A stretch of DNA of 64,000 nt from IMG/VR virus record IMGVR_UViG_3300017766_003232, positions 1-64,000 of that record; one strand, given 5' to 3'. The notes below the pieces were generated by a model. That model was not told where the DNA came from. It made no database searches and saw only the letters and a program-made list of their open reading frames with translations. This document shows positions 1 to 64,000 of the stretch, piece by piece. A program made the position numbers and the translations under genes. Position 1 is the first letter of the stretch, and every line of letters starts with the position of its first letter. Source of the stretch: a virus (lineage: Duplodnaviria > Caudoviricetes).

Positions 1-3000
1 AATAGACCAAATATTGAGACTTCTGCAAAAGCATACAATGTAAGTGCAGATAATTATTATAATGAAGTTTTAAATGCTGTAACTAAATATGATGCAGAAT
101 TAGCTGCTATAGAAAAAACTACTACTACTACAGAAGATATAGAAAAAAGGAGACAAAAAGAGTATAATACTCAATATAATGCTCTTGTTTCAGGACAAGT
201 TTTAGATAATCAAGGAGACTCAGTATATGAAGAAGATAAAGGAATAGGAGCAAATGGTTTATCTACTTTAACGGATAAAAAATATGGTCATGGTCATATT
301 AGGACTAGTGGATTAAATTCTTTAGAAGTACTGGAAAAATTATTAGATGGTTCTGACTTTTCAGGAATGTTTGGTGAAATTGGTAGTGGTGTATATAATA
401 CTTGGGAATCTGGTAAATTTATAATTGTATCTAATAATATTAATCCTACTACAAATAATAAATTAAATCTAAATGAAATAGAAATTATACTTAATGCAGG
501 GTTAAGTCCATTTGCTCAAGAATTAGCTAATAAATATCCTAATGTAGTATTTAAAGATTTTAATGGTAAAAAATACGATGCAAAACTAGTTGCTTTAGGA
601 CAAAATACAAATGTTGTAAAAACTCAAAAAACAGAGTTACAAAAAATAGAACAGGTTAAAGATGTAGTAATAAATGGAGAAAAATATTCATACTATCCAT
701 TAGCTGCAAATAACACTTCTGTATTAATAGCAAATCAAGATTCTATTTTAATATCAGATATGTATGATAATATTTCAGAATTAAAAGTAAGTAATGAATC
801 AATCAAAGAAAATGACATTAAACCTGGTTCTATTTTTTATATGACTGTAGAAAAAGGAGTTCCTAGAATTGTTTCAATAGAAGAAAGTTTACCTGAATTA
901 GGTAATGAAAATGGTTTAAGAACTTATTCAATGAGAATAACTTCTTATGATGCAGGAGGATCAAAAGAAATAGAATCAGGAATTGGTGATTTAGGAAAAA
1001 TAAAATCATTTGAAAGTAGTGTTGGTAGAAATAATCTTAGTAAAAAAGAATTAGCTTCAGAATTAAATAGATTAGGAGTAAAAAAACTAAAAGTAAAACA
1101 AGGATTGATTTTACCTATTGTACCTTCACTTATTAATTATGGAAATTTTGATGAAGATACTACGGTTGAATTACCTAATGATTTAAACATAAATTCTAAT
1201 ATTACTTTTAAATCAAGTAATGTTTTTCAAAAAACTTTTAAATCTATTGCTACAGCAATTGTAGCAAGTAAATTACAATTTACTAAACCAGGTAGATTTA
1301 TAACTAAAAATGGTAATTTAACAAAAGAAGGAAAAGAAATATTAAGTAAATTAACTGACTCAACTCTTCCTAAAAACTTAAAAGATTTAGATAATTTAAT
1401 TTCAGATAATTTAGATAAATCATTATGGGAAAAACAAAAAGAAAATACTATAAATTCTATTGTTTTAGATGCTGTTACTCAAAATAAAAAAATAGCTCAA
1501 TCATTATTAAGTACAGGAAAAGTTAAATTTAATTCTGAATATAGCAATGCATTTGTTGCTACCAGAGAAACAATTAGAGTTAAAAATAAAGAAAATGTAC
1601 AAAAAACATTTAATAATAATATTCCAAGCTTACAAGAATTAAATTCTCCTAGTTTAGGACAAACTACATCCTTACAAGAGCAAGTAGAAAAAAATATACA
1701 AAGTAAAAATATTGATGTAGATGCTAAAAAAATAGCAGATAATATTATAGATTATCCTATTCAAACATTAACAACACTTGCTACTCAACAACTTGTTCTA
1801 CCAACAGAAGAACAAATTAATGAGCAAAAACTTTATAAAAGAGCATTGGAAATTAGATCTGAAAATCAAGAATCTGATAAACCAAAAACAAAACGTACAA
1901 AGTTTAGACCAAATATTAGTAGAGATGTTGATGATTTTGTAGATATGGATGTAACAGCTTCTGAATCATTAAAAGAAGCTGAATCAAAACTTAAAATTAG
2001 TGGACTTAGTATTTCTCAACAAGATACATTGATTAAATACATTGCTTCAAACATTGTACAAAAATCAGTTGAAAATGAGAAAAAAACAGGAAGTAAAGAT
2101 TTTAATTACTCACATATTTTTGAAGAACACAAACAAGAAATTGAAGACATAATTGCTGATTATGAAGAAGATGGATATATTGAACAAGCAGAAAAGTTGA
2201 AAAATGTTCTTAAAGAATATGAAAAACTTAAAGGTTTTGTAAATGATTATCTATCATTAATGACTACTGGAAAAGTAAGACAAGTAAAAAATAAAACTGA
2301 AAATGAAGATGTAAATGATGAAGCATTATCAACAGGATTAGAAAATGTTTTACATACAGATGATTGGTCTTTAACAATGGATTCAAAATCAACAGCATCT
2401 GCTGATTTAAAGAAATTCTTTTCATTTATTAAAGATGTTGATCTTATAAATGGTGAGTATGTAGAAAAAACAAATTCATTAGGTTTTCCAGAAGTTGTAT
2501 TGTTTGATACAGTTTACAATACATTGCATGAAATATTAGCTGATTTACCTGCTGACTATGATCAAATGTTGACTCAATTAGAAGCATACAAAAATCAATT
2601 CCCATGGATTGAAAATGTAATTGAGCAATTAGAAAATGGACCAAAGCATATTAAAAACGAGTTTGTTTCTGATATGGCAAAGCATGGAATAAAAATGCGT
2701 TCTATTATTTGGCAAAAAACAAAAGATGGTTCATTTGAAATGACAAGTTATGATGCAAATTCTTCATCTACTCAACAAAGATTGTTGAATGTATGGGAAT
2801 CTAATCTAAGGTCAACATTGAATACTTCTCGTTTAGTTATTACAAATAATGACGGAGATTATATTTACAATCAAGAATCTGTAGATATTCTATTAGAACA
2901 AGCTAAGAACTGGAAAGAGAATCCTCCAAGTAAAAACAGTAAAGATGATGATGCTGCTGTAATGAATTGGTTAAATTCACTTGGTATTTTTATATCTAAT

Positions 3001-5439
3001 CAAACATTCAATGCTTTGAAAAAAGGTACATATAAAAATAAATCTATTCTTTCTTACGAAGGATTATTTAATAAATCAAATGGTTTAATTAATGTTTTAG
3101 CAAGTGAATTAAAAAATAAAAGAAACACTAAAGTTGATGAATCTAGATTACTAAAAGATACAGTTGTTAAAAACTTAGCAATGATTGAAGCATTATATGC
3201 AACAAATGTATATAGTAACTCATTTAATGCTGGAGGTAAAACAGTTTACACATTTAGTAATAATAAATGGGTTGTAAATAGATTTCGTGACTTAGGTAGA
3301 ACAGATGAAAATGATGAACCATTAAACAAAGATTTAATTGAAGGATTAGAAAAAATTGCATTTACTAGAGATAGTCTTTGGTTAGAGCAATTAAAAAACA
3401 ATCCTGAATTTAGAAATCATTTTGGATTAGATTATTTATCATTAGAAGCAATTAAAAAGAAATTTACACCTTCTAAAGATGGAATGAAATTAAATAATCT
3501 ATCAGATGCAGAGCATGAAGCAATTAAACTTGCTTTATTTATGAATGCTGCTAAACCAGGTGAAGAAGGTAGAAAAGTATCATTTTTCTATCCTACTAAC
3601 TCTGATAAAACTACAATGATGGTAATGAATGCATTATCTCAAAAATTTGAGTTAGATAAAAACTTTAATTTTAATGCAGATTCATTGACATTAAATGAAA
3701 ATGAAGAAGCAGTTTTATCAGATGAAACATTAGATACTTTGTACAAAGCAATCGTTTTACCTGAAATAGCAAGGATTAGAGCGAATAAAGAAAATAATAT
3801 AGCTGGTTATAACGGAAATGCATTTTTCTTTCTTAAATCTCTTAATGTAGTTGAATATGAAGGTAAGACAATATTGGATCATGTAATAGAAGGAACAGAT
3901 GTTCTTTCTGATGAAAAACTTGATGAAATTATTAAGTCAGAACTTTCTGTTATGTTTAACGAATTGCTTCGTAGAAAATTAGAAAACTGGAATGAATCAG
4001 GAATTGGAAAAACAAACAATGATACAAAAGAAAAAAATACATTCTTGGATAGCAAATATATGCAAGGTAAAATCAAAGGTGTTAAATATGCAAGAGTTAA
4101 ATTTGCTGCTGCTGATTTTATTTTTAATTCATTAATAGCAAATGCAGAAGCAATTAAATTAGTTGTTGGAGATCCTGCTTTATATTGGAAAGAAGCAAAA
4201 GGTAAAAATGTTACAATTTTGGATCACATTCGTGAAACAGAAATTAACATGGGTAAACGTCTTGCTGGAGATATTGCACCTGGTATAGAATTAGCAAATG
4301 CTTCTAAAAACAATTATTATCAAGTATTTATTGATGATAAAAAAGTTGGAAGTAAAGGTTTATTATTTGAAAACAATAAAGCAAAATTAAAATCTATTTT
4401 AGATCCAGAAGTATTTGCAAAATATGAAAAAGGAATAGAAGGTGCAGATGCTCAGGAATACACTACTTGGAAAGAACATTTATATGTATTGAAACAATTA
4501 GGTAGATTAACTGAAAAGCAATATACAAAAATGTATAATCTATTGCAAGATGGAAAATCTTTAGAAAATGCAGATTTAAAATTAGTATTGCAACCAATGA
4601 AACCTGTTTATGTAGGTAATATGTTGGATATTGATCAACAAGTTGATAGAAGAATATACATTAAATCTTCAAGTTTTCCATTATTACCACAATTAACATC
4701 TGGATTTGGATTAGATACATTGAGAAATGCATTAGAAGATTTTGAAAAAAGAATGAGTTCTAAAAATTCTTCTAACTTAGATGGTACAAAAGTAACTGTA
4801 AGAGCATCTTTTAATACTGCAAATAAGGTAGGAGCTATAAAAAATTCATTAAAAGTTTACAATAAAGAAGGTAAATTCAATGATGTTATAGAAATCAATG
4901 AAGAAAATTCTTTAAAATTATCAAGAGAAAATTTTAGAATTCAGCAAGATGTTCCTTATGATCCTAATAAGGAAAAAATAAATGTTGGTACACAGGAACG
5001 TAAATTATTGTTCAACAACATTTTAGATATGGAAGGATTTAAAATGTTTGGTGATGATAAACAATACAAAGGAAGTGAGATAAAACAAATTTACGACAAT
5101 GCTTATAAAGATATTTTTGAACATTCTGTAAACAAATTAAAAAGTCAACTTGGTTTATCTGAATATTCTATTGATGCAAGTGTTGATAGTTTATTGGAAA
5201 TTCCAGATACTAATACTTTTGATGTTTTAGATAAAATGAACAAAGAATTGGAAACAGTAAAAGGTAGTCAAATTAAAAAAGAACAAGTAAAAGCTAAATA
5301 CGAAGAAATAGTAAATAAAAAAGATATTGAAAGAGCAGATTATATTAATAAGCATTTTGATGAAATTATTACTAAATTCGCAGAAGCAAAAATTAATATT
5401 TTCTTCAATGAAGATGGAGAAACTAAAAAATGTAATTAA
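1..5439 (+). CDS. Giant virion protein carrying the N-terminal (beta-like) half of the crAss-type virion RNA polymerase; 5'-partial
   Basis: Frame 1 is open from base 1 through the track's ATG at 367, so the gene starts upstream of the window. The C-terminal third has motifs typical of crAss/phi14:2 vRNAP (KRLAGDIAPG, DAQEYTT, QPMKPVYVG, YIKSSSFPL, RENFRIQQDVP, GTQERKL). It is syntenic with the DFDxD-bearing gene downstream. Confidence 0.8.
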   Translation, partial: NRPNIETSAKAYNVSADNYYNEVLNAVTKYDAELAAIEKTTTTTEDIEKRRQKEYNTQYNALVSGQVLDNQGDSVYEEDKGIGANGLSTLTDKKYGHGHIRTSGLNSLEVLEKLLDGSDFSGMFGEIGSGVYNTWESGKFIIVSNNINPTTNNKLNLNEIEIILNAGLSPFAQELANKYPNVVFKDFNGKKYDAKLVALGQNTNVVKTQKTELQKIEQVKDVVINGEKYSYYPLAANNTSVLIANQDSILISDMYDNISELKVSNESIKENDIKPGSIFYMTVEKGVPRIVSIEESLPELGNENGLRTYSMRITSYDAGGSKEIESGIGDLGKIKSFESSVGRNNLSKKELASELNRLGVKKLKVKQGLILPIVPSLINYGNFDEDTTVELPNDLNINSNITFKSSNVFQKTFKSIATAIVASKLQFTKPGRFITKNGNLTKEGKEILSKLTDSTLPKNLKDLDNLISDNLDKSLWEKQKENTINSIVLDAVTQNKKIAQSLLSTGKVKFNSEYSNAFVATRETIRVKNKENVQKTFNNNIPSLQELNSPSLGQTTSLQEQVEKNIQSKNIDVDAKKIADNIIDYPIQTLTTLATQQLVLPTEEQINEQKLYKRALEIRSENQESDKPKTKRTKFRPNISRDVDDFVDMDVTASESLKEAESKLKISGLSISQQDTLIKYIASNIVQKSVENEKKTGSKDFNYSHIFEEHKQEIEDIIADYEEDGYIEQAEKLKNVLKEYEKLKGFVNDYLSLMTTGKVRQVKNKTENEDVNDEALSTGLENVLHTDDWSLTMDSKSTASADLKKFFSFIKDVDLINGEYVEKTNSLGFPEVVLFDTVYNTLHEILADLPADYDQMLTQLEAYKNQFPWIENVIEQLENGPKHIKNEFVSDMAKHGIKMRSIIWQKTKDGSFEMTSYDANSSSTQQRLLNVWESNLRSTLNTSRLVITNNDGDYIYNQESVDILLEQAKNWKENPPSKNSKDDDAAVMNWLNSLGIFISNQTFNALKKGTYKNKSILSYEGLFNKSNGLINVLASELKNKRNTKVDESRLLKDTVVKNLAMIEALYATNVYSNSFNAGGKTVYTFSNNKWVVNRFRDLGRTDENDEPLNKDLIEGLEKIAFTRDSLWLEQLKNNPEFRNHFGLDYLSLEAIKKKFTPSKDGMKLNNLSDAEHEAIKLALFMNAAKPGEEGRKVSFFYPTNSDKTTMMVMNALSQKFELDKNFNFNADSLTLNENEEAVLSDETLDTLYKAIVLPEIARIRANKENNIAGYNGNAFFFLKSLNVVEYEGKTILDHVIEGTDVLSDEKLDEIIKSELSVMFNELLRRKLENWNESGIGKTNNDTKEKNTFLDSKYMQGKIKGVKYARVKFAAADFIFNSLIANAEAIKLVVGDPALYWKEAKGKNVTILDHIRETEINMGKRLAGDIAPGIELANASKNNYYQVFIDDKKVGSKGLLFENNKAKLKSILDPEVFAKYEKGIEGADAQEYTTWKEHLYVLKQLGRLTEKQYTKMYNLLQDGKSLENADLKLVLQPMKPVYVGNMLDIDQQVDRRIYIKSSSFPLLPQLTSGFGLDTLRNALEDFEKRMSSKNSSNLDGTKVTVRASFNTANKVGAIKNSLKVYNKEGKFNDVIEINEENSLKLSRENFRIQQDVPYDPNKEKINVGTQERKLLFNNILDMEGFKMFGDDKQYKGSEIKQIYDNAYKDIFEHSVNKLKSQLGLSEYSIDASVDSLLEIPDTNTFDVLDKMNKELETVKGSQIKKEQVKAKYEEIVNKKDIERADYINKHFDEIITKFAEAKINIFFNEDGETKKCN

Positions 5440-5915
5440 TGGAAAAGTTACTAACAGAAGTAGAAATCAAAGCTTTAAATAAGTTTGGTCAATTTGAAAT
5501 GATAGCAAGTCATACTTATATGTTTCTTGCAAACAGAATGAAATCATTAGGGTATTTCGGTGCAGAAAAATTTTTCAATGCGGAATCAGACGATGAGCGA
5601 AGTCATTATAGAAAGCTTGAAGCATTCATGAATGACATGGGTTGTGAGTTATCTGTTGAGTCATTAGAAAATATAACATTAAATATTTCAAATATTTCAG
5701 ATGCATTAAATCACGCTTTTCAAATGGAGCGTGATTTGTTAGATGCATACGAATCAGTTGCTGGAGGTACATTAGTTTCTTTTAAAACTCGTGTAGTTTT
5801 ACAAGATTTTGTAAACTTTCAAATTGGAGCAGTTGGTGAATATGGAGATTTAATTGCTCGTTTAGCATTAAATGGTGATGTATTAGTGTTTGATAATGAA
5901 TTAGGTGAAAAATAA
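5439..5915 (+). CDS. ftn: Ferritin (non-haem, four-helix bundle)
   Basis: 158 aa with ferroxidase-pattern residues (FEMIASHTY, GAEKFF..ESDDERSH, QMERDLL, QIGAVGEY, FDNELG). Its start overlaps the upstream stop (TAATG). Confidence 0.85.
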   Translation: MEKLLTEVEIKALNKFGQFEMIASHTYMFLANRMKSLGYFGAEKFFNAESDDERSHYRKLEAFMNDMGCELSVESLENITLNISNISDALNHAFQMERDLLDAYESVAGGTLVSFKTRVVLQDFVNFQIGAVGEYGDLIARLALNGDVLVFDNELGEK

Positions 5916-5922
5916 GTAAGAT

Positions 5923-8900
5923 ATGAGCTGTCAATATTGGGTAAAAGATAAATGGGTTTCTGAAGAACAATTCAAAGAAATGTTACAAAATGGTCTATTA
6001 GATCATTATATCCATGAAGGTAAATTTAAATTAGAAGGATTTAAATTAAAACCTAAAAGAAAAGAAAAAGTTGCAGCTCGTACTACAATACCTGCTTCTA
6101 AATTGGCTGAACTATTAACTGAAGAAGTAAAAACAAGACAAGGATACCCAGAAAATATTCTGGCAGCATTGGAACTTACTCCAGATGGTAGTGATTTTAA
6201 AATACCATTATGGGCAAGTAACTATGCTGATAAATTTGAGAGTTTATTAACTGCAATAATTAACAATAAAATTGTTAAACAAAAATTTAGCGGTCACTCA
6301 TATGTACTTGGTTCGGAAGAAGGTTTTGAATTAAAAGAAGGAGAAGAAGCAATGGAAGAATTAAAAAATTCTAAAATTGTTTTTTCAGATAGTTTTAATC
6401 CTGAATTAGGGTTACTACCAATAAGATTTGATGAAAAAACAGGTGAATTATTACCTGGTCAAATAATGATTCCATTTAACTTTAAAAATAAAGATAAAAA
6501 AGGTAATAAATTAAAATTATCTGATTATACAAAAATGGTGGATGGTAGAATGATGATTGACATGGATAAGATACCAGAAAAAATGTTACGTTTATTTGGT
6601 TTCCGTATTCCTAGTCAGGCACATAACTCTATGGCTTCATTAGAGATAGTTGGTTTTCTACCAGAAGAAATGGGAGATTTAATGTTAGCTCCAAAAGATT
6701 TTACAGTACAGATGGGATCGGATTTTGACGTTGATAAATTGTATACTTATATGTACAATGTAAAGCTTCAAAAAGATGGAAAACTTAGTACAGATTTTGA
6801 TTCTGAAAAAGAGCTAATAGAAAATAGACAAAACACTATTTTAGATATTCATCATGCTGTTTTAAGTAATTCAAATGAAGATATGGTACGTGCTATTTTA
6901 GCACCTGATTCATTTGGAGAATTTGAAGATTTAGCAAAAGAAGTATATGATTTAAAAGTTAAAAGTGGTCAAATTAAAGATACACCTACTTTGCTTTCAG
7001 ATGATTATCAAAAAAATAAATATATCAATGCTACAGCAGGTAAAGATGGTGTAGGTAACTTTTCTTTAGATTCTACTTTTAATTCTATTATACAAGGGAA
7101 AGAACTTGTTTATTTTATAAATGATGATCCAACAATACCTATTCCAAATAACTATAAAGACAGAATAATGAAAAATAACTTTTCTGTTTTATTTGGTGAT
7201 ATTGAATCAAGAGGAGATTTATCAAATCCTTATACTTTAAATTCTCAAAAAATAATTGAGAAAGCTGGTGGTATTGATAAGTTATCAAAAGAACAAAAAA
7301 GAGCATTAAAATTTAAATCTAAAGTAATTCAAGGTTTACAATCATCTGCTGTAGATAATGAAAAAGCACAAATTCTTGATAAATTAAATATCAATAATGA
7401 TACATTTGATACTATTAGAGCAATGTCATTATTGGGATTTGAAGAAAATGAAATAGTTGGTTTAATTACACAAGATATAATTGTTGAATATGTTAAAGCA
7501 ATGAAATCAAATAATTCATCTTTAACATCTTACAATCCAAATGCATTAAAAGATTTCAAAGATAATTTTATAAAAAAATACGATCCAACTGGAAAAATTA
7601 ATGATATTATTGTAAATAAAGAAGATACAATTGATAAATATAAAAACAAATCTACAGGAACTGAATTAATTAATAAATTAAAAGATTCTCAATTAGTAGA
7701 AGGAAAAGAAGCATCTGATAAAGTTATTGAGCAATATTTCTTACTTGAAAAATTCTTACAATTAGCAGATGTAGGTAAGACAATTAAATCTGTTCAATCT
7801 TCTATTAACACAGAATCTTCTGGTTTACCAAAAAATTTAATTGAAACAAAAACAAAAGTTGATCAAATAAATCAATTAGAAACTAGTTCTATTTTAAATG
7901 CTGAAACATTATTAGGTGAATATGAAAATGGTAAACTTGTATTGCCAAATACAATAAATGGATTCGCTGCGTTCCATGGTGCAATCTTTGGATATTCTAT
8001 TTATGAAAAGTTTTTCCCTTATAGCAATAATGGTTTACAAACTCAATTAACAGATATTTTAAATCATATTCCAAATGGTTCAACTTTTTCATTATCAAAA
8101 TTAACTGAATTTAAAATGGATGTAATGGACGAAATTCGTTCATACTTATTTAGTGATCCTTCTATTGGTATACATAGTGGAAATTCATTTTCAGAGCAAG
8201 TAAGATTATTTATTGATAGTGAAAATAATGATTCATTAGCTACTATTTTTGAAAAAATCAAAAAGAAAAATGAAGCATGGTTTATAAAAAATCAATTTTT
8301 AAATAAATTAAGCACAAGCTTACAAACAAATGGTTCAGCATCAAGAATCAATTTTGAAGCTTCTACAGGTGAAAACTTAGACGAGAAAGACATTTACTTA
8401 GGTTTCTTAAATTTATTGAATACAGAGCGTGATTTAGGCAAGTTTAATGGTATTCAATACTCATCAAGAACATTTGCACAAGATTTAATTTCTTATGCTT
8501 ATTTAGAAGGTGGTCAACAAGGTGCTAAACAATTCTTAAAATACATTCCAGTAGAATATCTGAAAGCACTTGGGTTTGGTGAATATTTAAGTAAAGTAGA
8601 TTTTTCTTTTACTCAACTATTTAAAGGAGCAGTTAATGATATTGGAGAACCGATTTATGATCTTCCATCTCGTTTTACAAGACAATTTTTTCAAAACAAT
8701 CCTGATAAAGTTAGAAAAATTTCAACAAATGAAACTATTGTTTCTAAGGATGAAAGAGAAATGGAAATCAAAAAAGATTCAATCAGTAATTACTTAGCAA
8801 ATGATGAAACATTAACTAAATTCTTAGCAGTTTATGATGCAAAAGCACCTGGAAAACACAGATTATATGAATATGATTCTTATAGTAGGAAATATTTAAG

Positions 8901-11541
8901 AATACCTACTATTAAAAATGATTATGGATTTAAACAATATGATGTACATAATGACATTAATGTTCCTTCTCAAAAAATAGGATATGCAGTTGCTCCTGGA
9001 TTTCAAAAAAGTCAAAGTGTTCCAACAAAAGTTGAAACAAATGCTAAACAGGTTCAAAATACAAATCCAATTATTAAATTATCTGGATTAAAATTAAATA
9101 ATTCTTTAAAAAATAAAGAAGCAATTGTTGATTTATTAAATAAAATAAGTGAATCATCAACAAATTCATATTACAAAAAATTAGCAGAGTTATATGCTGA
9201 TTTAAATTATCCAGAAAACTTTAAATTTAATTTAGATAGTTCAGAAAATCCAAGAGTAAAAGCAAGTTTTAATAGTGGTTCAAACACATTGACTCTTTAT
9301 AAAAATTTATATAAAGAAGATGAATCTATTAATGATTTAGCAGAAGCAGTTTTACATGAATTAACTCATTTATTTACAAGTTCAGTTGTTAAAGATTTTA
9401 ATGTTAATCCAAATAGTGTTACAACAAAACAAAAAACAATTTTAAATAAAATAAAAGGTTTACAAGCAAAATATACAAAGTCATTATCTAAAGCTGAATT
9501 ATCTGAATTATATACATTCAGAAAAAGCTATTGGGATATGAAATTGAAAAACAATCAAGTATCTAAAGAAGAGTATGATAATATTTTAAGTGAACCAATT
9601 AATGGAGTTGATGATCTATTTAATAATGAAGGAGAAATCAAAAAAGGATTTACAAATAAATATTATGGTTCAATTAAATTAGAGGAATTCATTACAATGG
9701 CTCTTACAAATGCTGATTTCCAAAGATATTTAAATAAAATTACAGATAGTGATTCTAAAAGTTTATTAGGTAAATTCTTATCTGAGATTGCTGAATTAAT
9801 TGGATCATTAATTGGAATTAATGTTGAAAAAGGTTCATTATTAGAATCATCATTAATTGAAATAAATAATTTAATAAAAGAAAATCAAGCACAAGAAATA
9901 GAAGATAATAGTGTTGAAAATACTAAATATCAATTATTTCCAGGTGTATATGCAAATTCTGGTCAAACAAAAGCTTTAGACAAAATGTCTGAATTTCTTA
10001 AAAATGATGATGACCAATTTTTATTAAAAGGTAGAGGTGGTACAGGTAAAACTACTATTATTAAGAAGATTATTGATAATAGTGGAATACTGCATAATAG
10101 AATTATTGGAGCTACTGTAGCAGATGAAGCTAGAGGAATTTTAGCTAGTAATTTACCTTCTACTATTACTACTAAAACTATGGTAGGATTATTAGGTTTA
10201 GTTCCTGACTATAGTAAACAAGGGGACTTATACTTTAGAGAAAGAAATACAAGAGAACAAATGGAATTTGATAGTAAAGGCAAATCAGATCCTATTGAAA
10301 ATGCTAAATTAATTATCATTGATGAAGCATCTATGGTCTCAAAAGATCTTTATGACATCTTAATGCGTAAAAAACTAAAAGATGCTAAAGTAATTTTTAT
10401 GGGGGACAATGCACAAATTCCACCTATTAATGAAGATGGTAAAAGTACAGACAGTCCAGTATTTAGTTTACTAGAAAAAGGTACTAATTTTTCAGAATTA
10501 ACTGAAAGAATGCGTCAAGGTGAGGAAAGTCCAATATTACCTGTAACAGATGTTTTTGCAGAAAACATTGAGAATATACAAAGAGGAGAAGTTGGGAAAG
10601 CTAATCCACTTAAAAATAGAACAGATGTTTTTGATACAGCTTCTAATTCAGGAGTTGAGTTTATAAGTGATAAACAAACTTTAATAGATAGTTTTATAGA
10701 AGATTTTCGTCAAAATAACGATACAAAAAATGCTATTATTATTGGAGCGAGAAATGAAATTGTAGATAATTTTTCTAAATTAATTAGACAAAAATTATTT
10801 GATGCAACAGATCCTTTTGTAGTAGGAGATGTTATTAGAGTAAATTCTCCACATATAGTAAATAACCAAGTAGAATTTGCCAATGGGTTTAAAGGTAAAG
10901 TTACACAAGTATCACCTCTAGGTGCTAATCAATTAGGAATACAATTGTATAATATTACTGTAGAATATGATAGTTTAGATTCAGCAGGAAATCCTATAAG
11001 ATCTATAGCTAATTTAACAACTGTTTCTCCTGAAAATAAATTAGATGTAAAAAAAGCTCTTAAAAATTTAGCAGCAAAAGCAAAAGCAAAATTAATTCCT
11101 TGGAAAGTTTTTTATACATTAAAAGAATCTATTGTAGATGTAGGATATAATTATGCAATTACTGCTCATAAAGTACAAGGATCTACTTACAAAAATGTAT
11201 ATGTTTTAGAAGAAGATATTATGAGTTTCCCTGGAGGAAAACTTCAGCAAAACAGAATGATGTATACAGCTGTTTCTAGACCTAGTACTAAATTGGTTAT
11301 ATTTAGTAATAAAAACAAAGTACAAGCAGAAAATGCAGAATTTAATCCTGATTATTTTTCTAATCAAACTCCTCCAATGAGAGAAGATGGAGATCCAGGT
11401 TTTGATCCTACTTTCGATCCAGAAAATTTTAGTAAATTTGGTGGAAATAATGATTTTGATAATGATAGATTTGATCCTTCAACAATGTATGATCTTCCAT
11501 CATTAGAAGAATTTGATAATTTAAAACGAATTTGTAAATAA
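5923..11541 (+). CDS. Virion RNA polymerase catalytic (beta'-like) subunit fused to a zincin metallopeptidase and an SF1B (Dda/RecD-like) helicase
   Basis: GFRIPSQ and GSDFDVDKL (DFDVD at 6721-6735). HELTH zincin motif at 9355-9369 with downstream EEF. Helicase motifs GRGGTGKT (10030-10053), DEASM, GDNAQIPP, ERMRQ, YAITAHKVQGST, YTAVSR. Confidence 0.9.
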   Translation: MSCQYWVKDKWVSEEQFKEMLQNGLLDHYIHEGKFKLEGFKLKPKRKEKVAARTTIPASKLAELLTEEVKTRQGYPENILAALELTPDGSDFKIPLWASNYADKFESLLTAIINNKIVKQKFSGHSYVLGSEEGFELKEGEEAMEELKNSKIVFSDSFNPELGLLPIRFDEKTGELLPGQIMIPFNFKNKDKKGNKLKLSDYTKMVDGRMMIDMDKIPEKMLRLFGFRIPSQAHNSMASLEIVGFLPEEMGDLMLAPKDFTVQMGSDFDVDKLYTYMYNVKLQKDGKLSTDFDSEKELIENRQNTILDIHHAVLSNSNEDMVRAILAPDSFGEFEDLAKEVYDLKVKSGQIKDTPTLLSDDYQKNKYINATAGKDGVGNFSLDSTFNSIIQGKELVYFINDDPTIPIPNNYKDRIMKNNFSVLFGDIESRGDLSNPYTLNSQKIIEKAGGIDKLSKEQKRALKFKSKVIQGLQSSAVDNEKAQILDKLNINNDTFDTIRAMSLLGFEENEIVGLITQDIIVEYVKAMKSNNSSLTSYNPNALKDFKDNFIKKYDPTGKINDIIVNKEDTIDKYKNKSTGTELINKLKDSQLVEGKEASDKVIEQYFLLEKFLQLADVGKTIKSVQSSINTESSGLPKNLIETKTKVDQINQLETSSILNAETLLGEYENGKLVLPNTINGFAAFHGAIFGYSIYEKFFPYSNNGLQTQLTDILNHIPNGSTFSLSKLTEFKMDVMDEIRSYLFSDPSIGIHSGNSFSEQVRLFIDSENNDSLATIFEKIKKKNEAWFIKNQFLNKLSTSLQTNGSASRINFEASTGENLDEKDIYLGFLNLLNTERDLGKFNGIQYSSRTFAQDLISYAYLEGGQQGAKQFLKYIPVEYLKALGFGEYLSKVDFSFTQLFKGAVNDIGEPIYDLPSRFTRQFFQNNPDKVRKISTNETIVSKDEREMEIKKDSISNYLANDETLTKFLAVYDAKAPGKHRLYEYDSYSRKYLRIPTIKNDYGFKQYDVHNDINVPSQKIGYAVAPGFQKSQSVPTKVETNAKQVQNTNPIIKLSGLKLNNSLKNKEAIVDLLNKISESSTNSYYKKLAELYADLNYPENFKFNLDSSENPRVKASFNSGSNTLTLYKNLYKEDESINDLAEAVLHELTHLFTSSVVKDFNVNPNSVTTKQKTILNKIKGLQAKYTKSLSKAELSELYTFRKSYWDMKLKNNQVSKEEYDNILSEPINGVDDLFNNEGEIKKGFTNKYYGSIKLEEFITMALTNADFQRYLNKITDSDSKSLLGKFLSEIAELIGSLIGINVEKGSLLESSLIEINNLIKENQAQEIEDNSVENTKYQLFPGVYANSGQTKALDKMSEFLKNDDDQFLLKGRGGTGKTTIIKKIIDNSGILHNRIIGATVADEARGILASNLPSTITTKTMVGLLGLVPDYSKQGDLYFRERNTREQMEFDSKGKSDPIENAKLIIIDEASMVSKDLYDILMRKKLKDAKVIFMGDNAQIPPINEDGKSTDSPVFSLLEKGTNFSELTERMRQGEESPILPVTDVFAENIENIQRGEVGKANPLKNRTDVFDTASNSGVEFISDKQTLIDSFIEDFRQNNDTKNAIIIGARNEIVDNFSKLIRQKLFDATDPFVVGDVIRVNSPHIVNNQVEFANGFKGKVTQVSPLGANQLGIQLYNITVEYDSLDSAGNPIRSIANLTTVSPENKLDVKKALKNLAAKAKAKLIPWKVFYTLKESIVDVGYNYAITAHKVQGSTYKNVYVLEEDIMSFPGGKLQQNRMMYTAVSRPSTKLVIFSNKNKVQAENAEFNPDYFSNQTPPMREDGDPGFDPTFDPENFSKFGGNNDFDNDRFDPSTMYDLPSLEEFDNLKRICK

Positions 11542-11542
11542 A

Positions 11543-14500
11543 ATGGGAGATTTTTGTCCAAATAAATCAACTCCAGAATGGAAAATTCTGGAAGAACAAG
11601 TAGGTTCGGATTTAGCAATGTATACTTGGTTGTATTATGGTAATAACATACCAAATGTTCAATCATCTAGTAAAATTAAACGTGATTTAAGATTCAGACC
11701 AAACGAAGAACGAATGGAAAGAATTTATCATAATATTAATGTTTACAATCGTAAAAATTCAACATCTCATTATGTAAGTAAAGTAAAATCATATGGTAAT
11801 ACATTTGATGTTACTTTACATTATAATTATTTACCAGTAAATATTGAAAAGAAAAGACAGCAACAAATGCGTAGAAAAGATACGTTTGTTGTTGAAAATT
11901 TTAATTCTACAGGGTTTAATGAAACATTTAGACCAAAACCAAATGACAGACTTACAAGTCCTGCAATGGATGAAAATATTCAATCTATAAATGAAGATGG
12001 AGATGTTGTACATCCAGATAATATACCTATGGACATGGATTATTTGGTTGATGATGCATCTTTACAAATTTCTAAAACAGAACAAAAAAGAAAGAAAAGT
12101 ATTGATGCTGAAATAATAAAATTAAAAGCACAATTAAATTCTACAACTGATCCATTATTAACAAAAGGATATTTAGCAAAGATTCAAAAATTAAAAAATG
12201 ATTCTGAAGATGCAGATAAAAGAATTGCAGTTGCTAAAAAAATAAACGAAGAAGGTGATTTTACAAATGTATTAATGTATGCAGAAAGCCAATTAAAATT
12301 GGTTGAAGAAATTTTATCTGAAGATGTAGTATCAGCTGACAATATTCTATTAGCACAAAGAATAATCAATCTTTGGAAAAAAGCTGGAGACTTTTCAGAA
12401 GATCCTACAAAACATATTATTTTAGATGAAGATGAGGTAAATACATCTGATATACGTAATTCATTTAGACTTAAAGCAGGTCAAGCAGAAGATTTAGAAA
12501 GACTATTAAATCCTTTAAAAGAAAGGTATATTGTAAATTTTGTAAATGAAAATATTGATACTACATTAAGTAAAGAAGAAATATTTAAAAATTTAAAAGA
12601 TGCAGGAATGCTAACATCTAATTTTTTACATCTTGGTAGAAATGAAGATGCAATGGTTCAAGCATTGTTTGCAGCAGTTGAATCTGCTAATATATTAGCT
12701 CAAAATGAAGCAACTGCTTTATGGAAAGAGTTAGATAGTCTTACTGAAAAAGCAATCTCTAAAGCAAAAGGAATAAGTCCTGATAAAAATCCATTTAGAA
12801 TTTATTCTCAAAAAACTAAATCTGGTTTAGATACTGGAAAGATGGTACATAGATTTTCTGCTGAATTTTTTACAAAAGCACAAGAATTAAAATATCAAGC
12901 TTTTCAAAAAATTGATCCAAAAACAGGTAAAAAATCAGGTACAAAAAGAGAAATTGCAAATTATTATAAATGGATGAATCAAAACACAATAACGTTTGAT
13001 TATAGAAAATTATTTGTGGATACAGATGAAAATGGAATGATACCTGCTGAATTTCTATTTGCAGATAATTTTTCATCAGATGAAAAATCTAAACATATCA
13101 ATGAGCTAAAAGAAAATTTAGGAGAAAAAGGATATGAAATTTATATGAAACAACTTGAAGCAAAGTTTGAAAAATTTAAAACAATGCGTGAAGTTGAATG
13201 GGATAGAATTTCTGGACTTAGTGTAAGTGATGATGTTAAAAAAACAATATTTGAAAATTGGAATAAAGAAAATTCACCTTTTTGGTATTCTGAAATGTTA
13301 GAAAAAGAATCATTAAAAACAAAAAAAAATGGTGAATATTACAATACTTTCAATGCTCAAAAATATACACAAGAAATACCTAAAAAATTCATAGATGGAA
13401 AAAGAACAGAATGGTATGATTCAAACTTTGAGAAAATAGAAAACGATGTAGATTTGCTTAATTACTACAACCATTATATGGATTTGTTAAAGCAAATGAA
13501 ATCTGTTCTACCACAAGACAAACAAAAGTTAATGGGTATGAATGATATTCCAAAAATGAAACAATCACTAATGGATCAATATGCTGAAAAAGGTATGTTG
13601 ATGGGTGTATTACCTTTCTGGAATAAAATGCAAGAAATGATTACTACTACAGATTTAGCAACTATTGATAATTCTGATATTGATCCATTCACAGGAATTA
13701 AAGAAAAAAATATTAATATTTCATATGTTGAGGATGTTAATCAAAAAATAAATGATCTTGTAAAAATTAAAAAAATTAAATACGAACAAGAATTTGGTGC
13801 AACAAAAGGTCCAATAACAGAAACTATAATAAAGCAACTTAGAGAAGAAGCAAGACATGAAATAGCACAAGAAAATTCATTTGATTTAACTAAGATAATG
13901 AAGGCATATAGTGTTATGGCATTGGGGTATAAGCATAAATCTATTATAGAACCACAAGTTAGAATGTTAGAACAAGCTTTTAAAAATAGATCTGAGATTC
14001 AAACAAATAAAGCAGGTAAAATAAGTACTCAAAATGGTAAAGAAATTGCTCAAAAAGGATTATCAAATTTAACAAAGCAATTTGACTTTACATTGGATAC
14101 ATCTTTTTATAACTTAGGTGGTAGAAAAGTAGAAGGTGTAAGTAAAAAGAAAGCATTTACAACTCTTGAAAAAGCTAAAATTAAAGAGTTAAATGTTCTA
14201 TTAGAAAATGCTACAAGTGAAGAAGATAGAAAATTAATTCAAGAAAAAATTGATAGCATTGGAGGAAATGTTACAGGAAGTGCTATAGGTGATATGTTTT
14301 TAAAATATATGACATTTAAAGGTTTAGGATGGAACGTTGGTTCAGCATTTTCAAATATGTCATTTGGTTTTATTTCTAATCTTACAAATGCTTCTGAAAC
14401 ACCTGCTGATTTAAAAAGAATGAAACGAGCATATAAAAAAGTTGTTCATTCAATTGGTAGAAATGCAAGTTTTAATACTATTTCAACAGATGAAGCAATA

Positions 14501-15631
14501 AAGATCAGGTCATTTATGGATAAATGGGATTTAATGAAAACTTCAAACAATGAGTTATTTGAAAAAAGTGAGAAATCATCAATTAAAAAAGGTTTAGGTA
14601 GATTTGGTCCAATGACTATGCAAGAGCGTTCTGAATACTTGAATTATGCTCCAATAATGATTTCTCAAATGATGGCATTTAAAGCAAAAGATGCTGATGG
14701 AAATGAGGTTGAATTATGGGATGCATATGATAAAGATGGTCAATTAAAAGAAGGATACACAACTGATGTAAATGAGGTAAAATTGATTCGTAAAATCAAA
14801 AGAATGATTGAAATGAGTCATGGTGATTACAACAATGCATTAAAAGTAAAAGCAACAATTGGAGGTAGATTTTTAACACAATTTCGTACTTGGATGTTTG
14901 AAGGTTTTGCTACAAGATTTGAATCTGAAAAAATAGATTATGCTTTAAGCTATGGTCGTGATAGTGAATATATTAGAAAAGGTAGATATAGATCATATAC
15001 TGCTGGTCAATTAACAACAGCAGGGATAGCACTTGGTACTACTATTTTACCAGGTATAGGTACAGCAGTTGGAGCAGCATTAGGTTTTGGAATTGGTAAA
15101 ATTGCAGGTATGAAAACTGATCAGTCAGCAATTAATGACACAGTATTTACATTAAAACAATTAGTTAGAAAGTTAATGTTTAAATCTACAAAATTTGAAG
15201 ATAGATTTACTGAAACAGATGCTGCTAATATGCGTAAGAATATGACAGAATTATATTTTCTAATGGGTGTTGCAGGATTAACTTTGTTACTTACAGCAAT
15301 GGGAGGAGACGATGATGATGATAAACAATTTGCTGCTAATTTTCTATTAAATCAAATGACACGTATGCAAACGGATATTACGTTTTATACAAACCCAATG
15401 GAAGCAGAAAAATTAACAAAAACAGCAATTCCAGCATCTCAATTATTGGTTGATGTTGTTGATTGGTTTGGAGATGTTAAAAATTTATATAATGAAGATT
15501 TAAAAGACGATACATTTAGATCTGGTCCATTCAAAGGTTCAAGCAAAGCATTGATTCATTTTGGCGAAATGATTCCATTTGCAGCTCAAGGAATTAAACT
15601 TAAACGAACAGCAACTACATTGTTGAAATAA
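11543..15631 (+). CDS. Large virion core/ejection protein (crAss cargo-type)
   Basis: 1362 aa, largely helical and directly after vRNAP. N-terminus CPNKSTPEWKIL; C-terminal Gly-rich hydrophobic segments. Function is inferred from synteny. Confidence 0.6.
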   Translation: MGDFCPNKSTPEWKILEEQVGSDLAMYTWLYYGNNIPNVQSSSKIKRDLRFRPNEERMERIYHNINVYNRKNSTSHYVSKVKSYGNTFDVTLHYNYLPVNIEKKRQQQMRRKDTFVVENFNSTGFNETFRPKPNDRLTSPAMDENIQSINEDGDVVHPDNIPMDMDYLVDDASLQISKTEQKRKKSIDAEIIKLKAQLNSTTDPLLTKGYLAKIQKLKNDSEDADKRIAVAKKINEEGDFTNVLMYAESQLKLVEEILSEDVVSADNILLAQRIINLWKKAGDFSEDPTKHIILDEDEVNTSDIRNSFRLKAGQAEDLERLLNPLKERYIVNFVNENIDTTLSKEEIFKNLKDAGMLTSNFLHLGRNEDAMVQALFAAVESANILAQNEATALWKELDSLTEKAISKAKGISPDKNPFRIYSQKTKSGLDTGKMVHRFSAEFFTKAQELKYQAFQKIDPKTGKKSGTKREIANYYKWMNQNTITFDYRKLFVDTDENGMIPAEFLFADNFSSDEKSKHINELKENLGEKGYEIYMKQLEAKFEKFKTMREVEWDRISGLSVSDDVKKTIFENWNKENSPFWYSEMLEKESLKTKKNGEYYNTFNAQKYTQEIPKKFIDGKRTEWYDSNFEKIENDVDLLNYYNHYMDLLKQMKSVLPQDKQKLMGMNDIPKMKQSLMDQYAEKGMLMGVLPFWNKMQEMITTTDLATIDNSDIDPFTGIKEKNINISYVEDVNQKINDLVKIKKIKYEQEFGATKGPITETIIKQLREEARHEIAQENSFDLTKIMKAYSVMALGYKHKSIIEPQVRMLEQAFKNRSEIQTNKAGKISTQNGKEIAQKGLSNLTKQFDFTLDTSFYNLGGRKVEGVSKKKAFTTLEKAKIKELNVLLENATSEEDRKLIQEKIDSIGGNVTGSAIGDMFLKYMTFKGLGWNVGSAFSNMSFGFISNLTNASETPADLKRMKRAYKKVVHSIGRNASFNTISTDEAIKIRSFMDKWDLMKTSNNELFEKSEKSSIKKGLGRFGPMTMQERSEYLNYAPIMISQMMAFKAKDADGNEVELWDAYDKDGQLKEGYTTDVNEVKLIRKIKRMIEMSHGDYNNALKVKATIGGRFLTQFRTWMFEGFATRFESEKIDYALSYGRDSEYIRKGRYRSYTAGQLTTAGIALGTTILPGIGTAVGAALGFGIGKIAGMKTDQSAINDTVFTLKQLVRKLMFKSTKFEDRFTETDAANMRKNMTELYFLMGVAGLTLLLTAMGGDDDDDKQFAANFLLNQMTRMQTDITFYTNPMEAEKLTKTAIPASQLLVDVVDWFGDVKNLYNEDLKDDTFRSGPFKGSSKALIHFGEMIPFAAQGIKLKRTATTLLK

Positions 15632-15650
15632 CATTTTGGGTAAAATAAAA

Positions 15651-15680
15651 AAAACAGATGCCGTTAAAAGCATCTGTTTT
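15651..15680. terminator. Bidirectional intrinsic terminator between convergent blocks
   Basis: AAAACAGATGC-cgttaaaa-GCATCTGTTTT perfect stem flanked by A- and T-runs. Confidence 0.85.
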
Positions 15681-15683
15681 ATT

Positions 15684-15905
15684 TTATAATTCTATATATG
15701 ATACATCATCTAATATAAAGTTGTTAATTATAATAACATCATTTGTTAAATTATATTCTTCACATGTTTCTTTACATTGATCAATATGATATTGAGAAGT
15801 TGATTCATCACCTGCAACCATTGATGGAGTTACAACTGCTTTAATTAAATGTTTTGCTTTATTGCTCAATAAACTTGGTTGATATTCTATTATTATTTTT
15901 CCCAT
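15684..15905 (-). CDS. Hypothetical protein
   Basis: 73-aa ORF tightly packed in the minus-strand operon. Confidence 0.55.
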   Translation of the reverse strand: MGKIIIEYQPSLLSNKAKHLIKAVVTPSMVAGDESTSQYHIDQCKETCEEYNLTNDVIIINNFILDDVSYIEL

Positions 15906-15908
15906 GAT

Positions 15909-16160
15909 TTAATTTTTTTTATATTCAAAGTTATATAAATCTTCATTTAATTCAGGACTAAATCCAGTATATCCCTCTACAACTGATGGATATACATTTC
16001 CTCCTGATCTATTGCAAATCCCAATAGGTTTGCATGGAGATATAATAACAGTTGTTTTTGTATTAGTTATATGTACAATACCTTGATTTTGTTCTGTTGT
16101 AACTTCCATATCATCAGGGTACATTACTAACATTTTTTTTAATTGTCCTATAGTTAACAT
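15909..16160 (-). CDS. Hypothetical protein
   Basis: 83-aa ORF abutting the ligase gene. Confidence 0.6.
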   Translation of the reverse strand: MLTIGQLKKMLVMYPDDMEVTTEQNQGIVHITNTKTTVIISPCKPIGICNRSGGNVYPSVVEGYTGFSPELNEDLYNFEYKKN

Positions 16161-16163
16161 AAT

Positions 16164-17327
16164 TTAACAATCTAAATTTTCACGTAATCTCATAAATTTT
16201 GGAAATCTTAACTTTCCTCCATTTGTATAACCAAAGTATTGGAAAGTAGCTCTTTGACCATTAAATTTAGATGCAAATTCTAACATAAAACCAGCATAAG
16301 TATGATTAATACCTTTTCCTAAACCTGCTTCTTGAATTGTACCATCATCTAATTTGATAGTCATTTTACCACATATTCCAGCATTTGTTCCTTCTCCTTC
16401 AATAATTTCTACAATTGTTGCTTCTAAATCATAAATATCTTTACGTTTTAACATATTTTTAGAACGCTTATTCGGTTCGTAAATAGAATCTAGCCTAACA
16501 ATTGTTCCTTCATATCCAAGTTTTAATGCTTTTTCGTGTACCTCATCAAATTTTTCTTCTGATTCAATTAATTTAGATTCACAATATTTAATAGATGGAT
16601 TTTTAATAAATAACTCTGTACAATCAAAATCATTATCAAGAAAATTTTTTCTTTTTTCAAATGATTCATTATCTGGATTATACCAATCATAAATATGATA
16701 TTGAACTTCAGATTTAGAAAATGCAATATCTTCAAATGTTGGTTTTTCTTTCTTGATGATTGACATTAAATCTTCAAAATTATTTTTGTATTTGTGATTA
16801 TAAAATTCACCATCTAAAATAATATCTGAATGTTGATCAACATTAAAAAATTCAACTAATGCATCTGCAATATGTTGACAATTTTTCCAAATTTTTCCAG
16901 TTCTTGTTTTTAATACTACCTTACCATCTATCAACATTGCATTACAACGAGCACCATCCAACTTAGGTGAAACATATACAGGATATTCTATTTTTGCTTT
17001 GTAATCTTCCCATTTCATACCTGAAGGACATAGCATTGGACTAAATTCAATCGGTGTTGCTAATGCTTCTTCACGAGTTTTGTAATAGCCATTTCTTAAT
17101 TTTCTATCAACTTCTTGATCATACATTAAATCAGCTTGTTCGTATTCTGTAGTTTCATTAGATTTACCAATGTTTTTAGCAATTGCTTTGTTAAATACCC
17201 ATTCTTTTAATTTACCATTCTCTAATCCATCTCTACAAAATATTCCAGATAATTCATGAGATAGATATATTTTGCATTCCCAAACTCTAATTTTATTTTT
17301 AGAATCTAATTTATAAAGTGTTATCAT
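16164..17327 (-). CDS. lig: ATP-dependent DNA ligase
   Basis: SPKLDGARC (KxDG), LDGEFY, YHIYD, GYEGTIVR, RSKNMLKRK, C-terminal OB fold ending LRFPKF. Confidence 0.95.
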   Translation of the reverse strand: MITLYKLDSKNKIRVWECKIYLSHELSGIFCRDGLENGKLKEWVFNKAIAKNIGKSNETTEYEQADLMYDQEVDRKLRNGYYKTREEALATPIEFSPMLCPSGMKWEDYKAKIEYPVYVSPKLDGARCNAMLIDGKVVLKTRTGKIWKNCQHIADALVEFFNVDQHSDIILDGEFYNHKYKNNFEDLMSIIKKEKPTFEDIAFSKSEVQYHIYDWYNPDNESFEKRKNFLDNDFDCTELFIKNPSIKYCESKLIESEEKFDEVHEKALKLGYEGTIVRLDSIYEPNKRSKNMLKRKDIYDLEATIVEIIEGEGTNAGICGKMTIKLDDGTIQEAGLGKGINHTYAGFMLEFASKFNGQRATFQYFGYTNGGKLRFPKFMRLRENLDC

Positions 17328-17507
17328 ATTTTATTTTTTAATTAAACATTTTCAGGATACTCCCACTCTTCCAGGTTATATGCCTCTTGTATTAAAAACT
17401 CATCAGATAATTGTTTATCAGGATCAACATTCCTAATATCTCTGAGGTCTTTTATCATTTCTTCAAAAGATGATTTCTTTCCTAAGTAAATAATCATATT
17501 GTTATTC

Positions 17508-17717
17508 TTAAATTTCTTTTACTTCTTTTTTACCATCAAACTTGCTAATAAATCGTTGTATTTCATCCCACGAACTACAATTAAATATCGTCTCATTATT
17601 ACCTCCAAGTGTAACCAAGTGCCAATCTGAACCACCATTGCCAGTAGTATTATCAGCTATGATACACTTTTCTTCGTGATTATAATACTCTATTGTATAA
17701 ACTTCTATTGTTTTCAT
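17508..17717 (-). CDS. Hypothetical protein
   Basis: 69-aa ORF in operon. Confidence 0.55.
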   Translation of the reverse strand: MKTIEVYTIEYYNHEEKCIIADNTTGNGGSDWHLVTLGGNNETIFNCSSWDEIQRFISKFDGKKEVKEI

Positions 17718-17722
17718 AACTT

Positions 17723-17971
17723 CTATTTGTTTAAAAATGAAATAAGATTTTTATAATTTTCTTTATGAGTTAATCCATTTGAATAATTTTCATCTGTATA
17801 TGACCAGATTTGCTCATCTGTAAAGTCGTGTTTTTGGTCTTGAATGTATCCTAGGAAATCTTCTTTTATATCTTCTGTATAAATTTTTCTTGATTCAATT
17901 GCATCATTAATAAATTCGTTGTCTTTAATCGTAAATTTATTTTTTCTGTATAATTTTTCTATCGTTCTCAT
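17723..17971 (-). CDS. Hypothetical protein
   Basis: 82-aa ORF in operon. Confidence 0.55.
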   Translation of the reverse strand: MRTIEKLYRKNKFTIKDNEFINDAIESRKIYTEDIKEDFLGYIQDQKHDFTDEQIWSYTDENYSNGLTHKENYKNLISFLNK

Positions 17972-18203
17972 AATTTTTAAAACTTAATAAACTTAAAGGT
18001 ATTAAATCAAATTGTTCTTGACCTTCATAAATAAAATCATCATCATCAATGTTTAAATTTTGGTCATTTGCTCTTTTTTGATTATGAACTTCTAACCATT
18101 TAAAAAAGTCTTCAAGACTTTCAACTATTACTTCTAACCAAGTATTATTACCATTTCCATAGCAGTCGTTGTACTTTACAACGTAAATAGTTTTACTTTC
18201 CAT
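17937..18203 (-). CDS. Hypothetical protein
   Basis: 88-aa acidic ORF in operon. Confidence 0.55.
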   Translation of the reverse strand: MESKTIYVVKYNDCYGNGNNTWLEVIVESLEDFFKWLEVHNQKRANDQNLNIDDDDFIYEGQEQFDLIPLSLLSFKNYENDRKIIQKK

Positions 18204-18257
18204 AATATATTTTTAATACTGTTCAATCTTGAAATGTCAATTTTATATGTACTATTT

Positions 18258-18647
18258 TCATGATTTTTTAATTTTTGGTTTATGTTTTAATTCAACAATT
18301 TTAATTTTATCAAAATCAATTTCTGACTTTAATAATTGTTTAATTGCCCAAAGTGGAACAGGACTATCTGCTGTTGCAATTAATTTACCTATTTCAGCAA
18401 TTGTAGATGCTAAATCTTCAGATAATAAACTATCAGCATCTGATTTCCAAAGTTGTTTAAATTCAGCATTGAATTCTTGACTAATAAAAATCAAGAATTC
18501 ATTTGCTTTTTCTTTTAATTTTCCTTTGTAATCATGCTTTTGATCTGTTTCATTTTTTAAGGCATCTATACTGTGAAATAAAGTATAAGCAGACAATAAC
18601 ATTGTTATTTTAGTAATTGTTTTTTTAGAAACGTCTAATTTTGCCAT
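18258..18647 (-). CDS. Hypothetical protein
   Basis: 129-aa helical ORF in operon. Confidence 0.6.
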   Translation of the reverse strand: MAKLDVSKKTITKITMLLSAYTLFHSIDALKNETDQKHDYKGKLKEKANEFLIFISQEFNAEFKQLWKSDADSLLSEDLASTIAEIGKLIATADSPVPLWAIKQLLKSEIDFDKIKIVELKHKPKIKKS

Positions 18648-19303
18648 AATTCTTTTTCTTCTATTGATAAATCATTAAAAGTTAATGATTTAAATTTGTT
18701 TAATTCATTTAATTGTTCATCTTCACTTAAATAATATGCTTCATTTTTATATCCTAATCTTGGTTCAACAACTGAAATTTCAATAGGTCTTCTAACTGCT
18801 TTATTTGTTGGAAGTTTTGTTTTTTGTTTAGCATATCTTTTTTTATTTGTTTCAGCTATGTATTTTTGAAGACAACCATGTAAACATTTATTTCCCCATG
18901 TCCAATATCCTTCTGATTTTACATTATTGTAATTTTTTGAAAAAATACATTTAAAATTATCAATAGATAATATATATTCTTTTTTACAAATTGAACAAGT
19001 TTTATATTTTTCAATATTAATTGGTTCATTTACATAAATTATTTCATCACATTTGTATTCTAATGATATTAATTTTTTATGACTAATATATTTATCATTT
19101 AAAAAATAGCATTTATCATATCTATCTTTGTTAAATTTTAATTTTAATTGTTTTAACTTAAAGTATTTTTTTCCTTTGTAATGAGGTAAATGATAAATCA
19201 TACCATTTATTCTACCAATATTTGGGTATCCTGTAAAACGAGATCTAATATGAATTGAAAAAACATATTCATTATTTATTACTGTTTTTTCTTTCATTAC
19301 CAA
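18635..19303 (-). CDS. Basic hypothetical protein with putative Zn finger
   Basis: Lys-rich; CSICK...CLHGC cysteine pairs. Confidence 0.5.
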   Translation of the reverse strand: MVMKEKTVINNEYVFSIHIRSRFTGYPNIGRINGMIYHLPHYKGKKYFKLKQLKLKFNKDRYDKCYFLNDKYISHKKLISLEYKCDEIIYVNEPINIEKYKTCSICKKEYILSIDNFKCIFSKNYNNVKSEGYWTWGNKCLHGCLQKYIAETNKKRYAKQKTKLPTNKAVRRPIEISVVEPRLGYKNEAYYLSEDEQLNELNKFKSLTFNDLSIEEKELWQN

Positions 19304-19962
19304 TTTATTTTTTTAATTAACAATTCATTTGCTTTTTTAAAATTATCACATTTCCAATTTTCTTTAAAAGAATATGATTTTGCAGGATAATCAGCTAATA
19401 GAATATTTGATGATTTGTTTAAATAAGGTATTACTTTTTGAGGGATTTTTCCCCAAAGCAAATAAATCATTGATGGATATTCTATTGTAACAATTTTTAA
19501 TACATCTTTTACAAATGATTTCCAATTCTCAACGTGAGATATAGGATTATAATCTCTTGCTGTTAATGATAAATTTAAAAGTAAAACACCTTGTTTTGCC
19601 CAGGATTCTAATGTGTAGTCAAAATCTAAACAAAATCCATTATAAAATTCTTTTTCAATTGTTTTATGAATATTAAATAAATCATAATTATAAAATTCAG
19701 TATGTAATGTACCATAAGCTAATCCATTTGCACCATTGTATTTTGGAAAATCACCAATTATAACAACTTTAATATCTTCTATTGGACATAGTTTAAAACA
19801 TTTAAATATATCCTCACGAGGAGGATATATTTTATGTAATGAATATTCAATTTGTAAAAAATTTAAAAGGTTTTCTGTTTGTTCACTTTTTAAAGTGTCT
19901 CTTAATTTCATTGTCCAACCTTCTCCTAATTTTTCTACCCAAAATTCTTTTGATTTACTCAT
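19297..19962 (-). CDS. ung: Family-1 uracil-DNA glycosylase-like protein with degenerate catalytic motifs
   Basis: UDG scaffold (IYPPREDIF, KVVIIG, GLAY, WAKQGVLLLN, SH, LLWG, INW), but GQDPY is GDFPK and HPSPLS is YPAKSY. Confidence 0.85.
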   Translation of the reverse strand: MSKSKEFWVEKLGEGWTMKLRDTLKSEQTENLLNFLQIEYSLHKIYPPREDIFKCFKLCPIEDIKVVIIGDFPKYNGANGLAYGTLHTEFYNYDLFNIHKTIEKEFYNGFCLDFDYTLESWAKQGVLLLNLSLTARDYNPISHVENWKSFVKDVLKIVTIEYPSMIYLLWGKIPQKVIPYLNKSSNILLADYPAKSYSFKENWKCDNFKKANELLIKKINW

Positions 19963-19967
19963 TTTGT

Positions 19968-20573
19968 TTAATTTTCAAATTCACCAGAAGGAGCTAATGT
20001 ACTTACATTGCTTATTTCTTTGATTTTATTAATTGTTAATGTTTCTTTTTCTGGATTAATTTTCATCCATACTTCATTGTCGCCAATATCAGCACCTAAT
20101 GTCAATTCCCAAGATTCTTTTAACTTTTTTGCTTTTGTAAAAATTAAAGGAATAGTGTTAATATCTCCAGAATAAAATGTATTTTTAAGAATTACAGATT
20201 TTGCACCTTCAGATATTTTAGAATATTTACCATCTATAAGTAAAGCCAAATCATCTAAATATTCTATTGGCATTTTGAAAACATATATTAATGTATTTTC
20301 AATTTCATAGTTATCTACATATGAATCATGACTTTGTAATAAATCATTAAATTCATCAAATTTAACATCTCTGTAATTATTTAAAACAATAGATATATGT
20401 AATCCATCATTGTATTTTGATATGCTTGTATTCCATAAAAATGCATCTATAAATCGGTTATCCATTATTGTTGATCCCCACATTGTTTTAACATCGCAAG
20501 AAAAATATGATTTTGGAATTTGTAATAATGGAAAAACAAATGTTGAAGTCAGTGTATATATCTTTTTTTTCAT
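19968..20573 (-). CDS. Conserved crAss-like replication-module hypothetical protein
   Basis: 201 aa; FVFPLL..., DGKYSKIS, EVW pattern; operon position between nuclease and UDG. Confidence 0.55.
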   Translation of the reverse strand: MKKKIYTLTSTFVFPLLQIPKSYFSCDVKTMWGSTIMDNRFIDAFLWNTSISKYNDGLHISIVLNNYRDVKFDEFNDLLQSHDSYVDNYEIENTLIYVFKMPIEYLDDLALLIDGKYSKISEGAKSVILKNTFYSGDINTIPLIFTKAKKLKESWELTLGADIGDNEVWMKINPEKETLTINKIKEISNVSTLAPSGEFEN

Positions 20574-21595
20574 TATGCTTCAATTATAATTTTTCCATTG
20601 TTTAAATAATACTCCATTGGATAATCCCATTTATCATTTTCTGTATGCCATTTATATCTCTCAATTGCTTCTAAAATACCTGCATAATGTTTTCCATTAA
20701 TATCACCACCATAAGCTCCTATAACAAGTGCTTTTTCACTCATTTCATAAACCATAGGTTGATTAATGCATTCTTTTTCTACTACCAAAAATGTAAAAGG
20801 TTCAACTGAATAACCTTGTTCAATTAAATCTTTTATTGGTTGATAAGAACGAATTCCTTTATCATAAAAAGTTCCTTGAAAATCATATCTATAATTCCAA
20901 AAGTTTTTTTGAAATTCTGTAATTTCTCCAGACATTGTTTTAATATCTAATGGAAATATTTTTTTAGTATGATGATCAATTGTAATTAAATCACCTTCAC
21001 CTTTAAATTCAATACCTTTAAATGTAAATTCAAAAATTGGCTTTTTAATAACTTGTACAGACTTTGTTTCTGTAAGATAATATTTTGTATATTCATTTGA
21101 TTTTAAAGCACCAGCAGCAATAATAGCTTTAGAATAATCTTCTTCAGAAATGATTACTTTGTTTGCTGATTCTTGTAAAATTTTAAAATAACTTGAACCT
21201 GCTTCAACAATTTTTGCAAAAACAGTATCTGCTTTCCAATTAGATTGATATTTAAATCTTGCAGCAACTTCTAAAACAGGTCCTTTATGGTCTTCTAACT
21301 CTCCAGAATCAGAATATTCATTAAATATTGTATTAATCATGTCCATTACTGTATCAGATGGTTTTTCTACATTTTTCATTACGTAAAATACATCTAAGAA
21401 TTCTAAATCTTCAGTAAGCATATGGTCAACTGCTTTTCCAAATATAAATTGAGGAGCAATGGACTCTACAATACCATTTTCTTCATCAATTAATCTTTGT
21501 ATAAATCTATCTTTTGATTTAACAAAAGATTGAGGACTTTTCAAAATCTGTTTTAACAGAGATTGATTCATTTTATCTAAATGTTGATAACTCAT
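20573..21595 (-). CDS. PD-(D/E)XK family exonuclease
   Basis: FGKAVDHML, FKGEGDLI...PLDIKT, YRYDFQGTFY motifs. Confidence 0.8.
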   Translation of the reverse strand: MSYQHLDKMNQSLLKQILKSPQSFVKSKDRFIQRLIDEENGIVESIAPQFIFGKAVDHMLTEDLEFLDVFYVMKNVEKPSDTVMDMINTIFNEYSDSGELEDHKGPVLEVAARFKYQSNWKADTVFAKIVEAGSSYFKILQESANKVIISEEDYSKAIIAAGALKSNEYTKYYLTETKSVQVIKKPIFEFTFKGIEFKGEGDLITIDHHTKKIFPLDIKTMSGEITEFQKNFWNYRYDFQGTFYDKGIRSYQPIKDLIEQGYSVEPFTFLVVEKECINQPMVYEMSEKALVIGAYGGDINGKHYAGILEAIERYKWHTENDKWDYPMEYYLNNGKIIIEA

Positions 21596-21596
21596 T

Positions 21597-22091
21597 TTAA
21601 ATTTTTTTAATAATGTAAACTAATTTTCGATCTTCCAGATTTTCTACTGGAACAAATCTTCCTCCAAATCCTTGAAAATGCTCAATATTGTCATCTGGAA
21701 GTATTCCTGCTTTGATTATTGCATCATCAAGAGATTTTAACCATACAGCAGCTAAATTAAAAATATCCCAATTTGGTTTATAATCTTTTGAAGGTGGCTT
21801 CCAAGATAACTTTCTTTTATTTGTTGTTCTATCCATTAATGATTTAACATTTCCATAGTTAACTGGAGCGTATACAACAATTTCAGTTGTTACAGGTCCT
21901 TCTATTGATAAATTTTTTGGAATATGTTTTTCAATATAAGTATGCATAGCACCAACAAATGCATTTCTCATAGTAAAATGAGGAGAAGCATGAATTGCAT
22001 TATACCCAATCTTTTTCCATTTATTTTTTGAAAGTGGAACGTGAGTTATAAATAAGGGGAATTCTATTATTATTTCATTTTCTTGTTTCAA
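21597..22091 (-). CDS. rusA: RusA-like Holliday junction resolvase
   Basis: KPNWDIFNL...KSLDDAI...ILPDDN resembles the RusA D-x-D-N/K/DD catalytic pattern. Confidence 0.65.
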   Translation of the reverse strand: MKQENEIIIEFPLFITHVPLSKNKWKKIGYNAIHASPHFTMRNAFVGAMHTYIEKHIPKNLSIEGPVTTEIVVYAPVNYGNVKSLMDRTTNKRKLSWKPPSKDYKPNWDIFNLAAVWLKSLDDAIIKAGILPDDNIEHFQGFGGRFVPVENLEDRKLVYIIKKI

Positions 22092-22984
22092 AATTTTAAT
22101 TGATTTGCAATAGTTAATATTTCTGACATTTGTATTTTATGACAACCTATTTCGATGAATTCTTTATTTATTTTATTAATTTGAAAATTTAAAAATTTTT
22201 CTGGTTGATTAACTGTTTTGTTTATTACACCGATTATTGTATGATAAAATTTTTTAGCTACCTCAAAAGGAATATTTACTCTTTGAGATGTTTCTATTTC
22301 TTGTTTTTCTTCGTTATATCTTAAATAATCAACTTCTAAAACTTTACCATATAAATATGGTAATTCAAAATTTCTCCATTTAGGAAGTGTTTCTTCAGTG
22401 TATTTTTTAATTTCAATCTGTCTTTCTAAATTTGCTTTTTTAATTGCTTTTTTTCTATCTGCTTCAATTTTTTTATGTCTTTTTAATAATATTTCATGTA
22501 ATGAATTTTTATCTACAATAGCCATTAGTTTTTTTAAACTATTAGGAATTTTAAAACTTGTAAACTCTGAATATATATTAATTTGATTATTTATAGATTT
22601 AATTTGATCAACATATTTTTCAGGTTTTTTTGCTTTTTCTAATAGTCTTGATATTTCTAATATTTTATCTTCAAAAGCTTCAAAATTATCTTTTCCAGTT
22701 AAACTTTTTGGATTATTACAATAAATTACTTTTCTCCAAGATGCAATTGCTCCTCTTACAATAGATATGTGTTGAGCTGTTGTAGAGCTATATGTATTTG
22801 TTGTAAATAAAATTGCATTTTCGCCTTTTTTATTTTCTACATGACAAGCAATTGGAAAATGAGAACCATAACTATATATTGTTTTACCATAAAAATAAAG
22901 ATTATCAGTTGGTGTTCTCGCTTCTTGTTGATGTTGATTTGCCCATAAGTGAGCAACTGTATGTCTATCTACTACTTTTCTCAT
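22088..22984 (-). CDS. Hypothetical protein
   Basis: 298-aa ORF overlapping its neighbours by 4 nt. Confidence 0.65.
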   Translation of the reverse strand: MRKVVDRHTVAHLWANQHQQEARTPTDNLYFYGKTIYSYGSHFPIACHVENKKGENAILFTTNTYSSTTAQHISIVRGAIASWRKVIYCNNPKSLTGKDNFEAFEDKILEISRLLEKAKKPEKYVDQIKSINNQINIYSEFTSFKIPNSLKKLMAIVDKNSLHEILLKRHKKIEADRKKAIKKANLERQIEIKKYTEETLPKWRNFELPYLYGKVLEVDYLRYNEEKQEIETSQRVNIPFEVAKKFYHTIIGVINKTVNQPEKFLNFQINKINKEFIEIGCHKIQMSEILTIANQLKF

Positions 22985-23991
22985 TCTAAATTTTTTAATA
23001 AATTATTAAATGTTTTTGTTGCGTTTTCAACTCCTGTGTGTTTAATTAAATCACTATAATCTGTTACACCAGGTAATTTTGGAATTGATAAAAAAGGTAT
23101 GGAATATGTTTCCGTAAAACTTAATGCTAATTTTTCTCCTGCTGTATCATTGTCAAATAAACAAATTACTTTTTTGAAACGTGTTTTATATTCTTTCATT
23201 ACTGAATCTTTCATCATCACTGATTCTGATTGTAAGCCAATAGAATATATAGATAAAGTATCATAAATACTCATCACATCCTTTAGTGACTTTGTAATAA
23301 TTAACAAATCACCAGTTTCAGGTAATTGTGTATAACCTTGATGTACAGAATAATTTGCATTATTAATCCATTTAAATTTTTTGTTTGGACTTAATGGTTG
23401 ATATATTTTATAAGTTAAAATACCATCTTTCCATTCTTTATATGCATATGCTAATGGTTCTGCTTTTACAGCGTTACCATTATAGAATACAAACTCAACA
23501 GGACAAACATTAAACCTTTCTAATGTAGATTTTCTAATAGCAAATTGTTGCCAAAATTGTTGATCAATTTTAAACCATTCTCTTTTTTTAATACCAATTT
23601 CGATAACTTTTTTTTCTTTTAACTTAGAAAATGTTTCAATTTCTTTATTATAACTACCAATGTTAAAACTTGATAGTTTAAAATCATAAGCTATTTTAAG
23701 TAATGCTTTTTCGTAAGTTATTCCAAATAACTTCATTACAAATACTATGCAATCACCAGAATCTTTGGTTGCAAAATCATGATACATTAAAATATTTCTT
23801 TCGCTTTTATGATAATAAATTGAAAACGATGGTACATTATCATCTCTAAATGGAGAACACATTATTCCCATATTTGAAATGTCATATCCAATATAATATG
23901 AATATATTTCTTCTTGAGTTAAAAGTTTAAAAATAGCATCTCTTGTAACTAATTGATCATATATGATCGAATCTAAATTAATTTCTGCCAT
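22981..23991 (-). CDS. dnaG: DNA primase (DnaG-like, Zn-binding + Toprim)
   Basis: CSPFRDDNVPSF...HDF...GDC Zn-binding domain; KIYQP; Toprim IITKSLKDV and FDNDTAG; TDYSD. Confidence 0.85.
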   Translation of the reverse strand: MAEINLDSIIYDQLVTRDAIFKLLTQEEIYSYYIGYDISNMGIMCSPFRDDNVPSFSIYYHKSERNILMYHDFATKDSGDCIVFVMKLFGITYEKALLKIAYDFKLSSFNIGSYNKEIETFSKLKEKKVIEIGIKKREWFKIDQQFWQQFAIRKSTLERFNVCPVEFVFYNGNAVKAEPLAYAYKEWKDGILTYKIYQPLSPNKKFKWINNANYSVHQGYTQLPETGDLLIITKSLKDVMSIYDTLSIYSIGLQSESVMMKDSVMKEYKTRFKKVICLFDNDTAGEKLALSFTETYSIPFLSIPKLPGVTDYSDLIKHTGVENATKTFNNLLKNLE

Positions 23992-24006
23992 TCTAAAATT
24001 AAATTA

Positions 24007-24030
24007 AAAAGGGGTATTTCTACCCCTTTT
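24007..24030 (-). terminator. Intrinsic terminator after SSB gene
   Basis: AAAAGGGGTA-tttc-TACCCCTTTT perfect hairpin. Confidence 0.8.
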
Positions 24031-24038
24031 AATGAATA

Positions 24039-24650
24039 TTACCAATCGTCTCCAGAAGGAGTTGCATTAGGAGAAGCAGCTCCTGATGGTGTACCAGTAG
24101 ATTTTTCATCAGGTGCTAATCTAGCCATTTGATCTAAATCACCTACTGACAATCTTGAATCTGCTCCAGGAACATCCATATGTTCAATAAACGGAACCCA
24201 AGAACGAGGTTGTAAATATTTTTTAGGAGAACCTGTTGTACCATAATTAGTAAAAATTCTAAATTTATTACCTGGTGCAGCACTAACTCCTTCTCTTAAT
24301 AATTTCATACAACCATCCAACATTTCTTTTGGACTATTGAAAGATGGAAACTTAGCATCTTTACCAACAACAGCATGAATCAAATGTTTCAATACTTTAC
24401 CTTGAGAGATAATTTGTTGATCTACAGTTTTATACTGAGTTGCTTCTTTAATGTAATAAAAAGATGTATTTACAGTTGCACCTGATGTATCTGTAAAAAT
24501 TACTTTATAATCTGGCAAAGTTTCTTTTTCATCTGGTTTTCTTTTTGATAAAGAAACTGTTACATCTTCTGTAATACCTGCTAAACCATTGTTAAAAATT
24601 TTAGAATTTCCTCCTACTTGGTCAAAAGACTCATCATTTAAATTAATCAT
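24039..24650 (-). CDS. Putative single-stranded DNA-binding protein
   Basis: OB-like beta content, flexible P/G/S linker and acidic-aromatic C-terminus (GDDW); lies between primase and AAA ATPase and has its own terminator. Confidence 0.6.
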   Translation of the reverse strand: MINLNDESFDQVGGNSKIFNNGLAGITEDVTVSLSKRKPDEKETLPDYKVIFTDTSGATVNTSFYYIKEATQYKTVDQQIISQGKVLKHLIHAVVGKDAKFPSFNSPKEMLDGCMKLLREGVSAAPGNKFRIFTNYGTTGSPKKYLQPRSWVPFIEHMDVPGADSRLSVGDLDQMARLAPDEKSTGTPSGAASPNATPSGDDW

Positions 24651-24699
24651 TGTTTTTTTTGTTTAAAAGTTAATATTATGTTTTGTTTAAAATTATTTA

Positions 24700-25401
24700 T
24701 TACCACTCATCTTCTTCTTCTACAACTTCCTCAGTTTCGTCAATTGCAAATTTAACCCTTGCTGGAGCTGGTTCAGAAACTATTTCTGGTGTTTTTACAG
24801 ATGTTGCTTTTTTAACTGTTCCTGTAATTTTAGAAGATTTTTCTTCAACAACTGGTTCTTCAACAACTTCTTCAACTTTTTCTTGAAATGCTTCAACATG
24901 TGTTTCATCCCATACCTCTTCTGTAGTTTCTATTTCAACAACTTCCTCAATTATTGTATTTTCTACTTCTACAGGAGCTGGAATAGTAGCTAATTCATCA
25001 CTAATGATATTTGCAACTTTTAAATACGGAAATCCTTCAATGTTTTCTAAAACTAAATGATTTTCAACTGTTGTATCTAAATTTTTAATTTTTGCAATGT
25101 AATCAAATACCTTTTTATCAGAAAAAGTAAAACCTGCTGTGATTTTAAATGTTCCAGGTACTAATTCTTCACCTTCAGCTAAAACACCTGTAGACATTAC
25201 AAAAACATCATTATCAGCAAATCCAAATCTTACAATTGATTCACCAGAAATTAATCCCAATGCTTCTTGAGATGCTTTGTTAAATGTAAATTTACGACCA
25301 ACTTTATCTTTTTGGATTGCTGCTAATGTTACAACTGATACGTTAAATCTTTCTTCTTTTTTTACTCTTGTTACAGGAATTCCCCAAACTATATTTTCCA
25401 T
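24700..25401 (-). CDS. Hypothetical protein with acidic Glu/Val-rich C-terminal half
   Basis: 233 aa; EEVVE-type repeats, ends EEEDEW. Confidence 0.65.
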   Translation of the reverse strand: MENIVWGIPVTRVKKEERFNVSVVTLAAIQKDKVGRKFTFNKASQEALGLISGESIVRFGFADNDVFVMSTGVLAEGEELVPGTFKITAGFTFSDKKVFDYIAKIKNLDTTVENHLVLENIEGFPYLKVANIISDELATIPAPVEVENTIIEEVVEIETTEEVWDETHVEAFQEKVEEVVEEPVVEEKSSKITGTVKKATSVKTPEIVSEPAPARVKFAIDETEEVVEEEDEW

Positions 25402-25441
25402 TTTTTTAAAAATTAAATTGTTTATAAATTATTTTGATTTT

Positions 25442-25738
25442 TTATTCAGTAATTACTCTTACTGAATGAATTTGTGCTTGACCAGCGTTTCCTTCTGGAA
25501 AAGTTCGATAGAATTTTTTACCTTTTAAATAAGCTTTTAACTCTTTTTTAGCATTCATTCTATCTGTTTTTAACTTTGGATTATCAGTTAAACAAATTTT
25601 GTTTAAGATTAATTTAAAATCTCCACCAAATTGTCTAAATGAACGTGGCTCATCGATTAAACCTTTCTCAATTGCATCTAATATTGCATTTGTTGAATCT
25701 AATTCTTCTTGTGTAAGAATTTCATTTTTTGCTCCCAT
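25442..25738 (-). CDS. Hypothetical protein
   Basis: 98-aa ORF in operon. Confidence 0.6.
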   Translation of the reverse strand: MGAKNEILTQEELDSTNAILDAIEKGLIDEPRSFRQFGGDFKLILNKICLTDNPKLKTDRMNAKKELKAYLKGKKFYRTFPEGNAGQAQIHSVRVITE

Positions 25739-25749
25739 ATGATTATTTA

Positions 25750-26424
25750 TTAAATTTCGTAATACTCTCTAATTGCATTATCTACAATTACTAAATCATT
25801 GTCAATTACATCTTCTTCAAACATATCAATTGGTGTTTTACAAGTATCGTTACCATTTGATTTTGTTCTAAAAATATGACGATTTGGTTGACCATGAACT
25901 TTTTGAATTTCAGCATATAATACAATTGAACTAAATGATTCAGGTACAAACTTTTCTAATTGTTTACCTTGAACAGCAATTCTATGAGATGTTCCTCCAA
26001 TTTCATCAATTGTAGTATCTGGATGACACATTATATAAACAATAATATCATTTCTCATTTTATCATTGATAATGTTTATCAAATCATATTGAGAAGCAGA
26101 AAATTTACCCCACTTATCAAAACCTTTCTCTGCTCTGAATCTTGGATCCATTACAGCATTAGTCATAATTCTTGACCATGTATCAAGTAGAATTGATTTA
26201 ATTTCAGGTTGCTTATTTAATGTTCTAAAAGCATTTATTACTTCTTCAGTGCTTGAAGTATTGAAATAATTACCTTTCTCTACATTATAATTTGCAGAAA
26301 ATTTTCTAAATGGTAATGCTTTTTGATCACTATTTATAATTCCTGTTGTTTCAGGATTTAAATTTCTACCAGAGGTAGATTTACCCATACCAGATGGACC
26401 TACGACAAATACTAATTGTGCCAT
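25750..26424 (-). CDS. AAA ATPase (Sak4-like/AAA_24 recombination protein)
   Basis: VGPSGMGKST Walker A, ILLDT Walker B, IMCH, ESFSSIVLYA, CKTPIDMF. Confidence 0.8.
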   Translation of the reverse strand: MAQLVFVVGPSGMGKSTSGRNLNPETTGIINSDQKALPFRKFSANYNVEKGNYFNTSSTEEVINAFRTLNKQPEIKSILLDTWSRIMTNAVMDPRFRAEKGFDKWGKFSASQYDLINIINDKMRNDIIVYIMCHPDTTIDEIGGTSHRIAVQGKQLEKFVPESFSSIVLYAEIQKVHGQPNRHIFRTKSNGNDTCKTPIDMFEEDVIDNDLVIVDNAIREYYEI

Positions 26425-26464
26425 TTGTTTGATTTTTACGTTGTTTATAATTTTTAATTGGGAC

Positions 26465-26480
26465 TACTAATATACGAAAT
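26465..26480 (-). promoter_or_regulatory. Bacteroidota-type -7 promoter variant
   Basis: Minus strand AAATTTCGTATATTAG, about 40 nt upstream of the AAA ATPase start, in an intergenic gap. Confidence 0.45.
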
Positions 26481-26485
26481 TTATT

Positions 26486-26794
26486 TCAATTATTTTTTGA
26501 TAATTGTATAATTTCTTCTTTAATTTCTGTAGATTTTTTCTTTCTCTGATTCCAAGTTGAACCTCTTAATTCAGGAAATTCTTCTTGTATTTTTCTACTT
26601 GCTCTACCAATAGAATCTATGTATGGAATCTTTCTTTCTGCTACATCTTTTAAAAATGCTTTTACATCTTTTGTAACATCATAACCACATTCTAATAGAA
26701 AATTATAGTATAGCCTTTCAACAGAGTCTCTAAGTTCAGGATTTTGTTGTAATTTCAACTTAACCCATTTAAGGTAATCTTTGATTAAACTCAT
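26486..26794 (-). CDS. Hypothetical protein
   Basis: 102 aa, SIGRASRKIQEEFPELRG motif. Confidence 0.6.
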   Translation of the reverse strand: MSLIKDYLKWVKLKLQQNPELRDSVERLYYNFLLECGYDVTKDVKAFLKDVAERKIPYIDSIGRASRKIQEEFPELRGSTWNQRKKKSTEIKEEIIQLSKNN

Positions 26795-27866
26795 TTTTCA
26801 TTTTGTAATATTGATTAATATTTTTTAATTCATCTGGAGGAGTTACCTCATAATCACTTGGATGACCTAATTGAACATATCTACCAATTTCACCAATAAA
26901 TAAAAAACTTGCATTTAGATTTGATTCACCATCTCTGTTTTTACAGATTTTAATTAATCTATAACGATTTTTCCATTTTGTAATATCAAATCCTAAACAT
27001 TTATCTACTTGTAAATAGAATGGACTAGCAATACCTAAAACTGTATTTGCATCTTCTGACACATTACCAGTATTTTTTATGTCAGATAACATAGGCATCC
27101 AGTTATCACCATTATCTCTTCTATCCATTTGTTCAGAACCTCTATTTATCTGAGAAATTACAACAGGTGAAAAATTAAATATATTTCTAAAAAATACTAA
27201 GTTTTTTGATAATTGATCAATAGCTTCTTTTAGATTTGTATATTTACCTTTTCCAATTAAACCAATGTGATCTATTACAATTTCGGTAATTAAATTTGGG
27301 TTATTAGGAATATAATCTTTAATATTTCCAAAATTATCATACACAATTGTACCTCTTGTTTTAGCATAACTAAGCAATGTTTCATACAAACTATCTGGAT
27401 CTACATATGATCTAAAAAATAAATATTTTTCTTGTAGTTCTTCCAAATCTTTTTCGTATGAATCTATTAGTTGTAAAACTTCATTTGAAATCTCAAATTC
27501 ACCTCTTGATAAAATTTCATTTACATTAGTTAATATACCATGCTCTGTCCAAATTCTATATGCAATATGTTTTGCTATTTGCAATTCTGGAGTAATTTCT
27601 AAAGAAAAATAAATAATTTCTAGAGAATTAATGTGACCAGGATGTTTTTGTAGATATTCTATTGGTCCAAAAACATACGCATCATTTACGAATGCTGTTT
27701 TACCAATAGAAGTACCTGCAAATATTAAATCATATCTGCCTTGTTGAATATTGCAAATATATTTACTTAATGTTGTGAAATTACCAAATGGAATACCCTT
27801 ATTTAATCCTTGTTTACCTCTTTCAATCTGTTGTTTTAATCTGGTCCACGTTTTGTTTTTTGCCAT
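26769..27866 (-). CDS. dnaB: Replicative DnaB-like helicase
   Basis: AGTSIGKT, YFSLEI, VIDHIGL, VISQINR, SDIKNTGNVSEDA, KNRDGE. Confidence 0.9.
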   Translation of the reverse strand: MAKNKTWTRLKQQIERGKQGLNKGIPFGNFTTLSKYICNIQQGRYDLIFAGTSIGKTAFVNDAYVFGPIEYLQKHPGHINSLEIIYFSLEITPELQIAKHIAYRIWTEHGILTNVNEILSRGEFEISNEVLQLIDSYEKDLEELQEKYLFFRSYVDPDSLYETLLSYAKTRGTIVYDNFGNIKDYIPNNPNLITEIVIDHIGLIGKGKYTNLKEAIDQLSKNLVFFRNIFNFSPVVISQINRGSEQMDRRDNGDNWMPMLSDIKNTGNVSEDANTVLGIASPFYLQVDKCLGFDITKWKNRYRLIKICKNRDGESNLNASFLFIGEIGRYVQLGHPSDYEVTPPDELKNINQYYKMKNEFNQRLP

Positions 27867-27970
27867 CTTTATTCATTTTAGCGAATTTAATAAGAATTTC
27901 TACATAATATTTTTTATCACTTGTTAACTCATCAATAAAACCAAAATTTTCAAAATAATCAATTGCATCT

Positions 27971-28606
27971 TCAAGTTCTTCCATACGTTATATTAGTTAT
28001 TGTTAATAATTCATGTAATTCTTCAGGAATGTAATCACTCATACCATTTTCAAACCAATTGTCTCCATAAAATCCTCCACAAGAATCTATTTCAACATCT
28101 TGATTAAAATGTTCTACATTATCACAATTACCTGCTTCCCAGTCTTTTTTAGTCATAGAAACCATTTCTACAGATTCTAATATTGTATACCTATAAACCT
28201 CACCAGTTAGGTATTGGTCATAAGTTTTTACATCTGCTTTACAGATTTCAACAGCTTGTTCTTTTAATTTTTCAGTTAGATTCTTTCCACCAAAATTCTC
28301 AATCATTGTTTCTTTTGTGATGAATATAAATCCAACTTGACCACTATCCCATTGACAATCAAATGAACCTGTTGACATAGTGATACCACTATGGTCATAT
28401 AGATATAATGGAAGAATTGCAGCAATATTATAATCTTTATGCAATTGTTCAGATAATTCTTCCCATGAATCAAATGCTGAAGAGTTATACTCACTGAATT
28501 TATCACCTAAATCATATCTTTTATGGAAACAAACCATTTTTGTTAAATTATCCCAACATCTAGGAGAGTCAGGATAATTTTCTTGTTTAATTACTATTCT
28601 TTTCAT
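27971..28606 (-). CDS. Conserved phage hypothetical protein
   Basis: LPLYLYDHSGITMST...WDSGQVGFI...DSCGGFYG motifs typical of a widespread phage family. Confidence 0.65.
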   Translation of the reverse strand: MKRIVIKQENYPDSPRCWDNLTKMVCFHKRYDLGDKFSEYNSSAFDSWEELSEQLHKDYNIAAILPLYLYDHSGITMSTGSFDCQWDSGQVGFIFITKETMIENFGGKNLTEKLKEQAVEICKADVKTYDQYLTGEVYRYTILESVEMVSMTKKDWEAGNCDNVEHFNQDVEIDSCGGFYGDNWFENGMSDYIPEELHELLTITNITYGRT

Positions 28607-28907
28607 ATTGTTCCATTGTAATTTGTTCAGTAATAAAATGTAAATCTTCTATACAAAAATCTTTTAAATCAATTGTAACATCATCTTCAATAAATACATC
28701 ACCTTCTTCATTTATTGTGCAATTAATTGCATCTTCTTCACCTACACATTTCCAAGGAGCTATGCTTACTTTAAAAGGTTTTTTGTTTCTTTCAATTAAT
28801 AATTTAATTAATGTAATTATTAATTCTTTAGTTCTATAAACTGCTTCTGATTGATCATTAACAATTGCTAATACAGTTTTCATTTTCATATTGTTGTTTC
28901 GTTCCAT
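28587..28907 (-). CDS. Hypothetical protein
   Basis: 106-aa ORF in operon. Confidence 0.55.
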   Translation of the reverse strand: MERNNNMKMKTVLAIVNDQSEAVYRTKELIITLIKLLIERNKKPFKVSIAPWKCVGEEDAINCTINEEGDVFIEDDVTIDLKDFCIEDLHFITEQITMEQYEKNSN

Positions 28908-29449
28908 TGTAATCCTTCTTTATTTTTTGTTGGTATTAATGCTTCCCAATTTTCCCATAAAGCATTGTTTAAAACTGTTTCAATATTTGGTAAAAAATTT
29001 AATTTACCTGCTTGTTTTTGAATTGCAATAAAATTTTCAGTTGATGCAATTGCTTTTTGGTGTTGTTCTTCTGTTTTAACTTTTTTCAAGTATTTAATCT
29101 TATGTTTTTCAGCAATTACAGCTGTGTTAGTAGAAGCTCTAAGCACACGAGTTCCAACTTTTACAGGATATACTTGATACCATTCCCAAAAATTAATATT
29201 ATCACCTTTTACACCTAATAATTTACCAATATTATGCTTACTAATTGCAGTATGGGATAAACTTGTTGAATCATCACTTAGTATATAATCTGTTCCAACT
29301 AATGTATTTCTAATTTTAAGAGCAGATTCTTTTGTAAATAATGATTTTATCCAAATTAAATTATTATAGTATAAACCATGTAAAATAATAAATTGAGAAG
29401 CAGTAAGATTATGTTTTAAAAGAACTTGTTCATCAATTTCTAATTTCAT
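28886..29449 (-). CDS. Putative replication initiator/helicase-loader-like protein
   Basis: N-terminal wHTH-like segment plus FWEWYQVYPVKV motif (FxxFWxxYPxK-type); lies between SF2 helicase and DnaB. Confidence 0.45.
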   Translation of the reverse strand: MKLEIDEQVLLKHNLTASQFIILHGLYYNNLIWIKSLFTKESALKIRNTLVGTDYILSDDSTSLSHTAISKHNIGKLLGVKGDNINFWEWYQVYPVKVGTRVLRASTNTAVIAEKHKIKYLKKVKTEEQHQKAIASTENFIAIQKQAGKLNFLPNIETVLNNALWENWEALIPTKNKEGLQWNETTI

Positions 29450-30528
29450 ATAAACTTAATTTTTAAAGGATTAAAACCTGCAATTGCAGAATGTAACCAA
29501 ATTTCATCTTGTGTATTTTTTAAATAAACAACATAAATTGTTGCTTTTTTAGTATCTTCAAGATTCATTGTTCTTAATGCTTGTTGTATAAATAATGCTT
29601 CTACACTTTTTACTTGATTAAATACTGCTAATTTTAAATTAGGAATAGTTATTCCCATTGAAATCATTGATATTACAGAAAGTTTATTTATTTCTTCATT
29701 TGCAAATTTTGACAATGATTTTTTATCAGATGCACTATGATAAGATGCTTCTCCAACTTGATCAGCAATAGAAGATCTACCTGTAAACACGAGCACTCTA
29801 TCCATATTTTCTATTAGCTCTTTTGTTTTATTTAACTTAGCTAATGATTCATAAATTAATTGAGTTCGTTTTGATACAATGTTTTTTATTTTATAAAATT
29901 CATCGTTTTCAATTGCTTCGCTAAATTTAGAATCCCAGTATTTATATGCTTGTAATTCAGTTTGAAAAAATGGTTTTTTAGGGTTTCCTGCCTGGATATG
30001 GTTACTTACGTTATCCAATTGGCAACCTACGCAAATAATTTCATAATCTGCAATTATACCATCATTTACAGCTTCTTCAAAAGAATAATCATATAACTTA
30101 TTGATTTTCAATATTGATTTTATTGTAGACTCACATTCTTCATTTAATGTTCCTGATAATCCTAAAACTCTACAACCATATAACTGGTGTTTTTTTAGTT
30201 CTAATAAAACGTATTTATTATAACTGTGAATTTCATCAGCAATTATTAAATCAAATTTTTGTTTAATCTTTTTTAATCCATTTGACCAACAATAAGTAAC
30301 TTTTATATTGTCATTTAATTTCCATTTTAGTTGTTCTTTTTTCCAAGAATCAAAAATTGGAATTAAAGGAGCGACAATAAGAACTTGAATTTCTTTCGAT
30401 ACTGTATTTAAAGCATCAATTGTTAATTTTGTTTTGCCCACTCTGGGACTAATATGAATTAAACCAACAAAACGATTTGCTGTAATTGCTTCTGTTGCTT
30501 CTTTTTGTATAATAAATCTTTTATCCAT
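29446..30528 (-). CDS. Superfamily 2 helicase
   Basis: SPRVGKT, IADEIH, LSGT, MGITIP, QQALR. Confidence 0.85.
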   Translation of the reverse strand: MDKRFIIQKEATEAITANRFVGLIHISPRVGKTKLTIDALNTVSKEIQVLIVAPLIPIFDSWKKEQLKWKLNDNIKVTYCWSNGLKKIKQKFDLIIADEIHSYNKYVLLELKKHQLYGCRVLGLSGTLNEECESTIKSILKINKLYDYSFEEAVNDGIIADYEIICVGCQLDNVSNHIQAGNPKKPFFQTELQAYKYWDSKFSEAIENDEFYKIKNIVSKRTQLIYESLAKLNKTKELIENMDRVLVFTGRSSIADQVGEASYHSASDKKSLSKFANEEINKLSVISMISMGITIPNLKLAVFNQVKSVEALFIQQALRTMNLEDTKKATIYVVYLKNTQDEIWLHSAIAGFNPLKIKFI

Positions 30529-30533
30529 TGTTT

Positions 30534-30917
30534 CTATTTATACCATAAAAAATAAAATAATTGATTATCCTTATCAAAAAGTAAATCAACGTATAAATTA
30601 TAACCATTATTTACTTGAACCCATTTATCTGAATTTAATTTATTATATTCTTCATTATATTTATTTATAAAATATTGAAGATCTGTTTTTTCATTCGGAA
30701 ATATAATGGTTGAAAAACAAACATTGTTTTCATCAAATATGTACATTGCTGTACAAATTGGTAAACTTACACTAATCCAATTATTGTCAGGATAACCTGT
30801 TTCTAATTTATTGTTTTTAAATTCATCAACAATTTCATTTGTTGTGTAGCCAATTCTAGCCTGTGTAAGACTATTAAATGAAAAAAGCAATATAAGTATT
30901 GTAAATATTTTTTTCAT
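30534..30917 (-). CDS. Putative exported protein
   Basis: MKKIFTILILLFSFNSLTQA signal peptide followed by RIG. Confidence 0.6.
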   Translation of the reverse strand: MKKIFTILILLFSFNSLTQARIGYTTNEIVDEFKNNKLETGYPDNNWISVSLPICTAMYIFDENNVCFSTIIFPNEKTDLQYFINKYNEEYNKLNSDKWVQVNNGYNLYVDLLFDKDNQLFYFLWYK

Positions 30918-31111
30918 CTTTTAAATTGCATTTTAAAAATTTCAAATTCTATTCCATATTCACCATTTGGATTTTGCATTGGTGTAATAATAGGTCGAAT
31001 TTCTAATATTTTGTGTTTTATTTGACTTAATATAATTCTTTGTTTCATATTGTAATTTTTTAACTCCGAATCAATTAAATCTAACACTTGTTGTTTAGAT
31101 ATTATATCCAT
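30914..31111 (-). CDS. Hypothetical protein
   Basis: 65-aa ORF, IISKQQVLDLI motif. Confidence 0.5.
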   Translation of the reverse strand: MDIISKQQVLDLIDSELKNYNMKQRIILSQIKHKILEIRPIITPMQNPNGEYGIEFEIFKMQFKR

Positions 31112-31113
31112 AA

Positions 31114-31677
31114 TTAATAACTTGCGTACCCAAAAAACACATAATGACCAGGTGCTTCTTTTGTACTTGATTTATAAGTAATTTTTGCTACAGTTGTGCT
31201 TCCTGAATCTTTAGATAATCTTCTTTCTATTTTTACAACAGTAGCATCTCCAGTTTTTTCAGTATAAGCTCTTGCTTCTTTTACAGCATCTGCTTTGTTT
31301 AAGAAAGGTTTACTATTCCAATAGTTAAAATAAGATTCAGCAATATAAACTAATTCCCATTTACGTGTTCCTTTAAATACAGAATGATCAACAACAGATT
31401 TAATTTTATTTGAGTTTTTAACAGGTTCAGTTAAACAAACACCCCAAGCACCATGATGCTTTCCCATATCATTAGAAACCTTATCAATAAATTTTTGAAT
31501 CTGTAATTTACTTTCTTTCCATTTAGAAGTTACATCTGTAAATCCTGCTGAACAATTAATTTGTCCAGAATAACCTTCTTGATGACCATATTCTTCATCT
31601 GCACATTTTACTAAGTGACTATATGCATCTTGCATTGACTTTGCTTTTGTGCTATTTTGAAACCAACTTGCTCCCAT
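31114..31677 (-). CDS. Hypothetical protein
   Basis: ORF-track call 31114..31722; the likely start is MGASWF at 31677. Confidence 0.6.
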   Translation of the reverse strand: MGASWFQNSTKAKSMQDAYSHLVKCADEEYGHQEGYSGQINCSAGFTDVTSKWKESKLQIQKFIDKVSNDMGKHHGAWGVCLTEPVKNSNKIKSVVDHSVFKGTRKWELVYIAESYFNYWNSKPFLNKADAVKEARAYTEKTGDATVVKIERRLSKDSGSTTVAKITYKSSTKEAPGHYVFFGYASY

Positions 31678-31740
31678 ACTTTTTAAAATTAAAAAGTGCG
31701 AGAATATCGAAATATCTCGCACTTTTGATTAAACATTTAA

Positions 31741-32178
31741 TTAATTTTCTTCTTCTTGTTTGTAAGGAAAAACTTCAACAATTGGAGAAACTGCTACACC
31801 TGTAATATTAAAATCAACCATTAATCCTGATAATGATTCTTTTAATTTAACAGTTGCATCTGCTACTGATGTTGCTGTCAATAAGAAACTTTGACGAGTT
31901 TTCTTGTTGCTTTCTCCATCTATAGATCCATCAAATTCAATTTTACCAATATACCATACATCGGATTCTTGATAATAGAAAATATCATGAATATCAAATA
32001 TTGCAATTGCAGTAATTGAAAATTCTCCACGAATTGTATCTCCTAATTCTTCGTAAATTCTTGTCTCAGCATCACTAAAAGTCATTGCTGCAAGTAAATA
32101 AGGTTCAGTAACCTTTTTAAAAGTTCCATTGTCTAATTGCTTAGTGTAGCGAACTTTTACTAAAAACCATTTGTTCAT
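31741..32178 (-). CDS. DUF4494-family protein
   Basis: WFLVKVRY...KKVTEPYLLAAMTFSDAETR duplicated-module pattern typical of Bacteroidota and crAss DUF4494. Confidence 0.75.
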   Translation of the reverse strand: MNKWFLVKVRYTKQLDNGTFKKVTEPYLLAAMTFSDAETRIYEELGDTIRGEFSITAIAIFDIHDIFYYQESDVWYIGKIEFDGSIDGESNKKTRQSFLLTATSVADATVKLKESLSGLMVDFNITGVAVSPIVEVFPYKQEEEN

Positions 32179-32192
32179 ATTTATTGATTTAT

Positions 32193-33302
32193 TTAATTGT
32201 ATTTTTGAAATAATAATTTGTGTAAATGATTATAAATTTTTTTTATTTCTTTTTTGCTAAAATTTATATTATTTTCATTATACATAATTAACAATTCATT
32301 ATTTTCATTCCAATCTCCACATATTATCATAGAATTGGATACATAAAAATCATCTTTTAAAATCAAATCTTTTATTTCAGATGAATCATTTTCTGTTGGT
32401 AAATCTGCTAATTGATACATTGCAATAGATTCTTCTTGGTTTTTTGATTTTCTTAATACTTTAACCATTGGTACAAGATCAAAATCTTCAATACATTCTA
32501 CAATATCTCCAATTTCATATCTTTTTTCTATAATATCATTTTCACTAACATTTATAATAACATATTTTTTATTAATAATAGAAAAATTATCTTTTGTAGG
32601 TGTTAATGATAAAATATTTCCTTTGTATTTCCATTCTGAATTATTTTCATTATATTTTACAATTTCTGCCCATTTTCCATTAAAATAAACAGCTCCTCCA
32701 TCGCAATCATCGTCTTTGTCTCCTTCTATATGTTCGGCAAATAGATTTACATATAAACCACCGTTTTCAATAAAAGTATCTTCATCTATATCATGAGATG
32801 TAACTTCAAGAATAATTGTTGGTTTATGCACAACTCTAAATTGTGTTCCAATTGGATAATGTATTTTAATTTCATTAAATAAATCAAATTTATCTATTAC
32901 AAAAGCAATGTATAATGATTGTGCATTCCATAAACATATATCACTACTAAATATACCTTCTACAATACCAAATAAATCAATTTTATATGCAGGTCTACTA
33001 TCTAATTTAACAATTTTATTATTGTTAAAAACATCCATTACATATTTTCCTTCTTGATAAGTTTGCAATTTATAATTTAAAAATTCTATTGAATTTCCTA
33101 AATTATTATCAATATAAGTAGTATGAAACATATAATTTTCTCCTTTAATTATAAAAGTTCCATCACTAAATACATCATCAACAATTACACATTGTCCTTT
33201 GTATTTATCCATACCATTATCACACCAAGATGAATCTGAATATGGACTTGTTGAAATTGGGTGTTGTTTAATTTTTATTAAGTCTCCTTTTAAAACATTC
33301 AT
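32193..33302 (-). CDS. Hypothetical multidomain protein
   Basis: 369-aa mosaic ORF coupled to the polB stop. Confidence 0.6.
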   Translation of the reverse strand: MNVLKGDLIKIKQHPISTSPYSDSSWCDNGMDKYKGQCVIVDDVFSDGTFIIKGENYMFHTTYIDNNLGNSIEFLNYKLQTYQEGKYVMDVFNNNKIVKLDSRPAYKIDLFGIVEGIFSSDICLWNAQSLYIAFVIDKFDLFNEIKIHYPIGTQFRVVHKPTIILEVTSHDIDEDTFIENGGLYVNLFAEHIEGDKDDDCDGGAVYFNGKWAEIVKYNENNSEWKYKGNILSLTPTKDNFSIINKKYVIINVSENDIIEKRYEIGDIVECIEDFDLVPMVKVLRKSKNQEESIAMYQLADLPTENDSSEIKDLILKDDFYVSNSMIICGDWNENNELLIMYNENNINFSKKEIKKIYNHLHKLLFQKYN

Positions 33303-35272
33303 TATTTAATAATTTTAGTTAATATTTTATTGCATCTGTCAATATAATATTGATAATTAATATCATATTGACTAAATAATTTTTCAATGTAAGTATTGAA
33401 AATTGTTTGTAAACTATCTGCTTCAACTCTTGATTCTCTTGTACCATCATCAATATCTCCAAATATATTCATTTGCATACTTGGTGTTTTTGATTCTAAT
33501 TTTGGTAATCTTTTTAATAAATGTATACCATTATTTGAAATATAATATCTATTAATTTTTTGTAAATCAATTTCTTCTTGAGTTTGTTTATTAAAAGAAA
33601 CAAGTTTGTTTTTACCAATTGATTTAGCACCTAAACAGAAATCGTAAATATTTTGATGATTCATTATTGTATTTTCTATTGGCACATTATTTACAAAATA
33701 ATTTTGAAGTGCTAATGGAACTATTCTTGCTGATTTGTTTTTATGTAATTCAAAATCGGATACAAAATCACCTTTTGTTTTTACTTCTCCATCAGTTTTA
33801 ATAGCAATATAATCATTTACAGATGTTTGTGCAAATAATTTATAATCAACATATTCTAATTGACCTAAATCAGAATTACCAACTATTACTTCCCATTTTT
33901 TACATGTTTCATAGTATATATCATTCAATGATTTATCAAATAGACAAACGATACCATCTGTGTTAGCAGAAATAATATGAATACCTCTTAATTCAAGCAT
34001 TTCAACTAACATTAATATTTCAATTTGATTTCCAATTGTTACAGTCATCATTGCATATGGACCATATTGCCAATTGTTTTCTTCACCTAACTTACCATAT
34101 CCACCACCATTAAGAGAAAGCTTATATGCTTCTTGTATAGCGTTGTATTTACGATCTTTTGTTTCTTTGTATTTCTTTTTTGCATCAAGTCTTTTTTGAA
34201 TAATTCCAACATATCCATTTAACCATTGCTCTCCTAAATGAGGAGGAAATAATTTTCTTTTTCTAATTGCATTTGGATATTGTGATCCAATATCAGCATC
34301 TCTAAGTTCTTGATTTTCATTAGGAATAATAATCCTTGGTTTATCTTCAGAATGAATTCCACCTTTAGCAATTGTATAAATTGTTCCATTATGCTCAAAC
34401 TTAAAACTTTGTTTTTTTGCTAAATCAATTTCAATTTTTCCAATTTGCTCTGCAAATAATTTAAATTTTTCTGTTTCAAAATATGTATATTCAGGAAAGC
34501 AATCTTTAAAAAACATTTTTTTAGATTCATAACTTGGTTTTGGTAATTCTTTTTTATCAATTCCAGTTAATGTACAATAAGATATTTTATTGATTTCATC
34601 ACCTATTTTTACATCGTTGTAATTTAAACATTTAATTCCAAATTCTTTCTGAATATTTAATCTTAATTGAATTTTATCTGTTCCTTTATACAAAGGATTA
34701 TCAGTTTCACCTTTTGTTATTTTATAAAATTCATGAGTTGCAAAAACATCATGATGATTATAAGGTAAAATTAATTCTTCAATTTGTTTTAAATTAACTT
34801 GTTCAGAATGATGAATTGGCATTTCTTGAATATCTGGTAAATCTAACATATATTCAATCCATTTCAATGATGTCATTCTTGCTTGGTTATCAAAATGCCA
34901 AATTTTAAATAAATCAAGTTGAGGTATTAATAATTTCCATTCTGGATATGTTGCCCATCCACCTGCATTTATTGTTTGAATAGTTTTTTGAGCAAATTGA
35001 TAAATCTCATTTGCAATCATTTCACCATTTCCTAACCAGGTTAATTCAAGAAATTTATTTTGATTTAATAGAATATAATGAATTACTTGACCATCAAATC
35101 CTAAATTGTTAAAACCTATTTGACCAGTTAATTTTTTTAAATGACTTAAATATTCAGGAAAATCATTTCTATCTTCATGAATAACAAATTCAGATTTTTT
35201 AAGAGTTGTAGGATCAATATCGCAATATGTATGACAATTTACAAGTGTTTCAATATCATATATTACTTTCAT
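33302..35272 (-). CDS. polB: Family B DNA polymerase
   Basis: Exo I YDIE, GFNNLGFD; motif A DIGSQYPN; motif B YKLSLNGGGYGK; motif C ANTDG; VNDYIA. Confidence 0.95.
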   Translation of the reverse strand: MKVIYDIETLVNCHTYCDIDPTTLKKSEFVIHEDRNDFPEYLSHLKKLTGQIGFNNLGFDGQVIHYILLNQNKFLELTWLGNGEMIANEIYQFAQKTIQTINAGGWATYPEWKLLIPQLDLFKIWHFDNQARMTSLKWIEYMLDLPDIQEMPIHHSEQVNLKQIEELILPYNHHDVFATHEFYKITKGETDNPLYKGTDKIQLRLNIQKEFGIKCLNYNDVKIGDEINKISYCTLTGIDKKELPKPSYESKKMFFKDCFPEYTYFETEKFKLFAEQIGKIEIDLAKKQSFKFEHNGTIYTIAKGGIHSEDKPRIIIPNENQELRDADIGSQYPNAIRKRKLFPPHLGEQWLNGYVGIIQKRLDAKKKYKETKDRKYNAIQEAYKLSLNGGGYGKLGEENNWQYGPYAMMTVTIGNQIEILMLVEMLELRGIHIISANTDGIVCLFDKSLNDIYYETCKKWEVIVGNSDLGQLEYVDYKLFAQTSVNDYIAIKTDGEVKTKGDFVSDFELHKNKSARIVPLALQNYFVNNVPIENTIMNHQNIYDFCLGAKSIGKNKLVSFNKQTQEEIDLQKINRYYISNNGIHLLKRLPKLESKTPSMQMNIFGDIDDGTRESRVEADSLQTIFNTYIEKLFSQYDINYQYYIDRCNKILTKIIK

Positions 35273-35287
35273 ATTTTCTATTGATTT

Positions 35288-35623
35288 TTAATTTAAAAAT
35301 TGTTCAATTTCTACTAATTCAGTTTCTTCTATTTCAGCAGAAATAGATTGCTTTGCTTGTTTTACAAAACGATTTATTCTAAATGCAGGTTCTTGTTCTC
35401 TACATAATAATGGTTGATAAATTGGAAAATTAATTATTTCTTCAAGCCATATTCCTGTAACAATTCCATCGTTATCAGCAAATCCTCGTATTGTATATTC
35501 TTTTCCTTCTTTAACCCAGTTTAAGAAAGCTTCATTTACAAAGCTTTCCATACCTGGTTTAATGCTAGAATCAATGCACAACACAATATCTCCAATTTCT
35601 AAACTAGCATCCATCTTCTTCAT
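35288..35623 (-). CDS. Hypothetical protein (SH3-like N-terminus)
   Basis: 111 aa; GDIVLCI...EGKEYTIRG...EPAFRINRF. Confidence 0.6.
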   Translation of the reverse strand: MKKMDASLEIGDIVLCIDSSIKPGMESFVNEAFLNWVKEGKEYTIRGFADNDGIVTGIWLEEIINFPIYQPLLCREQEPAFRINRFVKQAKQSISAEIEETELVEIEQFLN

Positions 35624-35879
35624 ATTTATAATAATTATTACTACTTAAAGCTTTGATATGATCTTTTTGTATTTTTCTGAAAAATCTTTGTTTACGAATC
35701 ATTGTTTTTCCAAATGTTCTACATAGAATAATGTTTCTATGTTTACTATTCCAAGGTGTTTGATTGCTTTTCCAATTTTCTTCTTTTTCTTCATAATTTT
35801 TGTTTGAATAACTTAAAATGTTTGCACAATAGGCAATAAATGCTATAAATAGCATAATAAATGTAATTTTTAAAAACAT
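35604..35879 (-). CDS. Hypothetical membrane protein
   Basis: Hydrophobic N-terminus, 91 aa. Confidence 0.4.
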   Translation of the reverse strand: MFLKITFIMLFIAFIAYCANILSYSNKNYEEKEENWKSNQTPWNSKHRNIILCRTFGKTMIRKQRFFRKIQKDHIKALSSNNYYKYEEDGC

Positions 35880-35906
35880 AATGAAATTTTAATTGTTTAA
35901 AGTTAG

Positions 35907-36045
35907 CAGTCAGGACAGGATTCGAACCTGTATGTTTGGATTCATTTACGTTGCCTCTACCACTTAGTACATTTCAACTAATTTGACAGGTCGTACCAAA
36001 CTCTTGTTACCATGCAATAGCGTCTACCAATTCCACCACCTGACT
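35907..36045 (-). tRNA. tRNA-like element with no assignable anticodon and an 88-nt central region
   Basis: Acceptor AGTCAGG/CCTGACT (7 bp), class-II-type D arm GTGGAATTGGTAGACGC, T arm ACAGG-TTCGAAT-CCTGT. No canonical anticodon arm and no encoded CCA. Confidence 0.65.
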
Positions 36046-36074
36046 AAAAAACCAAAGTATACTACATTGTACTA

Positions 36075-36428
36075 CTATCTCTTACGAGCCTGTGATAGTT
36101 TAGCTGCCCATTCTCTTTGGTTTTTAATTTTTTCTTCGACATCTTTCTTTGTAAGTCTGTGGGCATATTGGTAATCCCACGCATCGCCTAAAGGTATATG
36201 AACCAACTCTAAAGGTGTCGTACTAGCAACCATATATTGAGCATAGCCATCTGCAACTGGAAAGCGAATAATCTCGCCCACAAGTTTTTGTGTTGGTTTA
36301 TGTTTAGTCAATATATCTTTTAGTTGATCCAAATATGCTTTTTGCTCTGCCATATTTTCCCCATGTGTATTTCCAAATTTCCATTGAGGAACTGCAATTG
36401 AACTTGGTGCTGCGAATATCTTTGCCAT
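36075..36428 (-). CDS. Conserved hypothetical protein
   Basis: 117 aa; FPVADGYAQYMV...GDAW motif. Confidence 0.65.
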   Translation of the reverse strand: MAKIFAAPSSIAVPQWKFGNTHGENMAEQKAYLDQLKDILTKHKPTQKLVGEIIRFPVADGYAQYMVASTTPLELVHIPLGDAWDYQYAHRLTKKDVEEKIKNQREWAAKLSQARKR

Positions 36429-36439
36429 GTCTTTTCTAA

Positions 36440-36583
36440 TTATTGTTCAACTTTCTCAATAACTACATCATCGTAGTCATCATCTTTATAACTAAATGCT
36501 AAATCTTCAGCATCACTTTTTGTTAGGTAGTAATTATTAACTTCAAAACCACCAACCCAAACTGTAAAATATTCCTCTTCCAT
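36440..36583 (-). CDS. Small acidic hypothetical protein (47 aa, not in ORF track)
   Basis: Manual translation MEEEYFTVWVGGFEVNNYLLTKSDAEDLAFSYKDDDYDDVVIEKVEQ; fills a gap. Confidence 0.6.
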   Translation of the reverse strand: MEEEYFTVWVGGFEVNNYYLTKSDAEDLAFSYKDDDYDDVVIEKVEQ

Positions 36584-36610
36584 ATCTTGTTCGTTTTATA
36601 TTGTTATAGA

Positions 36611-36795
36611 AATATTTTGTGCTTGTTTATAAGTTCTTCTTAACCTGATTCTGGTAAAGCCCAGCAGAATAAGTAAACAACCTGGAATTAACTAATGTAA
36701 GGCTTCCAGAACTTTTTCCTTACTGCACAAAATATTAATATTGGTACTGAGTAGACTAACCTATATTCATAAATATAGTGTTGCTACGTTCTCAA
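36611..36795 (-). ncRNA. Candidate structured RNA / leader
   Basis: 12-bp perfect closing stem (36611-36622 / 36725-36736) enclosing further helices, plus an adjacent stem-loop, in a non-coding gap. Confidence 0.45.
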
Positions 36796-36804
36796 TATTA
36801 ATGT

Positions 36805-37209
36805 TTAATCTTCATAATAAAAATTATCAAAATCTTCATCAAAATCTTCAATTTGTTGATTTTTTGTTTCGACAATATTTTGAGCTAATTTTTTTATTTG
36901 ATCTTTTAAGTTTTTTGAAATGTCAATCTGTTCAAGACGAATGTTTAGATATTCTATTGACAAAAGGGTAAATTCTTTATTATCAGAAACAATAAGTAAA
37001 TCAAAAACTAATTCATTACCATAATCATCTACAAGAATAATTGTATCGTCTCTTTCAATTATTTCTAATTCTTCTGTAGCATTATAATCTACTTGAATTA
37101 TTTCTTCTTTAGTTTCAGATTTAAGTCTGTCTAATCGACTTAAATCTTTGTTTTTAAAAACTTTAGGAACAGTTGTATTTGGTTTTTTTGATAGGTAAAC
37201 TTTTTCCAT
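36805..37209 (-). CDS. Hypothetical protein
   Basis: 134-aa ORF with acidic tail. Confidence 0.6.
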   Translation of the reverse strand: MEKVYLSKKPNTTVPKVFKNKDLSRLDRLKSETKEEIIQVDYNATEELEIIERDDTIILVDDYGNELVFDLLIVSDNKEFTLLSIEYLNIRLEQIDISKNLKDQIKKLAQNIVETKNQQIEDFDEDFDNFYYED

Positions 37210-37211
37210 TT

Positions 37212-37655
37212 TTAAACTATTTGCAGATGTATGTAAGTAGAATCTTCGTCAATATGACCACCAAAAGTAGTATAATTTTTATTAAATTCATATTCATTTA
37301 ATTCTTCTTGTAAAAAATTATAATGTTTTACTTCATCATCTAAATTTTTTTTATTAAATTCTTTTATTGCTATTTCATTTGAGTAAGAGCAATCCATTGA
37401 AATTAAATAATTTTTGAAATAATCTACTTTAATAATTTTTACAACATAATCGTTTTCATCATTTGAATATTCATATACCCAGGTTTTTAATTCAAAATAT
37501 TTTTCTTCTTTTAAATTATTAGAATCAAATGGAATCCAATGTTTACAAATTGTTTCAGCTATAATTATTGCTGAATTTTTAGAATTAAATATTTCTATTG
37601 CTGGATCAGAATATCCTTCTCCATTTCCATGTACAATTAATATGTATTTTTCCAT
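37212..37655 (-). CDS. Hypothetical protein
   Basis: 147-aa ORF in operon. Confidence 0.6.
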   Translation of the reverse strand: MEKYILIVHGNGEGYSDPAIEIFNSKNSAIIIAETICKHWIPFDSNNLKEEKYFELKTWVYEYSNDENDYVVKIIKVDYFKNYLISMDCSYSNEIAIKEFNKKNLDDEVKHYNFLQEELNEYEFNKNYTTFGGHIDEDSTYIHLQIV

Positions 37656-37679
37656 ATGTATTTATTTCTATGGTTTTAT

Positions 37680-37931
37680 TTACCAATTTGAAACATTTGT
37701 AATACAATAATTATCACCAGGATGTGCATTCATCCAATCTCCTTGTTGAAGATAAAATGTTTGTTCATTACCTGAACAAGAATTTCTTATTACTACAGAG
37801 TAATCCATTACATTATCACTTAGTATTAATCCACAATTACAAACTTCATTTTTTTTGTTTGGTGTAATTTCATCTTTTTTGCAACTTAATGCAATTATTG
37901 CAAATAATGCAATTGCTAATAATTTTTTCAT
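37680..37931 (-). CDS. Putative small lipoprotein
   Basis: MKKLLAIALFAIIALS-C-KKDE lipobox typical of Bacteroidota; three additional Cys. Confidence 0.7.
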   Translation of the reverse strand: MKKLLAIALFAIIALSCKKDEITPNKKNEVCNCGLILSDNVMDYSVVIRNSCSGNEQTFYLQQGDWMNAHPGDNYCITNVSNW

Positions 37932-37952
37932 AGTTTTAATTTATTTTATTAT

Positions 37953-38831
37953 TTAAAATATATAACGTATTGTATTCCAAGGTATTATTTTATTATGTAA
38001 CTTAGTAAAAGAATTTATAAAATCATTTTTTAAATGATGTTTATATCTAATGTTTTTACCACCATGTTGTGATATTTTATTTTCTTGTATTGTAGGAACC
38101 CATAAATATTCACTTTCTCCTGGAAGATTATTAAGTACATTGTAAATATGTTTATTTTCATTGTGAGTAAGAAATATAACTTCAGCTTTAACAATGTCTT
38201 TATAACTTACATAATCATTTATCATATGAAATAGATTTTCATATTCTTCTAACCAATTACTTGTAACTATTACAGGACTAAAGTTAATATGAACATCATA
38301 TCCAGCATCTATAAATGCATCAATAGCTTTAATTCTATCAATTATTTTAGATGTATTAGGTTCTAATAAATCAGCAAATGTTTGTGGCATTAAGCTAAAT
38401 CTAATTCTAATTTTTTCTTCTGGATTATATTCAAGAAGTTTTGGATTTACATATTTAGTAGCAAATGTACCCATGGCTATAGGATGTTGCTTAAAAAAGT
38501 TAAATGTTTCTTCCCAATCCCAATGTTTAAGATGTAATGCCATGTCGGAATTACAACCTATATCATATGTAATATATTCAGAATGTGTTTGATTAGGTTT
38601 TTTTACATTTGTAAAATAAGCATGATTATTTATAGTTGTAAGAATATCTCCTGTATTTTTAGCAATTGTTATATCTTCATTAACATGACGTTTGCAATAA
38701 CAATATGTACATTCAAAGCCACAACCAAAAATAAAACTTGGTGTCATAAAATCACTGGACCTACCAGATTCAGTGATTTTTAATGTTTTTCTTGTAACTT
38801 TTTTTATCATACATTTTAGATATTTTTTCAT
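37953..38831 (-). CDS. splB: Spore photoproduct lyase-like radical SAM protein
   Basis: CGFECTYCY (CxxxCxxCY), GCNSD, FATKY, RIRFSLMP, HINFSPVI, YRY-like C-terminus; start probably at M8. Confidence 0.8.
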   Translation of the reverse strand: MKKYLKCMIKKVTRKTLKITESGRSSDFMTPSFIFGCGFECTYCYCKRHVNEDITIAKNTGDILTTINNHAYFTNVKKPNQTHSEYITYDIGCNSDMALHLKHWDWEETFNFFKQHPIAMGTFATKYVNPKLLEYNPEEKIRIRFSLMPQTFADLLEPNTSKIIDRIKAIDAFIDAGYDVHINFSPVIVTSNWLEEYENLFHMINDYVSYKDIVKAEVIFLTHNENKHIYNVLNNLPGESEYLWVPTIQENKISQHGGKNIRYKHHLKNDFINSFTKLHNKIIPWNTIRYIF

Positions 38832-39192
38832 TTATACCATAATCAATTAAAACATAATCTAAGCTGTCATTTACACCCCAGTTCTTATAATTATATAAAT
38901 CACAATTAGGTATATCAAACTCAGGTATTATATTCTTGATTTTGTGTACAACATATTCAGGAATTCTATTGATAGATGTATATTTTTTCATTATTATAAT
39001 ACCAAATCTTTCATATATTAAAGTTCCTAAAAAGTTTGTGTGTTTATACTTATCCCACATTTTCTTTTCATTCTTACATTGAAGATAACCTCTATAAGAT
39101 ATTGGAAGCTTTATAACTTTTTCTCTAAATATTAATACTAATCTTGTAGATATTTTTATTTTCATAATTCTTTTATAGTAGGTATTAAACAT
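38770..39192 (-). CDS. Minimal protein-kinase-like protein
   Basis: VIK (beta3 Lys), NE (alphaC Glu), DLYNYKNWG (catalytic loop) and LIDYG (DFG-like); start probably at M10. Confidence 0.6.
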   Translation of the reverse strand: MFNTYYKRIMKIKISTRLVLIFREKVIKLPISYRGYLQCKNEKKMWDKYKHTNFLGTLIYERFGIIIMKKYTSINRIPEYVVHKIKNIIPEFDIPNCDLYNYKNWGVNDSLDYVLIDYGINEKISKMYDKKSYKKNIKNH

Positions 39193-39812
39193 GTTTGACC
39201 TAAATCATCTACTTTAATTTCCCAGTTATAACTACACGTATCTAACCAAAATGATATATTTTTATATTCACCACCTACTCTTGTAGAAATAAGATCACAT
39301 CCATTAATTTTTATATGATCATTAATCATAGATAAATCAATATTATAACTTTGTTTAAGATATTTAGATACAATTGGTAGTTGTTCTGATGTACAAGATT
39401 TAAACATATTATCAACTTTTGATTCAGTTAATTCAATATAATCTTCTAATGGATTGTTTTTACCCCATTCTTCTAAGGTATTTTTCCATTCTGAACAAGC
39501 TATTGAATGTATTTCTTTTAAACCTGCTCTACTTAATTTTTGAATTTTCATTTTTTCTTCTTTTTTTAATTCTGAATGAGGTATTATTATATTTTTTTTT
39601 AATATTTTCCAATCTTCTGAATCATTAATAGTAGTAAATGATAAATTAGGAAAATCTGTAAGTTTTTTATCAAATCTATCAAATGTTTGATCAAATACTA
39701 TTGTATTTAATGGTATTCCAAAAAATCTAATAGTATATTTAAGTTCATATTCTACTTCTGGTTTAACATTATTTTTTATCCAGTTGTAATTTTTTTCATT
39801 TGTGTTTTCCAT
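39162..39812 (-). CDS. Hypothetical protein
   Basis: 216-aa ORF; contains IHSIACSEWK motif. Confidence 0.6.
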   Translation of the reverse strand: MENTNEKNYNWIKNNVKPEVEYELKYTIRFFGIPLNTIVFDQTFDRFDKKLTDFPNLSFTTINDSEDWKILKKNIIIPHSELKKEEKMKIQKLSRAGLKEIHSIACSEWKNTLEEWGKNNPLEDYIELTESKVDNMFKSCTSEQLPIVSKYLKQSYNIDLSMINDHIKINGCDLISTRVGGEYKNISFWLDTCSYNWEIKVDDLGQTCLIPTIKEL

Positions 39813-39854
39813 TTTTTTAATTTTAAGGTTATTTTTAAATATAATAATTAAATG

Positions 39855-39890
39855 AAAAAGGTTGATAAACTATTGTTTACCAACCTTTTT
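39855..39890 (-). terminator. Intrinsic terminator
   Basis: AAAAAGGTTG-ATAAAC-tatt-GTTTAC-CAACCTTTTT hairpin just after the 39897 gene. Confidence 0.75.
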
Positions 39891-39896
39891 AAATAA

Positions 39897-40460
39897 TTAT
39901 TTACCTAAAACATCAGCAATTTCAGATGTTAAAGATGGTGTATTTCTTAATGTTTCTTTGAAGATAACATGAGAAGGTTCACCTGTTACAACTGTTGCAT
40001 TACGGAAAATAAATTCTCCATCTTTAGTTGTAATATAATCTCCATCTTTACCTGCTCTTTTAGCTGATTTTTCGATGTTCTCAATTTGGTATTTGCTACC
40101 TTTTGTTGTTTCAGTAATCTGAATGTTTAATGGAATGTTTTCCATACCAACAATACGAGGATTCAATAAGTTGAATTCAATCATATCTCCTTCGTTTTCT
40201 AATGAAGATAGATCTAAACCAAAGTTTCTTTCAATATCAACTGCTTCACCTGAAATCCAAGCACGACTTGCACTTGATGAAGTATTAAATCTATCATCAG
40301 ATGCATTTAATAATGATAAAATTGATTGAGGTCTTGATTCACCTGTTTCAACTATTTGAGCAAATTCTAATTGCACTTTATTTCCTCCTACTTTTTTAGC
40401 GTTAACTAATAATAATTCTCCTTTTACTAATTCTGCTACTGTTTTTGTAATTGCGTTCAT
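39897..40460 (-). CDS. Hypothetical protein (probably highly expressed early gene)
   Basis: 187 aa; has its own terminator and optimal-type codons. Confidence 0.7.
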   Translation of the reverse strand: MNAITKTVAELVKGELLLVNAKKVGGNKVQLEFAQIVETGESRPQSILSLLNASDDRFNTSSSASRAWISGEAVDIERNFGLDLSSLENEGDMIEFNLLNPRIVGMENIPLNIQITETTKGSKYQIENIEKSAKRAGKDGDYITTKDGEFIFRNATVVTGEPSHVIFKETLRNTPSLTSEIADVLGK

Positions 40461-40711
40461 AATTTTTGTTTTTAAAATGTTAAATAATTAATTTTTGTTT
40501 TTATGCTCTGAGACAGATTTATTATAGAATATTCTATTGACACTATTATTATTTTTGGTCATTGATATTGTATTGTAAAATCTAATACATCATTTCGAGC
40601 TTGATGATGTATTTTATAATTATGCTTTACAGCAAATAATTCTTGATAATCACAACTTAGGATACAGTATTTTAACTGTATCCCTTATTGTTTCCCCTTA
40701 AAATAATGGGT

Positions 40712-40888
40712 TTAATGTTTTGTTCTAATTGGTTCAATTGTTTTGTTTATACAACAGAATACATCAGCATCTATATGTTGTAAATAAAACAATGTTAACG
40801 CTTCTTGCATTGAAGAAGCATCAATGTTAATACCTTTTGAATAAAGTATTTCATTTTTATCGAAATATACTATGTGAAATGTTTTCAT
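40712..40888 (-). CDS. Small hypothetical protein (58 aa, not in ORF track)
   Basis: Manual translation MKTFHIVYFDKNEILYSKGINIDASSMQEAL...RTKH. Confidence 0.5.
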   Translation of the reverse strand: MKTFHIVYFDKNEILYSKGINIDASSMQEALTLFYLQHIDADVFCCINKTIEPIRTKH

Positions 40889-41139
40889 ATTAATGTTTAA
40901 ATAAGATTATAAATGTAAAAGCTAAAGCTATTAAGATTAGTGATGTCCAGAATAATACTCTGGTAAATTCTTTTATTGGATCATTTTGCATATATTTTAA
41001 TTTTAAGGATTTTGTGTTAATAGAATATATAGTAACCATCTGATTAACAAATGGTTACATATATTCATGAACAAGGTAAAAGTCAATAAACCTTATTCGA
41101 TGTAGGTATGATTCCGATCAAAGAAACATACCTTAAATT

Positions 41140-41385
41140 TTAGATTTGAGAGCGTATCTCTGCTCTCAATGATAGAATAGATGTCTCAGCATCTAATTGT
41201 GCATTAGTGAGCTCCAAAAGAGCATCAAATTCATTTTCGTTAATATCACGATCATGTAATTTGTTAAATGCATTGTTATAATCACGAATAGCATCAAATT
41301 TAAATGATTGAGCAATACGTGAAATAGAACTCTTAGTATCTGATACAATTAAAGTTCTTTCTTTGATTAAGTTTTCTATTGACAT
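41140..41385 (-). CDS. Hypothetical helical protein
   Basis: 81-aa ORF. Confidence 0.55.
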   Translation of the reverse strand: MSIENLIKERTLIVSDTKSSISRIAQSFKFDAIRDYNNAFNKLHDRDINENEFDALLELTNAQLDAETSILSLRAEIRSQI

Positions 41386-41723
41386 AATACAGGTTTTAAG
41401 GGATTGTATTTACTAAAATCAATTTGTTTGTTTACATATCTATTGTAAACTTTTAATAATGCATGAGCATTATTGTGAGCAACTGTGCGTACTCTTGCAA
41501 TTCGATACCCTAGATCCACTAGAATAACGAATGATTTTGTTGTTTTCACTTACTTGTTATTTGATTTATAAAGTTTCTTCATATGTTTTAACATATCTTT
41601 TTCTACTTCTGTTTTAACAAAAACAGAATAATCAATGTTTACTTTTGTATGTAATGCATTGATTTCAGCTTGAATAACAGCTGGATTTACTTTTGATTTT
41701 TCTTTAATTGCCATTGTATTTAT

Positions 41724-41927
41724 TTAAAAGTTAATATTTGTTCTTATTAATGTATCATAATAGTCATAGTCTACTGCTGTGTCATTAATTGCAGATGTGT
41801 TATAGTCTATTGGTGGATACATTTCATATGTTTGTTTAACCACTTTTAAAGTGGATAAATATTCTATTCCTATCAATAAGATTATTATCAATAAGAATAG
41901 AATTCCAAAAAATGTTTGTCTTTGCAT
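41724..41927 (-). CDS. Small membrane protein
   Basis: N-terminal TM helix FFGILFLLIIILLIGI. Confidence 0.55.
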   Translation of the reverse strand: MQRQTFFGILFLLIIILLIGIEYLSTLKVVKQTYEMYPPIDYNTSAINDTAVDYDYYDTLIRTNINF

Positions 41928-41931
41928 ATCT

Positions 41932-42129
41932 TTATTTATTTATTAATTCTTTGTTGCATATCATACTTGATAAACTAACCGTAAATGTTATAAGTATTGC
42001 TTGTATTATACAAGACATTACTCCATAATTACTTATTAAGAATGCATTACCAAGAGTAAAACATCCTTCTACAAACATTAATATTATTAGTCCTAGACTA
42101 ATAGACATTGTATAATTAATTGTTTTCAT
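41932..42129 (-). CDS. Small two-TM membrane protein
   Basis: Two hydrophobic segments in 65 aa. Confidence 0.55.
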   Translation of the reverse strand: MKTINYTMSISLGLIILMFVEGCFTLGNAFLISNYGVMSCIIQAILITFTVSLSSMICNKELINK

Positions 42130-42164
42130 TTTATTATTATTTTAAGGTTTAAATTTTAAGTTTC

Positions 42165-42575
42165 TTACACCACTCTGATGCAAGAAACTTTTTGAGCCAA
42201 CTCTAATCTATCACCTGATAGACCATTCTTTAACTCATCAATAGTAATTGTAATCCAAGTACTATTGATATATTCAGCACCATCATACTCGTGTATGTCA
42301 TATTGACAACCATCAGGTACTTCAACTATTGCTAATTGAGCATGTGGACCTGATGCTCTTTCAGAACCAATCTCTTCTACCACTTGAACAAGAACTTCAT
42401 CAGTTCTTGATAACTCTAGGTAAGTTTCCTCATCCTCACCATCTATTTCATATAGTCCTCTACCATATGATTCTTCAAGCAACTCATAAGAAATTTTCTT
42501 TTTTTTAAGGTATAATTCTTCAGCTTCTAAGCTGATACCATAACCACCGTAGCATTCATTTACTAATACTTTCAT
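42165..42575 (-). CDS. Conserved phage hypothetical protein
   Basis: VNECYGGYGIS...RTDEVLVQVVEE...ASGPHAQL...EYDGAE, a widespread phage family pattern. Confidence 0.7.
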   Translation of the reverse strand: MKVLVNECYGGYGISLEAEELYLKKKKISYELLEESYGRGLYEIDGEDEETYLELSRTDEVLVQVVEEIGSERASGPHAQLAIVEVPDGCQYDIHEYDGAEYINSTWITITIDELKNGLSGDRLELAQKVSCIRVV

Positions 42576-42611
42576 AATTTTTTGTTTTAATTTTCAGTTA
42601 ATAATATATAA

Positions 42612-42632
42612 AAGCAGGAATTTCACCTGCTT
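42612..42632 (-). terminator. Intrinsic terminator
   Basis: AAGCAGG-aatttca-CCTGCTT; T-run follows on the minus strand. Confidence 0.7.
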
Positions 42633-42639
42633 ATTAATG

Positions 42640-42831
42640 TTAATATGCACTCTCTAAAGAGCTATAAGATTCAATTACACCTAATTCTTTGATGTAATCA
42701 ATTAACTCAGGATTAGTAGCTTGTAGAATTTTAACTTCTTCTTTAAGTTTATTTCTTTTAGCTACTACAAGCATTGTCTCTAACTGTTCTATAGTAGCAT
42801 TTTTTAATTTACCAAATCTAATTGCTTTCAT
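42640..42831 (-). CDS. Hypothetical protein
   Basis: 63-aa ORF with its own terminator. Confidence 0.6.
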   Translation of the reverse strand: MKAIRFGKLKNATIEQLETMLVVAKRNKLKEEVKILQATNPELIDYIKELGVIESYSSLESAY

Positions 42832-43043
42832 TTTTTTAGTTTTAAGTTTATATAAATGCCTTAATTTTTAAGTACATTCTTTTATTTTAATACATCAAAT
42901 GTATCAAATAAGGTGATAGTGACCTATCAACCACTTGAACATCAACACATTACAATAATTTAGTATAACATTTGTATACTATTTTATACATATGTTTTGT
43001 ATTGTAATTATGTGAGTTCTATCTAATACTTGGAGTTACTAAA

Positions 43044-43063
43044 AGACACCCAAATGGGTGTCT
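43044..43063 (-). terminator. Intrinsic terminator
   Basis: AGACACCC-aaat-GGGTGTCT; T-run follows on the minus strand. Confidence 0.75.
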
Positions 43064-43068
43064 AAGAC

Positions 43069-43386
43069 TTAGTAGACGAACACTTTTTGTTCACCTTTGG
43101 TGACAGACCAGTCTTTACCTTGAAAAATACCAGACTCATCTCGAGTCGCAGTGAACATCGCAACTGTTAACTTCGCATCGTTGTCCATACCTTCCTCTAA
43201 CTTGCTTCTTCGCACTGGCAAGTAGATCATCTCTCCGTTTTCCTCCAACTCGATTTGGTTATACACCTCATTGAATTGATATTCACCTGGAAGAAGTGTT
43301 CCGATGATTGAAGATTCTGCGTACAATGGCGCACCAAAGGATTTTACTCCAAGATCTTTTAGTGCAGAAAATAAACTCGTTTTCAT
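43069..43386 (-). CDS. Hypothetical protein, first gene of the leftward early block
   Basis: 105 aa; GC roughly 40-47% by hand count of three 60-nt lines, far above the rest of the window. Confidence 0.7.
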   Translation of the reverse strand: MKTSLFSALKDLGVKSFGAPLYAESSIIGTLLPGEYQFNEVYNQIELEENGEMIYLPVRRSKLEEGMDNDAKLTVAMFTATRDESGIFQGKDWSVTKGEQKVFVY

Positions 43387-43733
43387 TTGACTTTGTTTTT
43401 AGTTTGACGGGGGAATATCCCAACCGCCAAAATTTAGTAGGGGTTGTTTGTTTAGGTGGTAACCACTTGTGCATTCTCAACGATATAAAAAAATATAAAA
43501 AAATATAAAAATATAATTTTCTGTACATAGTGTTTCGCTTTTATGTATGCGTAGCATAGCGGTGTAAACTTATCTATTGATGATATACATAACGTAAATA
43601 CTATATGTATACCTATAAATAGGTTTACCTATATAGGAAAATTAGTGTAATAAAAGTGATACTAACTTTGGATAAGATGCAGTTTATCAATTGGTTAAGT
43701 GTTTTCGTTAGTATAACATTCAGTGAAACAAGT

Positions 43734-43797
43734 GTATCACAAAAGGTATATTACATGTATCACTTTTGTGATACTAAAGGTATCACTTTTATGATAC
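43734..43797. repeat. Three palindromic units at a 23-bp period (GTATCAC-W4-GTGATAC)
   Basis: GTATCAC at 43734, 43757 and 43780. Unit 2 is a perfect GTATCAC-tttt-GTGATAC. An extra half-site AAAAGTGATAC lies at 43652-43662. Confidence 0.8.
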
Positions 43798-43926
43798 TAG
43801 ACCTGTAAAAGAAATGACAATTCCAAATGTTTTAACAATTTTATTTAAATTAATTTGTAGATATTCTAATGGTACAATAGTTAGGTAATATGTAAATAGA
43901 AAATATGATAATTAATTGCAAAAGAA

Positions 43927-43952
43927 AACCCACTGAACGAATCCAATGGGTT
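43927..43952 (-). terminator. Intrinsic terminator with UUCG tetraloop
   Basis: Minus strand AACCCATTGGA-TTCG-TTCAGTGGGTT followed by TTCTTTT. Confidence 0.8.
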
Positions 43953-44031
43953 AACTTAAATCATAAAATAAAGCCTGGCAAGACCTTTCACTGAAAGAAG
44001 TGATATAAACAACGTATGCAAATATAAACAA

Positions 44032-44322
44032 TTATTCTTCTCTACCAAGAATACCTAATACATTTTGTTCTATTTGCTTAATATATTTCTCTCCTTCTAT
44101 TTCTACATCAAATCCACTATATTGTCCAAACATTACAATATCACCAACATTTGTTTCCATTGGATGATTTTTTGTACCTGGACCAACAGCAACGATTGTA
44201 CCTGTCAAAGGTGCATCTTTAATACTATCAGGAATAATGATTCCACTTTCTGTCATATTTTCTACTGGCTTCAGTTTAATGATTACCTGCGTACCAATTG
44301 GTTTAAAGTTTATTGCTTCCAT
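44032..44322 (-). CDS. groES: Co-chaperonin GroES
   Basis: KPIGTQVII, TESGIIIPDS mobile loop, GTIVAVGPG, VGDIVMFGQYSG, VEIEGEKY. Confidence 0.95.
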   Translation of the reverse strand: MEAINFKPIGTQVIIKLKPVENMTESGIIIPDSIKDAPLTGTIVAVGPGTKNHPMETNVGDIVMFGQYSGFDVEIEGEKYIKQIEQNVLGILGREE

Positions 44323-44333
44323 TTATAAATTAT

Positions 44334-44510
44334 TTAATCGTTGACAATACTGAAGTCAACAAATTCGCTATCAGAAATAGCATTGTTTTTAAATTTGTTT
44401 TCTGATTCTTCAATTGCTGAGTTCCATAAATCAGCTTGTTGTGGAGTTAGTGGGAATACCACTAATCCATCAAACTCGTTTTCTTTATTTTCTATTGGTA
44501 GATTTTCCAT
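44334..44510 (-). CDS. Small acidic hypothetical protein (58 aa, not in ORF track)
   Basis: Manual translation MENLPIENKENEFDGLVVFPLTPQQADLW...IVND; fills the gap before groES. Confidence 0.5.
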   Translation of the reverse strand: MENLPIENKENEFDGLVVFPLTPQQADLWNSAIEESENKFKNNAISDSEFVDFSIVND

Positions 44511-44679
44511 CTTTTAAAAATTGTAAATAAAAAACTAATGCTATACCAATTCCAAAAGTGATCATTAACAAAGTAAAACCAATTCCAGATGATGCAGCAA
44601 TCTTATCAAAATGTGTAGTAAAGTAGATAGCAGCACTTAAACCAAATGCCACTCCTAAGATTGTTAGTAATTTTTTCAT
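44485..44679 (-). CDS. Small two-TM membrane protein
   Basis: Two hydrophobic helices with a basic C-tail; possibly holin-like. Confidence 0.55.
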   Translation of the reverse strand: MKKLLTILGVAFGLSAAIYFTTHFDKIAASSGIGFTLLMITFGIGIALVFYLQFLKDGKSTNRK

Positions 44680-45317
44680 AGTTCAAACGCTTTAATTGTA
44701 TGTTCAAAAGGATTTCCATCAATTGACTTAACCAAGTTTAACATTACTTCAGCAATCTCTCTGATTTCAAGTTGAGCATGTTCAGAGTTTCTTAACTTTT
44801 GGAAATGATAAAAGCTTCGCCAATTAAACATTACATCCATAGTTATTTGAGAGTTAAATGTTTTAAAAAACCTTGCAGATTCTTTTGCACGTTTTCTACC
44901 AAGTACAGGAGTTAAATCTTCTAAGCATTTATGATACAATGAATTTGCAGCTTCAGTTGCAGCTTCTAATCTATGAAACCATTCAACTACTTTTTCATCT
45001 GATGATTTTAACCAATCGTGAGGTAGATACATTTTATCTTCTTTCAATTCTTTGTACCTTGCAGATTCTCCATTGATTGCTACACCTATTCTATGTTTTA
45101 ACAAATGAATATGACTTGCTTGTTCCACAGTTACCAGGAAATGCAATGTACTTTTTTCAAAAGGAGTATGATGTCCTTCTGTAGCTAACATTTTTAATAG
45201 ATCAGGGATTCTTTCAATTTTGCTATCTGTTAAATCTCTGCTTGTAGAAGTCCACGCTGATAATGCGTGAACTTCATCTGAACCATAATGTCCAATTAAT
45301 TCTATTTTATTTCCCAT
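44676..45317 (-). CDS. thyX: Flavin-dependent thymidylate synthase
   Basis: GHHTPFE, HLLKHR...NGESARY, ESARFF, NWRSFYHFQKLR, HAQLEIR. Confidence 0.95.
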   Translation of the reverse strand: MGNKIELIGHYGSDEVHALSAWTSTSRDLTDSKIERIPDLLKMLATEGHHTPFEKSTLHFLVTVEQASHIHLLKHRIGVAINGESARYKELKEDKMYLPHDWLKSSDEKVVEWFHRLEAATEAANSLYHKCLEDLTPVLGRKRAKESARFFKTFNSQITMDVMFNWRSFYHFQKLRNSEHAQLEIREIAEVMLNLVKSIDGNPFEHTIKAFEL

Positions 45318-45852
45318 TTCTTTCTGATTTCCAAAGTTTAATTACATTAATTGATTTATCTAAGTCTGTATCGAACTCACCTTTTTTCTCTGCACGTTCC
45401 AATCTTTTTACAATATCAAATAGATATGGATTCCAACCTCTTTCCTGTGCAATTTTGTAAAGTGTACCTTTGCTATTGTCGTAATGTTTTGGTGTATCCA
45501 ATTCTTCAGTTTTGTTTTGTACAATAACTTTTGGTTTACTATTAACAATTTGAGTAGGATCAAATAAAGCTTTCACTTCTTCCTTTGTTAAATACTCATA
45601 GTTAACTACTGGTTTAGATCCTACTACATTTCCTTCATTAGAAATTACATCTGTACGTTCTACTTCAGCTTTATAATAATCATTTTCAAATAGATTCTTT
45701 GGATAAAACCATTTTGCTTTTCTATCATTTAAAACCTGGTACTCTTTATCTGTTTGATCTAATATTCTATAAAATTTGTTTTGTGTTAATACACCACCAA
45801 TGCCTAATAAACATTTTTTTTCCATACTATTTATTTTTAATGAATGTTCCAT
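45307..45852 (-). CDS. Protein with C-terminal DUF3310-like domain
   Basis: TPKHY...IVKRLERAEKKG...DLDKSI pattern; nucleotide-metabolism context. Confidence 0.6.
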   Translation of the reverse strand: MEHSLKINSMEKKCLLGIGGVLTQNKFYRILDQTDKEYQVLNDRKAKWFYPKNLFENDYYKAEVERTDVISNEGNVVGSKPVVNYEYLTKEEVKALFDPTQIVNSKPKVIVQNKTEELDTPKHYDNSKGTLYKIAQERGWNPYLFDIVKRLERAEKKGEFDTDLDKSINVIKLWKSERNGK

Positions 45853-46300
45853 TTATTGTTTTACCTTTTCTATCTTTAATTTCATTCCAAGCTAACTCTA
45901 AGCAATCCTCTAATGTTGATCCATAAAAGTTAGCAATATTTTTTAAATATCCAAGTGCTACATTAACTGAGGATACTGAAACCTTTTCTTGATTATAGAT
46001 ATACTTATAAGAAAAGATTACATTTGAGATTGCTCTATTAAATTCAAATAAATTAGATTCAATATCTTTTTGTTTAAATTGAAATGGTAAAATTTCATCT
46101 GTCATTTCTAATTGAGCAAATAGAATATATAGAACAACTTGAGTATCTCCAATACCATCTTTAATTTCATCTACATTATTACTAAGATATGCTTTAAATA
46201 TTTCACTTGATTCTTCAATCAATTTAAAAACTTGAACTGTTGAATTTTCTTTTTTAATAAGATTTTTTTTACTTGCCCAGTCAATTACATTATTTTTCAT
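45827..46300 (-). CDS. mazG: MazG-like NTP pyrophosphohydrolase
   Basis: KLIEESSE...IKDGIGDTQVVL and CLELAWNEIKDRKGK...GTFIK. Confidence 0.8.
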   Translation of the reverse strand: MKNNVIDWASKKNLIKKENSTVQVFKLIEESSEIFKAYLSNNVDEIKDGIGDTQVVLYILFAQLEMTDEILPFQFKQKDIESNLFEFNRAISNVIFSYKYIYNQEKVSVSSVNVALGYLKNIANFYGSTLEDCLELAWNEIKDRKGKTINGTFIKNK

Positions 46301-46460
46301 ATAAAAATTATTTGTTTTTCTTTACACGTTGTTTTTTCATGTAAAGATTTTTCTATTTTCTTTACACGTATATAGTACCAATAGAATATTTAAAACTTAT
46401 TTATTGATATTCTATTAACTCAATAACTAATGATTAATTATCTTGTTAACTATACTCGCA

Positions 46461-46570
46461 CGAAGGTAGTATAAAATTTTTACACTTGCAATATTTTTAT
46501 ATAAAAAAAGTATATTTATTTTTTATTTAAATTGTTTTTGTATATTTGTAATATAATTTATATATATTTG
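46461..46570. promoter_or_regulatory. Divergent host-type promoters at the strand switch
   Basis: TACCTTCG on minus (46461-46468); TATATTTG on plus at 46541-46548 and 46563-46570 (Bacteroidota -7 consensus TAnnTTTG). Confidence 0.6.
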
Positions 46571-46575
46571 CTCCA

Positions 46576-46881
46576 ATGATGAACAGATATTTCAGAAAAA
46601 AAAGACAAATGATAACAGTTTACGTAGATATTAAAGACAGTTTACTTTTGAAAGCAAAGGATACATCATTTCATGTATTGTTTCATATTATACAACAATC
46701 AGATACTGAAAAGAATATTTGGCATTCTGATTCTGTAAACAAAGATGAAATAATGAGGAAATTACAAATATCCACTCCTAGTTTGGCAAAGCATATTGCA
46801 TCTTTAAAAGAACGAAAACTTATCATACCTGAAGGACAACGAGGAAGATATAAATTAAATATGGAAATATTTACAATTTAA
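46576..46881 (+). CDS. RepL-like winged-HTH protein
   Basis: DEIMRKLQISTPSLAKHIASLKERKLI...RGRYKLN HTH-wing pattern. Confidence 0.7.
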   Translation: MMNRYFRKKRQMITVYVDIKDSLLLKAKDTSFHVLFHIIQQSDTEKNIWHSDSVNKDEIMRKLQISTPSLAKHIASLKERKLIIPEGQRGRYKLNMEIFTI

Positions 46882-46938
46882 TTCGCATTAACTACTGATT
46901 ATTGGGAGATTTTCAGTATAACTTTTTATACAACAAAA

Positions 46939-47310
46939 ATGGGAACAGCAGAAAAACTAAAAGTTGCTAAAGAAATCTTAGCACAAGTATTTATTGATGC
47001 AACAACATCATCGGCAGAATCTGGTTTAATGTTTAAATACAAATCACAACCAGTAGAAACAGAAGAATTCAAAGGATGGACTTTTGATATTATAGTAAAA
47101 GAACCTGCGTATCCTGAAAGAACTATTCAGCAGTTTAGATACCAAAGACCAAATAACATTGATGCTAAAAACATGGAGTATCATGTTGTAATTGCTGTGT
47201 TAGCACAAATGACACAAAGTGCAATTCTTACCTGGGATCACTTAGGTAAGTTATTAAACACTGATGAGAAGTTACAAAAAGAAGCACTTGAAACAACAAA
47301 AGAAAAATAA
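46939..47310 (+). CDS. Hypothetical protein
   Basis: 123-aa ORF. Confidence 0.65.
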   Translation: MGTAEKLKVAKEILAQVFIDATTSSAESGLMFKYKSQPVETEEFKGWTFDIIVKEPAYPERTIQQFRYQRPNNIDAKNMEYHVVIAVLAQMTQSAILTWDHLGKLLNTDEKLQKEALETTKEK

Positions 47311-47839
47311 CATGGTTACTAAACTCATACCAATACCTTCTAACGATAATAAAATTTATCGTCAGATATTGGCTGTGTTAAATTTTATTACAGGATTGAC
47401 AGGGCAGGAATTAGATGTCTTGGCAGAAATAATAAAATTAAATCATGAATATATAGCATTACCTTCAGATAAAAGAGCTAAATTTATTCTTAGTACAGAA
47501 ATACGTAAAGAGATGCGTGAAGTATTACAGATTGAAGAAAAAACTTTTAATGGATTAATTGCTAGATTGAAAAAAAAGAAATTCATGGGCACAGCTATTC
47601 TTGATGAGATAGGTATACTACATCAAGATTTATTATTCAGACCTGATGAAGAAGGATTTAAAATTGAAGTACGTTTAAATAAAACACTTGCACCAATAGA
47701 AAATCCTCAAACTAAAGTTTTGGAAGTTAAAGAAAATATAGTAGAACCTGTAAAATCAACTGAGATTCCTGCTGGTAGACCAGAAAACTACAAGGAAGAA
47801 GAACAATTTGATTTTACAATAGCACCTCCTCAACAATGA
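47311..47839 (+). CDS. Putative winged-HTH protein
   Basis: LTGQELDVLAEI...STEIRKEMREVLQIEEKTFNGLIARLKKK; the likely start is MVTKL at 47311 (track call 47264). Confidence 0.55.
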
Positions 47840-48096
47840 CAAGACAGCAAGAAATTATAGAGGAGGTTGCTAAAAAACATGGTATAACAAAATCTCATGC
47901 AAATGAGATTTTTGTTTTATATTGTAGAACTATTCGAAATGAAATTGTAGATTCGTTTAATGATAAAGAAACAAATGAATTTAAAGTTGAAGATGGTAAA
48001 GTAATATCAATAGCAGGTTTTGGTAAAATTGTTCCAAATGAATATGCTATAAAAAGAAAAAACGAATATAAAAATGGCAGCAAACTTAGAAAATAA
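47836..48096 (+). CDS. HU/IHF-like DNA-binding protein
   Basis: QEIIEEVAKKHGITKSHA...VISIAGFGKI; crAss-like phages carry IHF-like genes near terminase. Confidence 0.75.
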   Translation: MTRQQEIIEEVAKKHGITKSHANEIFVLYCRTIRNEIVDSFNDKETNEFKVEDGKVISIAGFGKIVPNEYAIKRKNEYKNGSKLRK

Positions 48097-48595
48097 TTTT
48101 TGGAAAGAATTTCCTGGGATAATCATCCATGAATTATTTAATGATTTATATACATGTGATAAATCAAAAGATAAAGAAAAAAGTTCAAAAATAATGTGGG
48201 CAATTTATCTTGTGATGAATCCTGAATCTAATTTGTATAACGATCCAAATAAAGAGTTATCTGTAAAAAACAACTGGCTAAAAGATAAAACATTTAAATG
48301 GGAAGATTACGAAACGCATAAAAATGCATATCGTGATTTAGTATTATCAACTGCTGAAAAAGCTCTTCAAAATTGGAATGAGTTAATGATTATGCGAGAT
48401 AAAACATTAAAAGAATTATACACAAAAAATTTAGTTGATGGAGATGTAAGTAATCTTGAAAAGTTAGATAAAATTCTTGCAAATACTGCAAAGTTATTTA
48501 ATGATTATTCTAAAATTAAAAAAGAATACGAAGAAGAAAAAACAACTAAAAAAGGAAAATCAATTTCATCATTATCTGATTCAGACGAAATATAA
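48074..48595 (+). CDS. Conserved crAss-like protein upstream of TerL (small terminase candidate)
   Basis: DKSKDKEKSSKIMWAI pattern; coiled-coil C-terminus; position. Confidence 0.5.
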   Translation: MAANLENNFWKEFPGIIIHELFNDLYTCDKSKDKEKSSKIMWAIYLVMNPESNLYNDPNKELSVKNNWLKDKTFKWEDYETHKNAYRDLVLSTAEKALQNWNELMIMRDKTLKELYTKNLVDGDVSNLEKLDKILANTAKLFNDYSKIKKEYEEEKTTKKGKSISSLSDSDEI

Positions 48596-48597
48596 TT

Positions 48598-50775
48598 ATG
48601 TTAATAGAAAATTCAAATTTTAGATTAAAGGAAGTTCCAAATTACCACCCTGAATTGGAATACTATGATCGTATTACATTTTGGGCAGGTGAGAAAAGAA
48701 AATGTATTGAAGGATATTGGGTTTCTGGAAAATGGATGCCTGGTCCTCTATATTACTACGTGAATTTTCATCATATTCTATTTGAAGACGACTCTTCGGT
48801 ATCCCAATCAGTTGGTTTACCTTTTTTGCGTGATATAGATTGGGAATTATTTTTATATTATGAAGAATGTAGAGGATTTTCAGGGTTTGAGCTAGATCCA
48901 ATTTATACTTGTGATAGAAAGTATGGACCAGAATTAGAAACATCATTAAAACTAAAAAGAATCACTCAAGTTGAAGCTGATTCTAAAAAATATGTAAATG
49001 CTCGTGATTATTTACGAATGAATCATGGAAAAAGTCTTGGAAAACCATTATATAAAAACTCAGCAAAACATTTCTTTTCAATTCAAGCAAGGGGATCTGG
49101 AAAAAGTTATTCATCTTCAGGGTTATGTGGACATAATTTTTTATTTGATGGAGCAACTGATTATGATGTTTACTTAGAACAAAAAAAGAAAAAGAAATAC
49201 CTAGCATCTGATACAATTATTGGAGCAATTGATACAAAGTATTCTGCACCATTAATGAAAAAAACAATTACTGCATTTGATTACTATCCTGGTTCTTATA
49301 GAATAGGTGATAATTTTTATCCATCTCCATTGATGGTAACATATTCAGGATCACCTGCACCAAATAAAGATATGACTTCTAAAACAGGTTCATTTCTTAG
49401 ACATAGAACATTTAAAGATAATCCTTTAGCTGCCAATGGTACTCGTCCTAACCTTTGTGTATTAGATGAGGTTGGTTTCCATTACAACATTAAAGAAACT
49501 TGGGGAGCAATTGAAGCAATTCAGCAATCTAAAGAAAAAAAGAATCTTGTTATTTGGGCATTGGGTACAGGAGGTTTAGTTTCTGGTCACGCAGCATTAT
49601 ATGCTGAAAGTATTTTTAGAAATCCTGATGAATACAACTGCATTGCATTTGATGATGAGTTTGAAAATAGAGGACAAATAGGATATTTTGTTCCATATTG
49701 GTTAACGATGAATGAGTTTAAAAAACAACACGTTAATTTAGTTACCGATGAAAAACTTGCTAGAATGGCTGTAGAGTTAAGACGAGAACAGGCAAAAAAA
49801 GCAAATGATCCATCTGTATATCAAACAGAAATTATCAATGGTCCAATGGTTCCATCTGAAGCATTCCTTGTTGTAGAAGGTTCTTACTTTCCTACACTTC
49901 AATTAAAAGAACAATTAGCAGAAGTAGAAAGTGGACAATACCAAAAATATATGGAAGGTTCATTTAAAGGAAAATTGTTATTTGACAATGATGATAAAGT
50001 ATATTTTGAAACTGATCAAAATGCAAGACCAATTAGAAATTATCCATTAACTCGTGGAGAAGATAAAGTTGGATGTGTAGAAGTATGGGTTAAACCACAA
50101 TCAAATGATGAGGGTGTAATACCATACGGAACATATATTGGAGGAATGGACGTTGTTGATAAAGCAAGAGCAACTACAGATTCACTTCCTTCTATTTTTA
50201 TAATGAATAGATATACTCGCCAAATTGTTGCAGAGTATACAGGTCGTACAGATGATCCTAACGATTTCTATGAAATATGTAGAAGATTATTGTTGTACTA
50301 TAGGGCAACTGGAATGTATGAGCAAAACTTACCTGGTTTGTATACTTATTTCTCTCAGAAAAAATGTACATACCTTTTAGCAGATACTCCATATCAATTG
50401 CGAAACTCAGATACTTATAAAGAAGGAACAAATACTTCTAAAGGTGTCAATGCATCAAATACTGTAAATAGTACAGCAAGAGATTTTATTAAATCATGGT
50501 TAAATGAACCTGTTTCTACTAACTCAGAAAAATTAGTATTAAACACAATTTACTCTCCTGCGGCATTAAAAGAATTAATTTCTTGGAATCCACATGGTAA
50601 CTTTGATAGGGTTTCATCATTAGGTATGTTGATGTGGCACGATGCAACAATGTTAAAACAACAAGAAAAAACTAAACAACAAGTACAAGGTTTCTTAGAA
50701 AATTCTTACTTTAGCAACTTGGGAGTATTAAAGAAAAAACCAATGGATACATTATCCACTGATTTTTATAGTTAA
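48598..50775 (+). CDS. terL: Terminase large subunit
   Basis: QARGSGKSY Walker A, VLDEVG Walker B, GTGG, nuclease GGMDVVD, NFDRVSSLGM. Confidence 0.95.
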   Translation: MLIENSNFRLKEVPNYHPELEYYDRITFWAGEKRKCIEGYWVSGKWMPGPLYYYVNFHHILFEDDSSVSQSVGLPFLRDIDWELFLYYEECRGFSGFELDPIYTCDRKYGPELETSLKLKRITQVEADSKKYVNARDYLRMNHGKSLGKPLYKNSAKHFFSIQARGSGKSYSSSGLCGHNFLFDGATDYDVYLEQKKKKKYLASDTIIGAIDTKYSAPLMKKTITAFDYYPGSYRIGDNFYPSPLMVTYSGSPAPNKDMTSKTGSFLRHRTFKDNPLAANGTRPNLCVLDEVGFHYNIKETWGAIEAIQQSKEKKNLVIWALGTGGLVSGHAALYAESIFRNPDEYNCIAFDDEFENRGQIGYFVPYWLTMNEFKKQHVNLVTDEKLARMAVELRREQAKKANDPSVYQTEIINGPMVPSEAFLVVEGSYFPTLQLKEQLAEVESGQYQKYMEGSFKGKLLFDNDDKVYFETDQNARPIRNYPLTRGEDKVGCVEVWVKPQSNDEGVIPYGTYIGGMDVVDKARATTDSLPSIFIMNRYTRQIVAEYTGRTDDPNDFYEICRRLLLYYRATGMYEQNLPGLYTYFSQKKCTYLLADTPYQLRNSDTYKEGTNTSKGVNASNTVNSTARDFIKSWLNEPVSTNSEKLVLNTIYSPAALKELISWNPHGNFDRVSSLGMLMWHDATMLKQQEKTKQQVQGFLENSYFSNLGVLKKKPMDTLSTDFYS

Positions 50776-50780
50776 CTTTG
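50773..50780 (+). promoter_or_regulatory. Host-type -7 promoter upstream of portal
   Basis: TAACTTTG, 25 nt before the portal ATG. Confidence 0.45.
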
Positions 50781-50804
50781 TATTATTTTTATAATTAACA
50801 TATT

Positions 50805-53249
50805 ATGGGTTCAGGACCAACAGCTTCCTTAAAGATGCAAGGATTTATTAGTTTTCCAAGACAGAAATTATCTGATTCTGAAAAAAACGATCATTGGTAT
50901 AGAAAAAATTTAGACTTTGCAGAAAACATTTTAGCATCTAATGTAGGGTTAAGAAATTCTTTTGCTAACAAAAGAACTAATTATAATCTACGTGCAAATT
51001 TAATTAATCCATTAGATTTCCAAAGATTTATAAATCCAGATCAATTAGATTTAGATACATTACCTGCTTCTTTTCAACATATAGGAATAGAAAATACAAA
51101 GATCAATTTGTTGGTTGGGGAATATGCAAAAAGAAAAAATGATTTTCGTGCATACCTATCTGCAAATGATAAAGATGGAATTTCTAGAAAAGAACAAAAA
51201 TTAAAAGACGAATTAGATGAAGAATTAATTGAAATAATTAAAAACACATCTATAACAGAAGAAGAAGTTGCAAAAAGATTAGAATCTTGGAAGCAATATC
51301 AATCATACGACTTTCAAGATATTGCTGAGATTACAGCAAACAAAATTTTAAAGAAAGAATTTAAACAACAAAATTTAGATTTTGAATTCCTTAGAACATT
51401 TGAAGATCTATTAGTTGGAGGTGAAGAAATTGTTTATTGTGGTGTATTAGGTGGAGAACCTGTAATGCGTAGGGTAAATCCAGAAAACCTATTTACATTA
51501 GGTGGACAAACAATGAAAATTGAAGACAGTGATATTATAGTAGAATATGGATATAAATCTGTAGGACAAGTTATTGATGATTACTGGGATGAATTAGAAG
51601 AAGCAGATATTGAATTCTTAGAAACAGGAACAAATGCCAATACAACAAATGCAATTGGTTTAAATCAAAATATTTCTGTTCTTGATAGATTTGGAACTAT
51701 TGATGGTTTAAATATTTTCAAACCAAATGAGATGGGTGCTCGTACATTTGCAGGAGCATTTGATTCAAGAGGAAATGTTCGTGTAATGAAAGTATGTTGG
51801 AGATCTCGTAGAAAGATTGGTAAACTTAAATACTTTGATGAAGATGGGCAAGAACAATACGATTATGTTCCAGAAGATTATAAAGTTAAAAAAGATTTAG
51901 GTGAAGAAGTAAAATGGACTTGGGTAAATGAATGGTTACAAGGGACAAAAATTGCTGACAGTATTGTTGTTGCTACAGGTCCTGTTCCATTTGCATCTAA
52001 ATCATTAGTAAACAAATCTAAAGGTACACCTCCTTATATTGGTTCTGTAAATTCTACTAACGATTATAAAGTACAATCGTTAATGGACATTATGAAACCA
52101 TTAGCATATTCATATGATATTGCTTATTATAAACGTGAATTAGAAATTGCTACATACAAAGGTTCATTTGCAGCAATTAATGCTTCATTAGTTCCTTCTG
52201 GATGGGATCCAAAAGAATGGATTCGTTATATGACTATTAATAAAATAGGTTTCTTAGATCCAACAAATGAGATTTTAAAAGGACCTTCTCAAGGTAAATC
52301 AGCAGGTGCATTTAATACACTTACTGCTACAAACATTAATATTGGTGATCCATCTGCAATTCAAATGTATACTAACTTATTGTTAGACATTGAAAATACA
52401 ATGGGTAAAATTGCTGGTGTAACACAAACAAGAGAAGGACAAATATCAAGTTCTCAAGCTGTAGGAAATACAGAAAGAGAAATGGCACAAACATCTCACA
52501 TTACTGAAAAATGGTTTGCTATAGATGCAAATTTCCGTAAACGTGCAATGACTAAGTTCTTAGAATGTTGTAAATATGCATATAAGAAAAATCCTAAAAA
52601 AGGATATTATATGTTAAATGATATGGAGCAAGTATTGGTTGATAATTTTGATGAGTTTTGTATGTCAGAATTTGATGTTCATATTTCTAATTCTTCTGAA
52701 GATACTCAATTGTATCAAGAAATTAAAGCATTATCTCAGGCAGCAATTCAAAATGGTCAAGCAAAAATTTCAGATCTTATTTCAATTGCTCAATCAGAAT
52801 CTGTACAAGAAGTTCGTATTCGTCTTGAAAAATCTGCTAAAGAATTACAAGAGCAACAAGAGAAAATGAAACAAATGGATATTGAAGCTCAACAACAAAA
52901 TGCTCAATTACAAGCTCAATCTGCTGAAGCACAACGTCAATGGGATGCTCAACAAAATCAATTAGATAGAGAAGTTGAATATGCAAAAATTGAATCTAAT
53001 GAAAAGCTTTCTACTATAAAAGAATTAGGAGCACATACTCGCCATGAGGATATTCTAATGACACAAGATTTAAACAATAACAATAGAGCAGATTATTTAG
53101 ATGATAAAAAGTTAACAATTGATCAAGAACATAAGCAAAATAGTTTACAATTAGATCGTGAAAAACTAGATGAAAGTCGTAGAAAAGCAATGGCTGATGA
53201 ACAAATAAAACGTGAACAATTGAAAAAACAAACATCTAAAGTTAACTAA
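50805..53249 (+). CDS. Portal protein
   Basis: 814 aa directly after TerL; FPRQKL, INLLVGEY, FEDLLVGGEE, VNEWLQG, SLMDIMKP, GVTQTREGQI, long C-terminal coiled coil. Confidence 0.9.
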   Translation: MGSGPTASLKMQGFISFPRQKLSDSEKNDHWYRKNLDFAENILASNVGLRNSFANKRTNYNLRANLINPLDFQRFINPDQLDLDTLPASFQHIGIENTKINLLVGEYAKRKNDFRAYLSANDKDGISRKEQKLKDELDEELIEIIKNTSITEEEVAKRLESWKQYQSYDFQDIAEITANKILKKEFKQQNLDFEFLRTFEDLLVGGEEIVYCGVLGGEPVMRRVNPENLFTLGGQTMKIEDSDIIVEYGYKSVGQVIDDYWDELEEADIEFLETGTNANTTNAIGLNQNISVLDRFGTIDGLNIFKPNEMGARTFAGAFDSRGNVRVMKVCWRSRRKIGKLKYFDEDGQEQYDYVPEDYKVKKDLGEEVKWTWVNEWLQGTKIADSIVVATGPVPFASKSLVNKSKGTPPYIGSVNSTNDYKVQSLMDIMKPLAYSYDIAYYKRELEIATYKGSFAAINASLVPSGWDPKEWIRYMTINKIGFLDPTNEILKGPSQGKSAGAFNTLTATNINIGDPSAIQMYTNLLLDIENTMGKIAGVTQTREGQISSSQAVGNTEREMAQTSHITEKWFAIDANFRKRAMTKFLECCKYAYKKNPKKGYYMLNDMEQVLVDNFDEFCMSEFDVHISNSSEDTQLYQEIKALSQAAIQNGQAKISDLISIAQSESVQEVRIRLEKSAKELQEQQEKMKQMDIEAQQQNAQLQAQSAEAQRQWDAQQNQLDREVEYAKIESNEKLSTIKELGAHTRHEDILMTQDLNNNNRADYLDDKKLTIDQEHKQNSLQLDREKLDESRRKAMADEQIKREQLKKQTSKVN

Positions 53250-53348
53250 TTGCCTTAGAAGAATTAAAAATATAAAGTAATCTACCTAAAACATTTACGT
53301 AGATTGACAAAATAAATGTAATATTGTAACTAATTAAAGACAGCAAAT

Positions 53349-54536
53349 ATGGATGGTTTATTCGAGGGACTTCAAATTATGACACCTCAAGAATTAGAAT
53401 CTAACATTGGTAATGGGAGTTCCAACGCAGAAGATTCACCAGTAGAAACTACAGACTCAAACGATGGATTTGTTATTACTAATCCTTCATTAGAAAATCC
53501 TGTAGAAGATAATGATAAAGAAGAAGAAGAAATAGTTGATTCAAAAACAGTAAAACCTGTTTCAACAGAATCAAATACTTTATCTTCAGATGGGAAAGAA
53601 AAAGTTTATAAAGCATTGATGAAAGAAATGGTAGAGAATGGAATTCTTACTATTGAACAACAAGAAATGCTAGATGAATTACCAGGTACATTGGATTCTA
53701 TTAAATCCGTTTTAGAAGAAACAGTTTCTAAAAAAATGGAAAAGAAACAAGAAGCTTGGAAAAATAGTTTATCAAAAGAAAAAAGAAGGTTCTTAGAAAT
53801 TGAGGATGCTTTTGATTCAGAAGATTTAGCTATTAATATGGCTCAACGATTAGAGTTCTTTGATACAATTGATGAAGATTTATTGAGTGACAATGTAGAT
53901 TTGCAAAAACAAATTTATTTTGAATCATTAAAAGCAAAAGGTTTTTCAGACGAAGAAGCAAATGAAAAAGTACAAGATGCTGATGATTTAGGTAAGTTAG
54001 ATAAGGAAGCAATCAAAGCATTACCTCAATTAAAGAAACAAGCAACTGATGTTGTGAATTCTGCTAGAACAGAAAAGATTCGCAAAACAGAAGAACAAAA
54101 AGAGCAATATAATTTGCAGTTTGAAAATTTAATGAAAACTATTGATACAAAAGAATCATTTATTGATGGTATTAATTTAAATAAAATTGCAAAAGATAAA
54201 CTTAAAGATAATATTGTAAAACCTATTCATACAGATGAAAGTGGAAAGACATATACATCTTTAATGTATAAACAAAAACAAAATGCTGCTGAATTTGAAA
54301 TGTTAATTAACTACTATGATTCTATAGGATTATTTAATATGGATAAATCAGGAAATTTTAAACCAGATATTTCAAAACTTAAAGCTGTTGCAAAAACAAA
54401 AGCTGTAAATGAAATAGATAAAATAATTGCTGCTGATAATGAGAGAGGTGTTGGTAGAAACACATCATTAGATGCATCTGATAAGCAAAAAGGAATTTTT
54501 GATTTATTAGAAAGAGCAATGGGTAGTAAAAAATAA
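53349..54536 (+). CDS. Putative capsid scaffolding protein
   Basis: Acidic disordered N-terminus and helical remainder; lies between portal and MCP. Confidence 0.6.
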   Translation: MDGLFEGLQIMTPQELESNIGNGSSNAEDSPVETTDSNDGFVITNPSLENPVEDNDKEEEEIVDSKTVKPVSTESNTLSSDGKEKVYKALMKEMVENGILTIEQQEMLDELPGTLDSIKSVLEETVSKKMEKKQEAWKNSLSKEKRRFLEIEDAFDSEDLAINMAQRLEFFDTIDEDLLSDNVDLQKQIYFESLKAKGFSDEEANEKVQDADDLGKLDKEAIKALPQLKKQATDVVNSARTEKIRKTEEQKEQYNLQFENLMKTIDTKESFIDGINLNKIAKDKLKDNIVKPIHTDESGKTYTSLMYKQKQNAAEFEMLINYYDSIGLFNMDKSGNFKPDISKLKAVAKTKAVNEIDKIIAADNERGVGRNTSLDASDKQKGIFDLLERAMGSKK

Positions 54537-54570
54537 ATTATTCGTTTAACAATAAAAAACAAAAAACAAA

Positions 54571-56079
54571 ATGGCACAATTACTTCCATTACAAAAGTAT
54601 GAAGCTACAAGTTACAATGGATTGGTTACAGATAACCATTTCCATGCATTGTATCAGCAAAAGCCAGAGTTAATTAGTCAAGTAATCCGAGAGATATACA
54701 AAACTAATTTACAAGGTAAATTACGTGAATTCGTAGATCGTTTTCCAGTAAAAGAAGTAGAACAAGAAAATGGTTTCTACAACTGGATGTTACAAGGTCA
54801 ACATGACAAAAACTTACCATTAGCTGATGCTGAAACTGCATCTGGAGCTTCTATCTCTGCTGGGACATTCCCATCAAACATTGGAGCAAATGGTGAGAGA
54901 TTCTATTTGATCTTTGATGAGCCTTTATTTGAGGAGTCTAACGTATTAAAAGGTGAAAATGATGCTTACCATTACTTAGTGAAAAAAGCAATGGATGCAG
55001 GTTCTCGTTACAAATACGAAGTTGAATTAGTTACATCTAATGCAATTACATCTGTTCCTTCTGAAGAATTGGCTATCGGTATCCGTTTTGCGAAATTCTA
55101 TTCTTTAAGTCCTTCTACTTTATCTTACCAAGGTTCTAAACCTTATTTCACTTCTCCTTGGAGAATGGAAAACAGACCATCTACTTTACGTATGCAATAC
55201 GAAGTTGCTGGTAACACAATTAACAAAGGTGGAAATGAGCCATTAGAATTCGGTTTCTCTTACAAAGGGCAACAAGAAAAAATGTGGATCAACTACCAAG
55301 ATTTAGTTGCTCACCACCAATGTGAAGAAATGTTCGCAAGAATGTTGGTTTATGGTAAGAAAAACTGGACTGCTGATCACCAATACTTGAACAAAGACGA
55401 TAAGACGAAATATGCTATCGAATCAGGTGCTGGATTCTTTGATCAAGTTGCTCCATCTAACGTTCACTACTACAACTCTTATGACCTTGATTGGCATTTA
55501 GGATTGTTATTAGACATGGGTGTTGGTAAAATTGAAAGAGGTAAACGTGTTATCCACTTGTTAACAGGTGAGTTTGGTGCGATTGAAATCTCTAAACAAA
55601 TTCAAGCTAAATCAGGTAAAAACGTAACAATCGTTTCTGATAAATTCTTGACTTACAACTCTCAAGCAGGTAACATCGGTGGTGGAAACACTAAAGGTGC
55701 AATGGAACCTCAGTTTAACATCTACGAATGGTACAATGGTGTTGTAATCAAAGTTGAAATCTTAGATTTCTTTGATGACAATGTTTACTTCCCTCAACAA
55801 CATCCTGATGGATTAGGTTTAGTTGAATCTCACAGAATCTTAGCATTAGATTATGGCGAGGAAGCAGGTATCTACAAAGTTAAACCTAAAGGAGTTCCTG
55901 ATTACAACTGGGGTTATATCCCAGGTATGAGAGATCCATTTACTCCTGGTGGTAAAGGACAACCAAAAATGATTGCATCTCCAATTGATGGGTACGAAGT
56001 ACACTTACAAAAATGGGGTGGTATGATGGTTGAAGATCCAACTAAAATTGTTGACTTACGTTTGTCAGTTAGCAAATAA
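54571..56079 (+). CDS. Major capsid protein (HK97 fold, crAss type)
   Basis: 502 aa; strongly optimal codons; ESGAGFFDQV, TGEFG, GYEVHLQ...GMMVEDP; strong terminator after it. Confidence 0.9.
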   Translation: MAQLLPLQKYEATSYNGLVTDNHFHALYQQKPELISQVIREIYKTNLQGKLREFVDRFPVKEVEQENGFYNWMLQGQHDKNLPLADAETASGASISAGTFPSNIGANGERFYLIFDEPLFEESNVLKGENDAYHYLVKKAMDAGSRYKYEVELVTSNAITSVPSEELAIGIRFAKFYSLSPSTLSYQGSKPYFTSPWRMENRPSTLRMQYEVAGNTINKGGNEPLEFGFSYKGQQEKMWINYQDLVAHHQCEEMFARMLVYGKKNWTADHQYLNKDDKTKYAIESGAGFFDQVAPSNVHYYNSYDLDWHLGLLLDMGVGKIERGKRVIHLLTGEFGAIEISKQIQAKSGKNVTIVSDKFLTYNSQAGNIGGGNTKGAMEPQFNIYEWYNGVVIKVEILDFFDDNVYFPQQHPDGLGLVESHRILALDYGEEAGIYKVKPKGVPDYNWGYIPGMRDPFTPGGKGQPKMIASPIDGYEVHLQKWGGMMVEDPTKIVDLRLSVSK

Positions 56080-56087
56080 AAATAAAA

Positions 56088-56115
56088 AGTCCCTCGGAGC
56101 AAAATCTGAGGGACT
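56088..56115 (+). terminator. Intrinsic terminator after MCP
   Basis: AGTCCCTCGGA-gcaaaa-TCTGAGGGACT followed by ATTTT. Confidence 0.85.
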
Positions 56116-56184
56116 ATTTTAAAAACTTTGTTTACTTTTGTGTAAATAGAAAATTAGTATAAATTGGGAGAAAAAATACAAAAA

Positions 56185-57123
56185 ATGAAAGAGACAGCAA
56201 TAGAAGAAAAAATAGTTTATGGTTCTTTTTTAAGAGATGAAATTGTATCAGTAAAAGCAGTTCCATCTTCAGGAAAATGGTCAAATCTATTAGTAGCAGG
56301 ACAGGACAATAAAAAAGATCCGTTTATCTACAATAAAGTGAAAAGAAGTTACCAAGTACCATTACGTAATTACAGAAATGGTGGAGGTGTTGAAATCATT
56401 TTGGATGATCAACGTAGAGTTTACATTCAAAAATATATGCATACATTCCCTGATGGAATGACAGAAAAAGAGTTCTTTGAAAAAGAAATAGGTGTTAATT
56501 TAAATCCAAATCTACCAAAAGATGAAAACTTCTGGAGAATAGATGGTAGAGGTCGTGTAACATTAGATAAAGAAGGTGTTAAGTTAAACTTAAACAATGC
56601 TTTAGATATGTTGAAATATAAAATCTTATTATCAAATACATCTTTGATTGCTCCTTCTTATGAAGAAAAAGATTTAAAAGCAACATATGAATTTATGTTA
56701 GTTGACGAAGGTAAATTAACAAGTAAAAGAGTTGAAGAAGCAGGAATCAAAGCCAAAGCGTTTACTCAATATTCTATTATCACAGCTACTAAAGAAAAGA
56801 TGATAGGGTTTATTAAAGCGTTAGGTAGAGTAATTCCTTCTACAGCAACTGAAGATTGGTTAAAGTCTGAAATCTTTACTGAAGTAGAAAAAAGTCCAGC
56901 AAATTTTTTATCAATTATTGAGCATCCTCAATACCAAGCTAAAATTTTTGTGCAGAATGCAATTGATGCTGGAGCAATTTTGAAAAAAGGAGATAGAAGA
57001 TATACATTAGATAATGGTGTAGAATTAGGAGATTTAGCTGATGTAATTAATTACTTAGGAAATCCTGAAAACCAAGAAACAAAATTGAGAATAAAAGCAA
57101 GAATTGAACTTGCAAAAAAATAA
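56185..57123 (+). CDS. Conserved crAss-like virion-module protein
   Basis: Follows MCP; LNLNNALDMLKYKIL motif; TACTTTTG promoter at 56133-56140; likely ATG at 56185. Confidence 0.65.
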   Translation: MKETAIEEKIVYGSFLRDEIVSVKAVPSSGKWSNLLVAGQDNKKDPFIYNKVKRSYQVPLRNYRNGGGVEIILDDQRRVYIQKYMHTFPDGMTEKEFFEKEIGVNLNPNLPKDENFWRIDGRGRVTLDKEGVKLNLNNALDMLKYKILLSNTSLIAPSYEEKDLKATYEFMLVDEGKLTSKRVEEAGIKAKAFTQYSIITATKEKMIGFIKALGRVIPSTATEDWLKSEIFTEVEKSPANFLSIIEHPQYQAKIFVQNAIDAGAILKKGDRRYTLDNGVELGDLADVINYLGNPENQETKLRIKARIELAKK

Positions 57124-57140
57124 TATTTAAGTAAACTGCA

Positions 57141-57896
57141 ATGAGTTGGAATGCAAATAAAATGGCTGATGAATTAGAATTAAGACTTGACAGAAGTGAT
57201 AGTTTTGGTTCTCCTGGATACGAAGATTTTGAAATATCTTCTATTCTAACAGAAGCTCAAGATGTTTACGTTAAACAATTTATTAGTGAATTAAATAATA
57301 GAAAAGGAGAAGGTTTTGAAGAAACTGAAATACGAAATCAGGGATTAAGTGCCCTTTTAAAAAGGGGTGCTAATCTTTCGGTTTCAGCAAATCAAACAGA
57401 TGCATTAACGAATGCAAAATTATTTGACCTACCTTTAGACTTTATGTATTGTACTTATGAGGAAGTATTGACTGACAAAAATATGTGTGGAACAACTACT
57501 CCAATAAATGCAAATGTAAAAGTAAAAGGGGAAAATGAATTAAACAGATTATTTAGAAATAAGTATCAAAGACCTTATTGTAAATATGATGAAGCTTTAG
57601 TTTGGAGGTTGACTTATTCAAGAGAAGTAGATGGCTCATTACCTTCTGCTCCTGCTACGAATAAAAGACATCAAATAATTACAGATGGTACATTTAATGT
57701 AATTAACTATTCAATTAATTATCTTAAAAATCCTTCTGAAATTGTTGTTGACAGAAATACTCCTGCAAATCAATTAAACTGCATCTTAGATGCTTCAACA
57801 CATACTGTAATAGTTGATATGGCAGTTGGGTTAATGATGAGTAGAGTAAAAGAACAAAGAGTAATTAATGGTCAAAGTGCCAAAGATTTAGAATAA
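57141..57896 (+). CDS. Head-tail ring/adaptor protein
   Basis: PGYEDFEISSILTEAQ...YLKNP...CILD..HTVIVDMAV pattern; synteny with crAss ring proteins. Confidence 0.65.
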   Translation: MSWNANKMADELELRLDRSDSFGSPGYEDFEISSILTEAQDVYVKQFISELNNRKGEGFEETEIRNQGLSALLKRGANLSVSANQTDALTNAKLFDLPLDFMYCTYEEVLTDKNMCGTTTPINANVKVKGENELNRLFRNKYQRPYCKYDEALVWRLTYSREVDGSLPSAPATNKRHQIITDGTFNVINYSINYLKNPSEIVVDRNTPANQLNCILDASTHTVIVDMAVGLMMSRVKEQRVINGQSAKDLE

Positions 57897-57923
57897 ATAG
57901 TAATAATTAAAAATTAAACCAAA

Positions 57924-59231
57924 ATGAGTTTAAGAAAAAACAATAACATCACTATGGCTTTGGTAGGTAAAGCAAGTGTGTTAACTTCAAGTTTACCTGC
58001 TGTTGGTGCACAAGTAACACCAGCTAATTTACCAATCGGTGCATTGGTATTGACAGACTTATCTAATAGAAGAATTTCTTCTTTAACGACAGGTCAAGAT
58101 TTTATAATTGTTCAAGGAAATGGTTCTGACAAACCTTTGTTGAAAACACCTATCTTGAATGAAGCTAGAATCAAAAAAACTGTTGGTGCTCACAGAGCTG
58201 CAAAACAACAAATTACAACAATCGGTTTTGATCCTACATTAAACACAGGTTCTTTACCAGTAGCAAATTCGACTTCTTACTCAATCAAAATCCGTAAAAA
58301 CGATAATGATTCTGCTAACCAGTCTCAACCAATGCCATTATCTGTTCAGTTTAAAACTGATTCTACAGGTACGCAAAAAGAATTAGCATTTGGTTTAGCT
58401 TACTATGGTAACTTAAACTTTGCTGATGAATTAGGAAATGGTTACTTAAAATTTGATGTAGTTTGTAACGCTGCAGGTTCTGCATTAGGAGCTGCTCCAG
58501 ATACAGTTGTTGGTCTTGCAGGAAGCAAAACATTAACTTTAACTGACACAGGTGCTAACAACTCTATGTTTGCTGTTGCAGTTGGAGATTTAGTTAGAAT
58601 TGGTACTGCTACTTCTGCTGAGATTTTCTTAGTAAAAGCATCTACTGCTACTTCTACTGCTGGTGGTGTTTTAACTTTAGATCGTCCATTAAAAGCTGAT
58701 GTATCTTTATTAGGAACAACTGCTTACTTCATTACTGCTGCTGCTGCTGCAACTGCTAACTTTGGTTTAAGAATTACAGGTATTGAAAACAAATTTGATG
58801 TTACAAAATTCCGTAACTACTATGCAAATAGATTTTCTGTTACTTTCTCTGATTCTTCTACGCAAGTTACAAAAGTACAAGGTGCATTTGATGGTGTGGG
58901 TGTATGGCAAAAAGTTGCTCTTGATGAGTACATGACTTACGGATTTGAAGGTCAAAACACAGTTATGGATACTCCAGCAACTCCTCGTTACCAATTTGTT
59001 CAATCATCTGCAACTTCTGGTTCAATTGATACAAACAAATATTCTGCTTACCAAATCGAATGGGTAGAAGATGTAAGAGGTTTAGTTTCTGTAGTTCCTG
59101 CAAAAGGTTCTGTAATTCTTTACTTGAACTTGGATCAAACTACTTTAGGTGTAGTTCCATCTACTGCTGCTGAAGCTGCATTAGTTACTGCACTTGGAGG
59201 AACAGTTTCAGACTTTACTCAGTTGAGCTAA
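57924..59231 (+). CDS. Putative auxiliary capsid (decoration) protein
   Basis: 435 aa, Thr/Ala/Gly beta-rich, MCP-like optimal codons, own terminator; position as in crAss auxiliary capsid genes. Confidence 0.55.
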   Translation: MSLRKNNNITMALVGKASVLTSSLPAVGAQVTPANLPIGALVLTDLSNRRISSLTTGQDFIIVQGNGSDKPLLKTPILNEARIKKTVGAHRAAKQQITTIGFDPTLNTGSLPVANSTSYSIKIRKNDNDSANQSQPMPLSVQFKTDSTGTQKELAFGLAYYGNLNFADELGNGYLKFDVVCNAAGSALGAAPDTVVGLAGSKTLTLTDTGANNSMFAVAVGDLVRIGTATSAEIFLVKASTATSTAGGVLTLDRPLKADVSLLGTTAYFITAAAAATANFGLRITGIENKFDVTKFRNYYANRFSVTFSDSSTQVTKVQGAFDGVGVWQKVALDEYMTYGFEGQNTVMDTPATPRYQFVQSSATSGSIDTNKYSAYQIEWVEDVRGLVSVVPAKGSVILYLNLDQTTLGVVPSTAAEAALVTALGGTVSDFTQLS

Positions 59232-59247
59232 GATCTCCCAATATATC

Positions 59248-59288
59248 AGTAGTTCGTCACTAATTTTGCTGTCAGTGGCGAACTATTG
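59248..59288 (+). terminator. Intrinsic terminator
   Basis: CAGTAGTTCGTCACT...AGTGGCGAACTATTG followed by a T-run. Confidence 0.7.
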
Positions 59289-59317
59289 TTTTTTATTTAT
59301 AAAGTTAAATTTTACAT

Positions 59318-60340
59318 ATGAAAATTTTAAAATTAAAAGATGGAGAAAACATTAAAGAAGATGCATATCAAATACAACTTTATAAAAGCATAAACGATGG
59401 AAATGTTTATTATGGAGATTTCAATGGTCAAAGAATACAGATAAATAATTCTGACACACCTGAAATAAGAAATGTATATTCTGATTTAATTGCAAATAAT
59501 ACTACATCATCAACAACATCAATACTAGAATATGGTATTAATGTATTTTCTACTGCCACTTCTACAAACAATTCTTGTAAATTACCTCAACCTAAAACAG
59601 GAAGAAGTACTGTTATTGTAAATAATACATCTAATTCTATACTTTTATTTCCATCTAATATTGGAGGTAAAATAAACAATTATGCTATTAATACTCCAGC
59701 TGTAATACCAGCAGATGGTAAACCTTATACATTTGTATGTACTAAAAATCCATTGCCTGGTGAATGGACATGGGATGCTCCTTCAACAGGACAAATCCTT
59801 ATAAGTGAAATTAGTATTAATCATACTAATGGAACTCCATCAGGAGGTTATGGATATTCTACTGCAACTTTAGGTAGTGCTAGTGCTGTATTAGATGGAT
59901 CATTGGCAAATATTGTATTAACAGGAAATTGGTTAAGTGAAAACACACCAACTACTTTAATGAAAATGAAAACATATACAAATATTTTACCTACTGATTT
60001 ATTAAACACCTCTATACCAAACTCTATTCAGGTAGGTTTATATCAGGTTTTTAAACCTACAGCAACTACAATATCTTTTACTCCTCAAATTAATTCTGTA
60101 TTTGGACCTGCTCCTAGCTTTTTTGCTCCTGTAGGAACATTAAATACTCCTGCTCAAGTAGGAGATACAGGTACTCATTACTCTATATTACCAGTTACTG
60201 TAGGAAACAATGGAACAACTGATCAATTAGGTATAGGAGGTTTATATTCTAGAGCTTTTTATAATTTTGGTATTGGTATACCAGCAAGTGCAGCTACTAA
60301 ACTATACAAGTTTAAAATTATACTAGAAGTTATACAATAA
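59318..60340 (+). CDS. Putative virion fibre/decoration protein
   Basis: Thr/Pro/Gly-rich beta composition; N-terminal module shared with the 62189 fibre. Confidence 0.5.
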   Translation: MKILKLKDGENIKEDAYQIQLYKSINDGNVYYGDFNGQRIQINNSDTPEIRNVYSDLIANNTTSSTTSILEYGINVFSTATSTNNSCKLPQPKTGRSTVIVNNTSNSILLFPSNIGGKINNYAINTPAVIPADGKPYTFVCTKNPLPGEWTWDAPSTGQILISEISINHTNGTPSGGYGYSTATLGSASAVLDGSLANIVLTGNWLSENTPTTLMKMKTYTNILPTDLLNTSIPNSIQVGLYQVFKPTATTISFTPQINSVFGPAPSFFAPVGTLNTPAQVGDTGTHYSILPVTVGNNGTTDQLGIGGLYSRAFYNFGIGIPASAATKLYKFKIILEVIQ

Positions 60341-60439
60341 GCATTATTAATTAAAAGATAAATCAATTTAATAAAACAATAATGAATATTATTGTTTTAT
60401 TATTTTGTTTATATTTGTAAAAAAATAAAATTTATACAA

Positions 60440-61045
60440 ATGGCACTTATTCCAAAAATATCAATAAATATTAAAAATACTTGTAACAAAATTGATGTTT
60501 GGGAAAAAACAGATCCTTATAACGCATCTACTAATCTAGGTGGTTGGGGAGTTCCTAATATCGATACATCATATTTCGATGATGCTGATATTAAGATATA
60601 TGATTTATCGAACAATTTGGTTCAAACAATCATGATGCGTGATAACGGAACAAATGTATATAGTGGTCTTATAGGTGCACCAACTCCTTCTACATTTAAA
60701 GCATACTCTGATATAAATTGGTCACAATTAGATGGTGTATATAAGATTGTATACACAATTATTGATGAAGATAATGTTACGTATACAAATGATAGTCAAT
60801 ATGTATTATTCACATGTAATTTATGTAATTGTTTAGACAATTTAATAATTAAGATGTCAGCAATGTGTTCTGGTGAAAAACTTACAAAATATAAAGAAGT
60901 TGTAGATCAATTAGAAATTTTCAAATATGGTATTGAAACTGCATTTGCAAATTGTGATTTTACAAAGGCAACTGCGTTATTAGAAAATGCATCAACATTA
61001 TGTACTACATTTTCTGATTGTGGATGTGGTTGCGATGATTGTTAA
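60440..61045 (+). CDS. Putative tail fibre hub/collar protein with Cys-rich C-terminus
   Basis: TATATTTG promoter at 60410-60417 supports ATG 60440. DGVYKIVYTI Ig-like segment; ends CTTFSDCGCGCDDC. Confidence 0.5.
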   Translation: MALIPKISINIKNTCNKIDVWEKTDPYNASTNLGGWGVPNIDTSYFDDADIKIYDLSNNLVQTIMMRDNGTNVYSGLIGAPTPSTFKAYSDINWSQLDGVYKIVYTIIDEDNVTYTNDSQYVLFTCNLCNCLDNLIIKMSAMCSGEKLTKYKEVVDQLEIFKYGIETAFANCDFTKATALLENASTLCTTFSDCGCGCDDC

Positions 61046-61071
61046 TTAATTGATTTTTAAAATATTATAAT

Positions 61072-61890
61072 ATGTGTAATTGTGATGATTGCGGTGGAAT
61101 AACGCTGTTTAAAGGACAAAAAGGAGATACTGGAGCAACAGGTGCAACTGGAGCAACAGGATTGAATGGTGCTAATGGTGCTAATGGTACTGATGGAACT
61201 AATGGAATACATGGTGGCTTTTCATCAAATTGGTTATTTTCAACATCTATTACATCAACTTATCCTACTTCAACTTTTTTAAAATTTGATAGTACTACAT
61301 ATAGTGCTGTAACAAATATTAAAGTAAATGTTTCAAACATAGATAACACTAATATGACTAATTTCTTAAATTCATTTAAGAATACAATCAATAGTGTTAA
61401 TAACTATGGTTTAATTAGAATATATGAAAGTATAGATTCTAATACTTTTTGGATGGGTAAAATAACATCTGTAAATGCTTTAGATGCTACTACTTTTAAT
61501 ATTGGAGTAGAGCACATACAATCTAATGGAACATTTTTAAATACAGATAGTATAATTGTTGATTTTACCCCATTTGGTACAATATCTAGTACAAAAACAA
61601 CTGTGTTAGCAATAGGTTCTTGGGATATGTTAACATCTGCAACTAAAGTATTAACACATGGATTAGTTGGTTCTGATATTATATCTGTAACAGGAATTTT
61701 AAGAAATGATGCTGTAGATGCTTATTACCCTATTCCTTATAGTTCACTTTCAAATAGTATAGATTTATATATATCATCAATTGATAACACATCAATAACA
61801 TTGATAACAAAAACAGGTAGTATTTTTCAATCTTCTAACTTCAATGAATCAGCAATGAATAGAGGTTATATAACAATTATAACTCGTTAA
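61072..61890 (+). CDS. Collagen-like repeat tail/fibre protein
   Basis: GQKGDTGATGATGATGLNGANGANGTDGTNG G-X-Y repeats; starts MCNCDDC. Confidence 0.75.
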   Translation: MCNCDDCGGITLFKGQKGDTGATGATGATGLNGANGANGTDGTNGIHGGFSSNWLFSTSITSTYPTSTFLKFDSTTYSAVTNIKVNVSNIDNTNMTNFLNSFKNTINSVNNYGLIRIYESIDSNTFWMGKITSVNALDATTFNIGVEHIQSNGTFLNTDSIIVDFTPFGTISSTKTTVLAIGSWDMLTSATKVLTHGLVGSDIISVTGILRNDAVDAYYPIPYSSLSNSIDLYISSIDNTSITLITKTGSIFQSSNFNESAMNRGYITIITR

Positions 61891-61892
61891 TT

Positions 61893-62189
61893 ATGTGTGA
61901 ACCATTTGAAATAACAGATTATGATAATATACCTCCAGATGTATGTTATAAACTTGTTATATGGAGTTTACAACAAAAATATTCTAATTTGACATACTCT
62001 TATTTACAAAATATTCAATTTGGTAATTTTTGTAATGGTGAATTTGAAAGAGTAAAAATGTTTAAAAGAGCATTAATGGTTTTAAATAGATATGACATTC
62101 GTGATATTGTTTCTAATACTACAGAATATAATTTAATTACTTATACAGAAATTAAAAAAATTATAAATATTCTTAAAAATAATTACTAA
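61893..62189 (+). CDS. Hypothetical tail-module protein
   Basis: 98-aa helical ORF coupled to the fibre gene (TAATG). Confidence 0.55.
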   Translation: MCEPFEITDYDNIPPDVCYKLVIWSLQQKYSNLTYSYLQNIQFGNFCNGEFERVKMFKRALMVLNRYDIRDIVSNTTEYNLITYTEIKKIINILKNNY

Positions 62190-63841
62190 TGAACAAGATT
62201 CCAAAAAGGTTACATAGGGATATAGCAAATGAAGATTCTCAATCTGTAAATTTGTATAAATCATTAGACGATGGTAAACTTTATTACAAAGATATAAATG
62301 GTAAAACAATTACTATTTCTAATCCTGAGCCAATTAATACTCCTGAATTTAATGTTTATTTTAATCAATTAACTCCAACAACTTTAGGTGTAGTATTTAC
62401 AAATGTTGATGGTACTCCAGGATTAGGTGCACAAGAAAATACATTATATGTATCTTCTATTAACTCAAGTACATGGATTTATTCAAATGGTTCTTATGTA
62501 ACACCTACAATAACTGATAGCACACCTTTTTATATTCAAAATACCACATTAGATGCTGGAGATAATAAAACATTATCTATTTATAGAACTGGTTCTATAG
62601 GTATAGGTGGAAGTGCTTTAAATACAGATAAATTTGCTGTAATAAACTCAGGTGTTAGAAGTTTAGTTGTTGATGTTAATGGATATGTTTATAACAGAGG
62701 TGGAGGTAGTATATCTACCAATACAGCATATGGACAAAATGTATTAAAATTAAATACAGCAGGAACATCAAATACTGCAATTGGCTATAATGCATTGAGA
62801 GATAATACAGCATCAGCTAATACAGCGGTAGGAACAAACGCTTTATATCAAAATACTACTGGTAGTAATAATGCTAGTATTGGTAGTACATCATTAAGTA
62901 GTAATCAAACTGGTGGAAATAACACAGCTGTCGGAAGTGGTTCTTTGTCTACTAATATATCTGGTAGTGATAATACATCTGTTGGAACTGGTACTTTATC
63001 TGTAAATACTGCAAGTTCAAATACTACTGTTGGGTATAGATCTTTATATTTAAATACTACAGGTTCATTAAATGCAGCATTAGGTCACTCGGCATTAAGA
63101 AGCAATTCTACAGGCTCAAATAATACAAGTTTTGGAGCAAATGCTTTACTAAATCTGACTACAGGTGGAAGCAATACAGCCATAGGGTATGGTGCAGGTT
63201 CAGGTATAACTACAGGTTCTAATAATACTATTATAGGTGTAGTTTCTGGATTATCTGCAACTTTAGCTAATAATGTTATCGTAGCTGATGGATCAGGAAA
63301 TGTTAGATTTAAATCTGATTCTACTGGTGCAATAGCAATAGGAGTAAATAATACATCTGATGGAGTTGCTTCACTTGCTATGGGACAAGGTAGTAATACA
63401 TTTACTCAATATGGTAGAATAGCTATTTCTTCTGGAAACATTACTGCTATTGGAGATGTTCAAAAATCTTTTTATATATTAAAAGGTAGATCATCTAGTG
63501 CTTCTGCAAAAACATTAACATTAGATAATTCATCTTCAGGAATAGTTTTACAAAACAACAATGTGTTTAGATTTAAAGGATCTATTGTAGGTAAACAAAC
63601 TGGTACAACAAATATTGGAGTTTGGGATATTGATGGAATTGTAGTTAGAGGTACAAGTGCTGCTACTACAACAATTGTTGGTACACCTACAATAACTTCT
63701 ATATCAAATTTAAGTACATGGGGTACACCAACAATAACTGCTGATACTACAAATGGTGGTTTAACTATCAATGTAGTAGGATTAGCTGCAACAAATATTC
63801 AATGGATAGCAGATATTCAAACATCAGAAATAATTTATTAA
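62189..63841 (+). CDS. Tail fibre / receptor-binding protein
   Basis: Tandem ~14-aa NTA(I/V)GxxAL repeats (adhesin-head-like beta-roll); Thr/Gly/Ser-rich. Confidence 0.8.
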   Translation: MNKIPKRLHRDIANEDSQSVNLYKSLDDGKLYYKDINGKTITISNPEPINTPEFNVYFNQLTPTTLGVVFTNVDGTPGLGAQENTLYVSSINSSTWIYSNGSYVTPTITDSTPFYIQNTTLDAGDNKTLSIYRTGSIGIGGSALNTDKFAVINSGVRSLVVDVNGYVYNRGGGSISTNTAYGQNVLKLNTAGTSNTAIGYNALRDNTASANTAVGTNALYQNTTGSNNASIGSTSLSSNQTGGNNTAVGSGSLSTNISGSDNTSVGTGTLSVNTASSNTTVGYRSLYLNTTGSLNAALGHSALRSNSTGSNNTSFGANALLNLTTGGSNTAIGYGAGSGITTGSNNTIIGVVSGLSATLANNVIVADGSGNVRFKSDSTGAIAIGVNNTSDGVASLAMGQGSNTFTQYGRIAISSGNITAIGDVQKSFYILKGRSSSASAKTLTLDNSSSGIVLQNNNVFRFKGSIVGKQTGTTNIGVWDIDGIVVRGTSAATTTIVGTPTITSISNLSTWGTPTITADTTNGGLTINVVGLAATNIQWIADIQTSEIIY

Positions 63842-63853
63842 TAAATAGAAAAT

Positions 63854-64000
63854 ATGAAAATAAAAACATTAGTTGCTGTAAGTTATAATTCTGGAATTGC
63901 AAGTCAAGAAACTTCTATTATTGAAGGAAAAATAAATTTTGTCTCACATGACTATTTACGAAAAGCATATACTTTTACTTTTCAATATGTAAATGAAAAT
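63854..64000 (+). CDS. Partial ORF after tail fibre (possible fibre chaperone)
   Basis: MKIKTLVAVSYNSG... open to the window end. Confidence 0.5.
   Translation, partial: MKIKTLVAVSYNSGIASQETSIIEGKINFVSHDYLRKAYTFTFQYVNEN

Follow-up and report, generated by a model that had tools for sequence, protein, structure and literature searches.

In crassviruses, the phages found in greatest abundance in the human gut, a pair of facing terminal cysteines is, judged by sequence comparison, strictly tied to the split state of the virion RNA polymerase and cargo module, with a few exceptions. Where the giant gene is divided, one cysteine lies close to the C-terminus of one piece and another close to the N-terminus of the next; where it is fused, the pair is absent. 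We propose that disulfides probably re-link the pieces of the split polyprotein, which would then leave the head as an ordered thread. The observation bears on the open question of how megadalton protein cargo passes in order through the narrow tail of a podophage.

The window, i.e., the whole stretch of 64,000 nucleotides analysed here, starts at base 1 of a contig of 88,921 nt and encodes three consecutive giant proteins, P1, P2 and P3 (Table 1). The 5' part of P1 lies at the other end of the contig, outside the window (84254..88921, 1556 aa), and is in frame with window base 1. Within the window the three proteins comprise 5,046 aa with 4 cysteines, compared with about 53 expected from the cysteine content of the remaining ORFs (approximately 1.06%). 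All four sit 2-5 residues from facing termini, at positions -2 and 3 of the P1/P2 junction and -2 and 5 of the P2/P3 junction, and the C-terminus of P3 carries none. By simple arithmetic, assuming uniform placement, the chance of finding one cysteine in each of the four facing 5-residue ends is approximately 2e-11; the pattern is real and far above chance. The initial annotation had reported these counts and positions exactly for P1, P2 and P3 in the window, but two internal cysteines are present in the 5' part of P1, and a ferritin-like ORF between P1 and P2 had been passed over.

Table 1. Features of the split cargo module in the window; residue numbers refer to the visible proteins, and roles are assigned by homology.
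Feature	Position	Strand	Length	Cysteines (codon)	Description
P1	1..5439	+	1812 aa visible, open at 5' end	sole Cys within window, penultimate residue (5431-5433, ..KKCN)	3' part of upstream giant protein; module parts M1+M2; putative N-terminal half of gp66-type virion RNA polymerase
Ferritin-like ORF	5439..5915	+	158 aa	Cys69	occupies the P1/P2 junction (site 2)
P2	5923..11541	+	1872 aa	only Cys 3 (5929-5931) and Cys 1871 (11533-11535, ..RICK)	putative C-terminal RNA polymerase half, with DFDVD at 267-271, HExxH motif at 1145 and SF1 Dda/PIF1-type helicase at 1345-1800
P3	11543..15631	+	1362 aa	only Cys 5 (11555-11557, MGDFCPN)	last module M4; ortholog of phi14:2 gp65 and crAss001 gp49

On the evidence of profile comparisons, P1, P2 and P3 correspond to portions of a protein that other crAss-like phages make as a single polypeptide of 4,800-6,650 residues, and P1 and P2 are the two halves of an RNA polymerase of the phi14:2 gp66 type, in agreement with the split polymerase named in the initial annotation. 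The profile phrog_16227 matches P1 at 5e-71 and P2 at 6e-64 in consecutive parts, P1 covering profile positions 2752-2991. On an HMM of 12 fused giants with 4,954 positions, P1 occupies 1481-2528, P2 2531-3761 and P3 3740-4948. The link to gp66 was made with this HMM, which also matches phi14:2 g066 at 1e-107 and crAss001 gp50 at 4e-98. Searches of PDB sequences with phmmer and with a P2 profile returned helicases only, the gp66 structure not being among the matches, and neither megablast of the region nor tblastn of P3 found a match in a phage collection. The DFDVD sequence of P2, corresponding to the DFDxD catalytic motif of two-barrel RNA polymerases, is invariant in 30 homologs. By homology, and by their position after the structural genes, P1-P3 are most likely packaged in the virion and ejected; the presence of the phi14:2 and crAss001 cargo proteins in the virion is established by proteomics, and the occurrence of both fused and split forms of the Crassvirales cargo module was already known. 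The predicted chain would not comprise all cargo, as had been suggested, but just those parts that derive from the ancestral giant polyprotein: two cargo-like proteins upstream of P1 contain no cysteine.

Comparison with relatives extends the pattern well beyond the window. Among 120 P2 homologs (35-49% identity), almost all possess exactly two cysteines, at residue 3 and at -3, starting with MAC[EQK]Y[FY]V.. and ending with ..LL[IL]CGK or ..RICK, independently of an inserted helicase, NADAR or SprT domain. Cys 5 of P3 is one of 14 invariant columns among 31 homologs. Of 139 junctions in 79 related loci, 73 carry both cysteines, 4 the downstream one only, 62 neither, and none the upstream one only; in background ORFs an N-terminal cysteine occurs in 4.3% and a C-terminal cysteine in 8%. 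The initial annotation had asked whether, across Crassvirales, a C-terminal cysteine co-occurs with an N-terminal one in the next protein and whether the pair is lost upon fusion; both are clearly the case, and the 12 fully fused giants (4,800-6,650 aa) have zero cysteines. A phage of the fused type is also FpV4, with a gp32 of 4,287 aa. Overall, cysteine makes up 0.06% of the giants (243 in 404,022 aa, 98 of them internal) versus 1.18% of 421 neighbouring ORFs. The junctions recur at three sites on the fused-giant HMM, with a full pair in 12/13, 15/15 and 45/48 split junctions, respectively. In 75 junctions the cysteines always lie 1-5 residues from the C-terminus and 3-6 (once 8) residues from the N-terminus. 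The exceptions are locus L004, which is split at site 1 and lacks the cysteines, the clade L052/L067/L075, which has a CxC approximately 25 residues in and lacks the extreme C-terminal cysteine, and locus L071, with the N-terminal cysteine alone.

On the tree, the split or fused state changed at least 8, 3 and 9-10 times at the three sites, about 20 times in total. Because the three sites are shared, fissions that are truly independent are modest in number, and FastTree places long branches with uncertainty. Well-supported branches provide approximately 10 independent contrasts for the rule and 0 against it, a number that suffices with the three sites pooled and is too small for significance at any one site. 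Selection acts on the amino acid, with both TGT and TGC serving as the junctional codon. The rule is obeyed by the cultured phages crAss001 (gp47/gp50/gp49) and phi14:2 (g067/g066/g065), as well as by DAC15, IAS virus, crAss002, cr4_1, cr108_1 and the Leptolyngbya phage Lbo-JY46; the type phage p-crAssphage (NC_024711, JQ995537) lies outside the compared set. In crAss001 and DAC15 the gene for the first partner is located on the opposite strand; partner genes on opposite strands, as in crAss001, imply that the effect acts on proteins.

The ORF between P1 and P2 matches the Pfam family PF00210 (Ferritin) at 1.4e-13, scoring 51.4 bits where the cut-off is 24.5. An ortholog of 157-164 aa is present in all 15 site-2 junctions found, and the gene is limited to this one junction type in one clade. 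Judged by eye, the 15 orthologs conserve Glu/Tyr, ExxH, Glu and Gln positions, and their own cysteines are not conserved, ranging from 0 to 4.

Like phage proteins injected elsewhere, the module is purged of internal cysteines, and at each gene split one cysteine is kept 1-5 residues from the new C-terminus and one 3-6 residues from the new N-terminus. From this starting point we envisage the following sequence of events. The facing ends may dock, and once an oxidising setting surrounds the particle the two thiols would form an inter-chain disulfide, turning the pieces again into one nearly linear covalent chain, P1-S-S-P2-S-S-P3. Such a chain would keep the two polymerase halves together, and the earlier idea of a stapled polymerase fits, because P1 and P2 are the two halves of a gp66-type enzyme. 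The cargo could exit the head as one thread of fixed order, and reduction in the host cytoplasm would subsequently release the parts. We infer the disulfide chemistry, the timing of its formation and the threading role, the last being pure conjecture. Of 65 distinct junctions, 51 have a Lys or Arg among the three residues preceding the C-terminal cysteine, a neighbourhood that would promote a reactive thiolate. Among the tail and portal-vertex proteins of crAss001 virions, subunits are connected by genuine disulfides (PMC10172136). It counts against the proposal that the oxidant or catalyst is unaccounted for, given reducing conditions in the host cytoplasm and the largely anoxic life of gut crassviruses; among ten Cys-rich ORFs of the window, Pfam profiles detected neither a thiol oxidase nor a thioredoxin. 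A complex prediction for P2 1700-1872 with P3 1-800, using self-made alignments, scored 0.18 against a mark of 0.32 and weighs neither way.

The same bond might instead be a static staple that secures the packed assembly of cargo, or the polymerase halves, within the head and plays no part in threading. The gp27-gp26 bond of cyanopodophage A4 is described in this manner (PMC12002296), and the tail disulfides of crAss001 are structural staples (PMC10172136). Yet a staple could be placed at any point of an interface, whereas the cysteines are always near the ends in the 75 junctions, as fits a nearly linear joint; moreover, the pairs occur only at chain breaks and restore the order of the chain even where the gene order is scrambled. 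We therefore regard a purely static function as unlikely. A clasp in which the facing thiols coordinate either a metal ion or an iron-sulfur cluster, perhaps common to several copies of the chain, appears improbable. A metal can be bound jointly by single cysteines that several chains contribute, and in the clade of the window phage the ferritin-like gene is situated exactly in the P1/P2 junction. However, each terminus offers one conserved cysteine with no conserved His, Asp, Glu or second Cys adjoining it, the ferritin-like gene is confined to a single junction type and clade with a varying number of cysteines, and the A4 structure contains a plain disulfide (PMC12002296).

The terminal cysteines might also be unpaired and serve separate roles, each anchoring its protein to the portal or capsid or carrying a modification. 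Unpaired N-terminal cysteines do exist, in FpV4 gp30 and Lbo-JY46 protein 'a' (both MKKKC) and in L071 and the L052 clade, but this account is made very improbable by the count of 0/139 upstream-only junctions, by the matching numbers of C-terminal and N-terminal cysteines along each chain and by the lack of cysteine at the free outer chain ends. Least credible of all is a signal at the RNA level, by which the cysteine codons would act as take-off and landing sites of a T4 gene 60-type bypass, or in termination-reinitiation, to yield a fused protein or coupled translation. While matching codons flank the stop-start junction, 9-60 nt apart in most loci, and the stop directly follows the cysteine codon in 17/75 junctions, the cysteine is away from the stop in the other 58/75, 15 gaps hold a ferritin gene of 481-505 nt, and in crAss001 and DAC15 the two partner genes are encoded on different strands. 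Furthermore, the ATG always precedes the N-terminal cysteine by 2-7 codons, TGT and TGC are mixed, and neither the exclusive use of cysteine nor its purge elsewhere is explained; this account is close to refuted already, and the phi14:2 virion proteomics implies that each protein has its own N- and C-termini. Two further candidates were rejected. Split inteins comprise fragments of approximately 100 and 35 aa, compared with only 0-4 residues after the C-terminal and 2-7 before the N-terminal cysteine, and a domain scan found no intein domain in P1, P2 or P3; a DNA-level motif, TGTAAnTAA, was likewise considered and dismissed. Genuine inteins are found in the homologs P0054 and P0061, where they are internal and bring extra cysteines.

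Re-linking by disulfides is the reading we prefer, and the simple sequence rule behind it makes the crassvirus cargo question testable in cultured crAss001, phi14:2 and DAC15. Under the rule, fused polyproteins should stay uncleaved, against an earlier suggestion; it would also explain why giant genes tolerate repeated fission, even through the polymerase. For annotation, it separates true gene splits from frameshift errors. More tentatively, and with considerable doubt, we consider that terminal disulfides might join split injection proteins end to end in crassviruses as well as in two or more unrelated lineages of cyanophages, that more than 5,000 residues including both RNA polymerase halves might pass the tail as one covalent thread, and that the reducing cytoplasm might cut this thread and thereby switch the enzyme on. 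If true, this would constitute a redox-gated protein delivery system in which giant genes are free to split and fuse.

The closest counterparts of the window proteins are gp67-gp66-gp65 of phi14:2, with a crystal structure of gp66 (Drobysheva et al. 2021), and gp47-gp50-gp49 of crAss001 (Bayfield et al. 2023), which are homologous, collinear, alike in the DFDxD catalytic motif and subject to the same terminal-cysteine rule. The window phage differs from both in that the split interrupts the gp66-type polymerase some 266 residues ahead of DFDVD, that a ferritin-like gene occupies the gap and that a helicase is attached to the second polymerase half. We found no mention of cargo cysteines in published accounts of the phi14:2 and crAss001 cargo block, and no paper giving the terminal-cysteine rule for Crassvirales. 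The initial annotation knew of no description of such a system; a disulfide between consecutive ejection proteins has, however, been published for cyanopodophage A4 (Anabaena phage A-4L), where cryo-EM resolved gp27 Cys1715-gp26 Cys5 in the pre-ejectosome (PNAS 2025, PMC12002296). That bond is interpreted as static, stabilising a helix lodged in a cleft of the packed pre-ejectosome (PMC12002296). In A-4L, Cys1715 (-3, of 1717) and Cys 5 are the sole cysteines of gp27 and gp26, respectively, and both systems comprise consecutive giant ejection proteins with a single cysteine near facing ends (-3/5 in A-4L, -2/3 and -2/5 in the window), the bond being seen in A4 and predicted from sequence here. 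As the fused-giant HMM detected none of A-4L gp26, gp27 and gp28 at E 1e-3, the likeness appears, as far as tested, to be one of mechanism and not of ancestry. A4 differs in having one junction instead of a chain of two or three and in involving no RNA polymerase, and its description makes no tie to gene fission or fusion and gives no family-wide rule (PMC12002296). The ejected proteins of Schitoviridae (N4 gp50, DEV gp71-gp73) resemble the crassvirus module as giant injected proteins almost without cysteine, at 0.00075% versus 0.865% in the proteome (PMC11445570), compared with 0.06% versus 1.18% here. In that work depletion alone was described and attributed to passage through the periplasm, and the few end-proximal cysteines were treated as annotation errors (PMC11445570); in the crassvirus module, by contrast, the retained terminal cysteines are a conserved feature.

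Three giant proteins, P1, P2 and P3, probably virion cargo, open the window together with a ferritin-like ORF.

Giant cargo ORFs and the intervening gene at the start of the window
Feature	Position	Strand or location	Remarks
P1	1..5439	same strand as P2, P3	open at 5' end; 1812 aa visible
Ferritin-like ORF	5439..5915	between P1 and P2	158 aa
P2	5923..11541	same strand as P1, P3	1872 aa
P3	11543..15631	same strand as P1, P2	1362 aa

Translation places the Cys residues of these proteins at position 1811 of the visible P1, positions 3 and 1871 of P2 and position 5 of P3, in exact agreement with the initial annotation. Since the remaining window ORFs average approximately 1.06% Cys, about 53 would be expected in the three proteins together, where four are seen. 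The annotated layout of three giant ORFs also stands, but omitted the small ORF between P1 and P2, and the single Cys assigned to P1 holds for its visible part only. Window base 1 is also base 1 of the 88,921-nt contig, and the 5' part of P1 lies at the opposite contig end (84254-88921, 1556 aa), in frame with window base 1, and contains Cys at two internal positions; no Cys occurs in the pair of cargo-like proteins, of 768 and 879 aa, that precede it. A weak internal repeat (76% over 70 nt) is found close to both contig ends, and the contig probably derives from a genome, circular or permuted, that was opened at this repeat within P1.

Successive stretches of phrog_16227, the giant crAss-type virion protein, align with P1 and with the initial portion of P2. 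P2 harbours a DFDVD catalytic motif (267-271) and an HExxH motif (1145). On a 4,954-position HMM of 12 homologs in which the giant is fully fused, P1, P2 and P3 occupy positions 1481-2528, 2531-3761 and 3740-4948, while phi14:2 g066, the crystallised polymerase, spans 1487-3229. The polymerase of the window phage is therefore in two pieces, cut approximately 266 residues ahead of DFDVD. The feature specific to the window is this cut with the ferritin-like gene lodged inside the P1/P2 junction, an arrangement common to 15 loci of its clade. Every junction of the clade at this site (site 2) is filled by a ferritin-like gene of 157-164 aa (the window, L004-L010, L012, L015, L023, L037, L038, L046 and L059), which retains ferroxidase-type Glu/Tyr/ExxH/Glu/Gln positions; L011 and L031, clade members fused at site 2, have no gene at that position. 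The ferritin-like product could be packaged, handle iron or supply oxidant.

Among 79 related loci from viral contigs (25-56% identity), the giant ORFs comprise 404,022 aa with 243 Cys (98 internal), i.e., 0.06%, compared to 1.18% in 421 neighbouring ORFs. Junctions between adjacent ORFs were scored for an upstream Cys at most 6 residues from the end and a downstream Cys at most 8 residues from the start: 73 junctions have both, none the upstream Cys only, 4 the downstream Cys only and 62 neither, the latter mostly representing the module's boundary with an unrelated preceding protein. In fully fused giants, 4,800-6,650 aa in length, Cys is entirely absent. Thus, the co-occurrence of a C-terminal Cys with an N-terminal Cys in the next gene, and the loss of both upon fusion, which the initial annotation had raised, are both borne out. 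Splits recur at three HMM sites, ~1400-1480, ~2530 and ~3730-3830, where 12 of 13, all 15 and 45 of 48 split junctions, respectively, carry the full Cys pair. A FastTree phylogeny based on the conserved part of the polymerase shows at least 8, 3 and 9-10 switches between split and fused at these sites. When only well-supported branches are counted, 3, 3 and about 4 independent contrasts agree with the rule and none conflicts with it.

The terminal residues are also conserved among homologs. Nearly all of 120 P2 homologs (35-49% identity, 1,213-2,550 aa) contain exactly two Cys, one at residue 3 or 4 in a start conserved as MAC[EQK]Y[FY]V and one at position -2 or -3 in an end conserved as ..LL[IL]CGK or ..RICK, irrespective of which accessory domain is inserted; those off this pattern either stem from truncated gene calls or carry inteins. 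Cys 5 of P3 is among only 14 invariant columns in 31 P3 homologs. P2 residues 1345-1800 (window 9955-11320), an SF1 Dda/PIF1-type helicase, mark an insertion hotspot ahead of the C-terminal Cys peptide, which in the homologs (P0002-P0120) receives SF1 helicase, NADAR or SprT-like domains, or inteins with homing endonucleases; the final 7 residues remain constant despite these insertions.

Exceptions to the rule that facing terminal Cys accompany a split are L004, L071 and the L052/L067/L075 clade. L004 (6234-6238) is split at site 1 without a Cys pair, in a clade otherwise fused there, and in L022 (8891-8928) the ORFs overlap at HMM position 2134, likewise without a pair. Both splits are likely recent nonsense/frameshift changes or sequencing errors, and therefore, the rule may serve to flag false splits. 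The middle protein of L052/L067/L075 lacks Cys at its extreme C-end and has CxC (or CC) some 25-30 residues before the end (L052: some 320); their last protein combines Cys 3 with a Cx5-6C pair close to its C-terminus. Smaller cargo-like proteins of L001/L093 (FpV4 gp30) and L091 (Lbo-JY46, 2626-4650) start with MKKKC, their sole Cys being residue 5, and no partner with a C-terminal Cys was identified for them. Elsewhere in the window, a collagen-repeat protein (61072-61890; Pfam Collagen 2.5e-5, below cut-off) carries Cys 2, Cys 4 and Cys 7 at its start, and Cys 2 is also present in the small ORF following it (61893-62189); these Cys may form a disulfide knot at a trimeric fibre base, which would be a further use of terminal Cys in the virion. 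The replication/early gene block includes a spore-photoproduct-lyase-like radical SAM protein (37953-38831, minus strand; Pfam SPL 4e-23).

The terminal-Cys pattern acts on protein, not RNA. Both TGT and TGC are used at junctions, the Cys codon immediately precedes the stop at only 17 of 75, and an ATG always lies 2-7 codons ahead of the N-terminal Cys; junction gaps measure -8 to 62 nt, rising to 481-505 nt with the intervening ferritin gene. In crAss001, gp50 (Cys 5, 1334 and 2404) and gp49 (Cys 5 only) share a strand, with gp47 (sole Cys 2339 of 2341) encoded on the other, and DAC15 shares this arrangement of partner genes. The sole Cys of phi14:2 g067 is its last residue, g066 has Cys at residues 3 and 2179 (of 2180), and the one Cys of g065 is residue 3. 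IAS virus, cr108_1, cr4_1 (recoded), crAss002 and Leptolyngbya phage Lbo-JY46 follow the rule as well. In crAss002 (L089, 9270-9370), an internal Met of gp33 gives MSCTPSNP, an N-terminal Cys facing Cys 2019 of 2020 in gp32; the gp33 start has probably been annotated 32 codons upstream of the true one.

Facing terminal thiols must act jointly, and a disulfide would be the simplest link between them in crassviruses. In its favour, 51 of 65 junctions have basic residues ahead of the C-terminal Cys, and no additional conserved metal ligands adjoin the terminal Cys among the junctions compared. The Cys always lie only a few residues from the chain ends, which hints that the joint has to be nearly linear, a property that would presumably count if the cargo is threaded through the tail. 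Weighing against a disulfide are the exceptions above and the need for an oxidant, above all in the gut. Real inter-subunit disulfides occur in crAss001 particles (PMC10172136), and injected proteins are known to be purged of internal Cys (PMC11445570). The end-proximal Cys of Schitoviridae ejected proteins, described in the same study, might reflect the same junction rule. The literature already covers fused and split forms, Cys depletion in N4-like phages and a single bond in cyanopodophage A4. The initial annotation knew of no description of such a system, which holds for a terminal-Cys rule in Crassvirales within the literature searched, but not for A4, where cryo-EM revealed a disulfide between Cys1715 of gp27 and Cys5 of gp26 (PMC12002296). 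The A4 bond also lends support to a disulfide in the crAss module, to which gp27 and gp26 lack detectable homology; in the sequences checked, the two bonded residues are the sole Cys of these proteins.

Follow-up and report, generated by a model that had tools for sequence, protein, structure and literature searches.

The virion RNA polymerase (RNAP) gp66 of Cellulophaga phage phi14:2 is the only crAss-type enzyme of its kind that has been studied, and it is efficient in vitro solely on single-stranded DNA. It is a chain of 2,180 aa that carries both double-psi beta-barrels (DPBB1 and DPBB2) and no helicase, and it is self-inhibited in the crystal (6VR4; gp66 preprint). The gp66 block, a late block of giant proteins, is packaged in the phi14:2 virion, and a zincin-like neighbour, gp65, is tied to it. 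An earlier sequence-only reading of the DNA analysed here had cited the activity on single-stranded DNA, the autoinhibition and fusions of RNAP with zincin in crAss-like phages; the first two are confirmed in the gp66 preprint, and a link of a zincin with the RNAP block in crAss-like phages is confirmed in the literature. Neurospora QDE-1, a two-barrel RNAP related to gp66, acts on single-stranded DNA from a helicase and SSB. This is a functional analogy only: its helicase, QDE-3, is RecQ-type, a separate polypeptide and part of a eukaryotic system, unlike the fused Dda-type helicase described below.

RNAPs followed by a protease are also found among the polyvalent proteins, which were defined by late or virion context, a processing peptidase and varying add-on domains (Iyer et al., 2017; PMC5512222). 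These large multidomain proteins include the N4 vRNAP with its HExxH domain (PMC5512222; PMC13434306), in which RNAP and zincin-like metallopeptidase stand in the order seen here. In that survey the RNAPs are T7-like N4 enzymes and the helicases are of SF2 or UvrD type, and the text mentions no two-barrel RNAP of crAss type and no helicase of Dda/RecD type (PMC5512222). Dda-type SF1B proteins are known as free-standing proteins of about 440 aa, T4 Dda being the product of an early gene.

Here, we describe a gene that joins these elements in one polypeptide. The window, the whole stretch of 64,000 nucleotides that was analysed, comes from an uncultured crAss-like phage of fresh water, a relative of Flavobacterium phage FpV4, and is part of a contig of 88.9 kb. 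The protein, P0001, has an intact reading frame (table 11) and consists of a beta-prime-like half of a split RNAP, a zincin, an SF1B helicase and a conserved C-terminal tail, in this order (Table 1). Its gene lies 3′ of TerL, portal and MCP within a block of giant proteins, and the replication genes of the window are on the opposite (−) strand. The next large protein of the block matched no family in Pfam and phrog searches. None of the sequencing runs listed is an RNA run. The closest cultured relative of P0001 is gp32 of FpV4, a phage of the same genome size class. This protein of 4,287 aa (phrog_16227), annotated as a virion structural protein, aligns with 28% identity over aa 61-1344 of P0001, a stretch that takes in both RNAP half and zincin. 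Unlike P0001, gp32 is encoded by one unsplit giant ORF with neither a ferritin gene nor a fused helicase, and the Dda-like helicase of FpV4 is encoded at a different locus, on the opposite strand.

Table 1. Features of P0001 and of the neighbouring genes (nucleotide positions in the window)
Feature	Position	Strand	Basis or remark
Whole ORF, P0001	5923..11541	+	1,872 aa; covered by contigs from two samples
N-terminal extension of ~55 aa, conserved MxC(E/Q)YF start (Cys3)	5923..6087	+	homolog comparison
RNAP half, aa ~52-1028	6076..9006	+	structural match to gp66 residues 1170-2123
Catalytic DFDVD, aa 267-271	6721..6735	+	motif search and homolog alignment
Zincin-like (SprT/minigluzincin-type) metallopeptidase module, aa ~1050-1297, predicted	9070..9813	+	profile matches
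HELTH, aa 1145-1149	9355..9369	+	motif search
Candidate third zinc ligand E1255	9685..9687	+	invariant in 28 homologs
Low-confidence linker, aa 1298-1334	9814..9924	+	pLDDT <50 at model residues 298-311 and 317-334
Dda-type SF1B helicase, aa 1335-1800, predicted	9925..11322	+	Pfam, phmmer, Foldseek, motifs
Acidic disordered tail, then conserved C-terminal helix ending in Cys1871 (…LEEFDNLKRICK)	11323..11538	+	
Upstream giant ORF, 5′ open; putative DPBB1-bearing half in its C-terminal part	1..5439	+	
Ferritin-like gene in the RNAP break	5439..5915	+	Pfam Ferritin, E 1.4e-13
Third large protein of the block	11543..15631	+	1,362 aa

The sequence-only reading had placed a DFDVD motif near aa 267, HELTH near aa 1145 and SF1B helicase motifs at about aa 1370-1800, and all were found, at aa 267-271, 1145-1149 and 1370-1788, respectively. 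It had also proposed mapping the domains by structure against T4 Dda and gp66 of phi14:2, and both were matched. For the N-terminal part, an AF2 model of aa 1-1100 gave a single significant match in the PDB by Foldseek, which was gp66 (6VR4, E 3.5e-13). By VIA, aa 52-1028 of the model superimpose on residues 1170-2123 of 6vr4_A (Z 22.6, rmsd 4.9, 746 aa aligned), with low model confidence in the DPBB2 core (pLDDT <50 at residues 227-271). The matched region of gp66 comprises part of the Connector, DPBB2, the bridge helix, the trigger loop and the C-terminal domains (gp66 preprint). The DFDxD motif is shared as well: D267, F268, D269 and D271, which correspond to the DxDxD metal-binding motif of the second barrel, are invariant across 34 homologs. 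Searches of the PDB with HMMER, by phmmer and with a profile of 34 sequences, did not reach gp66. The RNAP of the sequence-only reading stands as a crAss-type RNAP domain, reduced to the DPBB2 half.

Where is the other half? P0001 does not hold both DPBB domains in one polypeptide. It matches phrog_16227 at positions 3040-3254, and the ORF upstream matches positions 2752-2991, directly preceding that part. In more than 60 unsplit relatives, a single ORF encodes both DPBB2 and the counterpart of the last 600 aa of the upstream ORF. Because of this collinearity in the profile and contiguity in the unsplit relatives, we tentatively place DPBB1 in the upstream ORF, which is joined in frame with contig positions 84221-88921. 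The gp66 match begins within the Connector, at residue 1170; together with the collinearity of the upstream ORF, this argues that P0001 supplies just one half, the DPBB2 or beta-prime-like one, of a two-barrel RNAP of crAss type, as one subunit of a split enzyme. The lineage would then have divided a two-barrel virion RNAP between two genes, with the first ~1,030 residues of P0001 as the beta-prime-like subunit. The ferritin-like gene that lies in the break occupies an equivalent position in 14 related loci. The N-terminal extension of P0001 is limited to split forms: unsplit homologs match from about aa 51-60 of the query and split ones from aa 1, and the VIA alignment to gp66 starts at residue 52, just after the extension.

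The module that follows the RNAP half is predicted to be a zincin-type metallopeptidase, fused downstream and not encoded by a neighbouring gene as in phi14:2. None of H1145, E1146, H1149 and E1255 varies in 28 homologs, and they are nearly invariant in a second set of 34; almost all of 119 matches have a single HExxH, in the corresponding position. A family profile searched against the PDB matched 9sfn_G, an internal virion protein (E 2e-4), and the minigluzincins projannalysin (4jix, E 2e-3) and MJ1213 (4qhf, E 7e-3); a literature search by the code 9SFN returned nothing relevant. Pfam SprT-like scored 31.4 bits at the HExxH of the homolog P0115, above the cut-off of 25.6, and 13.7 bits, below it, in P0001 itself, for which Pfam gave helicase families and no zincin family above threshold. 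The Foldseek list of the C-terminal model, in which the zincin module was searched together with the helicase, was filled by helicase matches. The zincin call of the sequence-only reading is borne out by the invariant HExxH, the minigluzincin profile matches and the SprT-like match in a homolog.

The same reading had recognised an intact Dda/RecD-like helicase, and the C-terminal domain is indeed predicted to be an intact Dda-type 5′-3′ SF1B helicase. Motifs I, II, III, IV, V and VI are complete, including Walker A GRGGTGKTT (aa 1370-1378, with K1376 as its lysine), Walker B IIIDEASM (aa 1464-1471), motif III GDNAQIPPI (aa 1494-1502), motif V ITAHKVQGSTY (aa 1746-1756) and motif VI YTAVSRPS (aa 1781-1788). 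Pfam identified AAA_30 (E 3e-17), PIF1 (E 2.5e-12) and UvrD_C_2 (E 1.5e-7), and phmmer against the PDB gave E 1e-23, residues 7-432 of the 434 of 9kwf_B being matched. The fold and the motif set are those of T4 Dda and related SF1B helicases (3UPU, 8JX6, 9KWF; E about 1e-24): in Foldseek, 3upu_A was matched with E 1.3e-24 and a TM score of 0.76 on the target, and 8jx6 with E 6e-25. Unlike these free-standing proteins, the helicase of P0001 is a C-terminal module of a giant protein in a late block. The residues of motifs I-VI are invariant in 28 fused homologs of 26-50% identity, a pattern pointing to purifying selection on the helicase motifs. A second Dda-like helicase is absent from the 88.9-kb contig.

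A fusion of this kind could be a product of assembly, with two phages joined at the conserved P-loop word. The contigs of the likely source run do break at nt 10029-10056, which are the codons of GRGGTGKTT, and the depth rises about five-fold there. However, the left contig, of 9,963 nt and spanning 5000-10056, already includes the zincin and, of the helicase domain, the N-terminal ~44 residues; the two sides have depths of 29.3 and 27.6, and in a second study the stretch 9686-10056 is covered, with zero differences, by one contig. As the zincin-helicase junction is bridged by contigs of two independent metagenome samples, and the identical architecture recurs in dozens of independent assemblies, a chimera at the P-loop word was rejected, and its probability is negligible. 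No GenBank phage record was matched across the zincin-helicase junction of P0001.

The linker that precedes the helicase is the place where cassettes are inserted in relatives. Among homologs, the gap between zincin and helicase ranges from 31 to 560 aa, and some spacers hold NADAR, ART-PolyVal or AlkB domains; SprT-like domains and inteins also occur in homologs, and the combination varies from one to another. P0001 and its homologs thus combine late or virion context, a processing peptidase and varying add-on domains, as in polyvalent proteins. Beyond the helicase, the tail is modelled with pLDDT <50 at model residues 801-859, and a cysteine near the C-terminus is found in 114 of 120 homologs, whether the helicase is present or absent. 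The best reading of these data is a permissive site for cargo cassettes between the zincin and the conserved C-terminal tail. Because the tail is kept with or without the helicase, the cassette seems to sit inside a protein of which both ends matter.

How common, and how stable, is the fusion? A survey among relatives, as suggested by the sequence-only reading, found it in 78 of 120 protein clusters of near length (the helicase being absent in 41), in 21-22 of 80 IMG/VR loci and in the RefSeq Crassvirales genome cr118_1, where it was detected solely via its helicase. On the RNAP tree, a FastTree tree with several long branches that leave the exact number uncertain, the state of the helicase changes at least 14 times. 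RNAPs that are nearly identical occur with and without it (IMG/VR locus L035 with the helicase versus L006, L007 and L008 lacking it; L081 versus L068), the helicase tree is incongruent with the RNAP tree (Spearman 0.23-0.26), and a stand-alone helicase is nested among fused ones in the helicase tree. Each of 16 genomes has at most one copy of a Dda-like helicase, which is fused in seven, stand-alone and antisense to the virion block in three, and not detected in six. Five of these six are complete genomes with the same RNAP (G001, G004, G006, G008 and G009), four of them bearing terminal repeats. Stand-alone copies occur in none of the seven fused genomes and in three of the nine others, which looks like mutual exclusion and is not statistically significant (n=16). 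Taken together, these comparisons indicate that the helicase is an optional, swappable cassette and not a fixed part of the polymerase, a patchy distribution that is compatible with functional coupling of helicase and polymerase where the helicase is present. The sequence-only reading had conceded that its proposal would lose its point if the fusion were both common and functionally explained; common it is, and no paper describing or explaining it was found in the full-text literature outside Yutin et al. (2018) and Drobysheva et al. as printed in Nature.

These observations bear on how crAss-type virion RNAPs reach their template on double-stranded DNA. As it is repeatedly fused to a crAss-type polymerase, the helicase is an obvious candidate for a helper of the RNAP; being optional and often exchanged, it cannot be the general answer to template access. 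On balance, and with modest confidence, we take P0001 to be a polyvalent virion cargo protein in which the helicase is an optional cassette, and not an obligatory self-unwinding machine. P0001 would be made late, packed into capsids and ejected along with the genome, in keeping with the packaging of the gp66 block and with the annotation of its FpV4 homolog. Because it would be packed and ejected in this way, the helicase would reach the cell ready-made, whereas in some relatives it would be expressed from the block on the other strand, presumably that of replication. Once in the cell, the injected helicase would act on the incoming genome as Dda does, opening duplex DNA, clearing bound proteins and aiding the start of early transcription and replication. 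The zincin may free the helicase from the polymerase at the disordered linkers.

The sequence-only reading had gone further and suggested a self-contained machine for entry and transcription; on this view the helicase, fused in cis, would load on the entering genome, yield the single-stranded template and/or reel the DNA in, and the zincin would activate the complex. Such a machine would suit an enzyme like gp66, which is strong in vitro on single-stranded or denatured DNA and poor on double-stranded DNA, and whose eukaryotic relative QDE-1 requires the QDE-3 helicase and RPA; the recurrence of the physical fusion in distant lineages, including Crassvirales cr118_1, and the purifying selection on the helicase motifs also speak for it. 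It is nevertheless doubtful, since complete close relatives have the same RNAP without a Dda-like helicase, near-identical RNAPs differ in its presence, exchange of helicases does not follow the RNAP, and other relatives encode theirs in a separate gene that runs opposite to the virion block. Moreover, a spacer of such variable length holding unrelated enzymes leaves no fixed geometry between zincin and helicase, and the other half of the RNAP would be a separate polypeptide. The self-contained machine is weakened on three counts: P0001 holds only half of the RNAP, the helicase is optional and swappable, and the fusion is common. Rather unlikely, too, is that, in the phages that have it, the cis-linked helicase is the missing factor that lets a crAss-type virion RNAP preferring single-stranded DNA start on entering double-stranded DNA, as an injected self-unwinding transcription unit; relatives that lack the helicase would then depend on a host factor or some other route.

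An injected helicase might instead serve mainly to guard the DNA as it enters, for instance by stripping off host nucleases or defence proteins that bind DNA, or by outrunning them. The NADAR, ART-PolyVal and AlkB-type domains that occupy the slot in relatives are typical of polyvalent proteins in phage-host conflict, and rapid, patchy turnover is expected of arms-race genes. However, Dda-type helicases are ordinary accessories of replication and recombination, and the stand-alone copies of the relatives lie in the opposite-strand block, where the replication genes of the window are found; we regard a role primarily in counter-defence as improbable. It is also conceivable that the protein is no cargo at all: the zincin would cut the helicase off before packaging, the helicase would act at a late stage in the cell that makes the virions, for instance by resolving DNA ahead of packaging, and the fusion would be an expression device. 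The disordered linker 5′ of the helicase, the protease module immediately upstream and the position of the gene in a late block would all fit, but the conserved tail with its terminal cysteine comes after the helicase and is retained whether or not a helicase is present, which makes this highly unlikely.

The locus also reveals, in giant proteins of this kind, a defined slot that lies between zincin and conserved C-terminal tail and in which enzymes, presumably delivered into the host, are swapped. The slot should aid the annotation of many giant genes of crAss-like genomes that are now recorded as "hypothetical" or "exonuclease V". One of the latter is gp14 of cr118_1 (KNV30_gp14; NC_055872.1, Besingivirus coli), a protein of 4,946 aa. 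As GSDFDIDKLY (aa 3209) and a full Dda-like helicase (aa 4437-4912) occur in this one CDS, an RNAP-helicase fusion is already present in a reference Crassvirales genome. No match to the zincin profile was obtained between its RNAP and helicase. Unlike P0001, it is an unsplit giant, and its sole HExxH, at aa 1734, lies upstream of the RNAP motif.

Under table 11 the ORF at 5923-11541 (+ strand) is uninterrupted, and in its product, the 1,872-residue protein P0001, every motif was found at the position reported in a sequence-only reading of this DNA. The single polypeptide described there, joining a virion RNA polymerase (RNAP), a zincin and a Dda-type helicase, is thus confirmed, with the correction that it carries only half of the RNAP.

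Motifs of P0001 (residues) and the gene lying next to it (window positions)
Feature	Position	Remark
DFDVD	aa 267-271	RNAP part
HELTH	aa 1145-1149	zincin
Walker A, GRGGTGKTT	aa 1370-1378	helicase
Walker B	aa 1464-1471	helicase
Motifs III, IV, V, VI	reaching aa 1788	helicase
Ferritin-like gene	5439-5915	in break of split RNAP; Pfam E 1.4e-13

On the + strand, the gene belongs to a block in which terminase, portal and major capsid protein are followed by several giant ORFs; the - strand encodes DNA polymerase, primase, DnaB-like and SF2 helicases, exonuclease and ligase. Among cultured phages, FpV4, Fpv3 and similar phages of Flavobacterium psychrophilum are the nearest relatives; aa 61-1344 of P0001 are 28% identical to their 4,287-aa "virion structural protein". 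The window makes up the first 64 kb of an 88,921-bp IMG/VR viral contig (G000), whose sequence is present in two studies labelled freshwater metagenome. The ORFs at the contig ends (G000 84221-88921 and window 1-5439) fuse in frame into a 3,379-aa reading frame and the contig has no terminal repeat, which together suggest that the genome is nearly complete and circularly permuted, with the cut falling within a giant gene, despite a CheckV estimate of 68%. The third giant ORF of the block, 11543-15631 (1,362 aa), begins 2 nt past the P0001 stop; Pfam and PHROG searches with its product gave no match. P0001 has only two cysteines, Cys3 (nt 5929-5931) and Cys1871 (nt 11533-11535), both within conserved terminal motifs, MxC(E/Q)YF at the N-terminus and ...(L/I)C(G)K at the C-terminus.

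Is the fusion an artefact of assembly? In the likely source run, a contig break falls exactly at the P-loop codons: a 9,963-nt contig spans 5000-10056 and a 17,719-nt contig runs from 10029 onward. In both runs' Logan assemblies, the 28 nt at 10029-10056, which encode GRGGTGKTT, form a branch point, and summed depth jumps about five-fold there (160-195 vs about 5-30 nearby) because this exact word is present in other sequences of these samples. Depth is 29.3 on one side of the break and 27.6 on the other, and a contig from a different study covers 9686-10056 with zero differences. Since contigs of both studies reach 10056, two samples show the zincin continuing without a break into the helicase domain, through its first ~44 residues. 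With the junction bridged in both and these flanking depths, an artefact was rejected.

For the first 1,100 residues of P0001, neither the single sequence nor a 34-sequence profile led HMMER to a solved relative. When aa 1-1100 were modelled with AlphaFold2 (mean pLDDT 74), exactly one PDB entry matched the model significantly: gp66, the virion RNAP of Cellulophaga phage phi14:2 (6VR4; Foldseek E 3.5e-13). VIA-align places model residues 52-1028 onto gp66 1170-2123 (Z 22.6, rmsd 4.9 Å, 746 aligned residues). In gp66 the Connector has been assigned to 1095-1238, DFDID to 1361-1365, the bridge helix to 1529-1559 and the trigger loop to 1598-1636 (preprint). As the aligned range begins inside the Connector, P0001, as modelled, covers gp66 from there to the C-terminus and lacks the first barrel. 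In PHROG 16227, profile positions 2752-2991 are matched by the upstream ORF 1-5439 and those right afterwards, 3040-3254, by P0001; in addition, over 60 related loci have a homolog of the upstream ORF's last 600 residues in the same frame as the DFDxD region and directly 5' of it. Thus, the RNAP is split between its two barrels across two ORFs, and the first barrel (DPBB1) would be located in ORF 1-5439.

The ferritin-like gene in the break is translationally coupled, and this layout is common to 14 related IMG/VR loci. Two loci, L026 (RNAP core 60% identical) and L011, are unsplit, lack the ferritin gene and are nested within the split clade, so the split state has changed at least three times on the RNAP tree. 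Most homologs have a segment of ~85-100 aa after P0001 aa ~300 (window ~6820) that is missing from P0001; the homologs P0054 and P0061 have instead an insertion of ~350 aa near aa 377 with the intein/homing-endonuclease Pfam families PF05203, PF05204 and PF14528. A NADAR-like match at aa 298-386 (window 1258-1524) of the upstream giant ORF 367-5439 is weak, with a Pfam E of 0.0034, which is below threshold, and an E of 1.5e-5 for phrog_1017.

The sole Pfam signal for the zincin-like part is SprT-like over the HELTH site, with a sub-threshold score of 13.7 bits; at the aligned HExxH the same family scores 31.4 bits in the homolog P0115 (cut-off 25.6) and 24.6-24.9 bits in three further homologs. 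Four residues, H1145, E1146, H1149 and E1255, do not vary among 28 homologs and are near-invariant in a second set of 34. Across the motif, PDB matches of the family profile are 9sfn_G, an "internal virion protein" (E 2e-4), and two minigluzincins, projannalysin (4jix, E 0.002) and MJ1213 (4qhf, E 0.007). The HExxH region shared with 9sfn chain G, a protein of 1,337 aa, covers its residues 419-569, and the two also share a downstream EF..(M/W)(A/G)LTD..FQ..LN motif.

The helicase part matches Pfam AAA_30, PIF1 and UvrD_C_2, PHROG 325 "Dda-like helicase" (E 2e-74) and, by phmmer, 9kwf_B (residues 7-432 of 434, E 1e-23), 8jx6 and T4 Dda. The structure predicted for aa 1001-1872 matches that of T4 Dda (TM 0.76, E 1.3e-24). 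All helicase motif residues are invariant in 28 fused homologs only 26-50% identical to P0001, which argues for an active enzyme.

The fusion is widespread in public data, a reference genome included. In all 120 clusters of homologs of similar length, DFDxD occurs around residue 270 and a single HExxH around residue 1250, and the helicase is full in 78, partial in one and absent in 41. It follows the zincin at distances from 31 aa (P0001) up to 560 aa, the longer spacers containing NADAR, ART-PolyVal or AlkB-type domains, and is itself followed by 48-85 residues ending in a conserved tail with a Cys; the Cys is within the last few residues in 114/120 homologs, and the tail is conserved in helicase-less forms also. 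Among the best 80 IMG/VR loci the helicase is found in 21-22, in every case within the same ORF and on the C-terminal side of the zincin, and in no case as a neighbouring gene. In RefSeq, a 4,946-aa CDS of Crassvirales cr118_1 annotated "exonuclease V" combines GSDFDIDKLY (aa 3209) with a full Dda-like helicase (aa 4437-4912). A literature search, the reach of which did not include Yutin et al. (2018), found no paper mentioning or explaining an RNAP-helicase fusion.

The fused helicase is optional and mobile. On a FastTree tree of the RNAP core (80 rows, several long branches), its state changes at least 14 times, and near-identical polymerases differ in it (L035 vs L006, L007 and L008; L081 vs L068; L021 vs L060). 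The correlation between helicase identity and RNAP identity is weak (Spearman 0.23-0.26): compared with the window, helicase identity is 66% for L010 and 38-40% for L004, L005, L012 and L043, while RNAP identity is 52-54% for all five. The stand-alone helicase of a relative nests among fused ones. In 16 genomes compared, the helicase is fused in seven, none with a second copy; three of the nine unfused genomes encode a Dda-like helicase as a gene of its own, on the other strand from the virion block, and it is absent from the remaining six, five of them rated complete and four having terminal repeats.

The proposal of a self-contained entry and transcription machine is partly supported. Its background is accurate: gp66 prefers single-stranded DNA and its crystal form is self-inhibited, and in crAss-like phages a zincin occurs in the RNAP block, in some as a single polyprotein. 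Its domains also hold, the RNAP as a second half; an obligatory geometric coupling of RNAP and helicase does not fit the comparative pattern. In other phages and conjugative elements, polyvalent proteins combine a packaged scaffold, a processing peptidase and exchangeable enzyme cargo (Iyer et al., 2017; PMC5512222), and the comparative pattern fits this design. The helicase would then be one of several exchangeable cassettes, supplied in finished form and not made from a separate opposite-strand gene. That it assists the polymerase of those phages that carry it is a stronger reading, which we consider unlikely.

In FpV4 (L084, NC_041872.1 78191-80676, - strand), the match to the stand-alone Dda-like helicase falls into two pieces in separate frames, with ~1.2 kb between them and an internal TAA in one; this gene may have been interrupted by an insertion.
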